Assembly: GCA_902521325.1 (NCBI GenBank)
Contig: CABYRE010000002.1
Coordinates: forward strand, 40,588-104,587
Direction: 5' to 3'
Length of the DNA stretch: 64,000 nucleotides
DNA from: an uncultured Alphaproteobacteria bacterium
GTDB lineage: Bacteria; Pseudomonadota; Alphaproteobacteria; HIMB59; GCA-002718135
In this document: positions 1 through 64,000 of the stretch, piece by piece
Layout of the letters: each line of letters starts with the position of its first letter
How positions within the stretch are numbered: the first letter of the stretch is position 1
Notes under the pieces: generated by a model
Database searches by the model: none
Told to the model about the DNA's origin: nothing
The model's input: the letters and a program-made list of their open reading frames with translations, nothing else
Program-made: the position numbers and the translations under genes

Positions 1-653
1 AGTGCGTGAGCAGCAGATCCCCAATAACCAAATGCCTCATCCCAACTATGCTCCTTACCAGTGTAGTAAGCCCCTTCTTTATATGGAGCATTATTTGGTT
101 TTTGACCAATTTCCATTTTACTTCCAAGATAACTGTTTACAGCTTGGTTATAAAAAACAGCTCCCATAGCAAACTTTGATATTAATTGAGTGTAATCAAA
201 ACCAGTAGATGGATCAAAACCACCTTCAACTTCACTTGCCTTAAGCATCATATGTTCAATAGCTTCTGGACCTGTTAGATTACCCCAACCAGGAATATAT
301 CCTTTGTACATTTTACCTGAAAGGTTTCCGCTACCTATTTCTGAAACCATGGTTTGTTTAACTGGAAAACCATCAGCAGATTTGGGAGCTATTATTTCTA
401 AACCATCTTCTCCATTATAATAGGACATCATTTTACCTAGATCACCTGTTTTCACTAAAGCTTTTAAACTGTCATGTAAAACTTGTCTGGCCATCTGACC
501 CGTATATTTCACTGAGTTTGTTTTATCACCGTCATAACCTTTTAAAGTAATAGGGTAAGGTCCATAAACTTCTGGACCATGACCATCTGCAAAAGATTTA
601 GAAAAGCTGAAAGAAAAAACTAAAGCAGTAGCAATGAGTAATATTTTTTTCAT
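1..653 (-). CDS. Secreted protein, N-terminal part only (gene runs off the window start). Resembles the DUF4856-type periplasmic family.
   Basis: Absent from the ORF track because it is truncated. The reverse-strand ATG at 653-651 gives MKKILLIATALVFSFSFSKSFADGHGPEVYGP... (signal peptide) and the frame stays open to base 1. It ends ...KEHSWDEAFGYWGSAAHA, a motif I associate with DUF4856. AAGGA lies about 9 nt upstream of the ATG. Confidence 0.6.
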   Translation of the reverse strand, partial: MKKILLIATALVFSFSFSKSFADGHGPEVYGPYPITLKGYDGDKTNSVKYTGQMARQVLHDSLKALVKTGDLGKMMSYYNGEDGLEIIAPKSADGFPVKQTMVSEIGSGNLSGKMYKGYIPGWGNLTGPEAIEHMMLKASEVEGGFDPSTGFDYTQLISKFAMGAVFYNQAVNSYLGSKMEIGQKPNNAPYKEGAYYTGKEHSWDEAFGYWGSAAHA

Positions 654-682
654 GTATATTTTTCCTTATTTGTAAATTTTTT

Positions 683-778
683 CTTAGTTTAAGGGTGTGG
701 AGATGAGTTGAAACTCGTTTGGTTAAGATGCGCCTTTACCTTTAAAAAGATTAATCATCTCCACGTCCTATTACTAAG
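683..778 (-). promoter_or_regulatory. Candidate structured 5' leader RNA (riboswitch-like or attenuator-like) of the secreted-protein gene.
   Basis: Nested complementarity on the minus strand. Outer helix CUUAG/CUAAG pairs 778-774 with 687-683. A 10-bp helix GUGGAGAUGA/UCAUCUCCAC pairs 764-755 with 706-697. Inner hairpins are 740-721 (GGUAAAG-GCGCAU-CUUAACC) and 716-705 (GAGU-UUCA-ACUC). Confidence 0.4.
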
Positions 779-896
779 GATCTAAGATGCTTTTATAATA
801 ATTTAAAAAACAGTTTTTTTTATTTTATTTACTCAATGTTTATAGGCAAAATCAGATATATTTAGATTTATTCTAATTTAAAGGTTTTTTAAAATA

Positions 897-953
897 GGTG
901 GTTAGAAATCGTAATATTAAATGTGAGTTATAATGTTATAAAAACTAACCACC
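897..953. other. Long-range 9-bp GC-containing inverted repeat (hairpin) in the non-coding spacer.
   Basis: GGTGGTTAG (897-905) pairs with CTAACCACC (945-953) around a 39-nt AT-rich loop that contains the direct repeat TTATAA/TGTTATAA. On the minus strand it is followed by CUAUUUUAAAAAA. Confidence 0.4.
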
Positions 954-1088
954 ATGGAACGGAAGTAGACTTATTTATAGGTAAAAATTAATATTTATGT
1001 AAAAAAAAATTATTTTTGATCTTATAAAATAGATATTTAAGAATTTTAGAACTATTCTAATTAAAAGTAATAGACGTTCATTATAGAT

Positions 1089-1106
1089 GGGGCCTCAGAG
1101 GGCCCC
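1089..1106 (-). terminator. GC-rich hairpin just downstream of the sHSP stop; probable terminator.
   Basis: GGGGCC-TCAGAG-GGCCCC, an all-GC 6-bp stem starting 10 nt after the TAG stop (1118-1116). There is no clear U-tract, so confidence is moderate. Confidence 0.5.
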
Positions 1107-1115
1107 TATCCAAGA

Positions 1116-1553
1116 CTATTTTATAGAAATAAGTCTAGCTTTCTTTTCTTCTGGTATAATTCTCTCCAGATCAATTGTTAAAAGTCCATTAATTAATTCA
1201 GCATCCTTAACTTTGATGTCTTCTGAAATAGTGAACGATCTTTCAAACTGTCTCGTTGAGATTCCTTTATGAATTACTCCATTACCATTATCATTAACCA
1301 CTTTTTCTTTTGGTTTATTTCTAACAGTAAGATTATTTTCTTTTAATTCAATCTCAATGTCTTCTTTACTATATCCAGCAAGAGCAACTTCAATTTTATA
1401 ATTGTGATCATCAACTCTATGAATATTGTAAGGTGGATAGTTTGTATTGTATCGTTCGGTGGATTCTAACATTCTATCAAATTCATCGAAAATCGAATCA
1501 AATCCAACAGAAAATGGTCTTAGAGAATTCCAAACGGATAGGTTTCTAGTCAT
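1116..1553 (-). CDS. ibpA: Small heat-shock protein, alpha-crystallin/Hsp20 family (146 aa).
   Basis: I trimmed the ORF-track entry 1116..1601 to the internal ATG at 1553 (MTRNLSVWNSL...), which is preceded by AAGGAG. The alpha-crystallin core is ...YKIEVALAGYSKEDIEIELKENNLTV...GISTRQFERSF...NGLLTIDL. Confidence 0.85.
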   Translation of the reverse strand: MTRNLSVWNSLRPFSVGFDSIFDEFDRMLESTERYNTNYPPYNIHRVDDHNYKIEVALAGYSKEDIEIELKENNLTVRNKPKEKVVNDNGNGVIHKGISTRQFERSFTISEDIKVKDAELINGLLTIDLERIIPEEKKARLISIK

Positions 1554-1557
1554 AATA

Positions 1558-1575
1558 ACTCCTTTATAAGCAAGT
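1558..1575 (-). promoter_or_regulatory. ROSE-like RNA thermometer hairpin occluding the Shine-Dalgarno sequence of the sHSP gene.
   Basis: Minus strand ACUUGCUUAUAAAGGAGU. CUU-G-CUU pairs with AAG-GAG, giving a bulged G, a 3-nt loop and one G-U pair. The UUGCU element lies opposite the SD, as in ROSE elements. Confidence 0.45.
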
Positions 1576-1614
1576 ATTAATGTCGGCACCCACAGTGGCA
1601 TACTGACAATAATG

Positions 1615-1642
1615 ATGTGGGGATGATTATGATTAATTCAAG
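1615..1642 (-). promoter_or_regulatory. Sigma-32 (RpoH)-type heat-shock promoter of the sHSP gene.
   Basis: Minus strand CTTGAA (1642-1637), 14 nt, CCCCACAT (1622-1615). The remembered consensus is CTTGAA-N13-14-CCCCATNT. Confidence 0.6.
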
Positions 1643-1649
1643 TATGTAA

Positions 1650-2306
1650 TTATTTTTTTCTTATAAAGGATAAGCCATCTGATAACGGTAAAAGAGAAAA
1701 GTCTACACGAGAATCATTTTGGATTTTTGTATTTAAATCTCTTATGGTATTTGTTTGAGAATCGTTTTTTTTCTCATCAGCAACATCACCATGCCAAAGC
1801 ATGTTATCAATAATTATGATGCCGTTTGATGGAACAAGACTTAAAGATAATTCATAATAATTAGGATAATTATTTTTGTCAGCGTCTATGAAGATGAAAT
1901 CATAAGAATGTTGACGGTCTATCATACTTTGCATTATTTCAACCCCATCACCGATAATAGATTCGATTTTTGAACTCATATTATCTAGATCCCAATATTT
2001 TTTAGCTAATGATAGAAATTCGTCTGAATTATCAATTGTTGTAATTTTTCCTTCTGCTGACAAACCTCTTGCAATAAATAAAGTGCTCATGCCAGTAAAT
2101 CTTCCAACTTCTAGACAAGATTTTGCTTTCGATAATTTTGTGATTATTTCTAAAAACTGACCTTGTTCTTTTGAAATTTGCATTTGAGATACACTGCCAA
2201 GCTTAGATGTTTCATCTGCCAGATCGTCAATTATTTTATCTTTTCTATAACCTACGTTTTGTAGATATTTTACTAAGCTTTCATCTATTTTAGTTTGTGT
2301 ACTCAT
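1650..2306 (-). CDS. Class I SAM-dependent O-methyltransferase (caffeoyl-CoA OMT / YrrM-TrmR-like family).
   Basis: Contains LEVGRFTGMSTLFIA (SAM-binding glycine-rich motif), DFIFIDADK and IIIDNMLWHG, which are typical of the Methyltransf_3 family. Shares a 1-nt overlap with deoA. Confidence 0.75.
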   Translation of the reverse strand: MSTQTKIDESLVKYLQNVGYRKDKIIDDLADETSKLGSVSQMQISKEQGQFLEIITKLSKAKSCLEVGRFTGMSTLFIARGLSAEGKITTIDNSDEFLSLAKKYWDLDNMSSKIESIIGDGVEIMQSMIDRQHSYDFIFIDADKNNYPNYYELSLSLVPSNGIIIIDNMLWHGDVADEKKNDSQTNTIRDLNTKIQNDSRVDFSLLPLSDGLSFIRKK

Positions 2307-3619
2307 TAATTAATGTACTCATAAACTTGTGGTAATTTTTTTATTTCTTTATCTGAAATTGTAAAACAATCTTTTATTCTTTCTTCCAATTCTTTTGAAT
2401 CATCTTCTGGGTTTGAGTGTAATTGCAATAATGGTTTCGTGCTATCAATTTTTTCACCAACAGAAATAACACTATCATATCCTACACCATAATTTATTTT
2501 ATCAGAAACTTGTTTACGTCCTCCGCCAAGCTCTATTAAAATTAAACCTAATTCTCTTGTATGAATTTTTTCGATCCAACCTTCTTTATCAGAAAAAATA
2601 TCTCTAGCTGTTGACTCATTATGTAAATCTGTTTCGTAAGTAGATAAAATATTTTTTGGTCCTCCCAAAGCTGAAGTCATCTTTTCAAATTTTTCTGCTG
2701 CTGCTCCACTTGAAAGCACCTCTTCAATTTTTTTAAGGGCATCTTCTTTCGAAATTTTATGCACCATCATTAAAAGTGAAGAGATTAACTCATTCGTGAT
2801 TTTTTCTAAGCGATAATCTTTAATTTCATTTTTTAAATACTTTATACACTCTAACATTTCTAAAGTATGACCTGCACTTTTTCCTAAGACTTGATTCATA
2901 TCTGTAATTATAGCTTCGCATTTAAGCCCAGCCCCCTTTGCAACACTAACTAAAGATTGTGATAATTCTCTTGATATCTCTATAGTACTATTAAAAGATC
3001 CGTTCCCAACTTTTACATCGAGAATAAGTGACTTGAGCCCAGAGGCAATTTTCTTAGATAAAATGGAGGAAGTAATTAATGGTAACGATTCCACTGTTCC
3101 AACAATATCTCTTATGGAGTAAAGTTTTTTATCAGCAGGTGCTAAGTTTGATGTTTGACCAATTATGGCACAACCAACTTCTTTAACTACTTTCTTAAAC
3201 ATATCTAAATTAGGTTGAGTATTATAACCTGGGATTGAATCGAATTTATCTAATGTTCCGCCTGTATGACCTAGTCCTCTTCCAGAAATCATAGGAACAT
3301 ATAAACCGCATGCAGCTAATATTGGTGCTAATACAATACTAGTTTTGTCACCAACTCCACCAGTTGAATGTTTATCACAAACGAGTTCACTATCAACCGT
3401 GTCTGACCAATTTATTGTATCGCCTGAGTTTGTCATTGCTTCGGTTAAATAAACTGTCTCTTCTGGAAACATGCCATTAGAAAATATGGCCATACTCATT
3501 GCAGCAATTTGAGGATCAGAAAAAGATCCGTCTGTTAAACCCTTTACAAATTCATTAATTTCTTCTTTTGATAGAGGTTTTTTATCTCTTTTTTTTCTAA
3601 TTATTTCTTGAGGAATCAT
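2306..3619 (-). CDS. deoA: Thymidine (pyrimidine-nucleoside) phosphorylase.
   Basis: 437 aa. Contains the HSTGGVGDK motif, SGRGLGHTGGTLDK and the conserved length. Confidence 0.9.
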   Translation of the reverse strand: MIPQEIIRKKRDKKPLSKEEINEFVKGLTDGSFSDPQIAAMSMAIFSNGMFPEETVYLTEAMTNSGDTINWSDTVDSELVCDKHSTGGVGDKTSIVLAPILAACGLYVPMISGRGLGHTGGTLDKFDSIPGYNTQPNLDMFKKVVKEVGCAIIGQTSNLAPADKKLYSIRDIVGTVESLPLITSSILSKKIASGLKSLILDVKVGNGSFNSTIEISRELSQSLVSVAKGAGLKCEAIITDMNQVLGKSAGHTLEMLECIKYLKNEIKDYRLEKITNELISSLLMMVHKISKEDALKKIEEVLSSGAAAEKFEKMTSALGGPKNILSTYETDLHNESTARDIFSDKEGWIEKIHTRELGLILIELGGGRKQVSDKINYGVGYDSVISVGEKIDSTKPLLQLHSNPEDDSKELEERIKDCFTISDKEIKKLPQVYEYIN

Positions 3620-4427
3620 CGAATTGAACTTCGCGTATAAACTGTTTAATTAAATTTAATACATTGTTCTCTGCTAAGCTTGCGTTTTCTAAAGTTTCTT
3701 GATGACTGAGTTTTGTTTTATTCATTCCTGCAGCTAAGTTTGTAATTACACTTATTCCAATCACAGGTAAGCTACAATGATTTGCAACTAATACCTCTGG
3801 CACTGTTGACATTCCAACGGCATTTCCACCAATTACTTTTAAGGCATTGATTTCAGCTGGTGTTTCAAAGTTAGGGCCTGAATACATGCAATAAATTCCT
3901 TCATATAATTTTTGATTCGTTTTTTTAGCTATATCAATTAATTGTTCTCTATAAAATTTATGGTATCCATCACTCATATCATGAAAGCGTGGGCCGTAAC
4001 TTTCTGCATTGGCACCAATAAGTGGATTAAAGCCACTCCAATTGATATGATCCTTAATTGCCATTAAACTACCTGCTGGCATATTCTCATCAAGACTTCC
4101 AGCAGCATTAGTTACAATTAAAAGTTTAGATCCAATATCTTTTAAAACACGTATTGGGGCTGCTAAACTTTGTGGGTTATGTCCTTCATAAATATGTGAT
4201 CTACCATACATGCAAACGACATTTAAATTATTAATTTTTCCTAAGACTAACTTTCCAGCGTGTCCTTTTACAGTTGGTTGAGGAAAATCTTCTAATTCCT
4301 CATATGATATAGACTCTATAATATCTTGATCATCAAAAAAATTTGTCAACCCACTGCCTAAAATTACAGCTACGTCTGGTGAATTATTGTTTGTTATTTC
4401 TAAAAATTTTTTAGATGATGGGAGCAT
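3597..4427 (-). CDS. Purine nucleoside phosphorylase (trimeric PNP/MTAP family).
   Basis: 276 aa. Contains GMSTVPEV and SGPNFETPAE. Overlaps deoA by 23 nt and cdd by 1 nt. Confidence 0.85.
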   Translation of the reverse strand: MLPSSKKFLEITNNNSPDVAVILGSGLTNFFDDQDIIESISYEELEDFPQPTVKGHAGKLVLGKINNLNVVCMYGRSHIYEGHNPQSLAAPIRVLKDIGSKLLIVTNAAGSLDENMPAGSLMAIKDHINWSGFNPLIGANAESYGPRFHDMSDGYHKFYREQLIDIAKKTNQKLYEGIYCMYSGPNFETPAEINALKVIGGNAVGMSTVPEVLVANHCSLPVIGISVITNLAAGMNKTKLSHQETLENASLAENNVLNLIKQFIREVQFDDSSRNN

Positions 4428-4843
4428 TAAAGATTTTCTGGACCAAAAGAATCTGGAAGTAATTCTTCAAGAGTTGAAGTTTTCATATGCCCTTTTTCAC
4501 TACACATATGGATTTTAGTATCTAATGACGCAAATTCTCTTAATCGTTGTCTACATCCTCCACAAGGTGAACATAATAAATCTCCAGAACCAATAACCAC
4601 GACTTCTAAAATTTTTTTACTTCCATTAGATATCATATTGCCAATTGCAGTTGCTTCGGCACACTGTGATTGAGGGTATGCCGCATTTTCTACATTACAA
4701 CCTGAAATAATTTGTTTATCTTCAGTAAGAAAAGCTGCGCCTACTTTAAAATGTGAATAAGGAACATGAGCTTGTTCTCTAACTTTTTTTGCAGCCTCAA
4801 ATAGGCTATCAAAATTTTCTGAAACCATATTCTTTTTTAACAT
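4427..4843 (-). CDS. cdd: Cytidine deaminase.
   Basis: 138 aa. Zinc motifs CAEATAI and CSPCGGCRQ. Confidence 0.9.
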   Translation of the reverse strand: MLKKNMVSENFDSLFEAAKKVREQAHVPYSHFKVGAAFLTEDKQIISGCNVENAAYPQSQCAEATAIGNMISNGSKKILEVVVIGSGDLLCSPCGGCRQRLREFASLDTKIHMCSEKGHMKTSTLEELLPDSFGPENL

Positions 4844-4869
4844 GAAATTACTAAAAAAATTATTTATTT

Positions 4870-6021
4870 CTAAATCTTAAACAATTCTTGAGACAAATCA
4901 GGAAGTTCATCTCCCCAAAAAACTTCTTTACGTAAAAATTCTGGATCTTGGTTAAAACAAATTGACATTGCAGAATTATAAACAGCTCTGGAATCAACAG
5001 TCGAATTTAGATCTCTTCCCTCAAACAATTCTTTCTTTTTTAGTCCAGGCCAATCTGTATAAACTTGAGATTTTTTTAACAAGCCTCCAGCCATTAATAT
5101 TGCACTTCCATATCCGTGCTCAGTTCCATAGCCTCCATTTTGTTTTATAGTTCGACCAAATTCAGTGAGAGTAAGAATTAGTGTATTATCAAATGCTTGG
5201 CCAAGATTTTCATAAAGAATAGTAACAATCTTATTTACTTCTTCTAGTTCATCAGCATGCGCCCCATCAACACCTCCTTGAGCAGCATGGGTATCGAAAC
5301 CATCTAAATCAAATACAGCAACTCTAGGACCACTTTGATCTTTTAATTGTTTAGCAGCTTCAAGGGCAAGTTTTTTTCTATCGTCAGAGTCAGTAGCTAT
5401 TTGCATGGACAATGGTCTTTGTCTAATTGTATTAAGTGTCGATTTAATTAGCTCATTATGCTCACCCTTAAATTCATTATAAATTTGATCTATTAACTTT
5501 GTTTCAACAAAATCTGGTGATGGAAAAAAATTATTATTTTGTGGCACGCCTCTTAATAAAAGTGGCATTGGTAATGATATAGCCAAACCTTTTCCAATAA
5601 TATTTGAAGCTAGTAACCCCCTACCAAGCCATCCGGTTTTTTCTTTGTATGGAATGTGAGCTCCTGTTTCCATCAAATTTTGACCATCAAAATGAGATCT
5701 GCCTGTGTAGGGAATATTCGTTGCATGAACAAATGCCGCTTGATTTTTTTGCCAAAGTTTATGAAAAATTTCTAATTTAGGGTGAAGACCAAAGTCACTG
5801 TTTAGATTAAGAACATCTTCCAGAATGAGTTTTTTTCTCAATTTTTTGAGACGTTTATCTCCAATAACAGGAACAGCTGTTAAACCATCCATTCCTCCAC
5901 GAAGTGATATAATAATTAGATTTTTTTTCTGCATTGAGGCAAAACTAATTTTTGGAAAATATCCTGAAAGAAATAGTGTTGTTGATCCTCCAATTAAAAA
6001 ATTTCTTCTTGTGCAGTTCAT
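4870..6021 (-). CDS. DUF1501 protein: Tat-exported, alkaline-phosphatase/sulfatase-superfamily-like, function unknown.
   Basis: Twin-arginine signal MNCTRRNFLIGG. DUF1501 hallmarks are RGGMDGL, GRSHFDGQ, GFDTHA and EFGRT...GTEHG. Overlaps DUF1800 by 4 nt. Confidence 0.8.
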   Translation of the reverse strand: MNCTRRNFLIGGSTTLFLSGYFPKISFASMQKKNLIIISLRGGMDGLTAVPVIGDKRLKKLRKKLILEDVLNLNSDFGLHPKLEIFHKLWQKNQAAFVHATNIPYTGRSHFDGQNLMETGAHIPYKEKTGWLGRGLLASNIIGKGLAISLPMPLLLRGVPQNNNFFPSPDFVETKLIDQIYNEFKGEHNELIKSTLNTIRQRPLSMQIATDSDDRKKLALEAAKQLKDQSGPRVAVFDLDGFDTHAAQGGVDGAHADELEEVNKIVTILYENLGQAFDNTLILTLTEFGRTIKQNGGYGTEHGYGSAILMAGGLLKKSQVYTDWPGLKKKELFEGRDLNSTVDSRAVYNSAMSICFNQDPEFLRKEVFWGDELPDLSQELFKI

Positions 6022-7454
6022 ACTTTCAATACTCCAGGTAAATTACAAATGACTCCATACTTTTGGCCTAAATCATAATCTAATGTGCCGAACCTAAAAT
6101 TTTCAATAAGTGATGCCATATTTTCATGATCTTCAAAATTATTTTTAAGACAAGCTAAAATAAAATCATGGGATCTGTTCCCAGATTTAACAAGTATTGG
6201 AAGCTCAACAGAAGAGAACCAAAAGCGACGTAATAATAATTCTGGTGATACCCAATCTACCTCAAAATCACTCCAACCATTAGGTTGTTTGGCACGATAA
6301 GGTGAATGACCAATTTCTCTAAGTATCCATGATAGTTGTCTTTGTCTTCTATTTGGCTTTGAACTGAAAGAATAATTCATTTTTTCAGAAGAAAGAGGGA
6401 TATTTAAATCAAACATTCTAGATAATTGCATCAACCATATTTCTGGTGGATGAAATTTATGTGTATTCTCATTATGTTTGTAAGCTTGAGTAATAACTGC
6501 TTTGTGAATTTCAATTAGACTTCCATTGGATTTGTTCCATGCTTCTATTACTGGGTAAATTATATCTTCAGTTGGTTCATCTGTAATAAAATGCCTACAT
6601 AATTTTGTTGAAACAAATTTGATACAGATTGGGTGTGTTGCCAAATCATGAATTACTTTTGCAAGTTCTCTTTTTGCATCATTTTTATATTTAACTCCTA
6701 AAACTATTTTGTCTCCTTTTTGATGCATTTCTTGATCAAACCATATATCTCCTGTCTCTAAATTTTTTCTATCCCATTTGTGTGCCCAACCTGTCATAAT
6801 ATAGGCTAACTGAATAACATCATCCTGAGTGTATCCAGCATTTGGTGAAACAGTATGTAATTCTAGTAGTTCTCTTGCATGATTTTCATTTATAGTTTCT
6901 CGCCACTCCATTCCTTTTTTAGAATTGGGACCAAAAGATTCTGAGTTATCAAGATGGTGAATCATACACCATGAAGTAGTAACTGACTGAACCATCTCTT
7001 CAAAAGTTTTAACCATATTAGGTCTTATAATCTCACGTTGATAAGGCCCAGTGCTAAACTCTGCTAAAAAATCTTTTTCACTTATTGCAAAATGATTTCC
7101 CCAAAAAAGCCAAAAACGCTCAAAAACAGGCTGTTTGGAATACTTAGTTTGATAATGACGAATAGCATGTTCGTTTAATTCAAAATACCTTTCACCAGTT
7201 TTTATTCTTAATTCATCTTTTGCTTTTTTATAGGCATGTTTGTCATTTTTAAATTTTTTTCTTAAAACTTCTCTATCTCCGTATACCCACTCTCCATATT
7301 TTTTTCTTAATTCTTTTTCTGTTGGAATTATTCCAGGCCATAAGAGATTAGGTATAGTATCTAGTTGATTTAATGCCCAATTAAAAGGATCTTTATCTGG
7401 TTTATCATTTGGTGATAAACCAAACGCTACTCGTCTATAAAATTTTAATGACAT
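6018..7454 (-). CDS. DUF1800 protein (the usual partner of DUF1501), function unknown.
   Basis: 478 aa. The N-terminus FYRRVAFGLSP, the pattern ...WGNHFA...ELLELHTVSP... and its pairing with DUF1501 match that family as I remember it. Confidence 0.7.
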   Translation of the reverse strand: MSLKFYRRVAFGLSPNDKPDKDPFNWALNQLDTIPNLLWPGIIPTEKELRKKYGEWVYGDREVLRKKFKNDKHAYKKAKDELRIKTGERYFELNEHAIRHYQTKYSKQPVFERFWLFWGNHFAISEKDFLAEFSTGPYQREIIRPNMVKTFEEMVQSVTTSWCMIHHLDNSESFGPNSKKGMEWRETINENHARELLELHTVSPNAGYTQDDVIQLAYIMTGWAHKWDRKNLETGDIWFDQEMHQKGDKIVLGVKYKNDAKRELAKVIHDLATHPICIKFVSTKLCRHFITDEPTEDIIYPVIEAWNKSNGSLIEIHKAVITQAYKHNENTHKFHPPEIWLMQLSRMFDLNIPLSSEKMNYSFSSKPNRRQRQLSWILREIGHSPYRAKQPNGWSDFEVDWVSPELLLRRFWFSSVELPILVKSGNRSHDFILACLKNNFEDHENMASLIENFRFGTLDYDLGQKYGVICNLPGVLKV

Positions 7455-7506
7455 ATTTAAAAAAAAATAGTTTACATATATTTATAATATTTAAAAATAA
7501 AATTTA

Positions 7507-8157
7507 ATGAAAAAAATACCCTTAAAAATTTGTGGCATAACAAATGTAAAATCAGTTGAAGTTGCACATAAAAATAAAATAAAATCATTAGGTTTTGCGA
7601 GTAAAAGTTTAAATGGACCAAACACAGCTAGTGATAAAAAAATTCAATCATTAATTAAAGAGTGTAAAAATTATAAAATAGAATCAGTTCTTTTGACTCG
7701 GTATGTATCATTAGATAAAATAATTGAACAAATAGATTTCACAAAACCAAAGACAATTTCATGTTCGTATCATTTTTCCAAAAAAGACTTATTAAAAATA
7801 AAAAATATATTTAAAAGATTAAAAATTGGGATTGCTATTAATCCTGAAAATTTTAATAAAAATTATATTGAGTCAATTAAAAAAATTGTTGATGTAGTTT
7901 ATTTTGATATGAATGTTTATAGAAAAAAAAGCATTAAAAAATACTCATTGAAAAAAAGTATTAAACAAATAGAATTTATTAAAAATAAAAATATTCCTAT
8001 TTATATTGGTGGTGGTATAGATAAGAAAAATGTTTCGAATATTCTTAAACAAACTTCACCTTTTGGTTTGGATATTTCAAGAGGTTTAAAAAATAACCGT
8101 AATTTAATATCTCAAGAAAAGCTTAAAGATTTGTTAAATCAAATTTCTATAGGATAA
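7507..8157 (+). CDS. Phosphoribosylanthranilate isomerase (TrpF)-like TIM-barrel protein, highly diverged and Lys-rich.
   Basis: N-terminal LKICGIT and C-terminal YIGGGI...NV...PFGLDISRGLK match the TrpF pattern (KICGIT ... GVDVSSGVE). It is a lone plus-strand gene, and its 3' end overlaps folK convergently by 24 nt. Confidence 0.6.
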   Translation: MKKIPLKICGITNVKSVEVAHKNKIKSLGFASKSLNGPNTASDKKIQSLIKECKNYKIESVLLTRYVSLDKIIEQIDFTKPKTISCSYHFSKKDLLKIKNIFKRLKIGIAINPENFNKNYIESIKKIVDVVYFDMNVYRKKSIKKYSLKKSIKQIEFIKNKNIPIYIGGGIDKKNVSNILKQTSPFGLDISRGLKNNRNLISQEKLKDLLNQISIG

Positions 8158-8634
8158 TTTTTTAATAATATATTTATTTGTTAATTCTTTAGATAATTGA
8201 TTAATAGATTTTTTTTCAACCGGATGGAGAAGAAAAGGTTTAATATCTAATATAGGATATAAAACAAAATCTCTTTCTTTGGCTCTTGGATGCGGAATAA
8301 TTAGATTGTTGTAATGAAACTTACTAGTTCCAAAAAAAATTATATCAATATCGATACTTCTTGGTCCGTTAACTATTCTTTTATTTTTTTTTAATTTTCT
8401 TTCAATTTTTTGAATAGAATTGATTAATTGAAGAGGCTGTTGATTTGTTTTTAAGATAATTGCACTATTGTAAAAGTTTGACTGATATTTATATCCGTAT
8501 GGCGCTGAAATATAAATATTAGCAAACTTACTTATGTGACCAATTTTATTTAACTCCCTTACTGCACTTCGTAAATTAAGTATTGAATTACCTACATTTG
8601 ACCCAAGGGCTATGATAGTTTCAGTTTGAAACAC
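8134..8634 (-). CDS. folK: 2-amino-4-hydroxy-6-hydroxymethyldihydropteridine pyrophosphokinase.
   Basis: Contains IIALGSNVGN, IDIDIIFF and IPHPRAKERDFVLYPI. Confidence 0.85.
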   Translation of the reverse strand: MFQTETIIALGSNVGNSILNLRSAVRELNKIGHISKFANIYISAPYGYKYQSNFYNSAIILKTNQQPLQLINSIQKIERKLKKNKRIVNGPRSIDIDIIFFGTSKFHYNNLIIPHPRAKERDFVLYPILDIKPFLLHPVEKKSINQLSKELTNKYIIKKLSYRNLI

Positions 8635-8965
8635 TTACTGCTTCTGCTCCATATTTTTTGGCAACAGCTGTTTTATTTATCTTTATTTTTATATTTTTGA
8701 TTTTAAATTTTTTTTCAAGCGCCTTCGATATTTTAGAAATTAAATGTTCAAGAGTGTGTGACTTTGATTCTTTAATATAAGTCTTAAGAAATTTTGTAAT
8801 GGCAGAATAATCTTTAACATTATTGATATTATTTAAATTTAAAGAGTCTTTTACTTTATAGTCAAAGGATAGAGTAACTTTGAGAAGTTGCTTTTTCTTT
8901 CTTTCAAGTTCTGTGATACCTAAATTTGCACTAATGGATAAGTTTTTTATTTCTACTTTAAACAT
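8621..8965 (-). CDS. folB: Dihydroneopterin aldolase.
   Basis: 114 aa. Contains ...ANLGITELERKKKQLLKVTLSFDY... and sits between folP and folK. Confidence 0.75.
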   Translation of the reverse strand: MFKVEIKNLSISANLGITELERKKKQLLKVTLSFDYKVKDSLNLNNINNVKDYSAITKFLKTYIKESKSHTLEHLISKISKALEKKFKIKNIKIKINKTAVAKKYGAEAVSVSN

Positions 8966-9771
8966 AACTTTTTAAAAATTTTTAATGACTGTGAAGTTTC
9001 TTTAACATCATGCACCCTAAATATATCAACACCCTTTTGATAACAATATAAAGCCGAAGCAATAGAGCCTCCTAATCTTTCGTCAGCATTGCTTTGATCA
9101 ATTAGATTTATCCAGCTTTTTCTTGAAGAGCCCAGCAACAATCCATAACCTTTAAACTTAAACTGTTCAATTTTTTGCATGATCTCGATATTTTGATTTA
9201 AATTTTTGCCGAAACCTATTCCAGGATCAAACCATACTTTAGTTGAAGGTATTCTTAATTTTTCTAATTGTTTAATTTTTTTTAAAAAAATTTTCTTAAT
9301 ATCCTGTACTACATTTTTATAAGAATTAATTTTAGATTGCATTGTCTTAGGTGGAGCAGGTGTGTGCATTAAGATTAAACCTGTTTTGAATTTTTTAGAT
9401 AAATAAAATAAATCCTCAGAACCACCAAACACATCATTAATTATATGAGCACCCATGCTTAATGCATATTCTTGTGTCTCAATTTTATTAGTATCAACAG
9501 AGATAACAAATTTGTTTTTTGGTAATTTTTTTAATATAGGATCTAGTCTTTTAACTTCTTCATTATAGGTAAGAGGTTCAGAGCCAGGCCTCGTACTTTC
9601 AGCTCCAATATCAATAATATCTGCTCCATTTTCTGTCATTTTCTTGATATTATTTAGGGCATCCTTTGTCTTAAAACTCTTTCCACCATCACTAAAAGAG
9701 TCGGGCGTAACATTGCATATGCCCATTACTGTTGGTTTATTAAATTTAAAATTATGTTTGCCCAATTTCAT
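8953..9771 (-). CDS. folP: Dihydropteroate synthase.
   Basis: Contains GICNVTPDSFSDGG, DIGAESTRPG and DPGIGFGK. Confidence 0.9.
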   Translation of the reverse strand: MKLGKHNFKFNKPTVMGICNVTPDSFSDGGKSFKTKDALNNIKKMTENGADIIDIGAESTRPGSEPLTYNEEVKRLDPILKKLPKNKFVISVDTNKIETQEYALSMGAHIINDVFGGSEDLFYLSKKFKTGLILMHTPAPPKTMQSKINSYKNVVQDIKKIFLKKIKQLEKLRIPSTKVWFDPGIGFGKNLNQNIEIMQKIEQFKFKGYGLLLGSSRKSWINLIDQSNADERLGGSIASALYCYQKGVDIFRVHDVKETSQSLKIFKKLCLK

Positions 9772-9772
9772 T

Positions 9773-10522
9773 TTATAAAACTTTTGAATATTCTTTTAAT
9801 ATAGACTTGTACATCTTAAGAGAGGATCTGTACCAATTTAATTGATCAATAGAAGAAATACTTACAACTCCCTTGCCAGATCCAACCAAAAGTATTTCAC
9901 TGAATTGATGTAAATTAGATATTAGAATATCTATTTTTTTAATCTTGTATGGAATTGTTTTTGTTAAATATGATAAAGTTATTCCAAAGTAATATGAATT
10001 CTTCGGAATAAATAATTGATTATTTTTCACAAAAATTAAGTTTGTGGTCGACCCCTCTAAAATCTTACTTTTATTATAAAAAAGAATTTCTTCTTTTTGT
10101 AAATTAATTTTTTTTTGTAAAGAAAGTATTTTTTTATATTGTAAGTTTTTAAAAGAAGGTAAGGTTCTTTGGTATCTATAGATATGAGCAGTAAAATTTT
10201 TTTCTTCTTTATTCCTTTTTCGCAAAGATAAAGAAATTAATTTTTTTGTAACTGCCACTCTTAATAAGTGATCATAGTTTTTAATTTTAGAATTAGTACG
10301 TATAAAATTAATAAGAAATTGTTTTGAAACTTTAAAACTAATACCAAAGAAATTTGAATCTTTGTTAAGTTTTTTTAAATGTTGATCTATTAAAACTAAG
10401 TTTGGTTTATTTCCTGAAATCCTTATAGTTGTAAAAACACCATTATACCCCCAAAGAGAATTAAACTTTACATTTTTTAAATCTTTAACGTGATATGACT
10501 TTTTTAATAAGATATTTTCCAT
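9773..10522 (-). CDS. pabC: Aminodeoxychorismate lyase (class IV aminotransferase fold).
   Basis: 249 aa. Contains EGSTTNLIFV and sits between pabA and folP. Overlaps pabA by 38 nt. Confidence 0.65.
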   Translation of the reverse strand: MENILLKKSYHVKDLKNVKFNSLWGYNGVFTTIRISGNKPNLVLIDQHLKKLNKDSNFFGISFKVSKQFLINFIRTNSKIKNYDHLLRVAVTKKLISLSLRKRNKEEKNFTAHIYRYQRTLPSFKNLQYKKILSLQKKINLQKEEILFYNKSKILEGSTTNLIFVKNNQLFIPKNSYYFGITLSYLTKTIPYKIKKIDILISNLHQFSEILLVGSGKGVVSISSIDQLNWYRSSLKMYKSILKEYSKVL

Positions 10523-11042
10523 TTGGAGTTAAAAAGGAGTCTGGGTGAAACTGAAATCCATATACTTGATTCATATCATCTTCAATTGCCATTGCCACGT
10601 TTGTTTTTGCACAACGCATTGTAATTGTCATTGATTTTGAAATAAATGGCTCTTCTAATTTAAGTGAATGATATCTGCCGCCAAGGAGATCAGCATTTTT
10701 TTTAAAAATTGATTTGTCACTTATAATTTTTATACGACTTTGATAACCATGTAAGATATTTTTTTGTTGAACTATTTTACCTCCTTCAGAGTGCACTATG
10801 TGTTGGAAACCTAGGCAGATTCCGAGGATTTTTTTCTTTCCCTTATATTTTTTATAAACCTCTGAAGTTAAGGGATAATCTTTGGGCTCACCAGGCCCAG
10901 GTGAAAGAACTATTGTTGAAGCTTTACGAAGTTTTTTATAATTAATTTCATAGTAATTAGATACGATAGTTGGCTCTATACTATCTAATAAGTGAGCAAG
11001 ATTGTATGTAAATGAGTCTTCGTGATCAATTAAATAAATCAT
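10485..11042 (-). CDS. pabA: Aminodeoxychorismate synthase glutamine amidotransferase subunit.
   Basis: Contains ILGICLGFQ (catalytic Cys) and FQFHPDS. Confidence 0.85.
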   Translation of the reverse strand: MIYLIDHEDSFTYNLAHLLDSIEPTIVSNYYEINYKKLRKASTIVLSPGPGEPKDYPLTSEVYKKYKGKKKILGICLGFQHIVHSEGGKIVQQKNILHGYQSRIKIISDKSIFKKNADLLGGRYHSLKLEEPFISKSMTITMRCAKTNVAMAIEDDMNQVYGFQFHPDSFLTPNGKYLIKKVISR

Positions 11043-12247
11043 TAAATAAACAAATCTAATAGAGATTTGGCCTTTATATAGTTTTCATTATATTCTTTTT
11101 TTGCAGTACTTCCTAATATTACTCCACTAGCAACAGATAATTCAATAGCATTTTTAAAATTAAGTAGTGTCCTTATCATTATATTAAAACGCATATCTCC
11201 ATTCGAATGTATGATCCCAAAACTGCCAGTATAAATATTTCTATCAGATTTCTCTTTTTGATTTAAAAGTTGAATAGTGCTTATTTTTGGACAACCAATT
11301 ACTGATCCGCCAGGCATTAACGATGAGATTATGTCATGATTAGTTATTTTGTTTTTCAAAACACCTTTGATTGTTGTAACGTAATGGAAGAGATCTCTAT
11401 ATTCTTCAACTGTTTTTAATTTATCTATTTTTACTGAACCAGTTTTACAAATTTTTGAAAGATCGTTTCTTTCCATGTCCACTATCATATTGTGTTCTTT
11501 AGTTTCTTTTTCATTTCTTCTAAAAAAAGCTAATGCTTTATTGTGATTTATTTTTTTAGTTTTTCTTAAAGTACCTGCGATAGGTTTAGTTTTTATCAGA
11601 TCTCCTTTTTTTAATAGCAGTGTTTCAGGTGAGCAACTAATGATACTATAATCCTTATCTCTAATTAGAAAACTTTCTGGAGACTCATTAATTTGCATTA
11701 ATTTCCAGAAAAGATCTATCGCGTTTATATTGCCTTTTTTTGAGTAAGTCTGAGCAATTTTTATTTGATAAGTTTTACCTTGCTTAATATTTTTTGAGAA
11801 ATCATCAAATAGTTTAGAGTACTGTTGTAGAGTTAAATTTAAATTAAAATTCTTATTTAATTTCGAGTATTTTTTTGAATTAGTTTTAATATTTCTAAAA
11901 TTGGTTTTGGTACTTTGAATTATAATTTTTTTACCAATACTAATTTTTGTTTTAGGTTTATAAAAAAGTCCACTATAAAAATTCGTAGTTTTTTGTTTTG
12001 GAAGTTTTATTCCAATATTATCACAAAGGAGTTTGTATCCAAAAAAACCTATGTAACAATTTAAACCGTCAATACTTGAGTTCTTTTCTTGGGATTGTAT
12101 ATTTAAAAAATTTTTTATATTTTTTTTATCTACAATTATTTTTTTAGAAAAATCAGTATATACGTCAAAGCCATTATCATTTTTATAAATAATAATAGGC
12201 TTATCAGATTGATATAATTTATCTAAATATTCGTTATTGTTCAGCAC
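11042..12247 (-). CDS. pabB: Aminodeoxychorismate synthase component I (chorismate-binding enzyme).
   Basis: 401 aa. Contains PGGSVIGCPK, MERNDL and SPE(S/T)FL-like SPESFL. Confidence 0.8.
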   Translation of the reverse strand: MLNNNEYLDKLYQSDKPIIIYKNDNGFDVYTDFSKKIIVDKKNIKNFLNIQSQEKNSSIDGLNCYIGFFGYKLLCDNIGIKLPKQKTTNFYSGLFYKPKTKISIGKKIIIQSTKTNFRNIKTNSKKYSKLNKNFNLNLTLQQYSKLFDDFSKNIKQGKTYQIKIAQTYSKKGNINAIDLFWKLMQINESPESFLIRDKDYSIISCSPETLLLKKGDLIKTKPIAGTLRKTKKINHNKALAFFRRNEKETKEHNMIVDMERNDLSKICKTGSVKIDKLKTVEEYRDLFHYVTTIKGVLKNKITNHDIISSLMPGGSVIGCPKISTIQLLNQKEKSDRNIYTGSFGIIHSNGDMRFNIMIRTLLNFKNAIELSVASGVILGSTAKKEYNENYIKAKSLLDLFI

Positions 12248-12275
12248 TGGATTCTATTATAATTAGGATACTTAT

Positions 12276-12698
12276 ATGAAAAGTATTTTAACTAAAATAT
12301 TCTTTTTTTGCTTATCCGTCACATGGTCGTCTTATCTTTATGGTCATGGAACAATAATTTTTTCCAACGTTGAACATGGAGAGGGATATATAGATGTTAA
12401 AATATATGACTCCAAAGAGAGTTTTTTAGATGAGGAATTAGCTATTGAGAGTGTGAGAAAAAGAGTTCAAAAAGGTGAGGTTGTGGTCCCTTTAAGTAAA
12501 ATTCATGAAGGAAAAATTGCAATAGTTGCCTATCATGATGAAGATTCTAATGGAGAATTAAAGACAGGTTTGTTCTGGCGGCCAAAAGAAGGTTTTGCTT
12601 TTAGCAATAATTATCAGCCTAAAGGCCCTCCATCTTTTGAAAAAGCGGCAATTATTTTAGTTCACGGCGAACCCGTGGTAATAGAACTTAATTATTAA
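12276..12698 (+). CDS. DUF2141 secreted protein.
   Basis: Has a signal peptide. Contains ...AYHDEDSNGELKTGLFWRPKEGFAFSNNYQPKGPPSFEKA, the DUF2141 pattern. Confidence 0.65.
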   Translation: MKSILTKIFFFCLSVTWSSYLYGHGTIIFSNVEHGEGYIDVKIYDSKESFLDEELAIESVRKRVQKGEVVVPLSKIHEGKIAIVAYHDEDSNGELKTGLFWRPKEGFAFSNNYQPKGPPSFEKAAIILVHGEPVVIELNY

Positions 12699-12707
12699 AA
12701 AATATTG

Positions 12708-14090
12708 ATGTCATTACAATTACAGAACACACTAAGTGGTAAAAAAGAATTTTTTAAACCAGTTAATCCTAATCATGTGAGAATTTATGCATGTGGCCCA
12801 ACTGTTTATAATTTTGCACATATTGGAAATGCAAGAATGGCAGTGGTTAACGATTTATTAGTTCGTGTTTTAAAAACCCAGTATAAGAAAGTAACATATG
12901 TATCTAACATCACCGATATTGATGATAAAATTATAGATGCATCTAAAGAAACTGGTGAGGACATCAGTGTTATTACATCAAAATATACTGAAATATACAA
13001 TAATGATATGAGTGCCCTTGGTGTAAACCTTCCTGATATTCAACCAAGAGCAACTGATCATATAAAAGAAATGATTGAGTTAATAAAAAAATTAATTGAG
13101 GAAGAGAAAGCTTATGAAAAAGAAGGGCATGTTTTATTTCATGTGCCAGCTTTTGAGAATTATGGAATTCTTTCAAAAAGAAATAGAGATGAACAAATAG
13201 CTGGAAGTCGTGTTGAGGTTGCTCCTTTTAAAAAAGATCCAGCTGATTTTATTTTGTGGAAACCTTCCCCTTCTTCACTGCCAGGTTGGGATTCACCTTG
13301 GGGATTTGGAAGGCCAGGATGGCATTTAGAATGTTCTGCAATGTCAGAAAAATCATTAGGTCTTCCTTTTGATATCCATAGCGGTGGTATTGACTTGGTG
13401 TTTCCACATCATGAAAATGAAATAGCTCAAACTTGTTCAATTTCTGAAAATAAACATCCTGAAGATTTTGCAGCCTATTGGTTTCATAATGGATTTGTAA
13501 ATGTTGAAGGTGAAAAAATGTCAAAATCGATTGGTAATATAAGATTAGTTCACGAACTCAATAAAAAATATAAAGGAGAAGTTTTACGACTAACATTATT
13601 ATCAGCTCACTACAAACAGCCATTAAACTGGACTGAAGACATCATTGAACAAAATAATAAAATGATTGATAGACTTTATAGAGTACTATTAGAGCTATCA
13701 GAAGTTGAAGTAGATTCTAAGTTACCTTGTGAGTCAATAATGAAATCAATTTTAGATGATTTAAACACGCCGAAAGTAATTGCAAAACTTAATGAGGAAG
13801 CAAATGATGTCTCATCTGCATCTGATGAAAGAAAAAAAGAAATCAAAAATAATCTCCTTTCAGCTGGCAAAATATTAGGTATTCTTGAGAAAGATCCAAG
13901 AAATTGGTTAGGTTATAATCAAAAAAATGATGAAAATGCTGAAGAAATTGAAAGGTTGATAAATGAACGCAATGAAGCTAGACGCAGTAAAAATTTTAAT
14001 TTGGCAGATAGTATAAGGGATATATTAAAAGATAAAGGTATAGAAATAGAAGATACTGATAAAGGAACGATTTGGCGGAAATCTAAATGA
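12708..14090 (+). CDS. cysS: Cysteine--tRNA ligase.
   Basis: HIGNAR (HIGH) and KMSKS motifs. The ORF-track start at 12705 is a TTG directly followed by ATG at 12708, and I prefer the ATG. Confidence 0.92.
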
Positions 14091-16012
14091 GTGAAAAGAT
14101 AATAATTACATTCCCAGATGGAAATAAAAAAGAAGTTGATAAAGGCATAAATGGTCTAGATTTAGCTTCACAAATTTCTAAATCTCTTGCCAAAGAGTCA
14201 GTCGCTATAAAAATTAATAATGAAATAAAAGATATTAGTTTGCCTATTAATAGTGATGCGTCAGTAGCAATTTTAAAAAGAGATAGTGATGAAGCCCTTG
14301 AATTAATTCGACATGACTGTGCTCATGTAATGGCAGAAGCTGTACAAGAATTATTCCCAGGAACACAAGTTACAATTGGTCCAGCTATTGAAAATGGTTT
14401 TTATTATGATTTTGCAAGAGATGAGCCTTTTACTGTTGCTGATCTTCCAAAAATTGAAAAGAGAATGCATGATATCATACAAAGAAATAAAAATTTTATA
14501 AGAGAAGTATGGTCTAAAGAAGAATCAATAAAACATTTTAAAGGTAAGGGTGAGGACTACAAAGTTGAATTAATAAATGATTTACCTAATAATGAGGAAA
14601 TCAGTATTTACAAACAGGGTGACTGGTTAGACTTGTGCCGGGGCCCTCACATGGTTTCAACTAAACAAATTGGTAAAGCATTTAAATTAATGAAGGTTGC
14701 TGGTGCTTACTGGCGAGGTGATTCATCCAATGCAATGTTAACAAGAATTTATGGAACGGCATGGGCAACAGAAAAAGATCTTGAACAGCACCTTTTACAA
14801 ATTGAAGAAGCAGAGAAAAGAGATCACCGAAAACTAGGACGAGAAATGGATTTATTTCATTTTCAGGAAGAGGCTCCTGGAGCGGTGTTTTGGCATCCTA
14901 AAGGTTGGACATTATTCCAATCCTTAATAAATTATATGCGAAAGAGACAAGACAATGCAGGTTACGTAGAAACGAATACACCAGACATGATGGATAAGTC
15001 TTTATGGGAGACCTCTGGCCACTGGGATAAATTTAGTGACATGATGTTTAGAACTGAAGCAAAAGACGATAAAATTTATGCAATCAAACCCATGAATTGT
15101 CCTGGCGCTGTAGAAATTTTTAAACAAGGATTAAAAAGTTATAGGGATCTACCATTTCTATTATCTGAGTTTGGAAAAGTACATCGTTATGAACCATCAG
15201 GTGCCCTTCATGGATTAATGCGAGTAAGAGCATTTACACAAGATGATGCACATATATTTTGTACAGAGGATCAAATTACACAAGAGAGTAAGACGGTATG
15301 TGATCTGATACTTAGTATCTATAAAGATTTCGGTTTTGATAATGTTAGAATTAAATTTTCTGATCGTCCTGAAAAACGCGTTGGAGATGATGCTGTTTGG
15401 GATAAAGCTGAGGCTGCGTTAATGCAAGCTATGGAAGCAACAGGCCTTGAATACTCACTAAATCCAGGAGAGGGAGCATTTTATGGTCCAAAATTAGAGT
15501 TTGTTTTACGTGATGCAATTGGCAGAGACTGGCAATGCGGCACACTGCAAGTAGATTTAAATTTACCTGGAAGATTGGGAGCTACTTATGTGGGAGAAGA
15601 TGGTAATAAAAAAATACCAGTCATGTTACATAGAGCACTATTTGGTTCCTTAGAGAGATTCACCGGTATTATAATTGAGCATTATGCAGGTCATGTTCCG
15701 TTTTGGCTTTCACCGTTGCAAGCAGTAGTTGCTACAATTACATCTGATACTGATGAGTATGCTTACGAGGTACAAAAGGTATTAGTGTCAAAAGGAATTA
15801 GAGCCGAAATAGATACTCGTAATGAAAAAATTGGTTATAAGATACGTGAACACAGTAATAGCAAAGTGCCAGCAATTATTGCTGTTGGAAAAAAAGAAGC
15901 TCAAGATAAAACAGTATCTGTTAGAAGAATTGGATCTTCTGAAACAAAGACCTTTAAATTAGAAGATATTGCTACTAGCTTATCTAAAGAAGCAAAATCA
16001 CCAATTGAATAA
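14087..16012 (+). CDS. thrS: Threonine--tRNA ligase.
   Basis: 641 aa with an N-terminal TGS region. Contains ...RHDCAHVMA..., the class II core ...FTQDDAHIF... and [11 protein letters not shown]. Its ATGA start overlaps the cysS stop. Confidence 0.92.
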
Positions 16013-16015
16013 ACA

Positions 16016-17017
16016 ATGAATAACATGCAAGGTAAGTTTCCAAGTACAAGACTTAGACGTAATAGAATGAAAGAATTTTCTCGTCGTCTAGTTGCTGAAA
16101 ATACACTTAGTGTTAATGATTTAATTTTACCTCTATTTGTATGCGAGGGAAACAAAGTTGATGATCCTATTAATTCAATGCCTGGTGTTAGCAGATACTC
16201 TATTGATAATCTTTTAAATCAAGTAGAGAAAGCTGTTAAATTTAATATTCCTGCTATTGCTATATTTCCACAAATTGAAAGTGATCTTAAAAATTCTGAG
16301 GGAAGTTTAGCTGTAGATGAAAATAATTTGGTGTGCAGATCAATTAAAAGTATCAAAAAGGATTTTCCAAATATTGGTATTATATGTGATGTTGCCTTAG
16401 ATCCTTTTACTGATCATGGGCATGATGGTTTAGTTATAAGTGATAAAATAGATAATGATAAAACTTTGGAGGTTTTGGAGCAACAGGCTCTAGTCCAAGC
16501 AAATGCTGGTTGTGATGTAATCGCCCCGTCAGATATGATGGATGGAAGAGTTGGAAGAATAAGAACTGCATTAGATTCAAATAATTTAACAGATACTCTC
16601 ATACTTTCTTACGCTGCTAAATATGCTTCAGGTTTTTACGGTCCTTTTAGAGATGCTATAGGCTCTGGTTCTAATTTAGGTAAAGATGGTAAATTAACAT
16701 ATCAAATGGATCCATCGAACAGTGATGAAGCAATTAGAGAAGTTGGATTAGATATAAGTGAAGGAGCAGATATGGTAATGGTTAAGCCTGGTATGCCTTA
16801 TCTTGATATTATTTCTAGAATAAAATCAGAATTTAAAGTTCCAACCTTTGCCTACCAAGTATCTGGTGAATATTCGATGATAAAAGAGTCAATTATTAAA
16901 GGTTGGCTAAATGAGAAAGTTATAATGGAATCTCTTTTATCTTTTAAAAGAGCTGGAGCAAATGGTATACTGACTTACTTTGCATTAGAAGCTGCTGAAA
17001 AATTAAAAAATGAATAA
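16016..17017 (+). CDS. hemB: Porphobilinogen synthase (delta-aminolevulinate dehydratase).
   Basis: Contains [24 protein letters not shown] and YQVSGEY. Confidence 0.9.
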
Positions 17018-17483
17018 CATTCAATTTGAAAAAAGAAAATCTATAGAACAAGTTGAGGAATCAAACGAGCTTGCTCCAAAATTTGATTCGAATGGTCTTA
17101 TACCAGTTGTAACGACTGACTTTTCTTCGGGTGAGTTACTTATGCAAGGCTATATGAATGAAGAAGCTTTTAAAAAAACTATAAGTTTGGGTGAAGCTGT
17201 ATATTATTCTAGAAGTAGAAATACTCTTTGGCATAAAGGTAAAACAAGTGGATTAACTCAAAAAATAAAAGAAATAAGAATTGATGATGATCAAGATTGT
17301 GTTTGGTTAAGAGTTGATGTCAAAGGTGGCGCCAGCTGTCATGTGGGATATAGATCATGTTTTTATAGAAGCATTCCTTTGGATGGTTCTAGCTCTAAAG
17401 TTATTCTTAAATTTGAAGAAAAAGAAAAAGTTTTTGATCCTGAAGAAGTATACAAAGGTGCCCCAAATCCTACTAAACTATAA
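17010..17483 (+). CDS. hisI: Phosphoribosyl-AMP cyclohydrolase.
   Basis: Contains ...LIPVVTTD...[13 protein letters not shown]...[16 protein letters not shown]... and [10 protein letters not shown]. Confidence 0.85.
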
Positions 17484-18073
17484 TGTCAGACAAATTAAAG
17501 TTTATTGAAACTAGTAAACTTCCAACAGATATTGGGGAGTTCACTGTACATGCCTTTACAGATGAAAATGAATCTAAAGATCATTTAGCAATATGTATGG
17601 GTGACTTGCTTACTGATGAGCCAGTTTTATCAAGAATTCATTCGCAGTGTATTACAGGTGAATCATTTTTTAGTATGAGATGTGATTGTAGATTTCAACT
17701 AACAGAATCATTAAAACAAATTGCCCAAAATGGCAGAGGAGTAATTTTTTATCTTCAGCAAGAGGGAAGAGGTATTGGTCTTTCAAATAAAATTAAGGCA
17801 TATAGCTTACAAGACAGAGGACTAGATACCGTTGAAGCTAATCATCAATTAGGATTTAAAGATGATGAGAGAACTTATGAAAATATTGCTGGAATGGTGA
17901 AATATCTAGCAATTAAAAAATTGGACTTGATGACAAATAATCCGAAAAAAATTAAGGCACTTAAAGATATGGGTATTGAGGTAAATCAGAGAATTCCTCT
18001 TTTTTCTGATACTAATAAATATAATGAGAAATATATTTCTACAAAAAAAAGTAAACTTGGTCATTTAATTTAA
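17483..18073 (+). CDS. ribA: GTP cyclohydrolase II (monofunctional).
   Basis: Contains RIHSQCITGE...CDCRFQL, LQQEGRGIGL and HQLGF..DER.Y. Confidence 0.88.
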   Translation: MSDKLKFIETSKLPTDIGEFTVHAFTDENESKDHLAICMGDLLTDEPVLSRIHSQCITGESFFSMRCDCRFQLTESLKQIAQNGRGVIFYLQQEGRGIGLSNKIKAYSLQDRGLDTVEANHQLGFKDDERTYENIAGMVKYLAIKKLDLMTNNPKKIKALKDMGIEVNQRIPLFSDTNKYNEKYISTKKSKLGHLI

Positions 18074-18478
18074 GTGGAAGCAGATAGTTTAATAGGTAAA
18101 TTAAATATGATTAGTCACCCTGAGGGTGGACATTATGCTGAAAACTTCAAAAATGATAATGTAAGTCAAATTTATTATTTACTAAAAAAAAATGAAAAAT
18201 CTCATTGGCATCGACTAACTAAAAATGAAATATTGCATTTCTATTCAGGAGATCCTCTAGAAGTTTTTACTTCTAGCGATGGAGTTGATTATGAAGTTTT
18301 TTCTCTAGGATTAGATGATAATTATATTTACACGGTAAAGGCAAACACATGGTTTGCTATGCGATCTGCTGGATCTTACAGCTTAATTGGATGCACTGTC
18401 GCACCTGCTTTTGATTTTAATGATTTTGAGCTTGCCCCTGCGACGTGGCGACCTGAAAAATTCAAAATTGAGTTATAA
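18074..18478 (+). CDS. Cupin-fold protein (DUF985-like).
   Basis: 134 aa with a GTG start immediately after the ribA stop. Contains ...HPEGGHYAE...SHWHRL..NEILHFY.GDPL... Confidence 0.6.
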   Translation: MEADSLIGKLNMISHPEGGHYAENFKNDNVSQIYYLLKKNEKSHWHRLTKNEILHFYSGDPLEVFTSSDGVDYEVFSLGLDDNYIYTVKANTWFAMRSAGSYSLIGCTVAPAFDFNDFELAPATWRPEKFKIEL

Positions 18479-18538
18479 TTTTCACTTTTCTTTAATTTAA
18501 ATTCTTTATATATTAAGAATATATAACGGAGGTTCTAA

Positions 18539-20674
<2,136 letters not shown>

Positions 20675-20693
20675 AATTAGTTTTAATTAGTTT

Positions 20694-20720
20694 AAAAGTG
20701 GAACTTTAAGTTCCACTTTT
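20694..20720. terminator. Bidirectional intrinsic terminator between the convergent katG and the SnoaL-like gene.
   Basis: AAAAGTGGAACT-TTA-AGTTCCACTTTT, a 12-bp stem flanked by an A-run on one side and a T-run on the other. Confidence 0.75.
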
Positions 20721-20721
20721 T

Positions 20722-21042
20722 TTATTTTGGCATATTCGTTGCACCTGTTTCTAAAGAAACAATTTTACCATTTTCAATTTTAAAAACAGACATTACTGCC
20801 TGAGTGTTGCCGTCATTAAACGTAACAAAAGCATGAAGAACGGCTATTTCGTCATTCTCATATACAATTCTATCTTTATCAGAATTAATATCGTCTGACA
20901 TAGCCCAACTAACTACATCAGATTTTGATAGAACATTTCCAGATGCATGCATTGTGAATTTAAAATCATCATGCAAGATATCGTTCATTTCATCTTCATT
21001 TTTATCATTCATGGCTTTTTGGTATCTTTCCATTAAACTCAT
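20722..21042 (-). CDS. Small NTF2/SnoaL-like fold protein, function unknown.
   Basis: 106 aa. The N-terminus ...YQKAMNDKNEDEMNDILHDDF... and the C-terminus ...ENGKIVSLE... are typical of SnoaL-like proteins. The assignment is weak. Confidence 0.4.
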   Translation of the reverse strand: MSLMERYQKAMNDKNEDEMNDILHDDFKFTMHASGNVLSKSDVVSWAMSDDINSDKDRIVYENDEIAVLHAFVTFNDGNTQAVMSVFKIENGKIVSLETGATNMPK

Positions 21043-21060
21043 ATCTTTTTCCTTTCTTAA

Positions 21061-21354
21061 CTAACCTGAAAAATTCGTGACTGCTTCAGAAGTCATCGGC
21101 GTCATTACTGTAGTTTCCACCATAGCACCAGCTTCAATTCTTCTTTGTGTTAATTCTTCATCATTTTTAAAACCCATCATACCCTCGGGTGTAGCAAAAT
21201 CTAAAATAACAGTTAACTTGTTATCATTATCTTTTTCTGTTGCTGCAAATATACAAGTCATTCCATGTTCTTTAAGTTTATGACCATTTGCAAGAAGCAT
21301 TTCTTTCCATGGTCCAAAACCATTTTTTAAATCTTGTGTTAATTTAACCAACAT
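21061..21354 (-). CDS. Hypothetical 97-aa protein.
   Basis: Clean ORF with its own upstream spacer. I recognise no motif. Confidence 0.4.
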   Translation of the reverse strand: MLVKLTQDLKNGFGPWKEMLLANGHKLKEHGMTCIFAATEKDNDNKLTVILDFATPEGMMGFKNDEELTQRRIEAGAMVETTVMTPMTSEAVTNFSG

Positions 21355-21420
21355 ATTAACTCCTTTTTTATTAACTATATAGGTTTCAAAAAACTAAAAA
21401 TTATTAAAATGAAATAATAA

Positions 21421-22392
21421 TTATCTTTCTTTAATATAGGGTTGGCCAATTGCGTTAGGCGCAATAGCTTTACCAACAAAACCCGCAAGTAATACAACAG
21501 TCAGTATATATGGAAGTGCTTGTATTAATTGAACTGGAATTTCTCCAATTGCAGGTAACTCTACTCCTTGAAGTCTTATTTGTAGAGCGTCAGTAAAACC
21601 AAAAAGTAAACAAGCAATTAAGGCTGTTTTGGGATGCCATTTTCCAAAAATCATTGCAGCTAAGGCCAAGTAACCTCTACCAGCTGACATTTCTCTGAAA
21701 AAATTTGCGTTTACTGCAGTTGATAAATGAGCTCCGGCGAAAGCTATTAGAACTCCGTTTACTGCAAGCGCTTTATATCTCATGGTGAATACATTAATAC
21801 CCGCGGTGTCTACTGCGCTTGGGTTTTCACCTACTGCTCTTAATCGAAGTCCAAAACTAGTTTTGAATACTATCCAAAAAACTATAGGAACTGAAAGATA
21901 TGCTAGATAAACAAAAACATAATGTCCGCTTAGTATGTCACTATATATAATTCCGATAATTGGAACTTCTCTTAATACATCAGCAAAAGGAAGATTGATT
22001 TCTAGAAAACGTTGATCTTCATTTAATGTTGGCGTTAGACCTGCTTGTCCAAACCATGCTGCTGCTAATGCAGTAGTTAAGCCAATTATTAAAATATTAA
22101 TAGCTACACATGATACTACTTGATCACCTTTATGTGTTACTGATGCAAATCCATGTAACATCGATAAACAAACACATACTATAATGGCTAATAATAATCC
22201 AAGCCAAGGATTACCTAAATAGTAAGAACCTACAGCTGCAACAAAAGCTGCCATAAGCATTTTGCCTTCTAAACTAAAATCAATTACACCTGAACGTTCA
22301 GCAAAAATACCGGCCATAGCAGCAAAAACTAAAGGGGTAGATATTCTTAATGTAGAATTTATTAAAGAAGCAATGTCAGAAAGAAATTCCAT
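21421..22392 (-). CDS. ABC transporter permease (BMP/nucleoside-type, YufQ/NupQ-like).
   Basis: 323 aa polytopic membrane protein. Shares a 1-nt overlap with the upstream permease. Last gene of the SBP-ATPase-permease-permease operon. Confidence 0.8.
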   Translation of the reverse strand: MEFLSDIASLINSTLRISTPLVFAAMAGIFAERSGVIDFSLEGKMLMAAFVAAVGSYYLGNPWLGLLLAIIVCVCLSMLHGFASVTHKGDQVVSCVAINILIIGLTTALAAAWFGQAGLTPTLNEDQRFLEINLPFADVLREVPIIGIIYSDILSGHYVFVYLAYLSVPIVFWIVFKTSFGLRLRAVGENPSAVDTAGINVFTMRYKALAVNGVLIAFAGAHLSTAVNANFFREMSAGRGYLALAAMIFGKWHPKTALIACLLFGFTDALQIRLQGVELPAIGEIPVQLIQALPYILTVVLLAGFVGKAIAPNAIGQPYIKER

Positions 22393-23513
22393 TATACGCT
22401 TACCTCTTTGCTAAGTCTTCTTACAAAAAAACTTTCTATCTGCGGTCTGAATAAGTTTTCTAACGCTCCGCTAAACAAAATTATCAAACCTTGAACAGCA
22501 ACAAACATGTATCTAGTAATATTAGGCATCTCAAATGTTACCTCTGAACCACCTTGGTACAAAATTCCAAATAAAAATGCAGCAGGTAAAATTCCAATAG
22601 GATGATTTCTACCCATCAAAGCTACGGCGATTCCTGTAAAACCATATCCAGCTGGAAAGCCGGCTTGTATTTTATGACTTACTCCAAGAATTTCATTAAC
22701 ACCAAGTAGGCCGGCTAGACCTCCTGAAATGCACATAGCTATAATTATATTTTTGTGAGGAGATATACCTGCATAGATCGCTGCCTGAGTATTGTGACCA
22801 ACAGCTCGCATCTCATAACCCCATTTTGTTTTCCATACTAAAAACCAAACAAAAAATAAAGAAGCAATAGCTAGTAAAAAAGTAAGATTAAGAGGAGAGT
22901 ACCTTATTTTTATGCCAAGGATACCAGAAAATGCTTCAAAACTGGGAAGCCAGATTGCTTCAGGTAGTTTAACAGTATGTGGGGCCATCTGATTGGTATC
23001 TCTAATTACATCTACTAGTAAAAAAATCATTAATGAAGAGGCTATAAAATTAAACATGATTGTTGTGATTACAACATGACTCCCTCTTTTTGATTGAAGA
23101 TAAGCTGGTATATAAGCCCAAGCCGCTCCAAATAAGAAAGCTCCACAAATTGATAAAAGCCAGACAATTGGAATTGGAAGAAAACTTAAATTTATAGCTA
23201 CTAAAAAAACACCTAAGCCCCCTATATATGCCTGACCTTCTCCCCCAATGTTGAAAAGTCTACAATGAAAAGCTACAGCAAATGCAAGTCCAGTGAAAAT
23301 AAAATTTGTAGTATAATAAAGTGTATATGCAAAACCTTGGATATAACCGAACGAACCAAAAATAATTAACTTAACTGCTTCAATTGGATTTTCACCTGCT
23401 ATAAAAATAAACAGACCTGATACTAGTAATGCTAATGTTAAGTTTACTAAAGGTACGATAACGTTAGACACCCACCATGGTACCTTGGATTTATCAACTA
23501 CTATGTTACTCAT
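22392..23513 (-). CDS. ABC transporter permease (YufP/NupP-like).
   Basis: 373 aa polytopic membrane protein, translationally coupled on both sides. Confidence 0.8.
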   Translation of the reverse strand: MSNIVVDKSKVPWWVSNVIVPLVNLTLALLVSGLFIFIAGENPIEAVKLIIFGSFGYIQGFAYTLYYTTNFIFTGLAFAVAFHCRLFNIGGEGQAYIGGLGVFLVAINLSFLPIPIVWLLSICGAFLFGAAWAYIPAYLQSKRGSHVVITTIMFNFIASSLMIFLLVDVIRDTNQMAPHTVKLPEAIWLPSFEAFSGILGIKIRYSPLNLTFLLAIASLFFVWFLVWKTKWGYEMRAVGHNTQAAIYAGISPHKNIIIAMCISGGLAGLLGVNEILGVSHKIQAGFPAGYGFTGIAVALMGRNHPIGILPAAFLFGILYQGGSEVTFEMPNITRYMFVAVQGLIILFSGALENLFRPQIESFFVRRLSKEVSV

Positions 23514-25033
23514 TACGCAACACCAGCCATAAGTAATCCTAGTTCACGGTCAGTGACATTCTCATTTTCTTTTTCTCCAACAATTTTACCATCAAACATA
23601 ACAATAATTCTATCAGATAAGGACAGTATTTCATCTAGCTCAACAGACGCTAATAATATTGCTGCTCCTTTATCTCGCATATGAATAAGCCTTTGGTGAA
23701 TAAATTCAATTGCACCAATGTCTACACCTCTCGTTGGTTGACCTACTAAAAGAACTTTTGGATTTTCATTAAGTTCTCTACTTAAAATAATTTTCTGTTG
23801 ATTGCCTCCAGAAAAATTTGATGTTATTAAGTTTGGGGAGTTTGGCCTAACATCATATTCTTGCATTATCTTACTTGAATATTCTGTAATTTCTTTACTA
23901 TTTAAAAGTGCAGATTTTGAAAAAGGTTCTTGATCATGATATCCAAAAATTAAATTTTCGTAAGCTTTAAAGTCACTTATTAAGCCCATTCTTTGTCTGT
24001 CCTCCGGGACATGCGCCAGACCTTTCTCTTTAAGCATTCTTGGGTTTAGAAAATTATCTTGGTCAGATATTTTTTCACCAAATAATTCAATGTTTCCTGA
24101 TTTCACTTTTCTAATTCCTGAAAGCGCTTCTAATAATTCAGTTTGTCCATTTCCAGTCACACCTGCAATACCTAAAATTTCACCAGAACGGATTTCTAAA
24201 TTAACATTTTTAACGCGTATAACATCTAAATCATCTTTAACTGAAAGATTGTTAACTTTAAAAATAACTTCTCCTTTTTTTGTTTCTTTCTTGTCAACTC
24301 TAAGTAAGACACTTCTACCAACCATCATTTCGGCTAGTTTTTCTTTGTCTGTATCTTTTGTTTTTGTATGCCCAACCATTTCACCTTGACGCATAACTGA
24401 AACTTCACTGGTTAAATCCATGATTTCAATTAATTTATGTGTAATTAAAACAATTGTTTTTCCTTCATCTCTTAATGATCTAAGTATTTTAAATAATTCA
24501 TCTACTTCTTGGGGTGTAAGCACGCCAGTAGGTTCATCTAATATTAGAATTTCTGCACCCCTGTATAACGATTTTAATATTTCTACTCTTTGTCGAAACC
24601 CAACTGATAGATCTGCTATTGTTGCATCAAGATCAATGTTGAAATTATAATTTTCACAAAGTTTTTCTAAATCTTCCTTGGCCTTAGCAAGTTTTTCTCC
24701 AAAAACTGTTTCGCCTTCAAAACCAAGTATAATATTTTCTAGTACAGTGAAGTTTTCAACCAGCATAAAATGTTGATGAACCATTCCAATACCATTTATT
24801 ATAGAATCCCTAGGCGATCTAAGGTTTATATCTTTACCATTGATTTTGATTGAGCCAGAATTAGCTTGATAGAGACCAAAAACAATGCTCATTAGGGTAG
24901 ATTTACCAGCACCATTTTCTCCAATTATACCATGGATTGTTCCTTTATTAATTTTAAGATTAATATTTTTGTTGGCCTGAACATGGCCGAAAGATTTATT
25001 TATATTTGTAAGCTCTAGGATAGGCGAGACCAT
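23513..25033 (-). CDS. ABC transporter ATP-binding protein with tandem ATPase domains.
   Basis: Walker A GENGAGKST and GVTGNGQTE. Signature motifs LSVGFRQRV and FSGGNQQK. Confidence 0.9.
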   Translation of the reverse strand: MVSPILELTNINKSFGHVQANKNINLKINKGTIHGIIGENGAGKSTLMSIVFGLYQANSGSIKINGKDINLRSPRDSIINGIGMVHQHFMLVENFTVLENIILGFEGETVFGEKLAKAKEDLEKLCENYNFNIDLDATIADLSVGFRQRVEILKSLYRGAEILILDEPTGVLTPQEVDELFKILRSLRDEGKTIVLITHKLIEIMDLTSEVSVMRQGEMVGHTKTKDTDKEKLAEMMVGRSVLLRVDKKETKKGEVIFKVNNLSVKDDLDVIRVKNVNLEIRSGEILGIAGVTGNGQTELLEALSGIRKVKSGNIELFGEKISDQDNFLNPRMLKEKGLAHVPEDRQRMGLISDFKAYENLIFGYHDQEPFSKSALLNSKEITEYSSKIMQEYDVRPNSPNLITSNFSGGNQQKIILSRELNENPKVLLVGQPTRGVDIGAIEFIHQRLIHMRDKGAAILLASVELDEILSLSDRIIVMFDGKIVGEKENENVTDRELGLLMAGVA

Positions 25034-25078
25034 AAATTATTTATTAATATTTGGTCTCGCCAATTGTTTATGTTTTAA

Positions 25079-26056
25079 TTATTCTTGTGACCAGTCAGCA
25101 ACGACTAATGCACCGCTTGCGATATCTGCAGCAGCTGCATCAGCAGCAGCAGCCATTTCAGCAGTTACCATTCCGTCTTCTGTTGCATAACCAAGCATTC
25201 CTTCTGAAAGCCCAAGAATATTAATTCCTGACTCAAAAGAACCTTTACCTACATTTTGTGCTTGTTCAAAGATCGTTAAATCTAATCTCTTCAGCATTGA
25301 AGTAAGCATTGTTCCTGGATGCATCCAGTTTTGGTTTGAGTCAACACCTATTCCCATAATGCCAGCATCAGCAGCAGCCTGTAAAACACCAATTCCAGTT
25401 CCACCTGCAGCTTGATAAACAACATCAGCACCACCATCTATTTGGGCTTTGGTTAATTCTGCACCCTTTGTTGGGTTGTTCCATGCCTCGTTTGTTGTGC
25501 CAGTCATATTAGCAATAACTTCTATATCTGGATTTACATATTGTGCACCTTGCTCATAACCACCTTGGAATTTTCTAATTAGAGGAATATCCATTCCGCC
25601 AACGAAACCAATGGTTCCACTTTTTGATGCCATAGCAGCCATCATTCCTACTAAGAAAGATCCTTCGTGCTCTTTGTAGCAAGCCTGATAAATATTATTG
25701 TTTGGATCATCTAACCAACATACATCAACTGCAACAAATTTTATGTCTGGATAATCTGCAGCTACTGCACCAATTGCATCAGCTTGCGCAAATCCCATTC
25801 CAACTATCATTGTTGCTCCTCTATCAGCAATCTTACGCATACCTTGTTCGATTTGATTGTCGTTTGCAGATTCAAACTCAATCATACCCCAACCAAGTTC
25901 GTCAACAACTCTTTCAGCTGTATTGAATGCTAACTCGTTAAATGATTTGTCAAATTTTCCACCAGAGTCGTAAACAACTCCTATTGTGTTTGCGAACGCA
26001 CTTGATGAGAAGAGAAGTGCGAAAGAAACTGAAAAAATACTTAAAATTTTCTTCAT
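25079..26056 (-). CDS. BMP-family (PnrA/Med-like) periplasmic substrate-binding protein, probably for nucleosides.
   Basis: Has a signal peptide. Contains IGVVYDSGGKFDKSFNE and ...GFVGGMDIPLIRKF..G.... Confidence 0.8.
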   Translation of the reverse strand: MKKILSIFSVSFALLFSSSAFANTIGVVYDSGGKFDKSFNELAFNTAERVVDELGWGMIEFESANDNQIEQGMRKIADRGATMIVGMGFAQADAIGAVAADYPDIKFVAVDVCWLDDPNNNIYQACYKEHEGSFLVGMMAAMASKSGTIGFVGGMDIPLIRKFQGGYEQGAQYVNPDIEVIANMTGTTNEAWNNPTKGAELTKAQIDGGADVVYQAAGGTGIGVLQAAADAGIMGIGVDSNQNWMHPGTMLTSMLKRLDLTIFEQAQNVGKGSFESGINILGLSEGMLGYATEDGMVTAEMAAAADAAAADIASGALVVADWSQE

Positions 26057-26173
26057 ACTAAATTTCCCCCTTAAATATGAATTATAGATATCTCATTGAT
26101 AACATTTTATTGTAAAAAAAATGCATTAAAAAATGAGATTATGGATAAATAATAGGATTTTTTATGGATAACT

Positions 26174-26794
26174 TCAAGTGCCCATGTACCTATCCCCTGC
26201 GTCACCTAATCCCGGTACAATGAACTTATTTTTATTCAATTTAGCATCAATGTTGCAAGAAAATATATGGATACCTTTTTGCTTTTTTTGGATATTTTTA
26301 ATACCCTCAGGAGCAGCAAGTAAGGACACCAAAAATATATCTTTAATATTAACACCTTTATTTTTAATTAAATTGATTGCTGCAATTGACGAATTACCTG
26401 TTGCTAACATTGGATCTAAGATCAACACTTTTTTATTTTTAACTCTAGGCAGTTTAAAGAGGTATTCTACAGGTTCATAAGTTTGTTCGTCGCGGTATAA
26501 ACCTATGTGACCTTTTTCAGCTTCGGGTAAAAATTTTGCAAACCCCTCAAGTAACCCTAAACCGGCACGTAAAATTGGGACTAAAATTATGGGTTGACCC
26601 AAGGCTGTACCACTCATTTTTTTTAGAGGTGTTTCAATTGTTTGTTTTTTAAATGGAACGTATTGAAGAACATCAGAAGCAATGAGGTAGCTTATTTCAT
26701 TCATAGTTTGTCTAAAAACAGTATTTGATGTTTTTTTATTTCGTAAAATTGTTAATTTGTATTGAACGAATGGTGATTTAATTACTGTAATCAT
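26174..26794 (-). CDS. upp: Uracil phosphoribosyltransferase.
   Basis: Contains LVPILRAGLG, LDPMLATGNS and PGLGDAGDR. Confidence 0.9.
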   Translation of the reverse strand: MITVIKSPFVQYKLTILRNKKTSNTVFRQTMNEISYLIASDVLQYVPFKKQTIETPLKKMSGTALGQPIILVPILRAGLGLLEGFAKFLPEAEKGHIGLYRDEQTYEPVEYLFKLPRVKNKKVLILDPMLATGNSSIAAINLIKNKGVNIKDIFLVSLLAAPEGIKNIQKKQKGIHIFSCNIDAKLNKNKFIVPGLGDAGDRYMGT

Positions 26795-26829
26795 ATGCGA
26801 TTACATATATAGAAATCCCACTAAGAGCA

Positions 26830-27315
26830 ATGCGGTTATCAATTTATTTTTTAACATTAGTGTTTTTATCTAGCTGTACGACTATTGAAGTTGGAAGAGA
26901 AGTCGTTAAAGTTGGGGCGGTAGTAAAAGATAAAGTTGAAGAAACTATTATAAAAAAAGAACCAGAAATTATTGAAGATAAAACTATTGTTGAAGAACAA
27001 CAAATTATCACTGAAGAAAAAGAAGAGGAAAAAACTATAGTTAAGGAGCAACAAAAAATCGCAGAAATAAATTTCATGGGAAAACAACTTGATGAGATTA
27101 AACAAAAACTGGGACAGCCTAATTTAGCACGATCTGATGGTTCAGTTCATATGATGCGATATGATAGTAGTTCATGTAGATTGTTTATTTTCTTTAATAT
27201 AAACTCAAATATTAAAAGGGTAGAATATTTTGAATTTCGAGATTCTTTAGGAGAGCTTATAAAAACAAAGAACTTGATAGAAGAGTGTTACAAAGAATAT
27301 AACTTTGCTAGCTGA
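26830..27315 (+). CDS. Hypothetical lipoprotein with a Glu/Lys-rich repeat region.
   Basis: Lipobox LSSC at residues 13-16. Internal repeat KTIVEEQQ / KTIVKEQQ. Convergent 8-nt overlap with pyc. Confidence 0.55.
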   Translation: MRLSIYFLTLVFLSSCTTIEVGREVVKVGAVVKDKVEETIIKKEPEIIEDKTIVEEQQIITEEKEEEKTIVKEQQKIAEINFMGKQLDEIKQKLGQPNLARSDGSVHMMRYDSSSCRLFIFFNINSNIKRVEYFEFRDSLGELIKTKNLIEECYKEYNFAS

Positions 27316-30300
27316 TCTCGACAAGCAAGTCTTTTGTTTCGACATTATCACCAGATGCAACATTAATTGATTTGATGGTTCCACTTTTATCAGCATTAAT
27401 AGTGGTTTCCATCTTCATGGCTTCGATGACTAGTAACTTATCACCTTTAATTACTTTACTACCTGTTTGAACAAATATTTTAGCAACTTGGCCCGGCAAA
27501 GGAGATCCGACATGATCTACATTATTATCATCCGCTTTTGCTCTTTGCGTAATATTTTTTGAAAATTCTTTATTTTCTATATCTATTGTTCTTGGTTGTC
27601 CGTTTATTTCAAAAAACACGGAGCACTTTCCATTACTATTAACTTCACTTTTCGCTAAGTATCTTAAGATAAGGTTTTTTCCTTTATCAATTTCTATCGT
27701 GTATTCTTTATCTTGTTGAGGACCATAGAAAAACAATTCAGTTGATAGAATTGATGTATCACTAAACTCCTTAAAATGATCAACATAATCTTTAAAAACT
27801 TTTGGATACATTAAGTAAGACGCTAGATGTGTTTGATTAACTTTCATCCCAATTTCATCTTCTAAATCTTTTGCTTCTTTATCTAAATCAACTGATTTTA
27901 AAACTTCTCCAGGTCTTTTTGTTAGAGGTTTTGTGTCGCCAAGAACTTTCTTTTGTAGTTCTTTTGGAAAGCCTCCTTGAGGTATACCAATCTCCCCTTT
28001 AAAGAACTCAATAACAGAAGCAGGAAAAGAAATTTCTTTTTTTGGGTCTAACACGTCTTCTTTGGATAAATCATTAGCGATCATATAGAGCGCCATATCA
28101 CCTACAATTTTAGAAGAAGGTGTAACTTTAACAATATCACCAAAAAGTTGGTTTACCTCTGCATATTTATTAGCAACCATTCCCCACTTATCGGTTGTAA
28201 TTCCTAAAGATCTAGCTTGTTCTTTTAAATTTGTAAACTGACCACCAGGCATTTGGTGAAGATACACGTCAGAACTTCCACCTTTGAAATCAGTTTCAAA
28301 TGCATGATAATTTTGACGAACTTGTTCCCAATACAAAGATAGTGTTCTTATAGCCTCTTCATCAAGTTTTGGGTCTTGATGATTTTGTTTCATTATAGAT
28401 ACGATTGAACCAAGTGCAGGTTGTGATGTTAATCCACTCATCGAGTCAATCGCTAGATCAACGATATCTACCTTTTCTTCTATAGCCGCAAGAACTGAAG
28501 CTGATGAAGTACCGGATGTATCGTGAGTATGGAAATGAATTGGAAGATCTGTTGTTTGTTTAATTTCGTTAACTAATTTTTTTATAGCATTAGGTTTTGC
28601 TAATCCTGCCATATCTTTAATGGCGATAACATGTGCTCCTGCTTTTTCTAAATCTCTAACAAGATCAATATAATATTTTAATGTATATTTTTTCTCATTC
28701 GGATCAGTTACATCATTTGTATAACAGATAGTTCCTTCACAAATTTTATTTTGATTACGTACTTCTTCAATTGCAACACGCATATTATCAATTAGATTTA
28801 ACGAATCAAAAACTCGGAATACATCAATTCCAGCTTCTGCTGATTGTTGAATGAAATGTTTAACAACGTTATCGGGATAATTTTTGTATCCAACAGCATT
28901 AGATCCCCTAAAGAGCATTTGTTTAAGAAGGTTAGGAGCCCTTTTATTTAATCTCGCTAATCTATCCCAAGGATCCTCTTTTAAAAAACGCATCGATGTA
29001 TCGAAAGTTGCACCACCCCAACATTCTAAAGAGAACAAGTTGCTAAGATTTTCACTATAATATTCAGCAATATTAATAAGATCATCTGTTCTCATTCTTG
29101 TAGCAAGAAGCGATTGGTGTGCATCACGCATCGTTGTGTCAGTAATTAGGGTGTAAGGTGCTTCTTTTATTTTTTTTGCAAATTTTTCTGGACCTAAAGT
29201 TTGTAAATCCTTTACATAATTATTTTTTTCACTTTTAGTGTTTGAAATAGGAATTTGAACTTCTACAGTCGAATTATTACTAACTCTTCCAGATACATCA
29301 TTGTGTCCATTTACGATTATATTTCCAAGATAAGATACAATTTTTGATGCTCGATCTTTTTGCGGATTATAAGCATAAAGCTCTTTTTTAGTATCCACAA
29401 AATTGGTATTGTAATTTCCTTCAAGGAAATCTTTATTGTTTATAAGAGACTCAAGAAATACTAAATTTGTTTTAACACCTCTAATTCTAAATTCTCGTAA
29501 AGCCCTATCCATTCTTTTAATACAGTCGTCTTGATGCTTTGCCCAAGTTGTTACTTTTACAAGTAAAGAATCATAATACGGTGTGATGATCGAACCTGAA
29601 GAAGCATTTGCTGCATCTAGCCTCACTCCAAAACCAGCGGCTGACCGGTAAGTCATTATCTTCCCATAATCAGGCATAAAATTATTAAGCGGATCTTCGG
29701 TAGTAACTCTACATTGAATAGCAAATCCATTTAGATGAATGTCTTCTTGTTTAGGAAGAGCTGGGTGACTTCCAATTTTTTGACCTTCTGCAATTTTAAT
29801 TTGAGCTTTTACAATATCAATACCAGTCACTTCTTCTGTTACTGTATGTTCAACTTGAATTCTTGGGTTAACTTCAATGAAATAGAATTCGCCAGATTTT
29901 TTATCAAACAAAAATTCAACAGTTCCTGCACCGAAGTATTTAACTTGTTTTGCAATTTTAATAGCAGCGTTACAAATTTCTTCTCGAGTTTTATTTTCAA
30001 GAAAATGTGCAGGCGCTCTTTCAATAATCTTTTGATGCCTTCTTTGAAGAGAACAATCTCTTTCAAAGAGATGTATGATATTTCCGTGTTTGTCACCTAA
30101 AATTTGAACTTCAATGTGAGCAGCATCTTCTAAAAATTTTTCTATGAATACTTCATCTTTTCCAAAAGCTTTAAGTGACTCACTTTGAGCAGTTGTAATT
30201 TGATCTATTAATTCATTGCTTGATCTAACAACACGCATTCCTCGACCGCCACCACCCCAACTAGCTTTAACAATTACTGGGTAACCAATTTTCTCAACTT

Positions 30301-30748
30301 CTTTTTGAACACTTTTTAAATTTTCTTTTGTTACAAGAACTGACGGAACGATGCCTACCTTTGCTTCCTCCGCAACTTTTTTAGCTTCAGTTTTATTTCC
30401 AAATCTTTTTAGTATTTCTTTACTAGGTCCAATAAATGTTATGTCATTTTTTTCACACTGCTCAGCCAGTTCAGGACTCTCAGATAAAAATCCATAACCT
30501 GGATGGATAGCATCAACCTGAGCATCTTTGGCAATTTTAATAATGGAGTCTATGTCCAAATATGCTTGAATTGGACCTTTGCCCTCACCAACTAAATAAC
30601 TTTCATCCGTTTTAAATCGGTGAATAGCAAAACGATCTTCTTTAGAATAAATAGCAGCTGTTTTAATACCAGACTCTTCAGCAGCTCTAAAAATTCGAAT
30701 AGCAATTTCACTTCTGTTTGCTGCTAAAATTTTACCAATCTTTTTCAT
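27308..30748 (-). CDS. pyc: Pyruvate carboxylase (single-chain).
   Basis: About 1146 aa with an N-terminal biotin carboxylase ATP-grasp domain, a carboxyltransferase HxH site (IHFHTHDTSG) and a C-terminal biotinyl motif EAMKME. The ORF-track start at 30751 is a TTG immediately before ATG at 30748. Confidence 0.92.
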   Translation of the reverse strand: MKKIGKILAANRSEIAIRIFRAAEESGIKTAAIYSKEDRFAIHRFKTDESYLVGEGKGPIQAYLDIDSIIKIAKDAQVDAIHPGYGFLSESPELAEQCEKNDITFIGPSKEILKRFGNKTEAKKVAEEAKVGIVPSVLVTKENLKSVQKEVEKIGYPVIVKASWGGGGRGMRVVRSSNELIDQITTAQSESLKAFGKDEVFIEKFLEDAAHIEVQILGDKHGNIIHLFERDCSLQRRHQKIIERAPAHFLENKTREEICNAAIKIAKQVKYFGAGTVEFLFDKKSGEFYFIEVNPRIQVEHTVTEEVTGIDIVKAQIKIAEGQKIGSHPALPKQEDIHLNGFAIQCRVTTEDPLNNFMPDYGKIMTYRSAAGFGVRLDAANASSGSIITPYYDSLLVKVTTWAKHQDDCIKRMDRALREFRIRGVKTNLVFLESLINNKDFLEGNYNTNFVDTKKELYAYNPQKDRASKIVSYLGNIIVNGHNDVSGRVSNNSTVEVQIPISNTKSEKNNYVKDLQTLGPEKFAKKIKEAPYTLITDTTMRDAHQSLLATRMRTDDLINIAEYYSENLSNLFSLECWGGATFDTSMRFLKEDPWDRLARLNKRAPNLLKQMLFRGSNAVGYKNYPDNVVKHFIQQSAEAGIDVFRVFDSLNLIDNMRVAIEEVRNQNKICEGTICYTNDVTDPNEKKYTLKYYIDLVRDLEKAGAHVIAIKDMAGLAKPNAIKKLVNEIKQTTDLPIHFHTHDTSGTSSASVLAAIEEKVDIVDLAIDSMSGLTSQPALGSIVSIMKQNHQDPKLDEEAIRTLSLYWEQVRQNYHAFETDFKGGSSDVYLHQMPGGQFTNLKEQARSLGITTDKWGMVANKYAEVNQLFGDIVKVTPSSKIVGDMALYMIANDLSKEDVLDPKKEISFPASVIEFFKGEIGIPQGGFPKELQKKVLGDTKPLTKRPGEVLKSVDLDKEAKDLEDEIGMKVNQTHLASYLMYPKVFKDYVDHFKEFSDTSILSTELFFYGPQQDKEYTIEIDKGKNLILRYLAKSEVNSNGKCSVFFEINGQPRTIDIENKEFSKNITQRAKADDNNVDHVGSPLPGQVAKIFVQTGSKVIKGDKLLVIEAMKMETTINADKSGTIKSINVASGDNVETKDLLVEIS

Positions 30749-30960
30749 CAAGCCACCATTAAATAAGGATTATTACTTAATATTTTTTCGGAAATGCATC
30801 TATATGTTCCTTCCTAAATTAGCAAGAGATCAAAGGAATTTAGCCATTTTTTAGGATTTGGAAGCAATTATAAATTGATAATAAAATGCAAATTATCGAT
30901 TTAATATCTGTGCACATATGTCCCTTTATCAGAAAGGTTATTTTATATTAATGTCAAATT

Positions 30961-31407
30961 ATGAATTCATTAAATGAAAATATAAGACCTTATCAAAGCT
31001 GTTCTAAATCAGTCTTTTTAGTTTTAGGAATTATTTTTATAAGTTGGATTTCATTATTCTCTATTTTTCTTATTGCACAAGGTGCATGGCCTGTATCTAT
31101 ATTTCTTGGACTTGAATATCTGATAATTTTTTATTTAATCCGTTTATATTTCAAAGAAAAAAATATTAAGGATGAAATTAATATTGATCAAAAAGAAATA
31201 TCTATAAGAAAATATAAAGGTAATAAACTTTTACATTCATCTAAATTCAGCACTTATTGGTCCAAAGTTTTTTTTACAAAATTTAAAAACACATCCAAGT
31301 TATCAATAAGAGAATCAGATAAAGAAACTGAAGTTGCAACTTTCTTGCATGCTGATTTAAAGGAAAGTTTGTACTTAAGAATTAAAAGACAATTAAGCCA
31401 TTATTAA
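30961..31407 (+). CDS. DUF2244 integral membrane protein.
   Basis: 148 aa with two N-terminal TM helices containing ...AQGAWPV..FLGLE..., as in DUF2244. Confidence 0.55.
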   Translation: MNSLNENIRPYQSCSKSVFLVLGIIFISWISLFSIFLIAQGAWPVSIFLGLEYLIIFYLIRLYFKEKNIKDEINIDQKEISIRKYKGNKLLHSSKFSTYWSKVFFTKFKNTSKLSIRESDKETEVATFLHADLKESLYLRIKRQLSHY

Positions 31408-32207
31408 AATAACAAGTCATTCATATTGAAAAGACCTGTTTTCTTTTTATAAATAAAGATAGCTGCTTCGATGGCCCCATCTACAAAAATTGATCGATTA
31501 TTAGCTTTATGAACTAGATCAACTCTATCATTGGTACCAATAAAACTTACTGTATGTTCACCTGCAATTTCACCGCCTCTTGTAACAGAAAAACCTATGT
31601 CACCTTTTTTTCTAGATGATAATTTTTTTGTACGATCTAAAACTTTTGATTTATTTAATTTAGTTTTTCTTCCCTCAGCTGCATATTCACCCAAAGATAA
31701 TGCAGTTCCAGAAGGAGCATCTTTTTTATGTTTGTGATGAGTCTCAGCAATTTCAATATCATAATCAGTATCTTTTAAAGCTGATGCTGTTTGTTTTACT
31801 AAGTTAAATAATAAGTTAACGCCCAAACTCATGTTAGAAGACATGAGTATAGGTATTTTTTTCGAATAACTTTTTACTTTCTTTTTTTGTGCGTCTGTCA
31901 TTCCAGTTGTACCAATAACAACCGCTGTTTTATTTGTGGAGGCAATTTTAAGATTATCTAAAGTTGACTCAGGTGTTGTAAAATCAATTATGACATTTGC
32001 TTCTTTGATTAACTGAGCTGCATTAGCGGTAACTAATTTTGCAGACTGTATACTTGAAACTTTGTTTAAAGGTTTGTTTATGTCTTTATGTTTTTTGTGT
32101 TCAAAACCACCAACAAATTCTAAATTTTTATTTTGTAAAATTTGTTTCGATATTTCCTGACCCATTCGGCCAAGACAACCTGCAACTGCTATTTTAATTT
32201 TTGGCAT
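31404..32207 (-). CDS. dapB: 4-hydroxy-tetrahydrodipicolinate reductase.
   Basis: Contains KIAVAGCLGRMG and ETHHKHKKDAPSGTA. Confidence 0.9.
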   Translation of the reverse strand: MPKIKIAVAGCLGRMGQEISKQILQNKNLEFVGGFEHKKHKDINKPLNKVSSIQSAKLVTANAAQLIKEANVIIDFTTPESTLDNLKIASTNKTAVVIGTTGMTDAQKKKVKSYSKKIPILMSSNMSLGVNLLFNLVKQTASALKDTDYDIEIAETHHKHKKDAPSGTALSLGEYAAEGRKTKLNKSKVLDRTKKLSSRKKGDIGFSVTRGGEIAGEHTVSFIGTNDRVDLVHKANNRSIFVDGAIEAAIFIYKKKTGLFNMNDLLF

Positions 32208-32248
32208 AAAAACTTCTTATACTTTGGTGATTGTAAGTTGAAAAGAAA

Positions 32249-33382
32249 TTAAGTTAAATCTTCCCAGACTTCTTTTAATTTTGAGAAAAAACCTTGTGAT
32301 TTTGGGCTATGTTTTTTTGATGTCCCACCTTCATTTTCAAACTCTCTCAAAATATCTTTTTGTTTACTATTTAGATTGACTGGTATTTCAACGTTAGCTT
32401 GCACATACATATCGCCCCTTCTACTTTGTCGAAGTATACTCATTCCTTTACCGCGTAGTCTAAATTGTGTCTCAGATTGTGTTCCTGCTGGAATATTAAG
32501 TCTAGCTTTTTTTCCTTCTATAGTTGGTACTTCTATTTCACCGCCTAGAATAGCCGTTGTTATGGAGATTGGTATTTCACAAAATAGATTTTCTTCTTCT
32601 CTTTCAAAAAGTTTATCTTTTTGAACCTCAACAAAAATGTATAGATCGCCATTTCCTGCACCTCTTTCACCTGGCTCTCCTTCACCAGCAATTCTAATTC
32701 TTGTACCTGTATCAACACCAGCGGGGATAGTAACTGAAATTGTTTTCTGTTTTTTAATATTTCCAGTTCCAGAACATTTAAGACATGGATTTTTTATACT
32801 TGAACCTTCTCCACCACATGTAGGGCATGGTCTTTCAATAGAAAAAAAGCCTTGTTGTGATCGAACTTTACCTGCACCACCACAGGTAGAACAAGTACTT
32901 GGTCCAGATTTATCTGCACTTCCAGTTGCTGCACATGCATCACAACCAACATAAGTTGGAATTCTTATTTGTGGTTTCTTTCCAGTGAAAGCTTCAAATA
33001 GTGAAACGGACATATTATAACGAAGATCACTTCCTCTTTGAGGTCCTCGTCTTCTTGATGATTGTCCTCCAAATCCTCCACCAAAGAACTCTTCAAAGAT
33101 ATCAGAAAAACCACCTGCAAAATCTCCAAAGCCTTGAGCTCCACCCATTCCACCTTGTTTGAAAGCGTCATGTCCATATTGATCATAAGCTGATCTTTTT
33201 TCTGAATCTTTTAGAACTTCGTAAGCAGCAGCTGCTTCTTTGAATTTTCTTTCAGCTGTTTTGTCATCCTTGTTACGATCAGGATGATATTTCATGGCCT
33301 GTTTTCTATAAGCTTTTTTTATTTCATCTTCACTGGCGTTTCGTTGAACACCTAGTATCTCATAGAAATCTTTATCAGCCAC
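32249..33382 (-). CDS. dnaJ: Chaperone DnaJ.
   Basis: J-domain HPD (KYHPDRN), a G/F region and four CxxCxGxG zinc motifs. Confidence 0.93.
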
Positions 33383-33410
33383 ATCTCCTCCTTATAAAAA
33401 TTATGGAGCG

Positions 33411-35333
33411 TTAATCTTTTTTATCTTCGTCTACTTCTTCAAATTCAGCATCTACAACTTTTTCATCTTTTGTATTATCTGCTGATGGTTCAGCACCTGA
33501 TGGGTCAGGTTGTGGCCCAGCACCTTGAGGGTTTTGTTTATAAATTGCTTCACCCATTTTCAAAGATGACTGAACAAGTGCTTCAGTTTTAGATTTTATA
33601 GCTTCTAAATCTTCACCATCTTTCACTTTCTTGAGTTCTTCGATATCTTCTGTAATTTTATTTTTATCAGCTTCAGGAATTTTATCTCCATGCTCTTTAA
33701 GGTTTTTTTCAGTCTCGTTTATTAAGCTGTCAGCATGATTTCTCGTATCAACAGCTTCTCTTTTCTTTTTATCTGACTCAGCATTTTCTTCTGCCTCTTT
33801 AACCATTTTTTCGATTTCATCATCTGATAATCCTCCAGAAGCTTGAATTTTAATCTGCTGTTCTTTACCAGTTGATTTATCTTTAGCAGAAACATTAACA
33901 ATACCGTTGGCATCAATATCAAAAGTTACTTCAATTTGTGGCATTCCTCTTGCAGCAGGTGGAATACCAACTAAATCAAACTGTCCAAGTAATTTGTTAT
34001 CCGCAGCCATTTCTCTTTCACCTTGAAAAACTCTTATTGTAACCGCACTTTGGTTATCTTCAGCTGTAGAGAATACTTGGCTCTTCTTTGTTGGGATAGT
34101 TGTGTTTTTATCAATAAGTTTTGTAAATACACCGCCAAGTGTTTCTATACCAAGTGATAGCGGTGTAACATCAAGTAATAAAACATCTTTTACATCGCCT
34201 TGTAATACTCCTGCTTGAATAGCAGCACCGGATGCAACAACTTCATCTGGGTTAACACCTTTATTAGGCTCTTTACCAAAGAAGTTTTTTACTATCTCTG
34301 TTACTTTAGGCATTCTTGTCATACCACCAACCAAAATAACATCATCAATTTCAGCAGCTTGTAATCCAGCATCTTTTAGTGCCATTTCGCAAGGTTTTAA
34401 ACTTTGGTTTAAAAGTTCACCTACGATAGCTTCTAGTTTTGCTCTCGATAATTTTATCGTTAAATGTTTAGGACCAGATTGATCAGCAGTAATGAACGGC
34501 AAGTTAACTTCTGTTTCAGTTGAACTTGATAATTCAATTTTTGCTTTCTCTGCAGCTTCTTTCAAACGTTGAAGAGCAAGTTTATCTGAACGTAAATCAA
34601 TACCATTATCTTTTTTGAATTCATCAGCAAGGTAATCAATAATTTTAAGATCAAAATCTTCACCACCAAGATGCGTATCACCATTGGTTGATTTAACTTC
34701 AAAAACACCGTCACCAATTTCTAAGATAGAAATATCAAATGTACCTCCACCAAGATCATAAACAGCAACAGTACCAGTTTTCTTTTTATCTAAACCATAT
34801 GCTAATGCTGCAGCAGTAGGCTCATTAATAATTCTTAAAACTTCAAGGCCAGCTATTTTACCAGCATCCTTTGTTGCTTGTCTTTGAGCATCATTAAAAT
34901 ATGCAGGAACAGTTATGACTGCTTGAGTAACATCTTCGCCTAAATATGACTCTGCAGTCTCTTTCATTTTTTGTAAAATGAATGCACTTATCTGACTAGG
35001 GCTATATTTATCTCCGCGCGCTTCTACCCACGCATCGCCGTTATCACCTTTTACAATTTTATAAGGTACTAATCCGCTATCAGACTTAACCGCTTCATCT
35101 TCAAATGTTCTTCCTATTAATCTTTTTATGGCAAATAAAGTATTTTCAGAATTAGTTACTGCTTGTCTTTTAGCTGACTGTCCAACAAGTTTTTCTTTCG
35201 TATCACTGAATGCTACCATTGAAGGAGTTGTTCTTCCACCTTCAGAGTTTTCAATTACCTTTGGCTCCTTACCATCCATTACTGCAACGCAGGAGTTTGT
35301 AGTACCTAAATCAATACCAATTACTTTTGCCAT
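33411..35333 (-). CDS. dnaK: Chaperone DnaK (Hsp70).
   Basis: Contains [16 protein letters not shown] and [11 protein letters not shown]. Confidence 0.95.
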
Positions 35334-35384
35334 ATTTTTAATCCTCTTTACTTAATTAATTACCAATAATCATTGGTTACATTA

Positions 35385-35413
35385 GATATGGGAAAAAAGA
35401 TTTAAAATACAAG
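35385..35413 (-). promoter_or_regulatory. Sigma-32-type promoter upstream of dnaK.
   Basis: Minus strand CTTGTA (35413-35408), 14 nt, TCCCATATC (35393-35385). A 6-bp hairpin ACCAAT-GATT-ATTGGT follows in the leader. Confidence 0.5.
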
Positions 35414-35458
35414 GATGTTCCCGATTAATATTAAAAAAAACAAGTAATTTAGGGCTTT

Positions 35459-36130
35459 TTATGACTTTTCTTTACTCTCATTTTCAGGATTGTCTTCTTC
35501 TTGTTCTCCTGTGGGTTCTTCTGTTTTAGCGACTGGTTTTTTGGAAACCCCAACCATTGCTGCTCTTAATAAACGATCGTGCATTGTATAGCCAGATTGG
35601 ACTTCTTGTACTACTGTTCCTTCTTCTACATCATTATTTTCAACTTCCATCATAGCTTGATGAAAATTATGATCAAATTTTTGATTTAAAGTTTCGATTT
35701 TTTTGACCCCGTGTTTTTCAAGAGTACTTTTATATTCTTTAAGTACCATTTTTAAACCATCGATAAGATTTTTTATACTTTCTGGATGATTTTCATCTTC
35801 TGGTAAAGCATCTAGCGCTCTTTCTAGATTATCTCCTGGCGACAGAATATCTCTTGCTAAGTTTATGCTACCAAACTTTATTGTTTCAACTTTTTCTCGT
35901 TCAAATCTTTTTCTAAGATTTTCCATTTCAGCTAGTAATCGGATTTTTTCTTCTTTTAGTGTTTCAATTTCCTTTTCTAAACTATCTTCTTCTGTATTTT
36001 CATCTTCACTTGTCTCTTCTGTATCTGTGTTTTCTTCATTATCATTATTATCTTCTTCGTTTTCAATATTCTCAGAATCAGGTTCTTTAATATCTTCTTG
36101 TTGGTTATCTTCTTCTTTTTTCTCAACCAT
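35459..36130 (-). CDS. grpE: Nucleotide exchange factor GrpE.
   Basis: Acidic low-complexity N-terminus, a coiled coil (LRKRFEREK) and C-terminal ...GYTMHDRLLRAAMV. Confidence 0.9.
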   Translation of the reverse strand: MVEKKEEDNQQEDIKEPDSENIENEEDNNDNEENTDTEETSEDENTEEDSLEKEIETLKEEKIRLLAEMENLRKRFEREKVETIKFGSINLARDILSPGDNLERALDALPEDENHPESIKNLIDGLKMVLKEYKSTLEKHGVKKIETLNQKFDHNFHQAMMEVENNDVEEGTVVQEVQSGYTMHDRLLRAAMVGVSKKPVAKTEEPTGEQEEDNPENESKEKS

Positions 36131-37176
36131 TAATCAATCACCTTCCCAATAATTTTTGACGTATAATCAACAAGTGGAACAATTTTGGAATAGTTTAACC
36201 TTGTTGGACCAACTACGCCTATAGCCCCAATAATTTCTTGATCATTATTTTTATATGGGGCCATTACCATAGAAAGACCAGAGTGTTTAAACAAAAAATT
36301 TTTAGATCCGATAAAAATTTGAACACCTTTTGCCTTTCCTGCAGTTTCTAATATATCTACAAAACTGGATTTTTTCTCAATTTCATCAAAAAGATTTCGA
36401 ATTTGATCTAAATCTTTTGAAACTATTTCATCTTTTAATAAATTTGATTGGCCATGTAAAAAAATATAAGGATTTTTGCTGTTAGGCTGAGTTTCAATAA
36501 TACCTTGTTGAATTAATTTTGAAGAGATTGACTCTAACTCATTTTGTGAATTTTTTATTTCTGTTTGAATTAGTCTTTTAATTTTTGAAATATTTTTATT
36601 GGTAAACTTTGATGTAAGGTAATTAGAAGCCTGTATAAGTAACGAACTATTATATTTTCCATTATCTTCGATGATGCGATTTTCTACTTCTCCATTTTCA
36701 TAAGCAAGAATAAGCATTAATTGATTACTATTTAATCTTATAAACTCAACGTGCTTTAAGTTTTTTTGAAATTTTGGGGCAATAACTATTCCCGCATAAC
36801 TTGATAATCCTGAAATAGCCTTAGAAGCAACATCGAGAACCTCCTCATAAGATTTGCCTTTTGCTAAACATTGTTGTTTAATATTTTCTTTATCTATTTT
36901 TGAAATTCTTCCAAACTCTAAAAGTCCATCAACAAAAAATCTCATACCCTTCTCAGTGGGCATTCTTCCTGCTGATCTATGCGGAGCATACAAAAGTCCT
37001 TCTTTTTGTAAATTTGATAAAATGGATCTGATTGATGCTGAGGAAAGATTTAAGCCTCCCATCTTCATAATTGTTTCTGATCCTGCTGGAGATCCAGTTT
37101 TAAGATATGATTCAACTAATTTTTTGAAAATTAATTTCGATCTATCATTAATTTGCGCATATACATTATCAGACAT
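36130..37176 (-). CDS. hrcA: Heat-inducible transcription repressor HrcA.
   Basis: 348 aa, directly upstream of grpE with a 1-nt overlap. N-terminal winged-helix region ...YLKTGSPAGSETI.... Confidence 0.8.
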   Translation of the reverse strand: MSDNVYAQINDRSKLIFKKLVESYLKTGSPAGSETIMKMGGLNLSSASIRSILSNLQKEGLLYAPHRSAGRMPTEKGMRFFVDGLLEFGRISKIDKENIKQQCLAKGKSYEEVLDVASKAISGLSSYAGIVIAPKFQKNLKHVEFIRLNSNQLMLILAYENGEVENRIIEDNGKYNSSLLIQASNYLTSKFTNKNISKIKRLIQTEIKNSQNELESISSKLIQQGIIETQPNSKNPYIFLHGQSNLLKDEIVSKDLDQIRNLFDEIEKKSSFVDILETAGKAKGVQIFIGSKNFLFKHSGLSMVMAPYKNNDQEIIGAIGVVGPTRLNYSKIVPLVDYTSKIIGKVID

Positions 37177-37223
37177 AAGAATTTTATTTAAAAATAATTT
37201 TTATCTACTATTATTAAATTTAT

Positions 37224-37934
37224 ATGAGAAAAGATAGATCCTTCAATCAAATGCGTAAAATTTCATTTGAGAAAAATGTAAATATTCATGCAGATGGTTC
37301 GTGTTTAGTAAAATTTGGAAACACACATGTCCTTTGTCTTGCTACAATTGATGAAAAAGTTCCACACTGGTTAAAGAATACTGGTAAAGGTTGGGTTACA
37401 GCAGAATACGGCATGCTACCAAGATCAACAAATACAAGGATGGATAGAGAAGCAGCAAAAGGAAAACAGTCTGGAAGGACGCAAGAAATACAAAGATTAA
37501 TAGGCAGAAGTTTGAGATCCATTATAGATTTATCAAATCTAGGAGAAAGACAAATAAAAATAGACTGTGATGTAATTCAAGCAGATGGTGGAACAAGAAC
37601 TGCTTCAATAAGTGGTGGTTTTATTTCTTTATACCTGGCAATAGAAAAATTGAAGAACAATTATAATCTCCAAAAACCGATTATTAAAAATTTTATAGGA
37701 GCGGTGTCTACTGGCATAGTAGAAAATAAAGCAATATTAGACTTAGATTATAAAGAAGACTCAGATGCTCAAGTAGATGCAAATTTTGTAATTTGTGATT
37801 CAGATGATATATCTGAAATACAAGTTACAGGTGAAGAGTTTTTTTTTAACGATAATCAATTTGCAGAAATGTTTTCACTTGCAAAGATTGGTGTTAAAGA
37901 AATAATTTCTAAGCAAAAAGAGGCATTGAAATAA
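37224..37934 (+). CDS. rph: Ribonuclease PH.
   Basis: Contains ADGSCLVKFGNTHVLC and GRTQEIQRLIGRSLR. Confidence 0.9.
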   Translation: MRKDRSFNQMRKISFEKNVNIHADGSCLVKFGNTHVLCLATIDEKVPHWLKNTGKGWVTAEYGMLPRSTNTRMDREAAKGKQSGRTQEIQRLIGRSLRSIIDLSNLGERQIKIDCDVIQADGGTRTASISGGFISLYLAIEKLKNNYNLQKPIIKNFIGAVSTGIVENKAILDLDYKEDSDAQVDANFVICDSDDISEIQVTGEEFFFNDNQFAEMFSLAKIGVKEIISKQKEALK

Positions 37935-37935
37935 A

Positions 37936-38517
37936 TTGAGAAAATTATTATTTTTTTCAAATAATAAAAACAAAACAATAGAAATAAAAAAAATTTTTAA
38001 AAAGTTTAAACTCGAAATTCTATCATTAAGTGATTTAGACATAAGCGATGAACCAAAAGAGAGTGGCCAAACTTTTGAGGAAAACGCTAAGATTAAATCA
38101 GACTACGGATTTAATAAAACTGGCTTTCCTTGTTTTGCCGATGACTCAGGAATATGTATTGAAAGCTTAAATTGGAAACCAGGTGTTCTTTCAAAAAGAT
38201 TTTTAAATAATTTCAAAAGTAATCAGGCTTGTTTTGAAAGTATAATTGAAAGTACTAAAAAAAATAATAAACAAAATGCTTACTTTAATACCTCAATAAG
38301 CCTAACAATTAAAAATAATCAAAACATTATATTTAATGGCAAGATTGATGGAAAAATTTCTGAACAAGCCAAGGGTAGATTTGGTTTTGGCTATGATCCA
38401 ATTTTCATTCCTAAAAATTATAACAAAACATTGGCCGAGCTAAGTACTAAAGAAAAAAATCAAATTAGCCATAGGTCTATAGCTGTAACAAAATTAATTA
38501 ACTTTTTAACTAATTAA
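37936..38517 (+). CDS. rdgB: Non-canonical purine NTP pyrophosphatase (dITP/XTP; RdgB/HAM1 family).
   Basis: TTG start. Contains ...EESGQTFEENA..K..., FADDSG and FGYDPIF. Confidence 0.8.
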   Translation: MRKLLFFSNNKNKTIEIKKIFKKFKLEILSLSDLDISDEPKESGQTFEENAKIKSDYGFNKTGFPCFADDSGICIESLNWKPGVLSKRFLNNFKSNQACFESIIESTKKNNKQNAYFNTSISLTIKNNQNIIFNGKIDGKISEQAKGRFGFGYDPIFIPKNYNKTLAELSTKEKNQISHRSIAVTKLINFLTN

Positions 38518-39838
38518 TTACAAAAGAATTTCCGTTATTTATCTTTAATATGTTAAGATCTCTCTCGATCATATTGTTTTTAAAATAAAAATTTCCATCA
38601 ACGCCATTAAATTTTTTATTTGGATTATTTAATAATCTTACTACGTCAGCAATTTTATATTGTTTGGAATAAATGAAATTTATTAGCCCTATTAAATCAT
38701 ATGGAAGTGTTGAAATTCTTAAAAACTCATCATCATATATTTCAATATAATTGTTAATTATGTTTATTCTTCTTGACTCAGGAACACCTGGATATATTGC
38801 TCCTTGCAAAGAGGGTTCGAAAAAAAAAGTTTTATCATCTATCACTCCAGTTCCCATAAACTGTACAATATTAGGATCTATGTCATAAAAAGGAAGAAGG
38901 GGTGCGACCTGTAATAAATTCAAACTATAATCAGCAATTAAGATGTGAGTAAAATCGTAGTCACTTGTAGTTTTAAATCTTTCTAATTTATTTAGTCTTT
39001 TTTTTGATTTTTCATCTTTTTTAGAAGATAAAATTTGTTTTTGTCTATTCAATTCATATTTTCTTAATTCATATTTTCCTAATTCTTTTATTGATTCTCT
39101 TACATTTGATAAATCTGCTTTATATGAAGATCTGTTTACTAATATTGCTGAGCTTTCAAATACTATATGATCAATTAGACTGTTTATTAAATAACCATAT
39201 TCATTCTCAGGATAAAGTAGCGCAACTTTTGCATTATCATTTAAATATAACATAAGTTGTGAAAGCTCGTTTTGTGGAAAAAAATTTATTAAGTAAACAC
39301 AATCTTTTGCTAGTGAAGACTTAGAGGAGTATGAAAAAAATATTACATTATGAGTACAATAATTATTTAAGAGCTTTGAATACTTAGATTGAATTGGTCC
39401 TAGAAAGATCTTCCCAGGTAATATATTTTTTTCTATAATTTTTTTTAGATCATTTTCATTTTCAAAAAATTCTATTTGAATAACAACATCATTTATACCA
39501 AGATTATAAATACCCAGTTCATAAGTACTCAAGAATTGTTTTGTGGTTTTTTTATCATCATCTTTTGCAAATAAAGCAATAATTGTTTTATCTAAGACAA
39601 CGTCCTCTAAAATCTTATTCTGTTTATCTTGTTTCTTTTCTTTTTTTTCAATTATTTTTTTTTCACTTTTAGTAATAATAGGTTTTTCAGAAATGGCTGT
39701 TTCTTGATCATTTTTTGTATCTTGTTTAGATAAATTTATTGGAGTACATGAAATTATAAATATAAATATATAAGTAATGAAAAATATTATTAATGGTCTC
39801 TCAATAGTAGCAACTCCTATTGGCAATTTAGATGACAT
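38510..39838 (-). CDS. Lipoprotein, LpoA/LppC-like penicillin-binding-protein activator (periplasmic-binding-protein fold).
   Basis: Lipobox IISC (Cys31). It is divergent from rsmI, as E. coli lpoA(yraM) is from rsmI(yraL). I have not verified sequence-level similarity. Confidence 0.45.
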   Translation of the reverse strand: MSSKLPIGVATIERPLIIFFITYIFIFIISCTPINLSKQDTKNDQETAISEKPIITKSEKKIIEKKEKKQDKQNKILEDVVLDKTIIALFAKDDDKKTTKQFLSTYELGIYNLGINDVVIQIEFFENENDLKKIIEKNILPGKIFLGPIQSKYSKLLNNYCTHNVIFFSYSSKSSLAKDCVYLINFFPQNELSQLMLYLNDNAKVALLYPENEYGYLINSLIDHIVFESSAILVNRSSYKADLSNVRESIKELGKYELRKYELNRQKQILSSKKDEKSKKRLNKLERFKTTSDYDFTHILIADYSLNLLQVAPLLPFYDIDPNIVQFMGTGVIDDKTFFFEPSLQGAIYPGVPESRRINIINNYIEIYDDEFLRISTLPYDLIGLINFIYSKQYKIADVVRLLNNPNKKFNGVDGNFYFKNNMIERDLNILKINNGNSFVIN

Positions 39839-40619
39839 AACCTACAGGGCAGTAAAAATACTTGGAAAGTGTGATATCATTATTTGTGAAAATCCAAAAC
39901 ATTCTCTTAAATTACTAAATAAATTAGGCATTAAAAAGAAATTAATAGCTTTACACGATTATAATGAGCATAAAGTTATAGATCAAATTAAAGTTCTGTT
40001 AAAAAATAAAAATTGTGTTCTAATTTCTGATGCAGGCTCGCCACTTATTTCAGATCCTGGATATAATTTAGTACAATATTGTATTGTGAATAATATTAGA
40101 GTCACATCTGTACCTGGCCCCTCGTCAATTGTGTCAAGTTTACAGTTATCCGGTTTACCAATATCAGAATTTACTTTTTTTGGTTTTGTTCCTAAATCTA
40201 GAAAAAAGATTGAGGATCTTATTAAAACCATTACTCAAGAAACAAAGACTTGTGTAGTTTTTGTCTCAAGCCATAAATTAATCATTTTTTTGGATTGCCT
40301 AGAAAATATTATGGCTGATAGACCAATATCAATATGCAAAGAACTTACAAAGATAAATGAATTTGTTTTTAGAGGGACTCCAAGCAATGTGAAAAATAAA
40401 ATATTAGAAGATAAAAAAAATATTAAAGGGGAATTTGTTGCTGTTATTGATAGACAAACATCAAAAAATCAAGATTTTGACAACATTGATTTGTATAATG
40501 AAGAACTAAAAAAGATGGCTACAAAATTTTCTTTGACCGACATCGTCGAAATAGTACATAAATTTACAAAAATTAATAAAAACAAAATTTACAAATGGTT
40601 ATTAAAATTAAAAAAATAG
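39777..40619 (+). CDS. rsmI: 16S rRNA (cytidine1402-2'-O)-methyltransferase.
   Basis: Contains SIVATPIGNLDDIT and the tetrapyrrole-methylase-like fold motifs ...SDAGSPLISDPG.... Confidence 0.88.
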   Translation: MKNIINGLSIVATPIGNLDDITYRAVKILGKCDIIICENPKHSLKLLNKLGIKKKLIALHDYNEHKVIDQIKVLLKNKNCVLISDAGSPLISDPGYNLVQYCIVNNIRVTSVPGPSSIVSSLQLSGLPISEFTFFGFVPKSRKKIEDLIKTITQETKTCVVFVSSHKLIIFLDCLENIMADRPISICKELTKINEFVFRGTPSNVKNKILEDKKNIKGEFVAVIDRQTSKNQDFDNIDLYNEELKKMATKFSLTDIVEIVHKFTKINKNKIYKWLLKLKK

Positions 40620-41194
40620 TTAAAATTTTATTTATTCCATTATTTTTAATCATTGCGTCTATTAATTATGGTTGTTCACCAGCAGGTGTGCTTGCTTCAG
40701 GTGGGGGTAGTGCAATGGTAGTTGCTGAGGGAGAAAGATCTCTTGGTACAGTTGTAGATGATGCTACTATTAAAGTTAATATTGCTGCTAAATTCTTAAA
40801 CGCAGGAAACAATCTTTTTGTAAATATAAATACCAGTGTTTTAGAGGGTAGAATTTTATTAACAGGTCTTGTTGATAATCAAGAAATTAGAATTGATGCA
40901 GTAAGATTAGTTTGGGAGGTTGAGGGGGTTAAAGAAGTTATAAACGAAATAGAAATTGGAAATAGAACGTCATTAAAAGATTATGCTAGTGATTTATGGA
41001 TTAATACACAAGCAAGAGCTATAGCGGCTAAAACCGTTGGAATTAAAGCAATTACGTTTAACTTTGAAACTATCCAAGGTAAGATTTATATAGCAGGCAT
41101 TACAACGCGCGAAGATCTATTAGATGAAATGATTATTGCTCTTAAAAACATAAAGGGTGTAAATGAAATCGTTAATTATGTAATTATAAAATAA
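40595..41194 (+). CDS. Dual-BON-domain lipoprotein (DolP/YraP/OsmY-like).
   Basis: Lipobox NYGCS. Two BON-like repeats (...VNINTSVLEGRILLTGLV... and ...FNFETIQGKIYIAGIT...). About 199 aa, similar to E. coli YraP. Confidence 0.65.
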   Translation: MVIKIKKIVKILFIPLFLIIASINYGCSPAGVLASGGGSAMVVAEGERSLGTVVDDATIKVNIAAKFLNAGNNLFVNINTSVLEGRILLTGLVDNQEIRIDAVRLVWEVEGVKEVINEIEIGNRTSLKDYASDLWINTQARAIAAKTVGIKAITFNFETIQGKIYIAGITTREDLLDEMIIALKNIKGVNEIVNYVIIK

Positions 41195-41204
41195 AAACTG
41201 AAAT

Positions 41205-41555
41205 TTATCTTAAACTTCCAATTTTTTCACCAGCTAAAATATGAATATGAAAATGTGCTACCTCTTGTCCGCCATCTTCTCCTGAATTTGTTATCAACCT
41301 ATAGCCAGTATGTTCAATATTAATATTATTTATTACAAGTTGGACGCTCTTAAAAAAAGTGGTGATATTTTCATCATCTGCTTTTTTTAAAAAATCAGAA
41401 AAGGTTGTACAAGGAAATTTTGGTATGCCTAATACATGAATTTTAGCTTGAGGGTTAATATCGTTAAAAAACAAACTGAATTCATCTTCATGAACTTTAT
41501 CACAAGGTATTTCTTTTCTTAGTATTTTTGCAAAAATATTGTTTTCATCATACAT
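41205..41555 (-). CDS. HIT-family nucleotide hydrolase/transferase.
   Basis: Histidine triad HFHIHIL and N-terminal IFAKILRKEIP. Confidence 0.85.
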   Translation of the reverse strand: MYDENNIFAKILRKEIPCDKVHEDEFSLFFNDINPQAKIHVLGIPKFPCTTFSDFLKKADDENITTFFKSVQLVINNINIEHTGYRLITNSGEDGGQEVAHFHIHILAGEKIGSLR

Positions 41556-41561
41556 TTTATA

Positions 41562-41834
41562 TTACTTTCTTTTATCAAGCTCTTTATGAATATCATTAAT
41601 AGTAATTTTTTTTGATTTTAATAAAATAAGAAGATGATAAATTACATCAACAGCTTCTTCTATTGTTCTTTTTTTTGATCCTTTTAAAAAATCTATAATT
41701 AATTCAGAGGATTCTTCTCCAAATTTTTGAGCTATCTTTTTAGGTCCTAATTTTAATAACTTGTTGGTGTAAGAATTTTTTTTTCTTGTTTGTACTCTGT
41801 TATTTATAATTTCATTTAAATCTTCAATTTTCAT
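41562..41834 (-). CDS. hisE: Phosphoribosyl-ATP pyrophosphatase.
   Basis: 90 aa. Contains SYTNKLL..G..KIAQKFGEESSE and EEAVDVIYHLLILL. Confidence 0.85.
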   Translation of the reverse strand: MKIEDLNEIINNRVQTRKKNSYTNKLLKLGPKKIAQKFGEESSELIIDFLKGSKKRTIEEAVDVIYHLLILLKSKKITINDIHKELDKRK

Positions 41835-41839
41835 AAAAT

Positions 41840-42595
41840 TTAGTCTCGAATGCTTATATTTTTATCTTTTAAATATTCTTTTACTTCTTTAATGCTAATT
41901 TCATTAAAATGAAAGACTGAGGCTGCTAATAATGCATCTGCTTTGCCTTTAACTACGCCGTCATAGAAATGATCTAGAGTTCCAACTCCACCGCTAGCTA
42001 TAATAGGTATCTTTATAAATTCTGATACTTTACCCAGTAGCGTATTATCAAAGCCAGATTTTGTGCCATCCTTATCCATTGATGTTAAAAGAATTTCCCC
42101 AGCCCCAAGTTTTTGAACTTTTTCTATCCAGCTTAAAGCAAGTAAATCAGTTTTCTTTGTCCCACCATGAGAATAAACAAACCAATCATTATTGTGTTTT
42201 TTTGCATCAACAGCCACAACAATGCACTGGTTTCCAAAATATTCAGAAGCCTCTTTAATAATATTGGGATTTTTAATTGCTGCAGAATTTATAGAAACTT
42301 TGTCGGCGCCAGCTTTAAGTAATGCTTGGATGTTTTCTATTGATGAAATTCCACCACCAACTGTAAGCGGAATAAAAACCTCGTTTGCAGTTTTTTTAAC
42401 TACATTGATCATAGTATCTCTATTTTCCAATGATGCACTAATATCTAAGAAACATATTTCATCAGCCCCATTATCAGAATAGTGTTTTGCCTGTTCAACA
42501 GGATCTCCTGCATCAATTAAATTTAAAAAATTGATACCCTTTACAACTCTTCCATCTTTAACGTCTAAGCATGGAATGATTCTTATTTTTACCAT
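41840..42595 (-). CDS. hisF: Imidazole glycerol phosphate synthase cyclase subunit.
   Basis: Contains [16 protein letters not shown] and [15 protein letters not shown]. Confidence 0.93.
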
Positions 42596-42596
42596 T

Positions 42597-43337
42597 TTAG
42601 TTTAGAATTTTTTGTGCTTCTACCAAATCAATCTTTCCTTCATAAAAAGATTTACCTGAAATTATTCCTTCAATTTTTTTTGTGTTTAGTTTTTTTAAAT
42701 TTATTAGATCAGAGTAATCTGTTAAACCGCCTGCAATTATAATTTTTTTATTAAATTTTTTAATTAAGTTTATTTTTTTTATAAAATTATTAACAAAATC
42801 CAAATTTAAACCTTTTAGCATTCCATCATTTTGAATATCTGTAATTACATATCCTTTAATTTTTGAGTTAGTATAAATATCAAGAATATCTTGTATATTT
42901 TTTCCTGAATTTTTACCCCACCCTTTTATCATTATGTTATCTTCAAGAATATCTAATGATATATATACTTTATCCGCATAAATATTTGATAAAATTATAA
43001 CTTCATTTGGTTTTTCAACAGACATTGACCCAATAATCAAATTATTTATTCCAACTTCAAAATATTTTTTGGCTAAATCTAAACTTCGAACTCCGCCCCC
43101 TAATTGTATTGGTATTGAAATTGATTTTCTAATATTCTTTATTGTTTCAAAATTAACATTTGATCTACCAAAAGCAGCATCTAGATCAACCAAGTGTAGT
43201 TTTTTACAACCAATTTGTTCAAAGTAGATAGCTTGTTTTTCTGGGTCTTCATTGTAAACAATGCTGGAGTTATCTTTACCTTTGGAAAGTCTAACGCATT
43301 TATTGTCTTTTAAATCTATGGCTGGTATAATTTGCAC
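42597..43337 (-). CDS. hisA: ProFAR isomerase.
   Basis: Contains [24 protein letters not shown] and QLGGGVRS. Confidence 0.9.
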
Positions 43338-43879
43338 TATAGATTTTTATAATAATAATAACCTTTTATAAAACTTCCGTTAATATAGGCATAATATGGG
43401 TTTTCACCCCATTTAGTATAATTTTTAACTGTAAAAAGTTTTATAGCTGCATCCTGTGTTTCTCTAACAGCTAACTGTAAAGATTTTATGTTGTCTTCTT
43501 TTGCAACTTGTTCAGTGTGGTCAATCATTGTTTTGGCTAAACCATAACCTCTTGCCCATGGGGCAACAAATTGTCTTCTTATACGCGCAATATTTTTCCT
43601 AGACTCAATATTAGGAGCCTCATACGCTAGCTGAAGAGTCCCGGCTATAACTCCGTTAAGTCTTCCAACAATAAGTTTGATATATTTATCATTTGTTCTT
43701 TTAGTCCAATAATCTATTAAAATATCTCTTGTGGGAACTCTTAACCAACCAAAACCACCTCCGGCTTTAATTGCTTGTTCTGTGATATTACAAAGATCTG
43801 CTAAATCTACATCTGTAAGTGTTTCGATATTATCAACTGAAATATTAATTTTTTCTTTTAGTTGTGTAGACATATTCAT
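43337..43879 (-). CDS. GNAT-family N-acetyltransferase embedded in the his operon.
   Basis: 180 aa. Its acetyl-CoA motif-A-like sequence is VAPWARGYGLAKTMI. Overlaps hisA by 1 nt and hisH by 4 nt. Confidence 0.7.
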   Translation of the reverse strand: MNMSTQLKEKINISVDNIETLTDVDLADLCNITEQAIKAGGGFGWLRVPTRDILIDYWTKRTNDKYIKLIVGRLNGVIAGTLQLAYEAPNIESRKNIARIRRQFVAPWARGYGLAKTMIDHTEQVAKEDNIKSLQLAVRETQDAAIKLFTVKNYTKWGENPYYAYINGSFIKGYYYYKNL

Positions 43880-44505
43880 GCTCCAATAAATTCTTTTAGT
43901 AAGTTTAATCCTTGGGAGGAACTTTTTTCAGGATGAAACTGCACGCCATATATATTTTCTTTACCAACTATTGAAGCAAAATTTGTTCCGTACTTAGTTT
44001 CTGCCAAAATATTGTCTTTATCAGCACATTCGAAATAATAAGAGTGAACGAAGTAATAGTCATTTTTAGTTGAGATTAAGTTATTATATTTTGAATTTGT
44101 TGGTATTACTAAGTTCCACCCCATATGAGGAAGTTTTAAATTATCTCCAGGCAATAATTTAATTTGACCGTCTATCCAACCTAGGCCTTCATGATCTCCA
44201 TTTTCTTCACTTATATTAGCTAACATTTGCATACCAACACAAATACCTAAAAATGGTTTCTTTTTTATTAATGCAAATTCACAAAGCTCATCTATCAAGC
44301 CATCAGTTTTTTTTAAACCATTCATGCATGTAGAAAAGGCTCCTTGGCCTGGCAATACAACATGGGTTGAATCTTTTACATCATTTAGTTTTTTTGAAAT
44401 TAAAACATCAACCTCAATATTGTTGTCTTTTGCTATCTTAACAAAAGATTTTTGAGCAGACAAAACATTGCCTGAGCCGTAATCGACAATAGTGATCTTT
44501 TTCAT
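43876..44505 (-). CDS. hisH: Imidazole glycerol phosphate synthase glutaminase subunit.
   Basis: Contains LGICVGMQ and VQFHPEKS. Confidence 0.92.
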   Translation of the reverse strand: MKKITIVDYGSGNVLSAQKSFVKIAKDNNIEVDVLISKKLNDVKDSTHVVLPGQGAFSTCMNGLKKTDGLIDELCEFALIKKKPFLGICVGMQMLANISEENGDHEGLGWIDGQIKLLPGDNLKLPHMGWNLVIPTNSKYNNLISTKNDYYFVHSYYFECADKDNILAETKYGTNFASIVGKENIYGVQFHPEKSSSQGLNLLKEFIGA

Positions 44506-44511
44506 TAAAAA

Positions 44512-45099
44512 TTAAAGAGTGCCTTTTGATGATGGTATGATATCTTTTCTTCTGTTATCTATTTCAACAGCAAATCTTAAACATTTAGCAAAGGCTTTAA
44601 AACATGATTCAATGATATGGTGATTGTTTTTTCCATATAGGTTTTCAATATGTAAATTACATTTAGTTTCATTTGAAAAGGCTTTAAAAAATTCATGGAA
44701 TAACTCTGTATCCATTTCACCAATTTTTTTTAAACCAAGATTAACATTCCACACAAGCTCAGGTCTTCCACTTAAATCAATAACACATCTCGATAAGCAT
44801 TCATCCATTGGAACATAGGAAAAGCCATATCTATTAATTCCTTTTTTATCATCTAGTGCTTTGTTTATAGCTAAAGCAATTGCGTAAGCAGTATCTTCAA
44901 CTGAATGATGAAGATCAACATTAGTGTCTCCTTCACATTTTAAATCTATATCTATCAAGCTGTGATGAGATAATAATTCCAGCATATGATCAAAAAAACC
45001 AATTTGTGTTGAAATTTTAGATTGTCCAACACCATCTAGGTTAACTTCACAACTTATCTTGGTTTCTTTAGTGTTTCTCTCAACTTTACCTTTTCGCAT
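44512..45099 (-). CDS. hisB: Imidazoleglycerol-phosphate dehydratase.
   Basis: Contains [12 protein letters not shown] and [11 protein letters not shown]. Confidence 0.9.
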
Positions 45100-45143
45100 T
45101 TTTGCCTAATATCAGTGAAATATGATTTATTCTAGGTAAATTA

Positions 45144-45171
45144 CTTGATAAAAATAATTAAATAGCCATCT
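45144..45171 (+). promoter_or_regulatory. Sigma-32-type promoter upstream of hslVU.
   Basis: CTTGAT (45144-45149), 14 nt, AGCCATCT (45164-45171), ending 9 nt before the hslV ATG. This is the weakest match of the three. Confidence 0.35.
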
Positions 45172-45180
45172 TATCAATTA

Positions 45181-45729
45181 ATGGAAAAAAACTTTATTAA
45201 ATCAACAACCATTGTAGGAATTAGAAAAGATAATCTCGTCGTTATTGCAGGTGATGGTCAGGCTAGTCTTGGTAATACCGTGATGAAATCAAATGTAAAA
45301 AAAATTAGAAGGCTTGGTGCCGATGAAACTGTTATATCTGGTTTTGCAGGATCTACTGCAGATGCATTCGCTTTATTTGAGAGATTAGAAGGAAAATTAG
45401 ATCAATATAAGAACCAACTTAAAAGAGCTTGTGTAGAATTAGCTAAAGATTGGAGAACAGATAGATATCTAAGAAGATTAGAAGCAATGATGATCGTAGC
45501 TGATAAGGATGTAAGTTTGTTGTTATCAGGCACTGGTGATGTAATTGAATCTGATGATGGAATACTTGCAATAGGCTCTGGAGGCCCATACGCAAATAGT
45601 GCTGCTAAAGCATTGATGAAAAATACAAAAATGAATGCAAAAGAAATTGCATTGGAATCACTTAATATAGCTGCAGATATTTGTATTTATACAAATCATA
45701 ATATTATTTCAGAAACTATTGAGCTTTAA
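45181..45729 (+). CDS. hslV: ATP-dependent protease subunit HslV.
   Basis: Contains [17 protein letters not shown] and GSGGPYA. Confidence 0.92.
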
Positions 45730-45731
45730 AT

Positions 45732-47045
45732 ATGGAATCAAGTTTTAGCCCAAGAGAAATTGTTTCTGAATTAGATAAATTTATCATTGGTCAGAACAAT
45801 GCAAAAAAAGCTGTTGCAGTTGCATTAAGAAATAGATGGAGAAGAAAGCAGCTTGATGATTCTTTAAAAGAAGAAATTGTACCAAAAAATATTTTAATGG
45901 TTGGTCCAACAGGTTGTGGAAAAACAGAAATCTCACGAAGACTTGCTAAGTTAGCAAATGCACCTTTTGTAAAAGTCGAGGCGACTAAATTTACAGAAGT
46001 TGGTTATGTTGGAAGAGATGTTGAGCAAATAATAAGAGATCTGGTTGAAATAAGCATTACAAAAACAAAAATACAAATGGGTCAAGAGGTGAAAGCAAAA
46101 GCAGAAAAAAATGCAGAAGAAAGAATTTTAGATGTTTTGGTTTCTAAAAGCTCAACACCAGCTACTCGAGATAATTTTAGGAAAAAACTAAGATCAGGTG
46201 AACTAAATGATAATGAAGTTGAAATTCCAGTTTCAGCTAATGCAAATTTAAGTTTACCAACTATGGACATACCTGGCATGCCTGGTTCTCAAATGGGTAT
46301 GATTAATTTAGGTGATGTATTTGGAAAAGGTTTTGGCAATCAAAAGAAAATGAAAAAAATGAGTGTCAAAGATTCTCATGCATATTTGTTAAATGAAGAA
46401 ACCGATAAACTATTGGATAAAGATAAAATAAACTCAAGAGCATTGGATGATGTAGAGCAAAATGGCATCGTTTTTATAGATGAAATAGATAAAATTACTT
46501 CTAGAGCTGATAGAAGTGGCGCAGATGTTTCAAGAGAGGGTGTTCAAAGAGATTTATTACCACTCATTGAGGGAACTGCAGTTACTACAAAATATGGTGT
46601 TGTAAAAACAGATTATATTTTGTTCATTGCCTCCGGGGCGTTTCACTTATCAAAACCATCAGACATGCTACCTGAGCTTCAGGGTAGATTACCAATTAGA
46701 GTCGAGCTTGATAGTCTTAGTAAAAAAGATTTTAAACTTATTCTTACTGAAACACAAAACAGCTTGATTAAGCAGTATCAAGGACTTCTTGGAACAGAGA
46801 AGGTTGATTTGAAATTTGAAGAAGATGGAATTGATACCATCGCTTCTCTATCTACAGAGATAAATCAGAACGTAGAAAATATAGGCGCCAGAAGGCTCCA
46901 TACTGTAATGGAAAAACTACTTGAAGAGGTTAGTTATACAGCCTCAGATATCGGTCCTACAGAAATAATAATTAATAAAGAATACGTTGAAAATAGCTTA
47001 GGAGAGCTTATTAAAAGTCAGGACTTGTCAAAGTTTATATTGTAA
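45732..47045 (+). CDS. hslU: ATP-dependent protease ATPase subunit HslU.
   Basis: Walker [11 protein letters not shown], plus [10 protein letters not shown] and [11 protein letters not shown]. Confidence 0.93.
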
Positions 47046-47074
47046 AGCTCATTAAATTTTTTAATAGTTGTAAA

Positions 47075-48409
47075 ATGAGCATTTTTAAAAGCATCAAATT
47101 TGAATTACTTATTTTAGTATTAATTACATTAAGTATTTTTGCTTCTTTTAATTTAGATCTTTTTTTTTATAATTATTTTATAAACCTAAATGATTGGGCA
47201 AATGGATTTTTTCTAAAAGAATTTTTTTCAGAAATAACAAAACTTGGTAGTTCGTCTTGGTATTTTTCTATTACAATAATAGGCTTTGTTGTTTTTTATA
47301 TAAACAACAGACTTCAAATCATAAAAACTAAATCAACAAAAAATCTTTCTGATTTTTTTATTTCTTCCTTTGTATATATTTTGACAGTAGGGATAATTAC
47401 TCAAATTATAAAACATGTTGTAGGAAGGCCCAGACCAAATCATACTGATTTTGAAGACGTTTTTAGTTTTAAATATTTTACCATGGAATCAAATTTTCAT
47501 TCTTTTCCCTCTGGACACTCTTCTACGATATTTATTGTTTGCTTTATTTTGGTTTCTATTCTTCCAAAATTAAAATATTTTTTTTATTTTTTAGCTTCAA
47601 TTGTTGCTTTTAGTCGAGTTATTGTGAGCGCACATTTTTTTACAGATATTGTTGCTGGAGCAATTTTAGCTTTAATATTATTTAAGATTTTAAATAAATT
47701 AATAGAGAACAAATATAATAAATACAAATTATCAAATTTAATTCCTGAAAAAAATTCTGAGATTTTTTATTACATTCTAATTTTATTTTTTAGTTGTGTG
47801 TTTGTGACTGCCGGTCCATCCTTAGATTTATATGTATCATCTTTGTTTTATAAGGGTGCATCACAATTTGAACTACAAAGTTTTGATTTAACCTCAATAT
47901 TGTTTCGAGATATTTTACTACCACTAATACTGATTTATATTTTAATTTTACCGATAGTTGGGCGTTTCTTAAAAATTGATAGAATTTTTTTTAATTATAA
48001 ATTTTCTATTAAGGAAATATCTTTCTTATGGATTTCTCAAATTATTAGCGTTTTAATATTTGTAAATCTTATACTAAAAAATTTTTGGGGTAGGGCAAGA
48101 CCAAACGATGTAGTGGAGTTGGATGGCAAAGAGTCTTTTTCCCCTTGGTTTGAAATAACCAATGCTTGTGAAACAAACTGCTCCTTTGTTTCAGGTGATG
48201 CTTCTGTTGGGTTTTCAATTATTGTTTTATATTTAATTACAAAAAAAATAATTTTTCTTTATGGAAGCTTTGTTGCTGGTTTTGTATTTGGCTTGATTAG
48301 AATAATGGCTGGTGGTCATTTTTTAAGTGACATTTTTTTTGCTGGCTTTTTTATTGTAATTTTAAATATAATTTTATTTGAATTGTATAAAAAATATTAT
48401 GTTAAATAA
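47075..48409 (+). CDS. Membrane protein with two tandem PAP2 (acid phosphatase / lipid phosphatase) domains.
   Basis: Domain 1 has KHVVGRPRPN, PSGHSS and SRVIVSAHFFTD. Domain 2 has KNFWGRARPN, NCSFVSGDAS and IRIMAGGHFLSD. It is multi-TM throughout. Confidence 0.75.
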   Translation: MSIFKSIKFELLILVLITLSIFASFNLDLFFYNYFINLNDWANGFFLKEFFSEITKLGSSSWYFSITIIGFVVFYINNRLQIIKTKSTKNLSDFFISSFVYILTVGIITQIIKHVVGRPRPNHTDFEDVFSFKYFTMESNFHSFPSGHSSTIFIVCFILVSILPKLKYFFYFLASIVAFSRVIVSAHFFTDIVAGAILALILFKILNKLIENKYNKYKLSNLIPEKNSEIFYYILILFFSCVFVTAGPSLDLYVSSLFYKGASQFELQSFDLTSILFRDILLPLILIYILILPIVGRFLKIDRIFFNYKFSIKEISFLWISQIISVLIFVNLILKNFWGRARPNDVVELDGKESFSPWFEITNACETNCSFVSGDASVGFSIIVLYLITKKIIFLYGSFVAGFVFGLIRIMAGGHFLSDIFFAGFFIVILNIILFELYKKYYVK

Positions 48410-49784
48410 AATTTTGTTGCCATCATTTATTTTTTTACTTTTATTAAAAATTGGTGCCTTAAATTTTACTACCTTTAATTTGTTTGGTGATGAAGCACAG
48501 TATTGGTTATGGTCAAAAAATATTGACTTTGGTTATTTTTCGAAACCGCCATTTTTGTCCTGGATAATAAGGGTTTATACCGAAATATTAGGTAGTAGTT
48601 TTGTTTCATTAAAACTTCTCCCATCGTTTGTTTATTTATTGATTTCCTGGAGTATTTATAATCTTTTAATTAGCGCTGGAATAAACAAAAAAGATTCATT
48701 CGCGGGTTGTTTAATTTTTTTATTTATACCCGCTGTTTCTTTTTCATCTTTTATAATTAGTACTGATCTTTTTTTATTATTATTTTGGACACTTTCACTT
48801 AATGAATTAGTAAAGATCAATGGTGAACATAGTTTAAAAAATTTTATATTATTAGGTATTTTTCTGGGGTTAGGTTTTTTATCAAAATACGCAGCTATAT
48901 ATTTTGTGATTTGTTTATTTGTTTTAATTTTACTAGATAAAAGATTTAGAAAAATTTTTTTGGATAATTTATTTGGTTTTTGTCTTACCTTTTTATGTGT
49001 ATTTGTAATTATCGTACCAAATATTATTTGGAACTTTAATAATGACTGGATAACACTTCAGCATACTTCGGATAATGCAAATTTTGGAAATATTGAAATA
49101 GATCTCATTAGAGGTTTAGAATTTTTGTTAATTCAAGTTTTAATGTTAGGCCCGTTTATGGTTTTGGGTGGGATATTTGGATTTAATAAATGGAACTATA
49201 TTCAAAAAATTTTTCTAATATTTTCTATGCCTATAATTTTAATTGTTTTTGTAGAAGCTATTATTGTAAGAGCTAATGCAAATTGGGCTGCTCCAGCTTT
49301 AATTTCTTTATTTGCTCTTTTATATATTAGAATTAATAATTCTTTTTTAAAGATTGCTAATTATATGTTTAATTTTATTGTCTGCTTAATTCTTTTTGTA
49401 ATGATTGGAATTAGCTATCCGTCTAAAATTTTTGACCGAATAAGTGGTATAAATGATTATGCTCTAAAAATTTACAGTGGTTCTTCAGATGGTGTCATAA
49501 AAAATATAGTGGTTTCAGATCGGCTTTTATTTTCGAGCCTTAATTTTGAATTAAGAGATAAGGATATTAATTTCTATATGCCACATAAAGAAGGAGATGA
49601 AATAACAAATCACTTTAAAATAGTATCTCCCCTTAATAAAAATATAAATGAAAACTTTACTTTAATTGGGAGCCCCTCAGATATTAATTATTTAGAGAAA
49701 GAATATATGGTGTTAAAAATAAATTCACCTGATCAGAAATTTACAAAAAGAAAACTTGATGTTTACGAGGTTTTGTTTGAATAA
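48399..49784 (+). CDS. GT-C fold glycosyltransferase of the ArnT/PMT (PMT_2) family.
   Basis: N-terminal FGDEAQYWLWSKNIDFGYFSKPPFLSWI, followed by many TM helices and a soluble C-terminal domain. The ORF-track start at 48378 is a TTG. I prefer ATG at 48399, which overlaps the PAP2 gene by 11 nt. Confidence 0.7.
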   Translation: MLNKILLPSFIFLLLLKIGALNFTTFNLFGDEAQYWLWSKNIDFGYFSKPPFLSWIIRVYTEILGSSFVSLKLLPSFVYLLISWSIYNLLISAGINKKDSFAGCLIFLFIPAVSFSSFIISTDLFLLLFWTLSLNELVKINGEHSLKNFILLGIFLGLGFLSKYAAIYFVICLFVLILLDKRFRKIFLDNLFGFCLTFLCVFVIIVPNIIWNFNNDWITLQHTSDNANFGNIEIDLIRGLEFLLIQVLMLGPFMVLGGIFGFNKWNYIQKIFLIFSMPIILIVFVEAIIVRANANWAAPALISLFALLYIRINNSFLKIANYMFNFIVCLILFVMIGISYPSKIFDRISGINDYALKIYSGSSDGVIKNIVVSDRLLFSSLNFELRDKDINFYMPHKEGDEITNHFKIVSPLNKNINENFTLIGSPSDINYLEKEYMVLKINSPDQKFTKRKLDVYEVLFE

Positions 49785-50430
49785 ATTTCTAGTATTTTTT
49801 ATTATATTTGTAATTAACACATCCTATGCAAATAATTTTAGTGCAGAATATAAAGTCAGCACAACAGGAATAAAAATTGGTAATTTTAGTTGGTCATTAA
49901 ATATTAATGATAATATTTTTCAAACAGAAATTAATTTGAAAAATTCTGGCATTTTTTCGCCTTTATATAAATTTGAAGGAAGCTATCTTTCAACTGGGGT
50001 TATTGAAAACAACATGTTTAAGACCAAGAATTATAAACAGTTTTGGAAAACTAATAAGAAAATAAAAATAGTTAAAATGTCTTTTGATGATTATTTAATT
50101 GAATTAAAACAAGAGCCTATAGAAGAAGAAAGAGCTAGAGTAGACCTAGAAGACTTATATTTATATTTTGACCCAATTACCTCTTTTATAAATATTTTAA
50201 ATGGAGAAAATGAGGCAAAAACAATTGATGGGAGAAGAATTTACACACTTAAACAAAACAAAAGTGAGGATGGAAATATAATTTTAGAAATTGAAGACTA
50301 TGTAAATATTTGGGCAGACCATAAAAGAAATGATTTAAAAAAAATTGAATTTTTAGTTAAAGATGATTTACTTCCATATGAAATTCTTATTCATTTCAAA
50401 AAAAGGGTGTTTAAGTTAGAAAGAATTTAA
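49759..50430 (+). CDS. DUF3108-like secreted protein.
   Basis: Has a signal peptide, then FSAEYKVSTTGIKIGNFSWSL..., the DUF3108 opening pattern as I remember it. Overlaps the GT-C gene. Confidence 0.5.
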   Translation: MFTRFCLNKFLVFFIIFVINTSYANNFSAEYKVSTTGIKIGNFSWSLNINDNIFQTEINLKNSGIFSPLYKFEGSYLSTGVIENNMFKTKNYKQFWKTNKKIKIVKMSFDDYLIELKQEPIEEERARVDLEDLYLYFDPITSFINILNGENEAKTIDGRRIYTLKQNKSEDGNIILEIEDYVNIWADHKRNDLKKIEFLVKDDLLPYEILIHFKKRVFKLERI

Positions 50431-50966
50431 AACTTTTTTTTTCTTAAATAGACAAAAAGAGCTCCGTCACCCCCATGTTCAAAACCCGCATCTTGATATG
50501 TTAGGATATATTTCTTAAGATTGTCTTCGTTTATCCAATTTATTATTGAGTTTTTAATCTTTCCATAGAAAAGTTTGGGGTTTGTGTCTTGCTCATTTTG
50601 ATTTTTTTTATGAACACCCTTTCCAGTAATTATAAGCAAACATCTTTTATTCTTGTTATAATTTTTTTTCACCTCACTTATAAATTTTTCATGCGCTTCG
50701 ACTAAACCGTACCCGTGAAGATCAATTCTTCTATCTATATTAATTTTTCCTCTCTTAAGCTCCTTATTAACCTCACCAAATGATAATTTAAACTCTGGGC
50801 TACTAACTTTGTGTTCAGTTATTGTTTTTTTGCTGGTATTTATAGTATTAGTTTTTTTATCTAATTTTACATTTTTTTTATTAGTTGTTTTCGTTTTAAC
50901 TATAGAGGTGTCTTTTTTAAAAGGTTTTACACCTTTCATGTTTTTTAAAAAAAAATCTTCTTCCAT
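50427..50966 (-). CDS. Smr-domain protein.
   Basis: C-terminal IDLHGYGLVEAHEKF...LLIITGKG... Confidence 0.8.
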   Translation of the reverse strand: MEEDFFLKNMKGVKPFKKDTSIVKTKTTNKKNVKLDKKTNTINTSKKTITEHKVSSPEFKLSFGEVNKELKRGKINIDRRIDLHGYGLVEAHEKFISEVKKNYNKNKRCLLIITGKGVHKKNQNEQDTNPKLFYGKIKNSIINWINEDNLKKYILTYQDAGFEHGGDGALFVYLRKKKF

Positions 50967-51394
50967 TATTTTTTTGTATAGTTTTTAATTAAATTCTTTA
51001 CTCTTTCCGGTGTTTGCAAATACCACAAGCTGTCTAACATCTCTAGTGATGCCATGAATTTTTGTTTTTTATTTAGAAAATGGAGCATTTTTTTAAATTT
51101 AGAGACGCCTTTTGCCCCAAGTTGAAAAATCATTTCTACTAATAATTCTTTCTCAGAGGTTGTGTGATGTTTTTTAAAAAAATTTTTTTTGTATTGTTCG
51201 TTTGCTTTTATAAAATCTATCTCAAACAATTTTTCAAAATATTTTTTTTTAAATTTTTTAATGTAATATTTATTTTCTTTTTCTGTAATGAGATGGCCAT
51301 AGCCAATAGTATAAAACCCTAATTGATCTTGATAAGGCTTATCAGAATAACCTTCGTTTTTTTTAATTCGATCTTTGAGTTCTTTAAAAGACAA
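50966..51394 (-). CDS. GH24 (T4/lambda-type) lysozyme-like muramidase.
   Basis: KKNEGYSDKPYQDQLGFYTIGYGHLI aligns with the T4 lysozyme EG...Y.D..G..TIG.GH block. The catalytic Glu, Asp and Thr positions are all present. Confidence 0.7.
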   Translation of the reverse strand: MSFKELKDRIKKNEGYSDKPYQDQLGFYTIGYGHLITEKENKYYIKKFKKKYFEKLFEIDFIKANEQYKKNFFKKHHTTSEKELLVEMIFQLGAKGVSKFKKMLHFLNKKQKFMASLEMLDSLWYLQTPERVKNLIKNYTKK

Positions 51395-51397
51395 ATA

Positions 51398-51979
51398 TTA
51401 AGTTTGAGTTAGTATCCATATAGGGCTAGTGGAGTTTACAGGTTTTTCAAAAGTCCAAGTGTCTTTATTTTTAACAATAGAACCTTCATCGTTATTTAAC
51501 ATCTGTTCACTAATAAAATTAACCGATATTGATATCGTGTTATTTTCTACTTTCGCATCTGCGATACCTTCTACAATGAGTGAATAAAATTGTGATTCTG
51601 GATTATTTGTTTTTTCATCAATTGCTTTTTCAAAAGCAGAATAAACATCCTTTGACACAAGATTTTTCAGTGTTTTTTTATCTCCATTATTGAAAGATGA
51701 AATTATAATTTCAAATGCTTTCTTGGCGCCCTCAAGAAATTCTCGGTGATTAAAATTATTTACTTTTTTATATACAGCTCCAAGCTTTGTCTCATTATCC
51801 ATTAAAGAAGGTATGTTTTGAACATCCTCTTGTTTTTTGGTTTCTTGAGGTTTTGGCTCTGATATATTTTTTTGAAACCCTGTTCTTTTACCCAGAACAC
51901 TCCTCAATCTATAAATAATAAATCCAGCAATAGCCGCAAAAATTAGAATATCAAAAAATTGAAGGTCGCCGTAAATCAT
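51398..51979 (-). CDS. Tim44-like domain membrane protein.
   Basis: N-terminal TM helix (ILIFAAIAGFIIYRL) plus a C-terminal Tim44-like domain (...WTFEKP......W.L). Conserved position next to dnaQ in alphaproteobacteria. Confidence 0.65.
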   Translation of the reverse strand: MIYGDLQFFDILIFAAIAGFIIYRLRSVLGKRTGFQKNISEPKPQETKKQEDVQNIPSLMDNETKLGAVYKKVNNFNHREFLEGAKKAFEIIISSFNNGDKKTLKNLVSKDVYSAFEKAIDEKTNNPESQFYSLIVEGIADAKVENNTISISVNFISEQMLNNDEGSIVKNKDTWTFEKPVNSTSPIWILTQT

Positions 51980-52009
51980 TTGATTTCAATATAATAACTT
52001 TTTCAAATA

Positions 52010-52684
52010 TTAATAGTTATATTTTTTCCAAAGAGGGTTTTTTAGTTTTTTTAACATTTCTTTATGGGCAAGATAATCTTCTTTATTAACTTCTATTATT
52101 TTGGTTTTTGTTTCGTTTTTGTTGTTAATTTGTGTGTTTTTTTCATCAATGTTTGAATTCAGCTCCATAGAAAATTGCTTACCCCCCCTTAACTCTAAAT
52201 AAACTGCGGCTAAAAGTTGGGAGTCAAGTAAGGCTCCGTGAAATGATCTGTCTGATAAATCAATGTTAAATCTTCTACACAAATAGTCGAGGTTAGCTAT
52301 TCTTGTATTTAGAACTTCTCTTGCAAGAGAAACGGTATCAACTACAGGATTATCTAAATGGGGTAATCCTAAGATTGACAACTCATTATTTATAAAACCT
52401 AAATCAAATGATGCATTGTGAATTATCAATGTGTCATTTTTCAAAAAATTTAAGAGATTCTTATGGTTTTCTTCAAATGGTCTTTGTTGATTAAGAAAAT
52501 CATCTGAAAGGCCCACAATGTTTTTTGCCCCCTCACTTATACTTCTGTCTGGTTTGCAGTAAAATTGGAGTGTGTTTCCTGTAGGAACATAGTTTTTGAG
52601 TTCAACACAACCAACTTCTATTATTCTGTCGCCGGTCTTATAATCAAGGCCCGTGGTTTCTGTATCAATAACTATTTCTCTCAT
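52010..52684 (-). CDS. dnaQ: DNA polymerase III epsilon subunit (3'-5' exonuclease).
   Basis: Exo motifs VIDTETTGL, HNASFDLGF and HGALLDSQLLA. Confidence 0.9.
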   Translation of the reverse strand: MREIVIDTETTGLDYKTGDRIIEVGCVELKNYVPTGNTLQFYCKPDRSISEGAKNIVGLSDDFLNQQRPFEENHKNLLNFLKNDTLIIHNASFDLGFINNELSILGLPHLDNPVVDTVSLAREVLNTRIANLDYLCRRFNIDLSDRSFHGALLDSQLLAAVYLELRGGKQFSMELNSNIDEKNTQINNKNETKTKIIEVNKEDYLAHKEMLKKLKNPLWKKYNY

Positions 52685-52692
52685 TGTTTTAA

Positions 52693-53283
52693 TTAAAGCT
52701 TATTTATTAACTTATTAATCTTGATTTTATAATCTTTTAATGTCGAGTTGTTGTAAATAACATAATTAGATTTCTTTTTTCTTATAACGTCTGAGGTTTG
52801 TGATTTAATTATATTTTTAAACTGTGTTTCTGTCATTTTTCTCGTTTTTTTTAATCTTTTTAATCTCACTTGTTTGGGGGCTATTATCGATATTACTTTG
52901 TTGAACTGTTTCTCTAAATTGTTTTCAAACAATAATGGTATATCAATAAATATTAATCTTGTTTTTTTTTGTTTTTCTTCTTTTATAAAAATAGATCTCT
53001 TTTTTCTAACTATTTTAAATATGTATAACTCGAGCTTTTTTCTTATCTGTTTATTTTCAAAAATAATCTTTGATATAATTTTTTTATCTATGTTTTTTTT
53101 TGAAATGCTCCTCGACAAACCTATGGTACGTAAATAAGTAACAAATTTTTTATCAGGGTTTTTATATATTTTGGCCACCTGCTCATCTGAACTGTGAATT
53201 TTAAAACCTTTTTCTTTTAATTCAATACAAAGGGTGGATTTACCCGATCCTATCCCGCCTGTTATTGCTATGGTTTTTGTCAT
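52693..53283 (-). CDS. coaE: Dephospho-CoA kinase.
   Basis: P-loop ITGGIGSGKST, plus synteny. Confidence 0.85.
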   Translation of the reverse strand: MTKTIAITGGIGSGKSTLCIELKEKGFKIHSSDEQVAKIYKNPDKKFVTYLRTIGLSRSISKKNIDKKIISKIIFENKQIRKKLELYIFKIVRKKRSIFIKEEKQKKTRLIFIDIPLLFENNLEKQFNKVISIIAPKQVRLKRLKKTRKMTETQFKNIIKSQTSDVIRKKKSNYVIYNNSTLKDYKIKINKLINKL

Positions 53284-54065
53284 TAAATTTTTTTATAAAT
53301 AGCGTTAAGCATTTTTTCATCTACAGATGGGTTTTTACCAAACCACATTTTAAAACACGGTTTAGCCTGTTCTATCAACATTGATATTCCATAAATCTTT
53401 TTATTCTTTTGAAACTGTTTGAGAAATGGGGTGTTTTTTGGGCTGTAAACAATGTCGCTTACAATTGTGGAATTAATAATAAGTTTTAAGTGTTTTTTCA
53501 ACACAGGGTTTATTGGTGTGGTATTAATTATTAAAAAAGCTCCCTCAAGGTGTGTTTCAAGATCACTATATTTTTTTGTATACTCAGTGTTTTTTGAATA
53601 CTTAATTTTTTTCTTAGATCTGTTGAAAATTAAAATATCTTTAAAACCCTTCTTCTTTAAAACATAGTGAATAGCGTGTGATGCGCCTCCATAACCCAAA
53701 ATAATAACTTTTCTGTTTTTAGTTCTTTTTATCCTTGGTAGGGTTTTGTAATATCCTGTCCAATCAGTATTGGTTCCATTTATAGTTTTTTTATTTGTTA
53801 CACAGTTTACAGCACCAATTTTTTTTGCATGAGCATCTATTTTGCCAAGGTGTTTGATAATTTTGTTTTTAAATGGGATGGTTACATTTAGACCAAGCGT
53901 ATCTTTTTTTTCCAAAACCTCTTTTATTTTTTTATGAAAGTTTTTTTCTGTAAGCTCTAAATATCCGTAACTTGCTTTAATGTTATATTTTTTAAACCAA
54001 TAGTTAAATATTGTTGGCGAAAGACTTTTAGATACCTTGTTCCCAACTACGTAAAGTTTTTTCAT
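53283..54065 (-). CDS. aroE: Shikimate 5-dehydrogenase.
   Basis: Contains ...SLSPTIFN..., LNVTIPFK, GAVNCV, NTDW.G and LGYGGASHA. Confidence 0.85.
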   Translation of the reverse strand: MKKLYVVGNKVSKSLSPTIFNYWFKKYNIKASYGYLELTEKNFHKKIKEVLEKKDTLGLNVTIPFKNKIIKHLGKIDAHAKKIGAVNCVTNKKTINGTNTDWTGYYKTLPRIKRTKNRKVIILGYGGASHAIHYVLKKKGFKDILIFNRSKKKIKYSKNTEYTKKYSDLETHLEGAFLIINTTPINPVLKKHLKLIINSTIVSDIVYSPKNTPFLKQFQKNKKIYGISMLIEQAKPCFKMWFGKNPSVDEKMLNAIYKKI

Positions 54066-54652
54066 TTTTTTGAATATAAATAATCTAGCAAATTAAATAA
54101 AGGCAATCCCATAACATTAAAATAATCTCCTTTTATGCTCTCAATAATATTGGGCCCCAAGCTCTCTATTTGATAACACCCAACAGAGCTTAGTATTTGT
54201 TTACCTGTTTTTTTTAAGTATGTTGTTATTTCACTGTTATTAAGCTTTCTTATTTTAACCTGGGTTTTTTCGTAATTTTCCCAAACTTTAGAACCATTCA
54301 AACAAATAGTTAAGCCCGATACTATTAAGTGTGTCTTTCCTGATAGAGACTTGATTTTTTTTTGGGCTTTCTCAATAGAGTTTACTTTATCTAGAATTTT
54401 TCCATTGTGATAAATGACTGTATCACAGCCCAAAACAATCTTATTGGCATACAATTTTTTTATACTTACACTTCTTGCTTTTTCATAGGAAAGTTTTTTT
54501 GCAAAAATCTCAGGCTTTGTATTTCTATTAATAGTTTGTTTAATATCCTCTTCATTGCAATTTGGTTTTTTTTGTGTGAAATTTAATCCTGCATTTTTTA
54601 ATATTTTGTATCTAGATTTGCTTGAACTGGCTAATATAAATTTTTGGTGCAT
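54062..54652 (-). CDS. maf: Maf-like nucleoside-triphosphate pyrophosphatase.
   Basis: Contains FILASSSKSRYKIL, GCDTV and GCYQIE. I trimmed the track start from 54685 to the ATG at 54652 (MHQKFILASSS), where Maf homology begins. Confidence 0.8.
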   Translation of the reverse strand: MHQKFILASSSKSRYKILKNAGLNFTQKKPNCNEEDIKQTINRNTKPEIFAKKLSYEKARSVSIKKLYANKIVLGCDTVIYHNGKILDKVNSIEKAQKKIKSLSGKTHLIVSGLTICLNGSKVWENYEKTQVKIRKLNNSEITTYLKKTGKQILSSVGCYQIESLGPNIIESIKGDYFNVMGLPLFNLLDYLYSKK

Positions 54653-55074
54653 AAGTGTGTTAATAAAAGTTATAGTTATAAACACTATTAAATATAATTT
54701 GAATTTAAGAAATAGTTCTTTTGTTTTAAAAATGTGTTGCTAACAACTTAATAACTTGTCTGAATATTATAGGGTGGGTGTTAATATATTTATTATACAA
54801 AATTAATAACAAATTATTAGATATTTATTGCGTTGCAAATTATTTAAAAATAATAATTTTTTTTCAATATGCTTTAAATTAACATATTTGTTAGGGTTGT
54901 TATTCATATGTTGGTAAATTAAGGATGATACAATAATAAAGCAGTAATTAAGGTTTTTAACCTTACAACTAATACTACAATTAAATATATAAATTATATA
55001 TTTATTATTATTTTGACATTAACTTCAATTTTGATTATTAAAATATTTCATTTCTTAACCACCCCAACAACATT
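54653..55074. other. Candidate chromosomal replication origin (oriC). May also contain the rho promoter and leader.
   Basis: A 422-bp non-coding spacer, about 16% G+C over 54781-55020 by hand count. Transcription is divergent on both sides, the gene neighbourhood is the alphaproteobacterial ori-flanking one, and parS-like sites lie 2.4-2.6 kb away. There is no perfect DnaA box. Confidence 0.45.
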
Positions 55075-56331
55075 ATGAATCTACAGGAATTAAAAGGAAA
55101 AGAACCACAAGAGCTTTTAAAACAGGCAGACAAGCTTGGTATAGAAAACCCTTCATCACTTAGAAAGCAAGATTTGATGTTTGCAATTTTAAAAACAATT
55201 GCTGAAGAAGGTGAAATTATCACTGGTTTAGGGGTTATAGAAATTATGCAAGATGGTTTTGGTTTTTTAAGGTCTTCAGAGTCAAATTATCTTCCAGGAC
55301 CAGATGATATTTATATTTCTCCATCACAAATTAAAAAATTTAGCCTAAGAACTGGTGATAGCGTAGAAGGTGAAATCAGGTCTCCCAAGCAAGGGGAAAG
55401 ATATTTTGCTATAACTAAAATTAATAAAATAAACGGTCAAGAAACTGAATTAGTTAAAAATAGGGTTAATTTTGAAGATTTAACACCATTGTATCCTGAA
55501 GCAAGATTTAGACTTGAACAAGAAAAACCTACGCCGGATAATACAGAAAGAATAATTGATATTATCGCTCCTCTTGGAAAAGGACAAAGACAGTTGATAG
55601 TTGCACAACCGTTTACTGGTAAAACAATAATTATGCAAAAAATTGCTAATGCTATAACCGCTAATAGTCCTGACGCTAAACTGATTGTTCTGCTAATTGA
55701 TGAAAGACCAGAAGAAGTTACAGACATGCAAAGATCAGTTAAGGGTGAGGTAATTAGCTCAACCTTTGATGAGCCTGCTTCACGCCACGTTCAAGTTGCA
55801 GAAATGGTAATTGAAAAAGCTAAAAGACTGGTTGAATATAAACACGATGTTGTAATCCTTCTTGATTCAATTACTAGACTTGGAAGAGCTTATAATACTG
55901 TTGTTCCATCTAGTGGAAAAGTGTTAACTGGTGGTGTTGATGCTAATGCCTTACAAAGACCAAAAAGATTTTTCGGAGCTGCAAGAAATGTTGAAAAAGG
56001 CGGATCACTTACAATTATTGCTACTGCTTTAATAGATACAGGAAGCAGAATGGATGAAGTTATATTTGAAGAATTTAAAGGTACTGGTAATAGTGAAATG
56101 GTTCTAGATAGAAAACTTAGCCAAAAAAGAACTTACCCAGCTTTTGATATTGGTAAGTCAGGAACAAGAAAAGAAGAATTATTACTTGATAAAGACGAGC
56201 TTGGAAAAATCTTTATTTTAAGAAAAATATTAGCCCCAATGGGAAGTACAGAAGCCATGGAGTTCTTGTTAGATAAAATGAAAAATACAAAAACTAACAG
56301 CGAGTTCTTCCAAAGCATGGGAACTAAATAA
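55075..56331 (+). CDS. rho: Transcription termination factor Rho.
   Basis: N-terminal [12 protein letters not shown], plus an RNA-binding domain, the P-loop region [10 protein letters not shown], and ...[11 protein letters not shown].... Confidence 0.93.
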
Positions 56332-56401
56332 ATATAAATTTTTTATAATCTTTCTTATTTACTTATTTACTTAATATCATCTTGGGTTTAATTCCCAAAA
56401 A

Positions 56402-57688
56402 ATGAAAGCTTCTAAAGAGACAATTTTTGCTCTTGCTACGCAAAGAGGTAAATCAGGTATAGCTGTTTTTAGAGTCTCGGGAAAAGGCTCCCATAAAACA
56501 ATTAAATCAATATCCTCTAAAAAAAAATTTAAAACAAACTTTGCTACATTAAACAATTTATTAGACGGAAAGAATGTTGTAGATCAGACGCTAACAACTT
56601 TTTTTAAATCACCAAAAAGCTATACAGGAGAGGATATGGTGGAAATATCTTGTCACGGAAGTATTTCTGTAATTAACAAAATAACTAAAACCCTATTAAA
56701 AAAAAAGATCAGACTTGCTGACCCTGGAGAGTTTACTAAAAGAGCTCTAATGAATGATAAGCTCAGTGTTTTAGAAGCTGAAACAATTAATGATTTAGTT
56801 AATGCAGAAACTGAAAATCAAAGAAAGATAGCTATTGGTAATTTAAGTGGGAATTTAGATAGGTTAGTTAATGAAATATCAAATAAACAAAAAAAACTTC
56901 TAGCAGATATAGAGGCCATAATTGATTTTGCTGATGAAGAACTTCCTAAAGAAATATATAAAAACATAAGAGAACAAAATAAGAACATATATAAACAAAT
57001 TGAAAATATTATCGAAAGATCAACTTTATCTAGACAAATTCATGATGGCTTTACAATAACTATTATTGGAAAGCCAAATACAGGAAAATCTTCCTTTATT
57101 AATTATATTAATAACAGAGAGGTTTCTATAGTTACTAATATACCAGGAACTACAACAGATTTAGTAAGTTCCACACTAGATATACAAGGAGATAAATACA
57201 CATTTATTGATACAGCTGGAATAAGAAAATTTAAAAATTTAATTGAAAAAATAGGTATTGAAAGATCCTTAGAGAGTGCTGAAAAGTCTGATTTAAATAT
57301 AGTTTTTCTTCAAAACAATGAAAAGCAAAACTACAGAAAAATTAAATCAAAAATATTTGTTAAATCAAAATATGATACTAATAAAAAGAAAATTAGCAGG
57401 GTGCATAGCATTTCATCAGTATCTGGTTATGGAATTGAGTCTCTTATTAAAACCATATCTTCAAAATTAAAGAAAAAACCAATTTCTGGACCAGTTTTTT
57501 CACGTGAAAGACATATGGAAAGTCTAAAGAAATCCCTTGTATTACTTAAGGGTTTAGATTTAAAAGAAATAGATATTGCTGCTGAAAATGTTAGAAGATC
57601 GATTATGTATATTGATGGAATTAATCAAAAATTTGATATTGAGAAAATTTTAGATATAATATTTAGTGATTTTTGTATAGGTAAGTAA
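56402..57688 (+). CDS. mnmE: tRNA modification GTPase MnmE (TrmE).
   Basis: G1 motif GKPNTGKSS, DTAGIR and the C-terminal FCIGK. Confidence 0.9.
   Translation: MKASKETIFALATQRGKSGIAVFRVSGKGSHKTIKSISSKKKFKTNFATLNNLLDGKNVVDQTLTTFFKSPKSYTGEDMVEISCHGSISVINKITKTLLKKKIRLADPGEFTKRALMNDKLSVLEAETINDLVNAETENQRKIAIGNLSGNLDRLVNEISNKQKKLLADIEAIIDFADEELPKEIYKNIREQNKNIYKQIENIIERSTLSRQIHDGFTITIIGKPNTGKSSFINYINNREVSIVTNIPGTTTDLVSSTLDIQGDKYTFIDTAGIRKFKNLIEKIGIERSLESAEKSDLNIVFLQNNEKQNYRKIKSKIFVKSKYDTNKKKISRVHSISSVSGYGIESLIKTISSKLKKKPISGPVFSRERHMESLKKSLVLLKGLDLKEIDIAAENVRRSIMYIDGINQKFDIEKILDIIFSDFCIGK
57496..57511. other. parS-like centromere site, 14/16 match to the consensus.
   Basis: TTTTTCACGTGAAAGA compared with TGTTTCACGTGAAACA. 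The 12-bp palindromic core TTTCACGTGAAA is perfect. It lies inside the 3' part of mnmE. Confidence 0.55.
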
Positions 57689-57702
57689 TTTCACGTGAAA
57701 AG
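57687..57702. other. parS-like centromere site, 12/16 match with a perfect 12-bp core.
   Basis: AATTTCACGTGAAAAG, at the mnmE-mnmG junction. Confidence 0.45.
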
Positions 57703-59572
57703 AGACATGGACAATAAATTTGATGTAATTGTAATTGGTGGGGGGCATGCAGGCGTAGAAGCAGCATGCTCATCCGCAAGAAATGGATCAAAAACAGCTT
57801 TAATTACTCATAAAATTGATAAAATAGGAGAAATGTCATGCAATCCTGCAATTGGAGGTCTTGGAAAAGGACATCTTGTAAAGGAAATAGATGCTTTAGA
57901 TGGAATTATGGCCAAAGCTACAGACAGATCCTGTATACAATTTAGAATGTTAAACTCAAGCAGAGGTGCTGCTGTAAGAGGCCCAAGGGCACAAACAGAC
58001 CGTATTTTATATAAAAATGCCATAAATGAACTCATGTCTGAACAAAAAAATCTTCAAATTATTGAGGGATCAGTAGAAGATTTAATTGTTTCAAATAATC
58101 ATGTAAATGGTGTTGTTTTAAATGATAACAAAAAGATATCTTCCAAATCTGTAGTTTTAACTACAGGTACTTTCTTGCAGGGGGTAATAAGAATAGGATC
58201 TGAGAAGCAAGAAGCTGGAAGAGTTGGTGATAAACCCTCAATAAAGCTTGCAAAAAGGCTTAAAGAACTAAAGTTTTCAATAGGCAGATTGAAAACAGGA
58301 ACACCTCCAAGATTACTTAAAAAAACAATAAATTTCAATGACTTAGATGAACAACACCCAGATAAAAAACCTATTCCATTTTCTTTTATCAACAGAGATA
58401 TACACATTCCTCAAATATCTTGTTTTATTACTCATACTAATAAAAACACTCATGAAATAATCGCTCAGAACCTGAGCCTATCACCAATGTATTCGGGAGA
58501 AATACAATCAATGGGAGCTAGGTATTGCCCTTCTATTGAAGATAAAATTTATAAATTTAAAAATAAGTCATCACACCAGATATTTCTTGAGCCAGAAGGA
58601 TTAGATAGTGATTTAATATATCCAAATGGAATATCTTCTTCACTTCCAACTGAAATTCAAGAGCAATTTGTTAAAACAATTAAAGGTTTAGAGAACGTTA
58701 CAATTACACAACCCGCTTATGCAATTGAATATGATTTTGTTGATCCGCAAGAACTAACACATACACTTGAAACAAAAAAAATTAAAAATTTATTTTTTGC
58801 AGGACAGATAAACGGAACAACTGGATACGAAGAAGCTGCTGCTCAAGGTATAATGGCTGGAATAAATGCATCACTTAAAACAACATCTAATAAAGAATTT
58901 ATAATACCGAGGTCCTCTGGTTATATAGGTGTTTTGATAGATGATTTGGTTACAAAAGGAACAAAAGAGCCATATAGAATGTTTACATCAAGGTCTGAAT
59001 ATAGACTTTTACTTCGGGCTGATAATGCAGATTTAAGACTTACACCGCTTGGAATTGATATCGGTTGTGTTGATATGGACAGGCAAAGAGAATTTGAACA
59101 AAAATCCAGAAGGATCAAAGAGGGGTTTAAGTTTGTTAAAAATCACAAATTCTCACCAGACGCACTTCTCAAAAAGGGGATAAAAATAAACAAAGACGGA
59201 AAGAAAAGAAATATCATAGATCTTTTGTCGTTTTCTAATATTACAACCGCTAAGCTCAAAAAAATACTTCCTGAATTAACTGAATTAGAAGATGATGTAA
59301 TTGAACAAATCGAAATTGAAGCTAAATATGCAGGCTATCTTGATAGACAAAGAATGGACATACAAGATTTTGAAAAAGAAGAAAATTTAAAAATTCCTAA
59401 ATCTACCAACTATAAATTAGTTGGAAGTTTGTCTAATGAGATAGTTGAAAAATTATCAAAAATTAAACCACCCACACTTGGTGCAGCCTCAAGAATATCA
59501 GGTGTAACACCAGCAGCCACCATAGCCCTGCTCAGATACATTAAAAAAAATAAAAATAAAAAAGCAGCATAA
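57695..59572 (+). CDS. mnmG: tRNA uridine 5-carboxymethylaminomethyl modification enzyme MnmG (GidA).
   Basis: FAD motif [14 protein letters not shown], 625 aa. The track start GTG at 57695 lies inside the parS-like palindrome, and ATG at 57707 is an equally plausible start. Confidence 0.92.
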
Positions 59573-59573
59573 T

Positions 59574-60179
59574 TTGGATAAAAGCTCAGTAATAAAAAAA
59601 TATAATCTCAGTGGAAAGCAAATAGATTTAATAGATAACTACATATTGAAGTTAAAAAAAAGCAACCAAATACACAATTTAGTTGGGCCTTCCACAATTG
59701 ATATTGCATGGGATAGACATATTAATGATTCATTGCAACTATCTGAATTTATTTCGAAAAAAAACGCATCAATAATAGATTTTGGCACTGGTGCAGGTTT
59801 ACCTGGGGTGATCTTATATATTTTTGGGTATACAAATATATTATTGATTGACTCTAAAATGAAAAAAATAAACTTTATTAAAGAATTCGCACATGAACAG
59901 AACTTAGAGATTAAAACTATTTGCACAAGGGTTGAGAAAATCAAAAATCAAAAATTTGATTTTATTATCTGCCGAGCTTTTGCTCCATTATTAAAACTAT
60001 TAGATTATTCACGTTTTTTTAATAAAAAAAATACATCACTGCTTTTTCTAAAAGGAAGAAGTGTTAAGAAAGAAATACATGATGCAAAAAAATCCTTTAA
60101 CCTTGAATACAAACTTTATCCAAGTCAAAGTGAGGGTGATGGGTATGTGTTAAAAATAAACAAATATAAAAAACTGTGA
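59574..60179 (+). CDS. rsmG: 16S rRNA (guanine527-N7)-methyltransferase RsmG (GidB).
   Basis: TTG start. Contains DFGTGAGLPG, plus synteny. Confidence 0.85.
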   Translation: MDKSSVIKKYNLSGKQIDLIDNYILKLKKSNQIHNLVGPSTIDIAWDRHINDSLQLSEFISKKNASIIDFGTGAGLPGVILYIFGYTNILLIDSKMKKINFIKEFAHEQNLEIKTICTRVEKIKNQKFDFIICRAFAPLLKLLDYSRFFNKKNTSLLFLKGRSVKKEIHDAKKSFNLEYKLYPSQSEGDGYVLKINKYKKL

Positions 60180-60949
60180 AAAAAATTATCTCTATATCCA
60201 ACCAAAAAGGTGGTGTTGGTAAAACAACAACCACAATAAACCTAGCCACTTCATTAGCTGCGGTGAAAAAAAATGTTTTAATTGTGGACGCCGATCCACA
60301 AGGTAATGCGAGTACAGGACTAGGGCTTTCTTATGATGAAAGAAAACCATCAATTTATGAAATGATTCATGAAAAGAAACTTTTAAAAGAAGGTATAAAA
60401 GAAACATTAATTCCTGGTCTTAAGATAATTGGAGCAAACACAGATTTAGCTGCAGCAGAAGTAGAGCTTACAAATTTTGAAAATAGAGAGTACATCTTTA
60501 AATCAATATTTGCAGAGATTAATAATTTTGATTTTATTTTTGTAGATTGTCCACCTGCGCTTGGTTTACTTACAATTAATTCACTAGTAGCTTCAGACAC
60601 CACACTAATTCCTCTTCAATCTGAGTTTTTTGCTCTTGAAGGTCTTTCAGCCTTAATGCAAACGATCAAACTAATTCAACAAAACTTTAATAAAGATTTA
60701 AAAATTGAAGGAATTTTATTAACAATGTTAGACAAAAGAAATTCACTAAGCTCTTTAGTTGAGAAAGACGTAAGGGAACATTTTGGAAACCAAGTATACA
60801 ACACAACTATTCCCAGAAATGTTAAAATATCTGAGGCTCCAAGCCATGGCAAACCAGCATTGGTATACGATACACAAGCCGCAGGCTCTTTGGCTTACAT
60901 TGAGCTTGCAAAAGAAGTAATTTTAAATCAGAATAAAAACTATGAATAA
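60176..60949 (+). CDS. parA: Chromosome partitioning ATPase ParA.
   Basis: Deviant Walker A NQKGGVGKTTT. GTG start overlapping the rsmG stop (GTGA). Confidence 0.92.
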   Translation: MKKIISISNQKGGVGKTTTTINLATSLAAVKKNVLIVDADPQGNASTGLGLSYDERKPSIYEMIHEKKLLKEGIKETLIPGLKIIGANTDLAAAEVELTNFENREYIFKSIFAEINNFDFIFVDCPPALGLLTINSLVASDTTLIPLQSEFFALEGLSALMQTIKLIQQNFNKDLKIEGILLTMLDKRNSLSSLVEKDVREHFGNQVYNTTIPRNVKISEAPSHGKPALVYDTQAAGSLAYIELAKEVILNQNKNYE

Positions 60950-61781
60950 AGATAACAAATTAGGAATGGGCTTAGGAGCTCTTCTATCAAGCACAAATAA
61001 TAACACTGATAGCAACAGTGGAATTCAAAAAATTAATATATCTCAAATAATTCCCAACCCCTCTCAACCAAGAAAAAATTTTAAAGATGAAGAACTTAAA
61101 GAGCTTTCTTCATCAATTAAAAACCAAGGATTGATTCAACCCATAATTATAAAACCAATAAAAGACGGTCAATATCAGATTATTGCTGGGGAAAGAAGGT
61201 GGAGAGCTTGTCAATTAAATGGAATGCATGAAGTAGAATGTGTTATTAAAAATTTAGATGACACCAATGTGTTAGAGGCCGCTTTAATTGAAAACATTCA
61301 AAGAGAGGACCTAAATGTTATTGAGGAGGCCAATGCCTACAAAGGATTAATTGATATTAAAGGCATTAACAATGAAAATCTTGCTAAACTAATTGGTAAA
61401 AGCCCAAGTCATGTTTCAAATATTCTACGCCTTTTAGAGCTTGATATAAAAATACAACAAATGGTAATAAGTGGTGACTTATCAATGGGTCATGCGAGAG
61501 CTCTTATCGGTGTGCCTGATGCTATTAATAAGGCCAAAGAAATAATTGATAAAAAACTTAGCGTAAGACAGATAGAAAAAATAACATCTGAATTTAAAAA
61601 AAATAGAACTAAAAAAATTTCAAAAGACCCAAATATAACTGATCTTGAAAAGGAGCTTTCAGACAAAATAGGTCTAAAAACATCCATCCAATTTAATGAA
61701 AATGGATCATCTGGCTCACTAACTCTTTATTACTCTGATTTAAATCAATTAGATGATTTAATGAAAAGGCTTAAGAAATAG
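60942..61781 (+). CDS. parB: Chromosome partitioning protein ParB.
   Basis: Contains QPRK.F, IIAGERRWRA and the HTH region. Confidence 0.92.
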   Translation: MNKDNKLGMGLGALLSSTNNNTDSNSGIQKINISQIIPNPSQPRKNFKDEELKELSSSIKNQGLIQPIIIKPIKDGQYQIIAGERRWRACQLNGMHEVECVIKNLDDTNVLEAALIENIQREDLNVIEEANAYKGLIDIKGINNENLAKLIGKSPSHVSNILRLLELDIKIQQMVISGDLSMGHARALIGVPDAINKAKEIIDKKLSVRQIEKITSEFKKNRTKKISKDPNITDLEKELSDKIGLKTSIQFNENGSSGSLTLYYSDLNQLDDLMKRLKK

Positions 61782-62709
61782 TAATTTTTTTAATATTCAA
61801 AAGAAAACGAAGACCAACAACCAAAGATAAGCCGCTTTCTTTTCTTAAAATACTTTCTGTTGACGAAAGCAATTTTAAAAGCATTTTTTTCTTTTTAGAA
61901 TTATATTTTCTATAAATATCAATTAAATAATTTTTTTCTTTAAATAGATATATTGGAATTTTTTTTTTATATTCATCCTCACTATTACAATCTATGATAA
62001 GCTGGCAGAAAAATTTACTATAATAATAAAGTTCGTTTACATCTGAGTTATTTATAATTTTATCTCTATAAAGCCCAATAATTTCCTTATTTTTTTGAAG
62101 TAAATTGAAGAAAATTCTTTCTTTACCAGATTCATCAACAGTCAATATTTTCTTAATTTTATCCAATGTTATGTCTTGTTTGTTTAATTCAAGTACTTTA
62201 ATTAAATTTTTTTCAAAGAAAATATATTTACTATCTAATTTATCAATCAAAAACCAATAAACATCTTGCGAGATCTCTAATTTATTTACTCTTAAAAATT
62301 CATTTAAAATTTTTATTTTTGAATCTTTGTCTAACTCATAGCAATCAATTAAATAAGAATCTTTATCAACGCTAAATAAATTTTTTATCTTTTTAATTTT
62401 CTGTGAATTTTCCTGTAAAAAAATAAAATGATTTTCTGATAATCTTAAATTATCTAAAGACTCTTTATCTATTTCTTTATTACCATTCACAATGTATATG
62501 TTTTTATCTCCAAAAAGCCCAACTTCATCAACAAAATCACTAATTGTTTCTATATTTTTTACTTGAACATTTTCTTTTTTTTTAAAACCTTCAACAATTA
62601 TTTTTTTTATTTTTTCCATAAGTGTTTTTTCATTACCACTTATAAAATAAAATTTTTTATTTAAAACCGATGCTTGGTTTATAAGTATGTTCAATGAATT
62701 GATTTTCAT
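61771..62709 (-). CDS. holA: DNA polymerase III delta subunit.
   Basis: 312 aa. Called mainly from the conserved leuS-lptE-holA order and from size. Sequence motifs are weak in this AT-rich ortholog. Confidence 0.65.
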   Translation of the reverse strand: MKINSLNILINQASVLNKKFYFISGNEKTLMEKIKKIIVEGFKKKENVQVKNIETISDFVDEVGLFGDKNIYIVNGNKEIDKESLDNLRLSENHFIFLQENSQKIKKIKNLFSVDKDSYLIDCYELDKDSKIKILNEFLRVNKLEISQDVYWFLIDKLDSKYIFFEKNLIKVLELNKQDITLDKIKKILTVDESGKERIFFNLLQKNKEIIGLYRDKIINNSDVNELYYYSKFFCQLIIDCNSEDEYKKKIPIYLFKEKNYLIDIYRKYNSKKKKMLLKLLSSTESILRKESGLSLVVGLRFLLNIKKITIS

Positions 62710-63194
62710 GAACAGCTATTTAAATCTCTATCAATTATTATAGAAACAAATCGATTTAAATTTTCAGTTACAGCCAATTGATATTTTTTTTCTAAAGATG
62801 AGTCAGTACCATAATTATAACCAGAAGACTTAGGAATTATAGAAAAATGAGATACCAATTCTTTATCAAAGGTTACACAATTTTTTTCATTTAAGACTAA
62901 TATATAAATAAATTTGAGCTCATATCTTAATTTTGACGTAGCCTGATTTGTTTCTACAGACCTTTTTATTTTATTTTGTTCAACTTCGATTGATAGACTA
63001 AAACGACCTTCTTTTTTGTTGCCAAAAAACATTGGAAGGTATGAGTTCATAAAAGTTATATCTAAACCGGAGGTACTAACTTCTGTTCTCTCATACAAAG
63101 GATTTATAAGATTTTTATCTTCTTTATAAATGAAATCGATATCACCACAGGATATAATAAAAGTAAATATAGTGACGAAAAATAACTTTTTCAT
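62706..63194 (-). CDS. lptE: LPS-assembly lipoprotein LptE.
   Basis: Lipobox IISC, 162 aa, positioned between leuS and holA. Confidence 0.65.
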   Translation of the reverse strand: MKKLFFVTIFTFIISCGDIDFIYKEDKNLINPLYERTEVSTSGLDITFMNSYLPMFFGNKKEGRFSLSIEVEQNKIKRSVETNQATSKLRYELKFIYILVLNEKNCVTFDKELVSHFSIIPKSSGYNYGTDSSLEKKYQLAVTENLNRFVSIIIDRDLNSCS

Positions 63195-64000
63195 TTAATA
63201 ACCAAATTTACAATTTTACCAGGAACATAGATCTTTCGCACAATATTTTTACCTAATAAATTTTTTTTAATTTTATCATTAAGCATAACGATTTCTAAAA
63301 CTTTTTCTTTAGAAAACCCATCATCAATATCAATTATTTCTTTTGTTTTACCATTTATTTGTATGGCAATTTTTATTTCTGATTTTCTTATCACATCTTC
63401 TAAGAGCCAAGTTTCATTAATACATAATGTTTGATTTCCAAGACTTGACCATATTTCCTCACTTATATGAGGCACAAATGGCTGTAGTATAATTGATAAT
63501 TTTTCCAGAGACCATTTAAAGTTTTCTTTTGACAATTTATTTTTTAACAATGCATCATTGAGAATATTTACAAATTCATAAATTTTTGCAACTGATTTAT
63601 TAAATTGAAATGCTTCTATGTTTTCTGTCACCTCATTAATAATAATTTTTAATTCATTAATATCTTTAGGATTTTCACCATTATTTGATTGATGATTTTT
63701 AAATTTCTCAACCAATTCATATAATCTATTAATGAACTTAAATGATGCAGCTATACCAGTATCAGTCCATTGCAAATCTCTTTCTGGCGGACTATCAGAT
63801 AACATAAACCATCTAGCAGTATCTGCCCCATATGAACTAATAATATCATTTGGATCAACAACATTTTTTTTAGACTTGCTCATTTTTTCAATTTTTCCAG
63901 TTCTAACTTCTTGACCATTATTATCTTTAAAGGCACCATTTACTATTTCAACATCCTTTGGTTCTATCCAATCTCCATTTTTATTCTTGTAAGTAATGTG
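63191..64000 (-). CDS. leuS: Leucine--tRNA ligase, C-terminal part (gene continues beyond the window end).
   Basis: The frame stays open from 64000. The track Met at 63883 is the M of the class I KMSKS motif (...GKIEKMSKSKKNVVDP). The C-terminal anticodon-binding region follows. Confidence 0.88.
   Translation of the reverse strand, partial: HITYKNKNGDWIEPKDVEIVNGAFKDNNGQEVRTGKIEKMSKSKKNVVDPNDIISSYGADTARWFMLSDSPPERDLQWTDTGIAASFKFINRLYELVEKFKNHQSNNGENPKDINELKIIINEVTENIEAFQFNKSVAKIYEFVNILNDALLKNKLSKENFKWSLEKLSIILQPFVPHISEEIWSSLGNQTLCINETWLLEDVIRKSEIKIAIQINGKTKEIIDIDDGFSKEKVLEIVMLNDKIKKNLLGKNIVRKIYVPGKIVNLVIK

Follow-up and report, generated by a model that had tools for sequence, protein, structure and literature searches.

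A covarying two-hairpin leader RNA upstream of a DUF4856 gene and a putative iron-uptake operon in marine Alphaproteobacteria

A conserved, strand-specific RNA structure occupies the 5' leader of a DUF4856 gene at one edge of the window (the whole 64-kb stretch of alphaproteobacterial DNA analysed here). Its conserved architecture consists of a 4–5 bp hairpin, P1 (780–766), and a long irregular hairpin, P2, separated by a single linker base. The core of the element is kept in 40+ orthologous spacers, always immediately upstream of the same DUF4856 gene, and it is probably a lineage-specific, cis-acting 5'-leader RNA that would control message stability or translation. We describe it as a new candidate among cis-regulatory leader RNAs, of a general kind that is already familiar: simple, attached to a single gene and confined to one clade. 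A preliminary description of this DNA had seen no resemblance to the riboswitch classes it considered, and database searches agree: Rfam 15 gave no match when the whole window was searched at gathering thresholds, and a search of 500–1300 with permissive filters and E ≤ 10 placed nothing on 683–790. The ROSE and fourU families, in particular, had no Rfam match to the element, and no description of the P1/P2 motif was found in the literature searched.

Genomic setting of the element

The spacer that carries the element (654–1115, read on the minus strand) is 462 nt long and lies between an Hsp20/IbpA gene (1601–1116) and the start of the DUF4856 gene; on a crude ORF map it is the longest ORF-free gap in the window. 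The element is 37.5% G+C, the window as a whole 30.6% and the spacer 25.3%. Past base 683 there are 15 nt to the AAGGA core of the ribosome-binding site (667–663). At the other end of the spacer, directly after the Hsp20 stop codon, stands a GGGGCC-CUCUGA-GGCCCC hairpin (1089–1106, minus strand) followed by a weak U-tract, which is likely the hsp20 terminator; a sub-threshold SraG match at 1106–1089 was set aside as this same terminator. Among the two next-longest gaps in the window is a 389-nt ORF-free stretch (54686–55074) upstream of the rho gene (55075–56331), a leader region that likewise had no Rfam match. Long leaders are common for rho.

In relatives, the DUF4856 gene is followed by genes for an FA_hydroxylase-like membrane protein, an SBP_bac_6 periplasmic binding protein and a 535-aa double-domain permease, with an ABC ATPase gene convergent to the DUF4856-led genes. 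This gene order is the layout of ferric-iron-type ABC transporters, from which we infer an iron substrate; NCBIfam matches all fell under the family cut-offs. For the DUF4856 protein itself, a search for a relative in the PDB returned none, and no mention of DUF4856 was found in the literature searched. The features of the locus are collected in Table 1.

Table 1. Features of the DUF4856 leader and its surroundings, in window coordinates.
Feature	Position	Strand	Remarks
DUF4856 gene, 5' part	1–653	-	Pfam PF16148; secreted protein; gene continues past window edge
DUF4856 start codon	651–653	-	direct reading
Ribosome-binding site UAAGGA of DUF4856 gene	663–668	-	direct reading
Outer helix 3' strand ACUAAG, type A only	683–688	-	near-invariant (first base A/G), in variable A/U-rich linker
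P2 3' arm AACUCAUCUCCAC, includes CUCC; pairs with 753–764	697–708	-	folds and alignments
P2 apical hairpin, GGUAA(A)..(A)UUACC-type, A-A mismatch	721–740	-	minimum-energy fold and type-A RNAalifold consensus
P2 5' arm GUGGAGAUGAUU; perfect 10 bp at 764–755	753–764	-	both-side changes across types
Linker P1–P2, single base C	765	-	types A and B have C, types C and D have U
P1 hairpin: UCCU 780–777, loop UAGUAAU 776–770, AGGA 769–766	766–780	-	in all four sequence types
Outer helix 5' strand CUUAGU, type A only	773–778	-	overlaps P1; also complementary to ribosome-binding site
-10-like hexamer TATAAA	792–797	-	TAnAAA-like in all four types
ICE/Irr-box-like palindrome 2, TTAGAATAAATCTAA on minus strand	862–876		one mismatch to TTAGAA-N3-TTCTAA
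ICE/Irr-box-like palindrome 1, TTAGAATAGTTCTAA on minus strand	1046–1060		perfect core match; kept in relatives

Predicted fold of the window RNA

Direct reading confirmed that every stretch quoted in the preliminary description had been placed correctly on the minus strand. The outer helix, CUUAG (778–774) with CUAAG (687–683), extends to 6 bp (CUUAGU, 778–773, with ACUAAG, 688–683); GUGGAGAUGA (764–755) pairs with UCAUCUCCAC (706–697) over a perfect 10 bp; and GGUAAAG..CUUAACC forms a hairpin at 740–721 with a single A-A mismatch. A repeat finder reports the same region as an imperfect inverted repeat of 24 nt (683–706 with 755–778). The 96-nt RNA has a fold energy of −29.2 kcal/mol, against −13.3 ± 2.9 kcal/mol for 200 dinucleotide shuffles (z = −5.55), none of which matched it (0/200); the folding of the window element is more than chance, and the identical fold is retained in a 161-nt context. 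In this fold, the RNA forms one long interrupted hairpin with the 6-bp outer helix at its base and GG/CC pairs (768–767 with 694–693) between the outer helix and the 10-bp helix.

The layout resembling a three-way junction that had been proposed for the element falls, because its second inner hairpin, GAGU-UUCA-ACUC (716–705), shares bases 706–705 with the 10-bp helix of P2, appears in neither the minimum-energy nor the centroid fold and is not kept in relatives. The fold is either the long interrupted hairpin or P1 plus P2. In the window's sequence type, P1 competes with the outer helix. The apical hairpin at 721–740 shows one-sided changes only; its sequence is kept within the window's type and is absent as such in the three other types described below.

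Distribution and sequence types

A protein-guided scan for relatives, restricted to one genome per species, yielded 80 loci. The 33 closest (78–99% protein identity) are from uncultured marine Alphaproteobacteria and include single-cell genomes (AG-xxx, AH-xxx) and metagenome-assembled genomes (MarineAlpha5), some of them labelled Pelagibacteraceae at NCBI. A degenerate DNA pattern built on the conserved 5' half additionally retrieved 17 metagenome contigs, and in 17 of 17 the match lies directly upstream of the same DUF4856 orthologue. Together, loci and contigs provide 43 distinct leader sequences, which fall into four types: type A, the window's own (AGAUCCUUAGUAAUAGGAC-GUGGAGAU...), type B (AGAUUCUCAAUAAGAGGAC-GCGGGAGC...), type C, found in locus L020 (GACUUUUUACGAGUC-U-GUGGGAGCUAA...), and type D, found in locus L022 (UUCUUUAUGAAAGAA-U-GUGGGAAA...).

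The P1 loops of these types read UAGUAAU, AAUAA, UUUAC and AUG, and the P1 sequences of types C and D are unrelated. Common to all four types is a P2 base with a G-rich 5' side and a C-rich 3' side. The basal arms of P2 (a conserved 8–10 bp) stand 32–56 nt apart, a length that varies between types; the P2 interior and apex are unalignable among types A, B, C and D, and the internal loops share no conserved nucleotides. P2 is followed by ACACCC in type A and by A-rich sequence in types B–D. One further relative, L017, has an 84% identical DUF4856 protein and is without P1/P2; at the corresponding place in its leader (2905–2941) lies an unrelated hairpin with a perfect 15-bp stem, of GAAGACUAGCUUAAA/UUUAAGUUAGUCUUC type and with z −3.6. 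What is conserved is structure, not sequence, as the unrelated P1 of types C and D and the non-homologous hairpin of L017 illustrate.

Within types the sequence constraint is strong. Over the 5' 28 nt, type A shows no variation and type B almost none (L030 excepted), next to spacer sequence that is only ~50–60% identical. The P1 loop, A-R-U-A-A, and the linker follow the same pattern, and the 3' arm and flanks vary. Several close relatives (L028–L032 and L100) lack the P1/P2 hairpin although the gene is present, with an ICE-like box or half-site, so the element is dispensable. It is also absent from the SAR116, Rhodobacteraceae and Gammaproteobacteria loci and from the Pelagibacteraceae orthologues L059, L062 and L064.

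Covariation and strand

Because an all-type MAFFT alignment misplaced the 3' arms of the longer types, pairs were counted per type and in a joint, model-fitted alignment (alignment A6 is fitted to the model structure). In the alignment of types B and C (19 sequences), 97.6% of cells are paired and six pairs are changed on both sides; 0 of 500 shuffles were as good, and slid partners left ~46–55% of cells paired. In the type A alignment (17 sequences), 96.7% of cells are paired and three pairs are changed on both sides, with examples at 757/704 (U-A to C-G) and 756/705 (G-C to A-U). The joint alignment of 36 distinct sequences has 95% of cells paired and both-side changes in 13 of 18 pairs. Much of the covariation reflects a few deep splits between types, the independent events being fewer than the cell counts suggest. 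P2 accounts for both-side changes across types in 8 of its 11 pairs (~96–98% of cells paired vs ~45–56% with slid partners), and types A and B differ on both sides at five P2 columns of the joint alignment. For P1, both-side changes occur in two of five pairs in alignment A4 (U-A to G-C and U.G to A-U, both in L020) and in three of five in the joint alignment.

RNAalifold recovered P1 and P2 independently from types B and C; from type A it returned the outer helix, the GG/CY pairs, P2 and the apical hairpin. G.U pairs number 33 vs 5 for A.C, with no A.C in P1 or in the nine basal P2 pairs. Pairing has thus been kept on the strand that is sense for the DUF4856 gene, which favours RNA over a DNA palindrome. 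A covariance model built from types B and C only returned the type-A copy of the window as its sole significant match in 64 kb (25 bits, with a rough E-value of 0.011; the next match scored 10.7 bits), and on 632 kb of fetched loci 49 of 49 covariance-model matches fell at the single spot upstream of DUF4856. The orthologous spacers, to which the preliminary description had pointed as the place where its claim could fail, show both conservation and covariation of the helices; with the G.U excess, they bear out a conserved, strand-specific RNA structure in the DUF4856 leader.

Outer helix and alternative pairings in type A

The outer helix fared less uniformly. All 17 type-A sequences can form its six pairs, whereas types B, C and D have nothing equivalent. 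The changes within type A are two, both one-sided and only of the kind U-A to U.G; the helix is compatible with the data, unproven and lineage-specific.

The type A segment UCCUUAGU has three possible partners: within P1, with the decoy ACUAAG of the outer helix, and with the ribosome-binding site UAAGGA. In the window, the corresponding conformers are predicted at −26.4 (P1), −30.7 (decoy) and −27.3 (ribosome-binding site) kcal/mol, within ~4 kcal/mol of one another. Complementarity of 780–773 to UUAAGGA is above shuffles in type A only (z −2.8 to −5.2), and a general anti-Shine-Dalgarno model was discarded as the pairing does not exceed chance in types B, C and D. An extended pairing against the ribosome-binding site, seen by eye in some type-B subtypes, was also rejected: it is gone in L096 and L097 and is non-significant. 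The ribosome-binding site is predicted to be open in the default state, with an unpaired probability of 0.89 in the window and of 0.47–0.89 in 13 of 14 sequences; L020 has a predicted 0.09.

Promoter and iron context

A TAnAAA-like hexamer lies 10–15 nt ahead of the first paired base of P1 in 45 of 45 distinct upstream sequences, covering all four types. Because the -10-like hexamer of the window lies at 797–792, transcription would start at ~785–781, leaving 1–4 unpaired nucleotides before P1, so that the mRNA would begin with the element or within a few bases of it.

Further upstream, two palindromes fit the Irr/ICE consensus, TTTAGAA-N3-TTCTAAA (PMC1698941), and are conserved in orthologous promoters, which suggests control by Irr. 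Palindrome 2, centred ~88 bp upstream of the putative start, varies little or not at all among the spacers of types A and B, and in these two types the ICE-like boxes are the best-conserved parts of the spacer besides the RNA elements. Each box is followed ~75 bp on by a TATAAA-like hexamer and then by a hairpin-containing leader. A third ICE-like site (54288–54302) lies inside a Maf-like coding region and was rejected as probably due to chance.

For Ca. Pelagibacter ubique, Fur control of the Fbp operon and a minimal Irr regulon have been predicted (PMC1698941); the iron-uptake operon of the present clade therefore seems to have moved under Irr-type control. Among loci L034–L080, SAR116-type and gammaproteobacterial orthologues have classical Fur-box-like sequences, such as TTGATAATGATTATCAATT in L072, and several Rhodobacteraceae loci have other palindromes near a TTGACA box. 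The DUF4856 gene thus looks iron-regulated in many lineages via different regulators, a reading supported by the Fur-box-like sequences before its distant orthologues.

A second conserved block and a 119-aa ORF

The spacer holds another near-invariant block between the two ICE-like boxes (890–968, minus strand), CUACUUCCGUUCCAU-GGUGGUUAG-N39-CUAACCACC-UAUUUUAAAAAA. It contains hairpin arms at 953–945 and 905–897, whose closing pair runs from G-C to G.U to A-U in relatives, and its fold has z −2.8; no Rfam match to this block was found. In type-B loci, a hairpin that looks homologous by eye occupies the same place. As a partner RNA for the P1/P2 leader the block was rejected, its duplex energy being no better than that of shuffles (z −0.4).

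Type-B loci and loci L006 and L007 also have a 119-aa ORF between ICE boxes 1 and 2 (L081, 5965–6324; L006, 2409–2768). In L006 and L007, the block is a leader that runs directly into this ORF; in the window's lineage the ORF is lost and the block kept. The ORF product had no Pfam or NCBIfam match, and the ORF has no Shine-Dalgarno sequence. By eye, its C-terminal half resembles a winged-helix DNA-binding domain, and it may encode an iron-regulated regulator.

Proposed function and alternative explanations

Possibly, control of the operon is layered. Iron probably switches operon transcription through the two upstream Irr/ICE-like boxes, and the leader RNA would add a post-transcriptional layer in cis. 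The 5'-terminal stem-loops could mask the 5' end of the mRNA, giving protection from 5'-end-dependent decay, and could stop the leader from annealing to the ribosome-binding site. High, stable expression would result once the promoter has fired. In type A, the alternative pairings of UCCUUAGU might furthermore act as a translational toggle in the window's lineage. We tentatively prefer this reading of a 5'-terminal stem-loop module that would protect the message and insulate the ribosome-binding region, and consider it plausible rather than probable. The sequence constraint on the 5' half of the element is more than passive protection by a hairpin would require, which points to a specific partner. 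Such a partner could be a trans-acting factor that reads the invariant 5' half and, depending on iron status, alters how the operon mRNA is translated or degraded. It might be a small RNA or an RNA-binding protein such as apo-aconitase or a cold-shock-type chaperone. This reading is possible, if doubtful. It accords with the 5' 28 nt, invariant or near-invariant in the two main types amid diverging flanks, with the complementarity of the type-A 5' segment to the ribosome-binding site, with conformers at most ~4 kcal/mol apart and with the CUCC of the P2 3' arm, an anti-Shine-Dalgarno-like tract. It also has a precedent in a different lineage: in Ca. Pelagibacter ubique iron limitation decouples transcript and protein levels, and action of CspE and CspL on mRNA structure has been proposed (PMC2864753). 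However, the unrelated P1 sequences of types C and D leave no family-wide recognition sequence, pairing against the ribosome-binding site is at chance in types B, C and D, and the neighbouring RNA block lacks complementarity to the leader (z −0.4). A loop like that of the iron-responsive element is also missing, the motif CAGUG being absent by direct reading throughout 786–651. The iron-responsive element that aconitase binds combines a CAGUGN hexaloop with a bulged C five pairs below.

A riboswitch in which a small ligand (Fe2+, heme or another metal species) changes translation would suit a 5' leader that is GC-enriched, structured and conserved and that precedes transporter genes in a streamlined genome. 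The lack of any known-class match leaves room for a new class, and the type-A alternative pairings could act as an expression platform. The element, however, consists of two plain hairpins with no multi-helix junction, and a shared ligand pocket is unlikely because no nucleotide of the P2 interior, with its internal loops and apex, is conserved across the four types. A terminator is absent, the ribosome-binding site is open by default with no conserved sequestration, and the distribution is that of a single gene in a single clade; nothing supports a metabolite riboswitch, and we regard a small-ligand sensor as very unlikely. An RNA thermometer of the ROSE or fourU kind, whose Shine-Dalgarno sequence pairs within a marginally stable hairpin, does not fit: the ribosome-binding site is predicted to be mostly unpaired and lies outside P2, which is very stable. 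A terminator or attenuator was rejected as well, a scan for intrinsic terminators giving 0 sites in 500–1300 and P2 being followed by ACACCC or A-rich sequence instead of the U-tract of an intrinsic terminator. The inverted repeats could alternatively be a DNA operator bound by a transcription factor immediately past the promoter. In each of the four types the P1 region forms a near-palindrome of 15 bp (~+4 to +18), and the conserved 5' half adjoins the -10-like box, a position often bound by repressors. Yet the excess of G.U over A.C (33 vs 5) shows complementarity on one strand only, half-sites are wholly changed between close relatives with pairing retained, and the type-variable spacing of the P2 arms (32–56 nt) is incompatible with a fixed protein footprint, making an operator slightly more improbable again than a ligand sensor. 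As for leader-peptide attenuation, by which translation of an 11-codon upstream ORF (758–723) would control the DUF4856 gene, the ORF is indeed present (AUG 758–756 to stop 725–723, with an AGGA-like tract upstream). Its AUG, however, is buried in the stable P2 stem, is lost in 9 of 17 type-A sequences (GAUGA to GAUAA or GGCAA) and is absent in types B and C; with the terminator also absent, this earlier suggestion has next to no chance of being correct.

Significance

Over much of the ocean, bacterial growth is limited by iron, and the streamlined Alphaproteobacteria described here carry very few regulators and hardly any non-coding DNA to spare. A conserved, covarying RNA before an iron-uptake operon, beside Irr-type boxes, suggests a second, RNA-level layer of control. 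If it is regulatory, the leader would give a concrete basis for iron responses at the post-transcriptional level, for which the related lineage SAR11 has so far provided only inferences. If it is only a stabilising stem-loop, it would be a clean new example of its kind and a useful marker in metatranscriptomes for the 5' end of the operon. That the P1/P2 leader is an RNA switch responsive to iron status, read by a protein or small RNA or directly by a metal or heme ligand, and that it gates translation or decay of the operon, we consider unlikely. Were it so, the leader would gate the main iron-uptake operon of a marine alphaproteobacterial clade that is abundant and has streamlined genomes, and could be the missing physical element behind the decoupling of transcript and protein in SAR11 under iron limitation.

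Comparison with known systems

The hairpin of the E. coli ompA 5' UTR is a 5'-terminal stabiliser stem-loop. Such a stem-loop starts within ~0–4 nt of the mRNA 5' end. Like stabilisers of this type, the present leader has one or two stable hairpins a few nucleotides from its putative 5' end, followed by an unstructured, A/U-rich ribosome-binding region, and it retains structure rather than sequence between distant variants, with a non-homologous hairpin in the same place in L017. It differs in that conservation of the loop and linker sequences within types exceeds what a stabiliser needs, and here the 5' end is predicted from the position of the -10-like hexamer. Type A also recalls the platforms that alternate between Shine-Dalgarno, anti- and anti-anti-Shine-Dalgarno pairings (ROSE, fourU and many riboswitches), with three pairings of UCCUUAGU close in energy; unlike those platforms, the ribosome-binding site is open by default, the arrangement is missing in types B–D and there is no aptamer-like core.

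On the promoter side, the locus resembles systems regulated through Irr and ICE boxes, with two consensus-matching palindromes of which box 2, ~88 bp before the putative start in both main types, is at a distance compatible with activation. The likeness is one of promoter and not of RNA, and the P. ubique Fbp operon is predicted to be under Fur. A parallel for an RNA at such a locus also comes from Ca. Pelagibacter ubique, where a GC-enriched, unnamed intergenic region upstream of sfuC has been listed (Meyer et al. 2009, PMC2704228, Table 1) and a putative structured region upstream of sfu has been mentioned by authors who link it to a possible post-transcriptional response to iron shortage (Smith et al. 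2010, PMC2864753). Although the sfuC region was listed and never defined as a motif, and belongs to another lineage with another gene order, the two share a candidate structure placed before an iron ABC-transporter locus in a streamlined marine alphaproteobacterium.

What the first reader, a model, noticed from the sequence alone, without database searches (positions are those of the whole stretch)
47075..50430. Fused double-PAP2 phosphatase, ArnT-like GT-C transferase and DUF3108: candidate module for making phosphate-free, glycosylated lipid A
Three plus-strand genes overlap one another (48399-48409 and 49759-49784), implying a single unit. The first encodes two complete PAP2 domains in one polytopic membrane protein. 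Domain 1 has the canonical tripartite motif (KHVVGRPRP / PSGH / SRVIVSAHFFTD). Domain 2 has a variant motif (KNFWGRARP / NCSFVSGD / IRIMAGGHFLSD, with the motif-2 His replaced by Asp). The second gene is a GT-C enzyme of the ArnT/PMT family (FGDEAQYW...GYFSKPP). This family uses polyprenyl-phosphate sugars on the periplasmic face. The third is a secreted DUF3108 protein. In Rhizobium and Francisella, PAP2 enzymes LpxE and LpxF remove the 1- and 4'-phosphates of lipid A. ArnT-like enzymes (the Rhizobium Rgt family) then add galacturonic acid, and Caulobacter lipid A is phosphate-free with uronic acid substituents. I infer that a single two-headed phosphatase could strip both phosphates, with the GT-C enzyme capping at least one position. 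For an organism living at nanomolar phosphate this would be an envelope-level phosphorus-sparing system. I am not aware of a described fused LpxE-LpxF-type protein.
Basis: partly seen in the sequence, partly recalled or inferred. Interest (0 to 1): 0.55.

Follow-up and report, generated by a model that had tools for sequence, protein, structure and literature searches.

The report
SAR11 two-headed lipid A phosphatase operon
A conserved three-gene unit in the ocean bacterium SAR11 encodes a fused pair of membrane phosphatases, a matching sugar transferase and a small secreted protein; it most likely strips the phosphates from the outer-membrane lipid A and puts a sugar on at least one of the freed positions, a known kind of pathway in a fused form I found no paper describing.

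Summary
Three plus-strand genes overlap by 11 and 26 nt: a 444-aa protein with two complete PAP2 domains, a 461-aa GT-C (PMT_2) transferase, and a 223-aa secreted DUF3108 protein. The window is Pelagibacteraceae, and the unit and its flanks are kept in a SAR11 relative with only about 55% identity.

The interpretation largely survives the tests I could run:
- **C-terminal domain.** It belongs to a sharply defined LpxF-like clade. The Asp in motif 2 is normal there, where H, D and E all occur.
- **N-terminal domain.** It groups with PAP2 enzymes that are fused to LpxF-like domains or sit next to ArnT-like transferases. It does not group with E. coli PgpB, YbjG or LpxT.
- **GT-C.** It belongs to a distinct subfamily found within 300 nt of the LpxF-like gene in 33 of 75 named genomes.
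- **Wider pattern.** Several taxa carry a full set of two phosphatases and two GT-Cs, some with an ArnC-like GT2 gene as well. A 36%-identical relative has GT-C, fusion, GT-C.
- **Topology.** A confident AlphaFold model and loop charges place both active sites in the periplasm.

DUF3108 was found beside the module only in the SAR11 loci. Neither a second GT-C nor a donor-sugar synthase lies in the window. The phosphorus-sparing rationale is untested. I rate it a new variant of a known kind.

The parts
47075..48409 (+). Fused double-PAP2 integral membrane phosphatase, 444 aa, 12 predicted transmembrane helices
   Evidence: Pfam PAP2 129 bits in two stretches. AlphaFold2 pLDDT 85.6, pTM 0.85. 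Foldseek best matches are B. subtilis PgpB (5jki, target-normalised TM-score 0.70) and Aquifex LpxE (6ebu, 0.61). At least 120 full-length or near-full-length homologues of 54-96% identity; those that carry a source name are called Pelagibacteraceae.
47075..47749 (+). N-terminal classical PAP2 domain (aa 1-225), KX6RP / PSGH / SRX5HX3D; inferred lipid A 1-phosphatase (LpxE-like by genomic context)
   Evidence: Motif residues are present and invariant in SAR11. The domain scores 95 bits to the N-domain of the L006 fusion, 68-80 bits to four stand-alone PAP2s next to ArnT-like GT-Cs, and 45-67 bits to the classical-PAP2 halves of reverse-order fusions, against 7-32 bits to PgpB, YbjG and LpxT. 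No NCBIfam LpxE hit at E<=0.01.
47750..48406 (+). C-terminal LpxF-like PAP2 domain (aa 226-444), K..WGRARP / C..NCSFVSGD / R...GGHFLSD; inferred lipid A 4'-phosphatase
   Evidence: NCBIfam NF045633 LpxF 8.3e-30, covering model positions 8-214 of 217, but 104 bits against a cut-off of 400. Clean separation from other PAP2s. Family signature with two invariant Cys. The motif-2 residue is D, H or E across the family. JGI names homologues 'lipid A 4'-phosphatase'.
48399..49784 (+). GT-C fold glycosyltransferase (461 aa from the ATG; alternative TTG start at 48378), of the 'LpxF-partner' subfamily; inferred transfer of a sugar from a polyprenyl-phosphate donor to dephosphorylated lipid A
   Evidence: Pfam PMT_2 81 bits and PMT 30 bits. 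NCBIfam ArnT only 27 bits. Shares D31, E32, K49, P50, W55, D123 and K163 with E. coli ArnT and the type A GT-Cs. Homologues of 114-530 bits sit within 300 nt of the LpxF-like gene in 33 of 75 genome loci.
49759..50430 (+). Secreted DUF3108 protein (223 aa) with a signal-peptide-like N-terminus; role unknown, possibly an envelope beta-barrel accessory
   Evidence: Pfam DUF3108 27.8 bits against a cut-off of 26. The precomputed Pfam label for almost all homologues is PF11306. The secondary structure is beta-rich but the model is poor, pLDDT 45. Found next to the module only in the SAR11 loci. The literature describes DUF3108 as an outer-membrane beta-barrel with the YmcC fold, PDB 3FZX (PMC4364669).
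45181..47045 (+). hslV-hslU, immediately upstream on the same strand (29-nt gap); possible co-transcription, not part of the function
   Evidence: ORFs and gap. The same arrangement is present in L005. The promoter and terminator scan found no more sites than expected by chance.

Best explanation
This is a lipid A remodelling unit that acts on the periplasmic face of the inner membrane.

1. The 12-helix fusion protein carries two PAP2 active sites on the periplasmic side.
2. The C-terminal LpxF-like domain removes the 4'-phosphate of lipid A. The N-terminal classical PAP2 domain removes the 1-phosphate, in the role of LpxE.
3. The translationally coupled GT-C enzyme then transfers a sugar from a polyprenyl-phosphate donor, which is made elsewhere in the genome, onto the freed position. 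Its subfamily partners with LpxF-like phosphatases across bacteria, so that position is most likely the 4'-hydroxyl.
4. The secreted DUF3108 protein is a SAR11-specific add-on of unknown role.

Shown here: the gene structure, domain identities, family placement, predicted topology, and conservation of the gene linkage. Inferred: the substrate (lipid A), which domain acts on which position, the acceptor position, and the sugar.
For: - **LpxF-like domain.** It matches NCBIfam LpxF end to end, has a distinct signature and separates cleanly from other PAP2s.
- **N-domain.** It clusters with 13 of the 17 non-SAR11 PAP2s that are either fused to LpxF-like domains or adjacent to ArnT-like GT-Cs, not with PgpB, YbjG or LpxT.
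- **Independent fusions.** The same two PAP2 types are fused in both orders, and L080 carries a classical-PAP2/type B GT-C fusion.
- **Full clusters.** The arrangement [ArnT-like GT-C]-[classical PAP2]-[window-type GT-C]-[LpxF-like] recurs in Alphaproteobacteria (L020), Hydrogenophilaceae/Hydrogenophilales, Tepidiphilus and a betaproteobacterial MAG (L049, L059, L030, L080); Sulfurospirillum (L066) and L006 hold the same four parts in a different order. An ArnC-like GT2 scored in L030 and L066, and a GT2-like ORF lies at the matching place in L049 and L059. L006, whose fusion is 36% identical, has GT-C / fusion / GT-C with overlapping genes.
- **GT-C linkage.** A window-type GT-C lies within 300 nt of the LpxF-like gene in 33 of 75 named genome loci, and within 2 kb in 6 more.
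- **Catalytic residues.** The GT-C keeps the DE...KP...D...K residues shared with E. coli ArnT.
- **Topology.** 12 helices at pLDDT 85.6. Lys/Arg make up 11 of 39 residues in the predicted cytoplasmic loops against 9 of 137 in the periplasmic loops, so both motif sets face the periplasm.
- **Published precedent.** In Rhizobium, LpxE and LpxF dephosphorylate lipid A at the periplasmic face and RgtF and RgtD add GalA from a lipid-linked donor made by RgtE (PMC9393093). lpxE is adjacent to rgtF in M. loti and lies between rgtE and rgtF in Oligotropha (PMC7663294 and PMC7795004).
Against: - The LpxF model score (104 bits) is far below the equivalog cut-off (400), so orthology to a characterised LpxF is not established.
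- The N-domain has no LpxE-specific match. Its best solved relative is a PGP phosphatase, 5jki.
- No sequences of characterised RgtD, RgtF, LpxE or LpxF were available to me, so the equation 'window-type GT-C = RgtD-like' rests on linkage, similar size (RgtD is 473 aa) and PMT-type annotation only.
- Only one GT-C, and no ArnC-like GT2, is in the 64-kb window.
- About half of the LpxF-like genes in other genomes have no adjacent GT-C.
- The loci were chosen by anchoring on LpxF-like genes, so they cannot show that this GT-C type never occurs elsewhere.
- My searches of the held library found no paper on SAR11 lipid A structure.
Confidence: 0.6

Rival explanations
1. Only the 4' position is remodelled (LpxF-like domain plus GT-C). 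The N-terminal classical PAP2 domain is mainly a housekeeping phosphatase for undecaprenyl pyrophosphate and/or phosphatidylglycerophosphate, fused for co-expression in a streamlined genome. Lipid A would keep its 1-phosphate.
For: The N-domain's closest solved relative is B. subtilis PgpB. Cluster-linked PAP2s in other taxa give weak hits to Und-PP phosphatase, PgpB and LpxE models alike. Published work shows LpxE enzymes also dephosphorylate Und-PP (PMC6581854, abstract). Only one GT-C is present here.
Against: The N-domain scores much higher with PAP2s that sit beside ArnT-like GT-Cs or are fused to LpxF-like domains than with PgpB, YbjG or LpxT. The two PAP2 types have been fused independently in both orders, which points to a shared substrate. 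The relative L006 pairs the fusion with two GT-Cs. A dual role is compatible with the main explanation.
Confidence: 0.2
2. The GT-C does not act on lipid A itself. It glycosylates the LPS core (as RgtA-C do), another envelope glycan, or periplasmic proteins (PMT-like), and its linkage to the phosphatases reflects general envelope co-regulation.
For: Pfam PMT matches at 30 bits against a cut-off of 22.7. Similarity to ArnT is weak. RgtA-C are described as core GalA transferases of the same broad family (my own knowledge of the Rhizobium literature; not tested here).
Against: The gene abuts or overlaps the LpxF-like phosphatase gene in many unrelated lineages. There is a specific one-to-one pairing of each GT-C type with one PAP2 type, and L080 carries a classical-PAP2/window-type GT-C fusion.
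Confidence: 0.1
3. One or both PAP2 domains act as phosphotransferases rather than hydrolases, as LpxT does, and so move phosphate onto lipid A or another acceptor.
For: LpxT is a PAP2 protein that acts on lipid A (annotation; PMC2229476 abstract). The N-domain scores 28 bits to E. coli LpxT.
Against: That score is far below the scores to the cluster-linked PAP2s. The C-domain is LpxF-like. Pairing with glycosyltransferases that need a free hydroxyl fits hydrolysis better.
Confidence: 0.05

Closest known systems
Rhizobium/Mesorhizobium LpxE + LpxF phosphatases with the RgtF/RgtD GalA transferases and the RgtE donor synthase
   Same: PAP2 phosphatases remove the 1- and 4'-phosphates at the periplasmic face, and ArnT-like GT-C enzymes then add a sugar from a polyprenyl-phosphate donor. 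The phosphatase and transferase genes are often clustered: lpxE-rgtF in M. loti and rgtE-lpxE-rgtF in Oligotropha (PMC9393093, PMC7663294, PMC7795004).
   Different: Here the two phosphatases are one polypeptide. Only one GT-C is adjacent, and no RgtE-like GT2 is nearby. The sugar is unknown. A DUF3108 gene is appended. Orthology to RgtD, LpxE or LpxF could not be tested against the characterised sequences.
LpxF as modelled by NCBIfam NF045633 (lipid A 4'-phosphatase)
   Same: End-to-end alignment of the C-terminal domain to the model (positions 8-214 of 217, E 8e-30).
   Different: 104 bits against an equivalog cut-off of 400. In SAR11 the motif-2 residue is Asp; the wider LpxF-like clade has H, D or E there. 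In SAR11 the domain is fused to a second PAP2.
E. coli ArnT / ArnC (L-Ara4N modification of lipid A phosphates)
   Same: GT-C fold family. The DE...KP...D...K residues are shared. Related clusters in other taxa include ArnC-like GT2 enzymes scoring 192-211 bits to the ArnC model.
   Different: The window GT-C scores only 27 bits to the ArnT model and lacks a 12-residue insert between the DE and KP motifs. ArnT decorates the phosphates, whereas this module is paired with phosphatases.
Aquifex aeolicus LpxE (PDB 6EBU) and B. subtilis PgpB (PDB 5JKI)
   Same: The same six-helix membrane PAP2 fold: target-normalised TM-scores 0.61 and 0.70.
   Different: Both are single-domain enzymes with about 20% identity. 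The PDB search returned no two-domain PAP2 protein.
Double-PAP2 proteins with the LpxF-like domain first, in Stellaceae and other Alphaproteobacteria
   Same: The same two PAP2 types in one protein, usually with the same GT-C subfamily next door.
   Different: The domain order is reversed, the GT-C is convergent rather than co-directional, a Mito_fiss_Elm1 gene lies upstream, and there is no DUF3108.

Membership tests
PAP2 superfamily (PF01569) | Score above the Pfam gathering threshold | tested here: met
   129.4 bits against a cut-off of 27.2, in two stretches.
PAP2 superfamily (PF01569) | Tripartite motif KX6RP / PSGH / SRX5HX3D | tested here: met
   Domain 1 has the complete motif. Domain 2 has K335-R342-P343, SGD (Asp for His), and R409-H415-D419. 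The nucleophile His and its Asp are kept in both domains.
LpxF lipid A 4'-phosphatase (NCBIfam NF045633, equivalog) | Score at or above the curated equivalog cut-off (400 bits) | tested here: not met
   104.3 bits. The alignment is nevertheless full length (model positions 8-214 of 217).
LpxF lipid A 4'-phosphatase (NCBIfam NF045633, equivalog) | Removal of the 4'-phosphate of lipid A | not testable with these tools
   Needs an enzyme assay or lipid A mass spectrometry.
LpxF-like clade as defined here (K..WGRARP ... C..NCSF.SG[HDE] ... R...G.HF.SD) | Signature present, and reciprocal scores separate the clade from other PAP2s | tested here: met
   Signature. 80-129 bits to clade members against 25 bits or less to all other PAP2s.
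LpxE lipid A 1-phosphatase (NCBIfam NF007159) | Match to the curated LpxE model | tested here: not met
   No hit at E<=0.01 for the window protein. Even cluster-linked PAP2s of other taxa reach only 24-25 bits against a cut-off of 177.
LpxE lipid A 1-phosphatase (functional class) | Genomic pairing with an ArnT-like 1-position transferase, as with lpxE-rgtF | tested here: inconclusive
   Not met in the window, which has no ArnT-like type A GT-C. Met in relatives: L006, L020, L029, L052 and L066.
ArnT (NCBIfam NF009784, equivalog; GT83) | Score at or above the cut-off (567 bits) | tested here: not met
   27 bits, N-terminal region only. phmmer with E. coli ArnT gives no significant hit.
GT-C ArnT/PMT_2 superfamily (PF13231) | Pfam threshold, plus the conserved first-loop Asp-Glu and the Lys-Pro motif | tested here: met
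   81 bits against a cut-off of 26.1. D31, E32, K49 and P50 align with E. coli ArnT.
RgtD (Rhizobium lipid A 4'-GalA transferase) | Sequence orthology to RL0684 | not tested
   No tool gave access to the reference sequence. There are only indirect parallels: RgtD is 473 aa and carries a PMT-type annotation.
Protein O-mannosyltransferase (PF02366 PMT) | Pfam threshold, and a protein acceptor | tested here: inconclusive
   30.2 bits against a cut-off of 22.7, on the same stretch as the stronger PMT_2 hit. The acceptor cannot be tested. The linkage to lipid A phosphatase genes argues against a protein acceptor.
DUF3108 (PF11306) | Score above the gathering threshold | tested here: met
   27.8 bits against a cut-off of 26, covering profile positions 1-140 of 209. 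Homologues carry the same precomputed label. The YmcC-like barrel fold could not be confirmed because the model has pLDDT 45.

The most novel reading that the evidence does not exclude
SAR11 builds a lipid A with no phosphate at all. A single bifunctional enzyme removes both phosphates and a dedicated GT-C caps the 4' position with a sugar. Endotoxin from SAR11 would then differ chemically from the enterobacterial model, and the outer leaflet would return a small but constant share of cell phosphorus to the periplasm for re-uptake. The SAR11-specific DUF3108 protein would be a new accessory of this pathway.
Probability: 0.35. Interest if true: 0.7.

Novelty: new variant of a known kind. Interest (0 to 1): 0.5.

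Why it matters
If the prediction holds, the outer membrane of SAR11, widely regarded as among the most abundant bacteria in the sea, carries dephosphorylated, glycosylated lipid A. That bears on four things: the phosphorus budget of oligotrophic cells, surface charge and cation dependence of the outer membrane, phage and grazer recognition, and how marine 'endotoxin' should be interpreted.

My rough estimate of the phosphorus involved, from textbook LPS densities and SAR11 cell size, is a few per cent of cell phosphorus. I did not compute this with any tool.

More generally, the comparative data define three things that can guide annotation in many phyla: a sharp LpxF-like signature, a GT-C subfamily that partners with it, and a recurrent module of two phosphatases and two transferases. 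The independent fusions are a natural pointer to which enzymes work together.

Tried and rejected
It was repeated with 8 sequences.
- The listing of cluster members on ten fusion representatives gave almost no organism names.
- PDB sequence searches for the GT-C and for DUF3108, by single sequence and by profile, found nothing meaningful.
- The AlphaFold2 model of DUF3108 from a shallow alignment (84-96% identity) was poor, pLDDT 45, so I ran no fold search on it.
- The promoter and terminator scan found no more sites than shuffled sequence.
- The first single-linkage clustering of neighbouring ORFs was swamped by antisense ORFs in GC-rich loci. I redid it with non-overlapping ORFs and reciprocal hits.
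- The rgtF paper (PMC3608353) is not held. A vaccine-informatics paper on H. pylori LpxF contained no usable sequence.
- I considered the motif-2 Asp as a sign of an inactive domain and rejected that reading, because D, H and E all occur across the clade and Asp is invariant in SAR11.
- I also rejected the idea that the fusion is unique to SAR11.

Full report
**What is there.** The window has about 30% G+C. The closest homologues of the first gene are 85-96% identical, and those that carry a source name are called Pelagibacteraceae, so this is a SAR11 genome segment. Three plus-strand ORFs follow hslVU after a 29-nt gap:
- 47075-48409, 444 aa
- 48399-49784, 461 aa from the ATG, with an alternative TTG start at 48378
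- 49759-50430, 223 aa

They overlap by 11 and 26 nt. The unit ends against a convergent Smr gene.

Pfam assigns two PAP2 stretches to the first protein (129 bits), PMT_2 and PMT to the second, and DUF3108 just above threshold to the third. All are invariant in 69 SAR11 homologues of 54-92% identity.

A SAR11 contig whose three proteins are only 53-58% identical keeps the same three genes and both flanks, while HslU is 91.5% identical.

**The C-terminal domain.** It aligns end to end with the NCBIfam LpxF model at E 8e-30, although 104 bits is far below the 400-bit equivalog cut-off. A search of 1.8 billion representative proteins and a profile search define a sharp clade with the signature K..WGRARP ... 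C..NCSF.SG[H/D/E] ... R...G.HF.SD. JGI labels many members 'lipid A 4'-phosphatase'. The window domain scores 80-129 bits to every clade member tested and 25 bits or less to any other PAP2.

It is always D in SAR11. It is therefore a family trait and not a defect.

**The N-terminal domain.** It has the canonical motif but no specific curated match. The best solved relative is B. subtilis PgpB, and there is no LpxE model hit. In direct comparison its scores are:

| Compared with | Bits |
|---|---|
| N-domain of a distant fusion (L006) | 95 |
| Stand-alone PAP2s beside ArnT-like GT-Cs in L020, L029, L052, L066 | 68-80 |
| Classical halves of reverse-order fusions | 45-67 |
| Betaproteobacterial cluster PAP2s (L030, L049, L059, L080) | 24-35 |
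| B. subtilis PgpB | 32 |
| E. coli LpxT | 28 |
| E. coli YbjG | 19 |
| E. coli PgpB | 7 |

. That criterion is not met.

**Fusions.** Double-PAP2 proteins that contain one LpxF-like and one classical domain are common. They occur in both orders: classical-then-LpxF in SAR11 and L006, and LpxF-then-classical in Stellaceae and many other Alphaproteobacteria. One betaproteobacterial MAG fuses the classical PAP2 to a GT-C (L080). Independent fusions of the same partners are strong evidence that they act together. They also show that the fusion is not special to SAR11. My searches of the held library found no paper that describes such a natural fusion.

**The GT-C.** GT-Cs in the collected loci fall into two groups that do not cross-hit.
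- **Type B** is the window type. Members score 114-530 bits to the window protein and give no phmmer hit to ArnT.
- **Type A** is ArnT-like. Members score 28-78 bits to E. coli ArnT.

In 80 loci from named genomes, anchored on the LpxF-like gene, 75 had a recognisable LpxF-like ORF. In 33 of these a type B GT-C lies within 300 nt, usually overlapping, and in 6 more it lies within 2 kb. The lineages include Rickettsiales, Rhodospirillales, Stellaceae, Kiloniellales, Hyphomicrobiales, Hydrogenophilales, Tepidiphilus and Sulfurospirillum.

Type A GT-Cs in the same loci sit next to the classical PAP2 instead. Several taxa have the full set: [type A]-[classical PAP2]-[type B]-[LpxF-like] in L020, L030, L049, L059 and L080, with the same four parts in another order in L066. 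An ArnC-like GT2 scored 192-211 bits to the ArnC model in L030 and L066, and a GT2-like ORF lies at the matching place in L049 and L059. A GT2-like neighbour family recurs in 16 loci.

L006, whose fusion is 36% identical to the window protein, has [type A]-[fusion]-[type B] with overlapping genes.

Types A and B and E. coli ArnT share D31, E32, K49, P50, W55, D123 and K163. Type B lacks a 12-residue insert.

One caveat applies. The loci were anchored on LpxF-like genes, so these data show how often an LpxF-like gene has this neighbour. They do not show that type B never occurs elsewhere.

**Fit to known biology.** In Rhizobium and its relatives, LpxE and LpxF dephosphorylate positions 1 and 4' at the periplasmic face. 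RgtF and RgtD then add GalA from a donor made by RgtE (PMC9393093). lpxE is adjacent to rgtF in M. loti and lies between rgtE and rgtF in Oligotropha. This is the same layout as the [GT2]-[type A]-[classical PAP2] blocks found here. RgtD is 473 aa and carries a PMT-type annotation, like type B.

I could not obtain the reference sequences. The equations type A = RgtF-like and type B = RgtD-like are therefore inferences.

**Topology.** AlphaFold2 gives a confident 12-helix model, pLDDT 85.6 and pTM 0.85. Each half resembles membrane PAP2 enzymes: 5jki at target-normalised TM-score 0.70 and Aquifex LpxE 6ebu at 0.61. With the N-terminus inside, the predicted cytoplasmic loops hold 11 Lys/Arg in 39 residues. 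The periplasmic loops hold 9 in 137, and six of those are motif residues. Both catalytic motif sets and the conserved Cys pair face the periplasm.

**DUF3108.** All 120 listed homologues are at least 84% identical. A profile built from them finds the gene only in the two SAR11 loci among the 88 related loci collected. The structure model is unusable, pLDDT 45, though it is beta-rich after a signal-like helix. The literature describes the family as an outer-membrane beta-barrel with the YmcC fold (PMC4364669). Translational coupling suggests co-expression, but the protein's role remains open.

**What is missing, and the phosphorus argument.** The window holds no second GT-C and no ArnC-like GT2. 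If position 1 is dephosphorylated, it is either left free or capped by an enzyme encoded elsewhere. The sugar donor must also be made elsewhere.

The phosphorus-sparing idea is plausible but untested. The module also occurs in genomes of lineages not tied to the open ocean, and it appears to be a core gene here rather than part of an island. My rough estimate of the saving is only a few per cent of cell phosphorus. My searches found no published SAR11 lipid A structure.

**Verdict.** I rate it a new variant of a known kind: the LpxE/LpxF plus Rgt-type pathway with the two phosphatases fused and a lineage-specific DUF3108 gene added.

Noticed in passing
L006:4442-8791 (also L007:3342-7691): An AT-rich metagenome relative carries a complete, overlapping operon of [ArnT-like GT-C, 519 aa]-[classical-PAP2/LpxF-like fusion, 472 aa]-[window-type GT-C, 468 aa]. 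This is the two-phosphatase, two-transferase set that the SAR11 window lacks.
   Followed up: partly
L080:5524-7941: One continuous 805-aa reading frame joins a classical PAP2 domain (motifs at residues 98 and 165) to a window-type GT-C. It lies between an ArnT-like GT-C and a stand-alone LpxF-like gene in a betaproteobacterial MAG. A sequencing error was not excluded.
   Followed up: partly
L062:7068-8729 and L088:7060-8729: Hyphomicrobium genomes carry two LpxF-like genes in tandem, with a divergent GT-C (about 65 bits to the window protein) about 1 kb downstream.
   Followed up: no
L001:7031-7999, L003:7069-8000, L004:7022-7996, L042:7055-8041: A Mito_fiss_Elm1 (PF06258) gene lies directly upstream of the LpxF-first double-PAP2 fusion. 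A neighbour family of the same size and position (representative L042:7055-8041, not itself scanned against Pfam) recurs in 11 loci. It may be a further partner of the module.
   Followed up: no
P0227 (381 aa): An LpxF-like domain is fused to a GNAT acetyltransferase domain (precomputed Pfam PF00583, PF13673 and PF13508).
   Followed up: no
L083 (contig DATGZW010000603.1): An LpxF-like gene sits on a contig labelled 'Patescibacteria group bacterium'. I would not expect that lineage to make LPS (my own knowledge, not checked), so this may be bin contamination.
   Followed up: no
window 4870-7454 (-) and L006:1-1409: A DUF1501/DUF1800 gene pair is in the window, and the same pair lies a few kb upstream of the lipid A module in L006.
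   Followed up: no
window 50427-51394 (-): An Smr-domain protein (its stop overlaps the DUF3108 stop by 4 nt, convergently) and a phage-lysozyme-family protein follow the unit. Both are conserved at the same place in the 55%-identity SAR11 relative L005.
   Followed up: partly
window 62706-63194 (-): A 162-aa protein with a lipoprotein-like start (…FIISCG) lies between leuS and a 312-aa ORF that I read by eye as holA. From my own knowledge, lptE usually sits at this position. Pfam gives no hit.
   Followed up: partly
window 38510-39838 (-): A 442-aa ORF with one N-terminal hydrophobic segment and a Lys/Glu-rich stretch has no Pfam match.
   Followed up: no
literature: PMC3597751: A marine-metagenome correlation study placed DUF3108 in a cluster of domains that its authors linked to nutrient limitation. 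This may simply track SAR11 abundance.
   Followed up: no

Follow-up and report, generated by a model that had tools for sequence, protein, structure and literature searches.

The 422-bp spacer between the divergent maf and rho genes of this low-GC marine alphaproteobacterium is probably its chromosomal replication origin, and a DnaA-dependent one. It lies within a stretch of 64 kb, called the window here. An origin is expected at this junction of gene blocks. Its form is unusual, most likely a stripped-down and very AT-rich relative of the Caulobacter, Rickettsia and SAR11 origins. The initial annotation had proposed an origin at this conserved alphaproteobacterial site, and the proposal is supported by the synteny of 80 loci, among the matches listed, and by a module of short elements shared with SAR11. 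As the local strand skew lacks the polarity expected of an origin, the call stays probable rather than proven.

The maf–rho junction and its neighbourhood

The spacer has a G+C content of 19.0% and separates the maf ATG at 54652, on the minus strand, from the rho ATG at 55075. It is indeed the second-largest non-coding stretch of the window, the sole larger one being ~460 bp long and adjoining an open reading frame cut at the window edge. An early estimate of ~16% G+C for 54781–55020 agrees with the computed 15.8%, against 30.6% in the window. Pfam matches reproduce the gene order first read on the two sides: smr, lysozyme, Tim44, dnaQ, coaE, aroE and maf on the minus strand to the left, and rho, mnmE, mnmG, rsmG, parA and parB on the plus strand to the right, with a holA-like gene and leuS beyond parB on the minus strand. 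The parAB pair is ~5 kb from the spacer. Two parS-like sites had been reported 2.4–2.6 kb to the right; both are exact TTTCACGTGAAA cores, and the one at 57498–57509 keeps its position in every relative whose locus extends that far. The hemE and RP001 genes were said to be missing and neither was found in the 64 kb, nor were hemH and hemJ. A signature-motif search of the window found no dnaA, and no tRNA genes were found. Since RP001, hemE, hemH and hemJ are all absent from the locus, maf and rho flank the candidate origin directly.

The neighbourhood of alphaproteobacterial origins was measured in 80 alphaproteobacterial rho loci taken from among the Rho matches listed, a set with no close relative (best 74% identical) that served to compare synteny over the class rather than within the clade. 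These listed loci follow the order maf(-)-RP001(-), spacer, hemE-[hemH]-hemJ-rho(+), from which individual lineages have lost genes. Among them the junction is RP001/hemE, RP001/hemJ in Bradyrhizobium, maf/hemJ in Rhodobacterales and RP001/rho in Bartonella; maf/rho is found in the window's clade and, independently, in one further listed locus, L014. In nearly all the listed loci the junction spacer is 260–580 bp long and G+C-poor, and it usually carries TTATNCACA boxes whatever flanks it. Bartonella florencae (RP001, 582 bp, rho) and Rhodobacterales (maf, ~400 bp, hemJ-rho), both with box clusters, provide precedents for the loss of flanks, although each keeps one classical flank whereas the window's clade and L014 have lost all. 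As one or both flanks have been lost in other lineages too, having hemE and RP001 as flanks characterises the type specimens and not the function. The window thus has the location of a Cori-type origin, the junction of the maf-aroE-coaE-dnaQ and (hemE)-rho-mnmE-mnmG-rsmG-parAB blocks, without the hemE and RP001 boundary genes.

The same maf–rho junction occurs in 33 relatives from marine metagenomes whose Maf proteins are 49–98% identical to that of the window. The spacer in these relatives is held to 405–429 bp while Maf diverges to 49% identity, a pattern that points to constraint on the spacer. Two alignments were used, one within the clade (19 non-redundant spacers) and one across clades that includes SAR11. 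Aligning the spacer across relatives had been suggested as a check, and it does reveal conserved short motifs, in three parts: box-like 9-mers, a weak box followed by a period-3 element and an A/T run, and the rho promoter (Table 1).

Table 1. Coordinates of the features discussed, in window numbering; counts refer to the 19 non-redundant spacers
Feature	Position	Strand	Remarks
Whole maf–rho divergent spacer	54653–55074	.	Proposed origin region, with rho promoter and leader
Box L1, TTATTAACA	54658–54666	-	6 bp from maf start codon; ≤1 mismatch in 15–17/19 relatives
Box L2, TTATAAACA	54676–54684	+	≤1 mismatch in 14/19 relatives
Box C1, TTGCTAACA	54737–54745	+	≤1 mismatch to TTATTAACA in 14–15/19 relatives
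Box C2, ATATTAACA, weak	54779–54787	-	Match in 5–6/19 relatives; TGTT core alone conserved
Weak box, TTATACAAA	54793–54801	+	Match in 7/19 relatives; TTAT nearly invariant
Box C3, TTAATAACA	54803–54811	+	≤1 mismatch in 14/19 relatives; A157, C158, A159 invariant
Paired site	54900–54917	.	TTATTCATA (+, 54900–54908) abutting TGTTGGTAA, which is TTACCAACA on the minus strand (54909–54917)
Degenerate box, TTTTTAACC	54954–54962	+	Beside candidate unwinding region; ≤1 mismatch in only 4/19 relatives
Period-3 element CAA CTA ATA CTA CAA TTA	54966–54983	+	Resembles a DnaA-trio array; within-clade and cross-clade alignments
Candidate DNA unwinding element	54979–55014	.	36-bp A/T-only run, longest pure A/T run of the 64 kb
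rho promoter	55013–55041	+	-35 TTGACA 55013–55018, 17-bp spacer, -10-like TATTAA 55036–55041
Short rho leader	55046–55074	+	C-rich, G-free patch CCACCCCAACAAC; TTCATTTCT conserved; C-rich tail in all relatives
parS core TTTCACGTGAAA	57498–57509	.	Exact palindromic 12-mer inside mnmE 3' end
Second parS core TTTCACGTGAAA	57689–57700	.	Exact; at mnmE–mnmG junction; conserved
parA and parB partition genes	60176–61781	+	Pfam AAA_31/CbiA (parA), ParB_N/HTH_ParB/ParB_C (parB)

Elements within the spacer

Four strongly conserved 9-mers (L1, L2, C1 and C3) and about five weaker ones extending to 54962 match TTAT(T/A)AACA, a putative AT-shifted form of the DnaA box. They form a cluster in non-coding DNA, as boxes do in an oriC. 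TTAACA is enriched in the 19 non-redundant spacers, with 78 copies where 28.6 would be expected (z 9.3); ATTAACA has 48 copies where 10.8 would be expected, and the logo around the TTAACA sites reads TT[A/G]TTAACA. In the window itself the density of boxes is modestly above chance: WTAACA is found at 11.9 sites per kb within the spacer and at 2.2 over the window, four sites lie within one mismatch of TTATNCACA where the spacer's own dinucleotide shuffles give 1.36 (p ~0.04) and the window-wide density would predict 0.46, and seven lie within two mismatches of TTATCCACA where shuffles give 2.3 (p 0.004). No perfect TTATCCACA occurs in the window and no spacer site equals the perfect consensus, in agreement with the initial annotation. 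Its three one-mismatch 9-mers, TTATAAACA at 54676, TTATACAAA at 54793 and TTATTCATA at 54900, are present, but they are one-mismatch matches to TTATNCACA only; together with a fourth that had been overlooked, TTATTAACA at 54658–54666 on the minus strand, they have at least two mismatches against TTATCCACA. The view that such near-matches arise by chance is refuted by the four positions at which a match with at most one mismatch is retained in 14–17 of the 19 diverged relatives, whereas the background averages 0.9 of 19. Nor do these sites belong to another class; they are AT-shifted TTATTAACA variants of canonical boxes that share their positions in other lineages.

The comparison with other lineages can be followed box by box. 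A minus-strand box of the L1 type, within 30 bp of the start of the leftward gene, is found in ~20 of 62 other alphaproteobacterial loci among the matches listed; there it is often a perfect TTATCCACA, and in sphingomonads the L1-equivalent position holds a perfect TTATCCACA. The L2 columns read TTGTTCACG in L134 and TTATTCACG in L136. Box C1 is TTGTTAACA or TTATTAACA in most relatives, as part of the palindrome TTGTTAACAA, and C3 is TTATTAACA in many, with the palindrome TTATTAACATGTTATTAA in some. In the paired site the ATGTT columns are invariant and the minus-strand anchor is matched in 8–10 of the 19 relatives; the SAR11 locus L071 has a counterpart in matching order, TTATTCACATAACATGTTGGTAAATT. 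A point against the candidate is that TTTTTAACC, the box closest to the putative unwinding region, is poor. In the cross-clade alignment it falls in line with TTATTAACA (L129), TAATTAACA (L111) and TAATTCACC (L107), and with a perfect TTATTCACA in three SAR11 loci (L071, L061 and L056). Canonical boxes thus stand in the same columns elsewhere, TTATTCACG in L136 and both TTATTCACA and TTATCCACA in SAR11.

Two further motifs had been left unexplained. The TAGGGT(N0-3)TGTTA repeat exists as written, but only its TGTTA half recurs in relatives: TAGGGT is confined to close relatives, and the TGTTA half belongs to the box-like sites, that of the first copy being included in C2. The hairpin at 54949–54965 likewise exists but is not conserved, and its pairing, in 52% of cells, is no better than that of shuffles (50%).

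Beyond the degenerate box lies the period-3 element, in which three A positions (54968, 54971 and 54974) are invariant and a fourth, 54977, nearly so (at least 90%), within the clade and across clades. CAACTAC occurs 10 times against 0.5 expected, and in 402 kb of low-GC sequence the 14-mer pattern ACTA[AC][AT]ACTA[CT]AAT was found nowhere but in these spacers and the RP001-hemE spacer of SAR11 L056. By definition a DnaA-trio is 5'-CTA-3' (3'-GAT-5' on the bound strand), its middle T being strictly conserved, and at least three in tandem directly follow a box and a GC cluster (PMC8235120). In the window CAA alternates with CTA or ATA, the middle base is T or A and it is the third base that does not vary, while the GC cluster is reduced to CC or CCTT; on this comparison the element would conform to the definition in part. 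The adjoining A/T-rich candidate unwinding element overlaps the least stable 40-bp duplex of the 64 kb, 54970–55009 (nearest-neighbour dG -34.8; mean -47.9, sd 3.8), and the least stable 300-bp duplex, 54748–55047, also lies inside the spacer.

The rho promoter was defined from the alignment and not from a promoter scan. TTTGAC (55012–55017) is invariant in all 19 spacers, the final A of TTGACA (55018) nearly so, and the -10 opens with a T (55036) and an A (55037) that are again invariant; TTTGACA occurs 18 times against 1.7 expected. The automated scan found promoter sites no more numerous than in shuffles and did not list this conserved promoter because the last base of its -10 is not T. Transcription of rho is predicted to start about 30 nt before the ATG.

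These elements suggest how the origin might work. DnaA would bind the array of AT-shifted boxes (consensus TT(A/G)TTAACA), which are shown to be conserved as 9-mers. By analogy with the DnaA-trio model, and from the anatomy of the region, a DnaA filament may extend from the last weak box onto 54966–54983, with one protomer per three bases, and melt the adjoining A/T-only run, 54979–55014. The invariant rho promoter directly adjoins this run and points away from it; like the hemE promoter of Caulobacter, it may aid opening by negative supercoiling. Segregation of newly copied origins by ParB bound to parS is established biology, and here ParB would act on the two sites 2.4–2.6 kb away.

Strand composition and alternative readings

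The main caveat on the origin call is strand composition. Skew was modelled over 72.7 kb, comprising the window and 8.7 kb to its right, with an intercept, a breakpoint scan, permutations and a correction for gene orientation. Composition switches at the spacer, the plus strand carrying more G+T on the left and more A+C on the right, which is opposite to the textbook pattern of an origin with a G- and T-rich leading strand. The signal is weak to marginal at 4-fold sites (GC p 0.08, AT p 0.02, keto skew p 0.015); it reaches p <0.001 at all third positions but is confounded there by amino-acid composition and operon clustering. The GC-skew check set by the initial annotation, applied locally to these 72.7 kb, therefore did not show the expected polarity. 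A literature search on origins or skew in SAR11 and its relatives returned only a 'manually identified' oriC and remarks on atypical skew. Skew has been remarked to be atypical in low-GC Rickettsiales and in Pelagibacter.

Read literally under the rule of a G+T-rich leading strand, the switch that persists after orientation correction would make the spacer a replication terminus. This can be given almost no credence: parS, parAB, gidAB and rho mark origin-proximal DNA and the junction is the alphaproteobacterial origin site (PMC1914354, PMC6393856), ~62% of the coding sequence would meet forks head-on, and the switch itself is marginal or confounded. A second possibility, also very unlikely though somewhat less so than a terminus, is that the spacer is a relic of an ancestral Cori-derived origin and that initiation has moved to another locus. 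The degenerate box next to the unwinding region, the lack of a canonical box and the anomalous polarity would all suit a relic, but a dead origin is expected to decay, and the length, four boxes, period-3 element and A/T run have all been held though Maf identity falls to 49%, with the parS sites and parAB still adjacent.

The rho gene invites two other explanations. In other bacteria rho is autoregulated via its leader, and the ~25 nt before the rho ATG are C-rich and free of G, so that most of the spacer might be a long rho 5' UTR, a Rho-dependent autoregulatory leader or another structured RNA. The initial annotation allowed for a rho promoter and autoregulatory leader in part of the spacer; the promoter is there, but TTGACA and the conserved -10 confine it to the last ~60 bp and leave a leader of only ~30 nt, within which the C-rich patch falls, so a long autoregulatory leader cannot account for the spacer. 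RNAalifold found no conserved pairs in the alignment of 19 spacers, and Rfam gave no match at gathering score, only two sub-threshold matches of chance level in an E-value scan; with the hairpin pairing at shuffle level, the structured-RNA and hairpin reading was rejected, and the long leader as a whole is extremely improbable. It is less far-fetched, but still unlikely, that the spacer is an ordinary divergent promoter or regulatory region whose TTAACA repeats are operators, bound by a transcription factor or nucleoid protein, for the maf operon and rho, the origin lying elsewhere, for example with hemE/RP001 or dnaA. In favour of this, there is clearly a promoter for rho, the skew is without origin polarity, and L1 and L2 stand no more than 32 bp from the maf start, an expected place for promoter or translation signals. 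Across the clade TTAA-N7-TTAA is enriched as well (22 against 8.5 expected), but its copies are scattered at positions that are not conserved, and the window's spacer has none, as the initial annotation had found. The ~350 bp upstream of the rho -35 exceed a promoter's need. The module lies beside hemE and not rho in SAR11, and the L1-type box beside RP001 in other orders, so the elements follow the junction and not the genes. In one locus (L108) maf is separated from rho, has a different upstream neighbour and is without these boxes, including L1, which shows that they are not signals belonging to maf itself. Canonical DnaA boxes at aligned positions in other lineages also speak for an origin rather than operators.

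Relation to known origins

As part of the origin reading as a whole, the spacer is likely a homologue of Caulobacter Cori and of the RP001-hemE origins of Rickettsia and SAR11. It shares with Caulobacter crescentus Cori and the Rickettsia/Wolbachia-type hemE-RP001 (DUF299/COG1806) origins the gene neighbourhood on both sides, a G+C-poor spacer of 300–500 bp with several weak, non-consensus DnaA boxes, and an A/T-rich unwinding region that lies towards hemE/rho, next to a promoter directed outwards. Cori is documented to have weak, non-consensus boxes and to need transcription from the hemE promoter (PMC6393856). The spacer differs from these origins in having maf and rho as flanks, without hemE, RP001, hemH or hemJ, and in its box consensus, which has shifted to TTATTAACA. 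It also lacks the TTAA-N7-TTAA CtrA site of a Cori-type origin; in a check for CcrM, IHF and Dam sites as well, GANTC is not enriched, the IHF consensus only marginally so, and GATC is absent.

In the cross-clade alignment the module is collinear with the RP001-hemE spacers, the predicted origins, of another order, SAR11 (Pelagibacterales): TTATTCACA or TTATTAACA boxes, ATGTTGGTAAATT, the last box, the period-3 element and the A/T run follow in the same order, the period-3 part common to both being ACAACTA(A/C)(A/T)ACTAC(A/T)AT. The G+C content of the SAR11 spacers is similar (15–23%). Unlike the window, SAR11 retains RP001 and hemE-hemH-hemJ as flanks, a spacer of 262–288 bp and perfect TTATNCACA boxes, and its Rho is 68–72% identical, no closer than that of other alphaproteobacteria among the matches listed. 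The basal unwinding systems of Bacillus subtilis and Helicobacter pylori oriC have the same succession of box, linker, period-3 array and A/T run in the same polarity. The window's version would consist of a box 5'-TTAT...ACA-3', a short C-containing linker, a CTA-containing period-3 array and the A/T run, and it differs in its imperfect trios (CAA with CTA/ATA), in the third base being the invariant one and in lacking a GC cluster of 4–5 bp.

If the spacer is the origin, the origin of Alphaproteobacteria keeps to the maf/RP001–hemE/rho junction despite the loss of every classical flanking marker, and it would escape origin finders that rely on hemE, dnaA or perfect boxes. The boxes, period-3 element, unwinding run and promoter would give a concrete origin map for an abundant uncultured marine group. 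Growth-rate estimates by the peak-to-trough ratio of metagenome coverage, the orientation and checking of assemblies and the construction of replicating vectors all require a known origin position. A bolder proposal, which must be considered doubtful, is that DnaA of this clade and of part of SAR11 has co-evolved with the AT-rich genome to use TTATTAACA and not TTATCCACA, in an origin physically fused to the rho promoter. Initiation would then depend on, or be tuned by, transcription of the gene for the global termination factor, and the reversed polarity might reflect an atypical replication-associated mutation bias in streamlined genomes. The graded series TTATCCACA, TTATTCACA and TTATTAACA at aligned positions amounts to a natural experiment on how far DnaA boxes may drift in AT-rich genomes. 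The freshwater Fonsibacter (L044) likewise uses TTATTAACA-type boxes only.

The maf–rho junction and its relatives

The window is low in G+C (30.6%), and the 422-bp spacer between the start codons of maf (54652, minus strand) and rho (55075, plus strand) has 19.0%, with 15.8% in 54781-55020. To its left, on the minus strand, lie smr, a phage-type lysozyme gene, a Tim44-like gene, dnaQ, coaE, aroE and maf; to its right, on the plus strand, lie rho, mnmE, mnmG, rsmG, parA and parB, after which a holA-like gene, a small ORF and leuS lie again on the minus strand. Pfam and NCBIfam bear out every gene name in the initial annotation, which also rightly ranked the spacer as the second-longest non-coding stretch. 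The sole longer one (~460 bp, ~656-1115), AT-rich and free of DnaA-box-like 9-mers, lies at the left edge of the window, upstream of a lipoprotein-like ORF that this edge truncates; no 100-bp stretch of the 64 kb has a less stable duplex than its 972-1071. Neither an Rfam family at gathering score nor a tRNA gene turned up in the window. The only recorded exact copy of Rho comes from a 53.6-kb contig of the marine single-cell genome GCA_902514655.1; this contig and the window are 99.9% identical across the stretch they share.

The origin neighbourhood described in the initial annotation matches both the published origins and the loci mapped here. The junction is that of Cori, the mapped Caulobacter origin, and of the placed Rickettsia origin (PMC1914354; PMC6393856). 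When maf, RP001 (DUF299), hemE, hemH, hemJ and rho were mapped on 80 alphaproteobacterial rho loci, among the matches listed, the commonest order was maf(-) RP001(-), spacer, hemE(+) (hemH) hemJ(+) rho(+). Gene losses vary by lineage: RP001 faces hemJ in Bradyrhizobium, maf faces hemJ in Rhodobacterales, RP001 faces rho in Bartonella, and maf faces rho in the window's clade and in a second low-GC single-cell genome, L014. Regardless of its flanks, the spacer is 260–580 bp long in nearly all loci, G+C-poor, and usually furnished with boxes of the type TTATNCACA, the consensus applied to alphaproteobacterial origins (PMC1914354). In ~20 of 62 loci the start of the leftward gene has a minus-strand box, often a perfect TTATCCACA, no more than 30 bp away, and the window's TTATTAACA at 54658 occupies exactly this position. 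L014 (SAG AG-325-J07, 28% G+C) belongs to a distant lineage, its Maf being 32% identical; its maf and rho face each other over 273 bp (3728-4000) containing TAATTCACA, TTATTCATA and TTATCTACA, then ACATACAACAACAAG, then an A/T run. It seems to have undergone the same compaction as an independent event.

A metagenome scan with Maf recovered marine contigs encoding Maf 49–98% and Rho 80–100% identical. All 33 contigs that reach both genes have them as divergent neighbours across 405–429 bp of 15–21% G+C, a length that stays constant even in lineages where half of the flanking protein's residues no longer match. L108 (Maf 60% identical) is the one contig that deviates. Its maf follows ABC-transporter (permease) and dehydrogenase (SDR) genes in the same direction, where relatives have rho facing, and the 173-bp gap upstream of maf (2476-2648) is devoid of the spacer's conserved elements. 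Either L108 was rearranged precisely at the junction or the contig is an assembly chimera.

Conserved elements of the spacer

The proposed alignment across relatives does reveal conserved short motifs: in 19 non-redundant spacers (a larger alignment holds 34 sequences) conservation falls in short blocks. The three box-like 9-mers of the initial annotation are all present, and a fourth, TTATTAACA, had been overlooked. These 9-mers are one mismatch from TTATNCACA and more than one from TTATCCACA. Four sites one mismatch from TTATNCACA compare with 1.36 in dinucleotide shuffles of the spacer (p ~0.04), and seven sites with at most two mismatches to TTATCCACA with 2.3 (p 0.004); the whole 64-kb window holds 70 sites, below its own shuffles. 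The repeated words most over-represented across the clade spacers are TTAACA, with 78 occurrences against 28.6 expected (z 9.3), and ATTAACA, with 48 against 10.8. The logo around these repeats, TT[A/G]TTAACA, is on sequence grounds a DnaA box with TA, not CC, at positions 5-6. The match counts in the table compare with a background mean of 0.9/19 over all spacer anchors.

Conserved features of the maf–rho spacer
Feature	Position	Strand	Conservation or context
Box-like site	54658-54666	-	<=1 mismatch in 15-17/19 relatives
Box-like site	54676-54684	+	<=1 mismatch in 14/19 relatives
Box-like site	54737-54745	+	<=1 mismatch in 14-15/19 relatives
Box-like site	54803-54811	+	<=1 mismatch in 14/19 relatives
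Weaker box-like site	54909-54917	-	8-10/19 relatives
Weaker box-like site	54793		7/19 relatives
Weaker box-like site	54779		5-6/19 relatives
Weaker box-like site	54900		5/19 relatives
Weaker box-like site	54954		4/19 relatives
Period-3 element, CAA CTA ATA CTA CAA TTA	54966-54983		Between last weak box and promoter
Pure A/T run, 36 bp	54979-55014		Directly after period-3 element; longest such run in 64 kb

The TAGGGT(N0-3)TGTTA repeat described earlier holds only in part, its TAGGGT half being limited to close relatives. TTAA-N7-TTAA is, as stated before, missing from the window's spacer; across the 19 aligned spacers it is enriched (22 sites versus 8.5), at positions that are not fixed. GATC is absent from all 19, versus 6.2 expected from shuffles.

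In the period-3 element A is invariant at 54968, 54971 and 54974 and reaches at least 90% at 54977 in the 19 spacers, and conservation therefore has a period of three. At 40 bp the least stable duplex window of the 64 kb is 54970-55009 (~3.4 sd from the mean); at 300 bp it is 54748-55047. The order of box, short C-containing linker, period-3 array with CTA and A/T-rich run is the one described for DnaA-trio unwinding in Bacillus and Helicobacter (PMC8235120). The fit is partial: a DnaA-trio is defined by a fixed middle base (PMC8235120), whereas here the third base is fixed and CAA alternates with CTA/ATA.

The window and the five SAR11 RP001–hemE spacers have a collinear series of elements in common: TTATTCACA...ATGTTGGTAAATT, next a terminal box, then ACAACTA(A/C)(A/T)ACTAC(A/T)AT and finally an A/T run. 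In the cross-clade alignment the perfect SAR11 box TTATTCACA aligns with TTATTAACA, TAATTAACA and TAATTCACC of the clade and with the window's degenerate TTTTTAACC, and of the period-3 A's three are once more invariant and the fourth almost so. Within 402 kb of low-GC sequence ACTA[AC][AT]ACTA[CT]AAT is confined to the clade spacers and one SAR11 RP001–hemE spacer.

The rho end of the spacer is compact. TTTGAC (55012-55017) is invariant in 19/19 spacers, the A that ends TTGACA (55018) is almost so, and a conserved TA(T/A)TAA follows 17 bases beyond; this pair is the rho promoter. The leader after it is ~30 nt, C-rich and G-free. A C-rich, G-free tail fills the last ~25 nt before the rho start (55050-55074) in all 19 aligned relatives, in a spacer of 19% G+C; it might act as a rut-like patch through which Rho autoregulates inside the short leader or, the genome having no obvious Shine–Dalgarno sites, as a translation signal.

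A probable origin and the alternatives

The spacer, which is conserved, rich in repeats, homologous to the SAR11 junction and unstable as a duplex, is probably the chromosomal origin, a compacted, AT-shifted member of the Cori type. DnaA would bind the AT-shifted boxes, the duplex would melt in the A/T run, and rho transcription might play some role in initiation. For specialists the interest lies in a box that has drifted to TTATTAACA, a junction that has lost all the classical flanking marker genes, and a period-3 element common to the window's clade and SAR11.

That this is an ordinary regulatory spacer, with the origin elsewhere, is unlikely. The gene flanking the shared module is hemE in SAR11 and rho here, so the conserved elements follow the junction rather than the flanking gene, and the maf of L108 lacks them, so maf can do without them; both observations speak against ordinary promoter or operator sequences. 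A relic origin is more doubtful still. The initial annotation had thought that part of the spacer might be the rho promoter and autoregulatory leader; a long rho leader is highly improbable because ~350 bp lie upstream of the rho promoter; RNAalifold finds zero conserved pairs in the spacer alignment, and the hairpin singled out before pairs in 52% of cells versus 50% in shuffles.

The main evidence against an origin is the polarity of the local skew. The window was lengthened by 8.7 kb with the single-cell contig, and over the resulting 72.7 kb the model for each gene's plus-strand skew comprised an intercept and terms for gene orientation and side. Orientation-corrected composition changes at the spacer, and the rho start is the best of all breakpoints for third-position keto skew (F 33, permutation p <0.001, although single-gene permutation ignores the operon clustering of genes); skew is negative in 15/15 genes to the right and positive in 11/12 genes in the 7 kb to the left of the spacer. 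The GC-skew check proposed earlier, on these local 72.7 kb, thus finds a switch in the right place with the wrong sign, the plus strand right of the spacer being richer in C and A, the reverse of the textbook origin. 4-fold degenerate sites show a marginal effect (p 0.08 for GC, 0.02 for AT and 0.015 for keto skew), and third positions of two-fold codons track amino-acid composition: nearby genes reading away from the spacer encode soluble K/E-rich proteins, and several reading towards it encode membrane proteins or a porin. Atypical skew has been noted in low-GC Rickettsiales and Pelagibacter (PMC2031905; PMC2099444). Read literally, the polarity would make the spacer a replication terminus, which we consider the least credible reading; it is hard to square with parS, parAB, gidAB and the class-wide synteny, and would put ~62% of coding sequence head-on to the forks.

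The two parS-like sites reported earlier are exact TTTCACGTGAAA cores at 57498 and 57689, and all relatives with a locus long enough have them at matching positions. In most of the other Alphaproteobacteria fetched, mnmE and mnmG carry similar cores at their 3' ends, and the two copies are ~190 bp apart in the window's clade versus ~1.9 kb in Rhodobacterales.

Elsewhere in the window, two minus-strand TTATCCATA 9-mers (26140-26148 and 26163-26171) stand 23 bp apart in a gap of 117 bp that separates upp from a gene for a BMP-family ABC substrate-binding protein; they may form an operator, or a site that titrates DnaA or is regulated by it.
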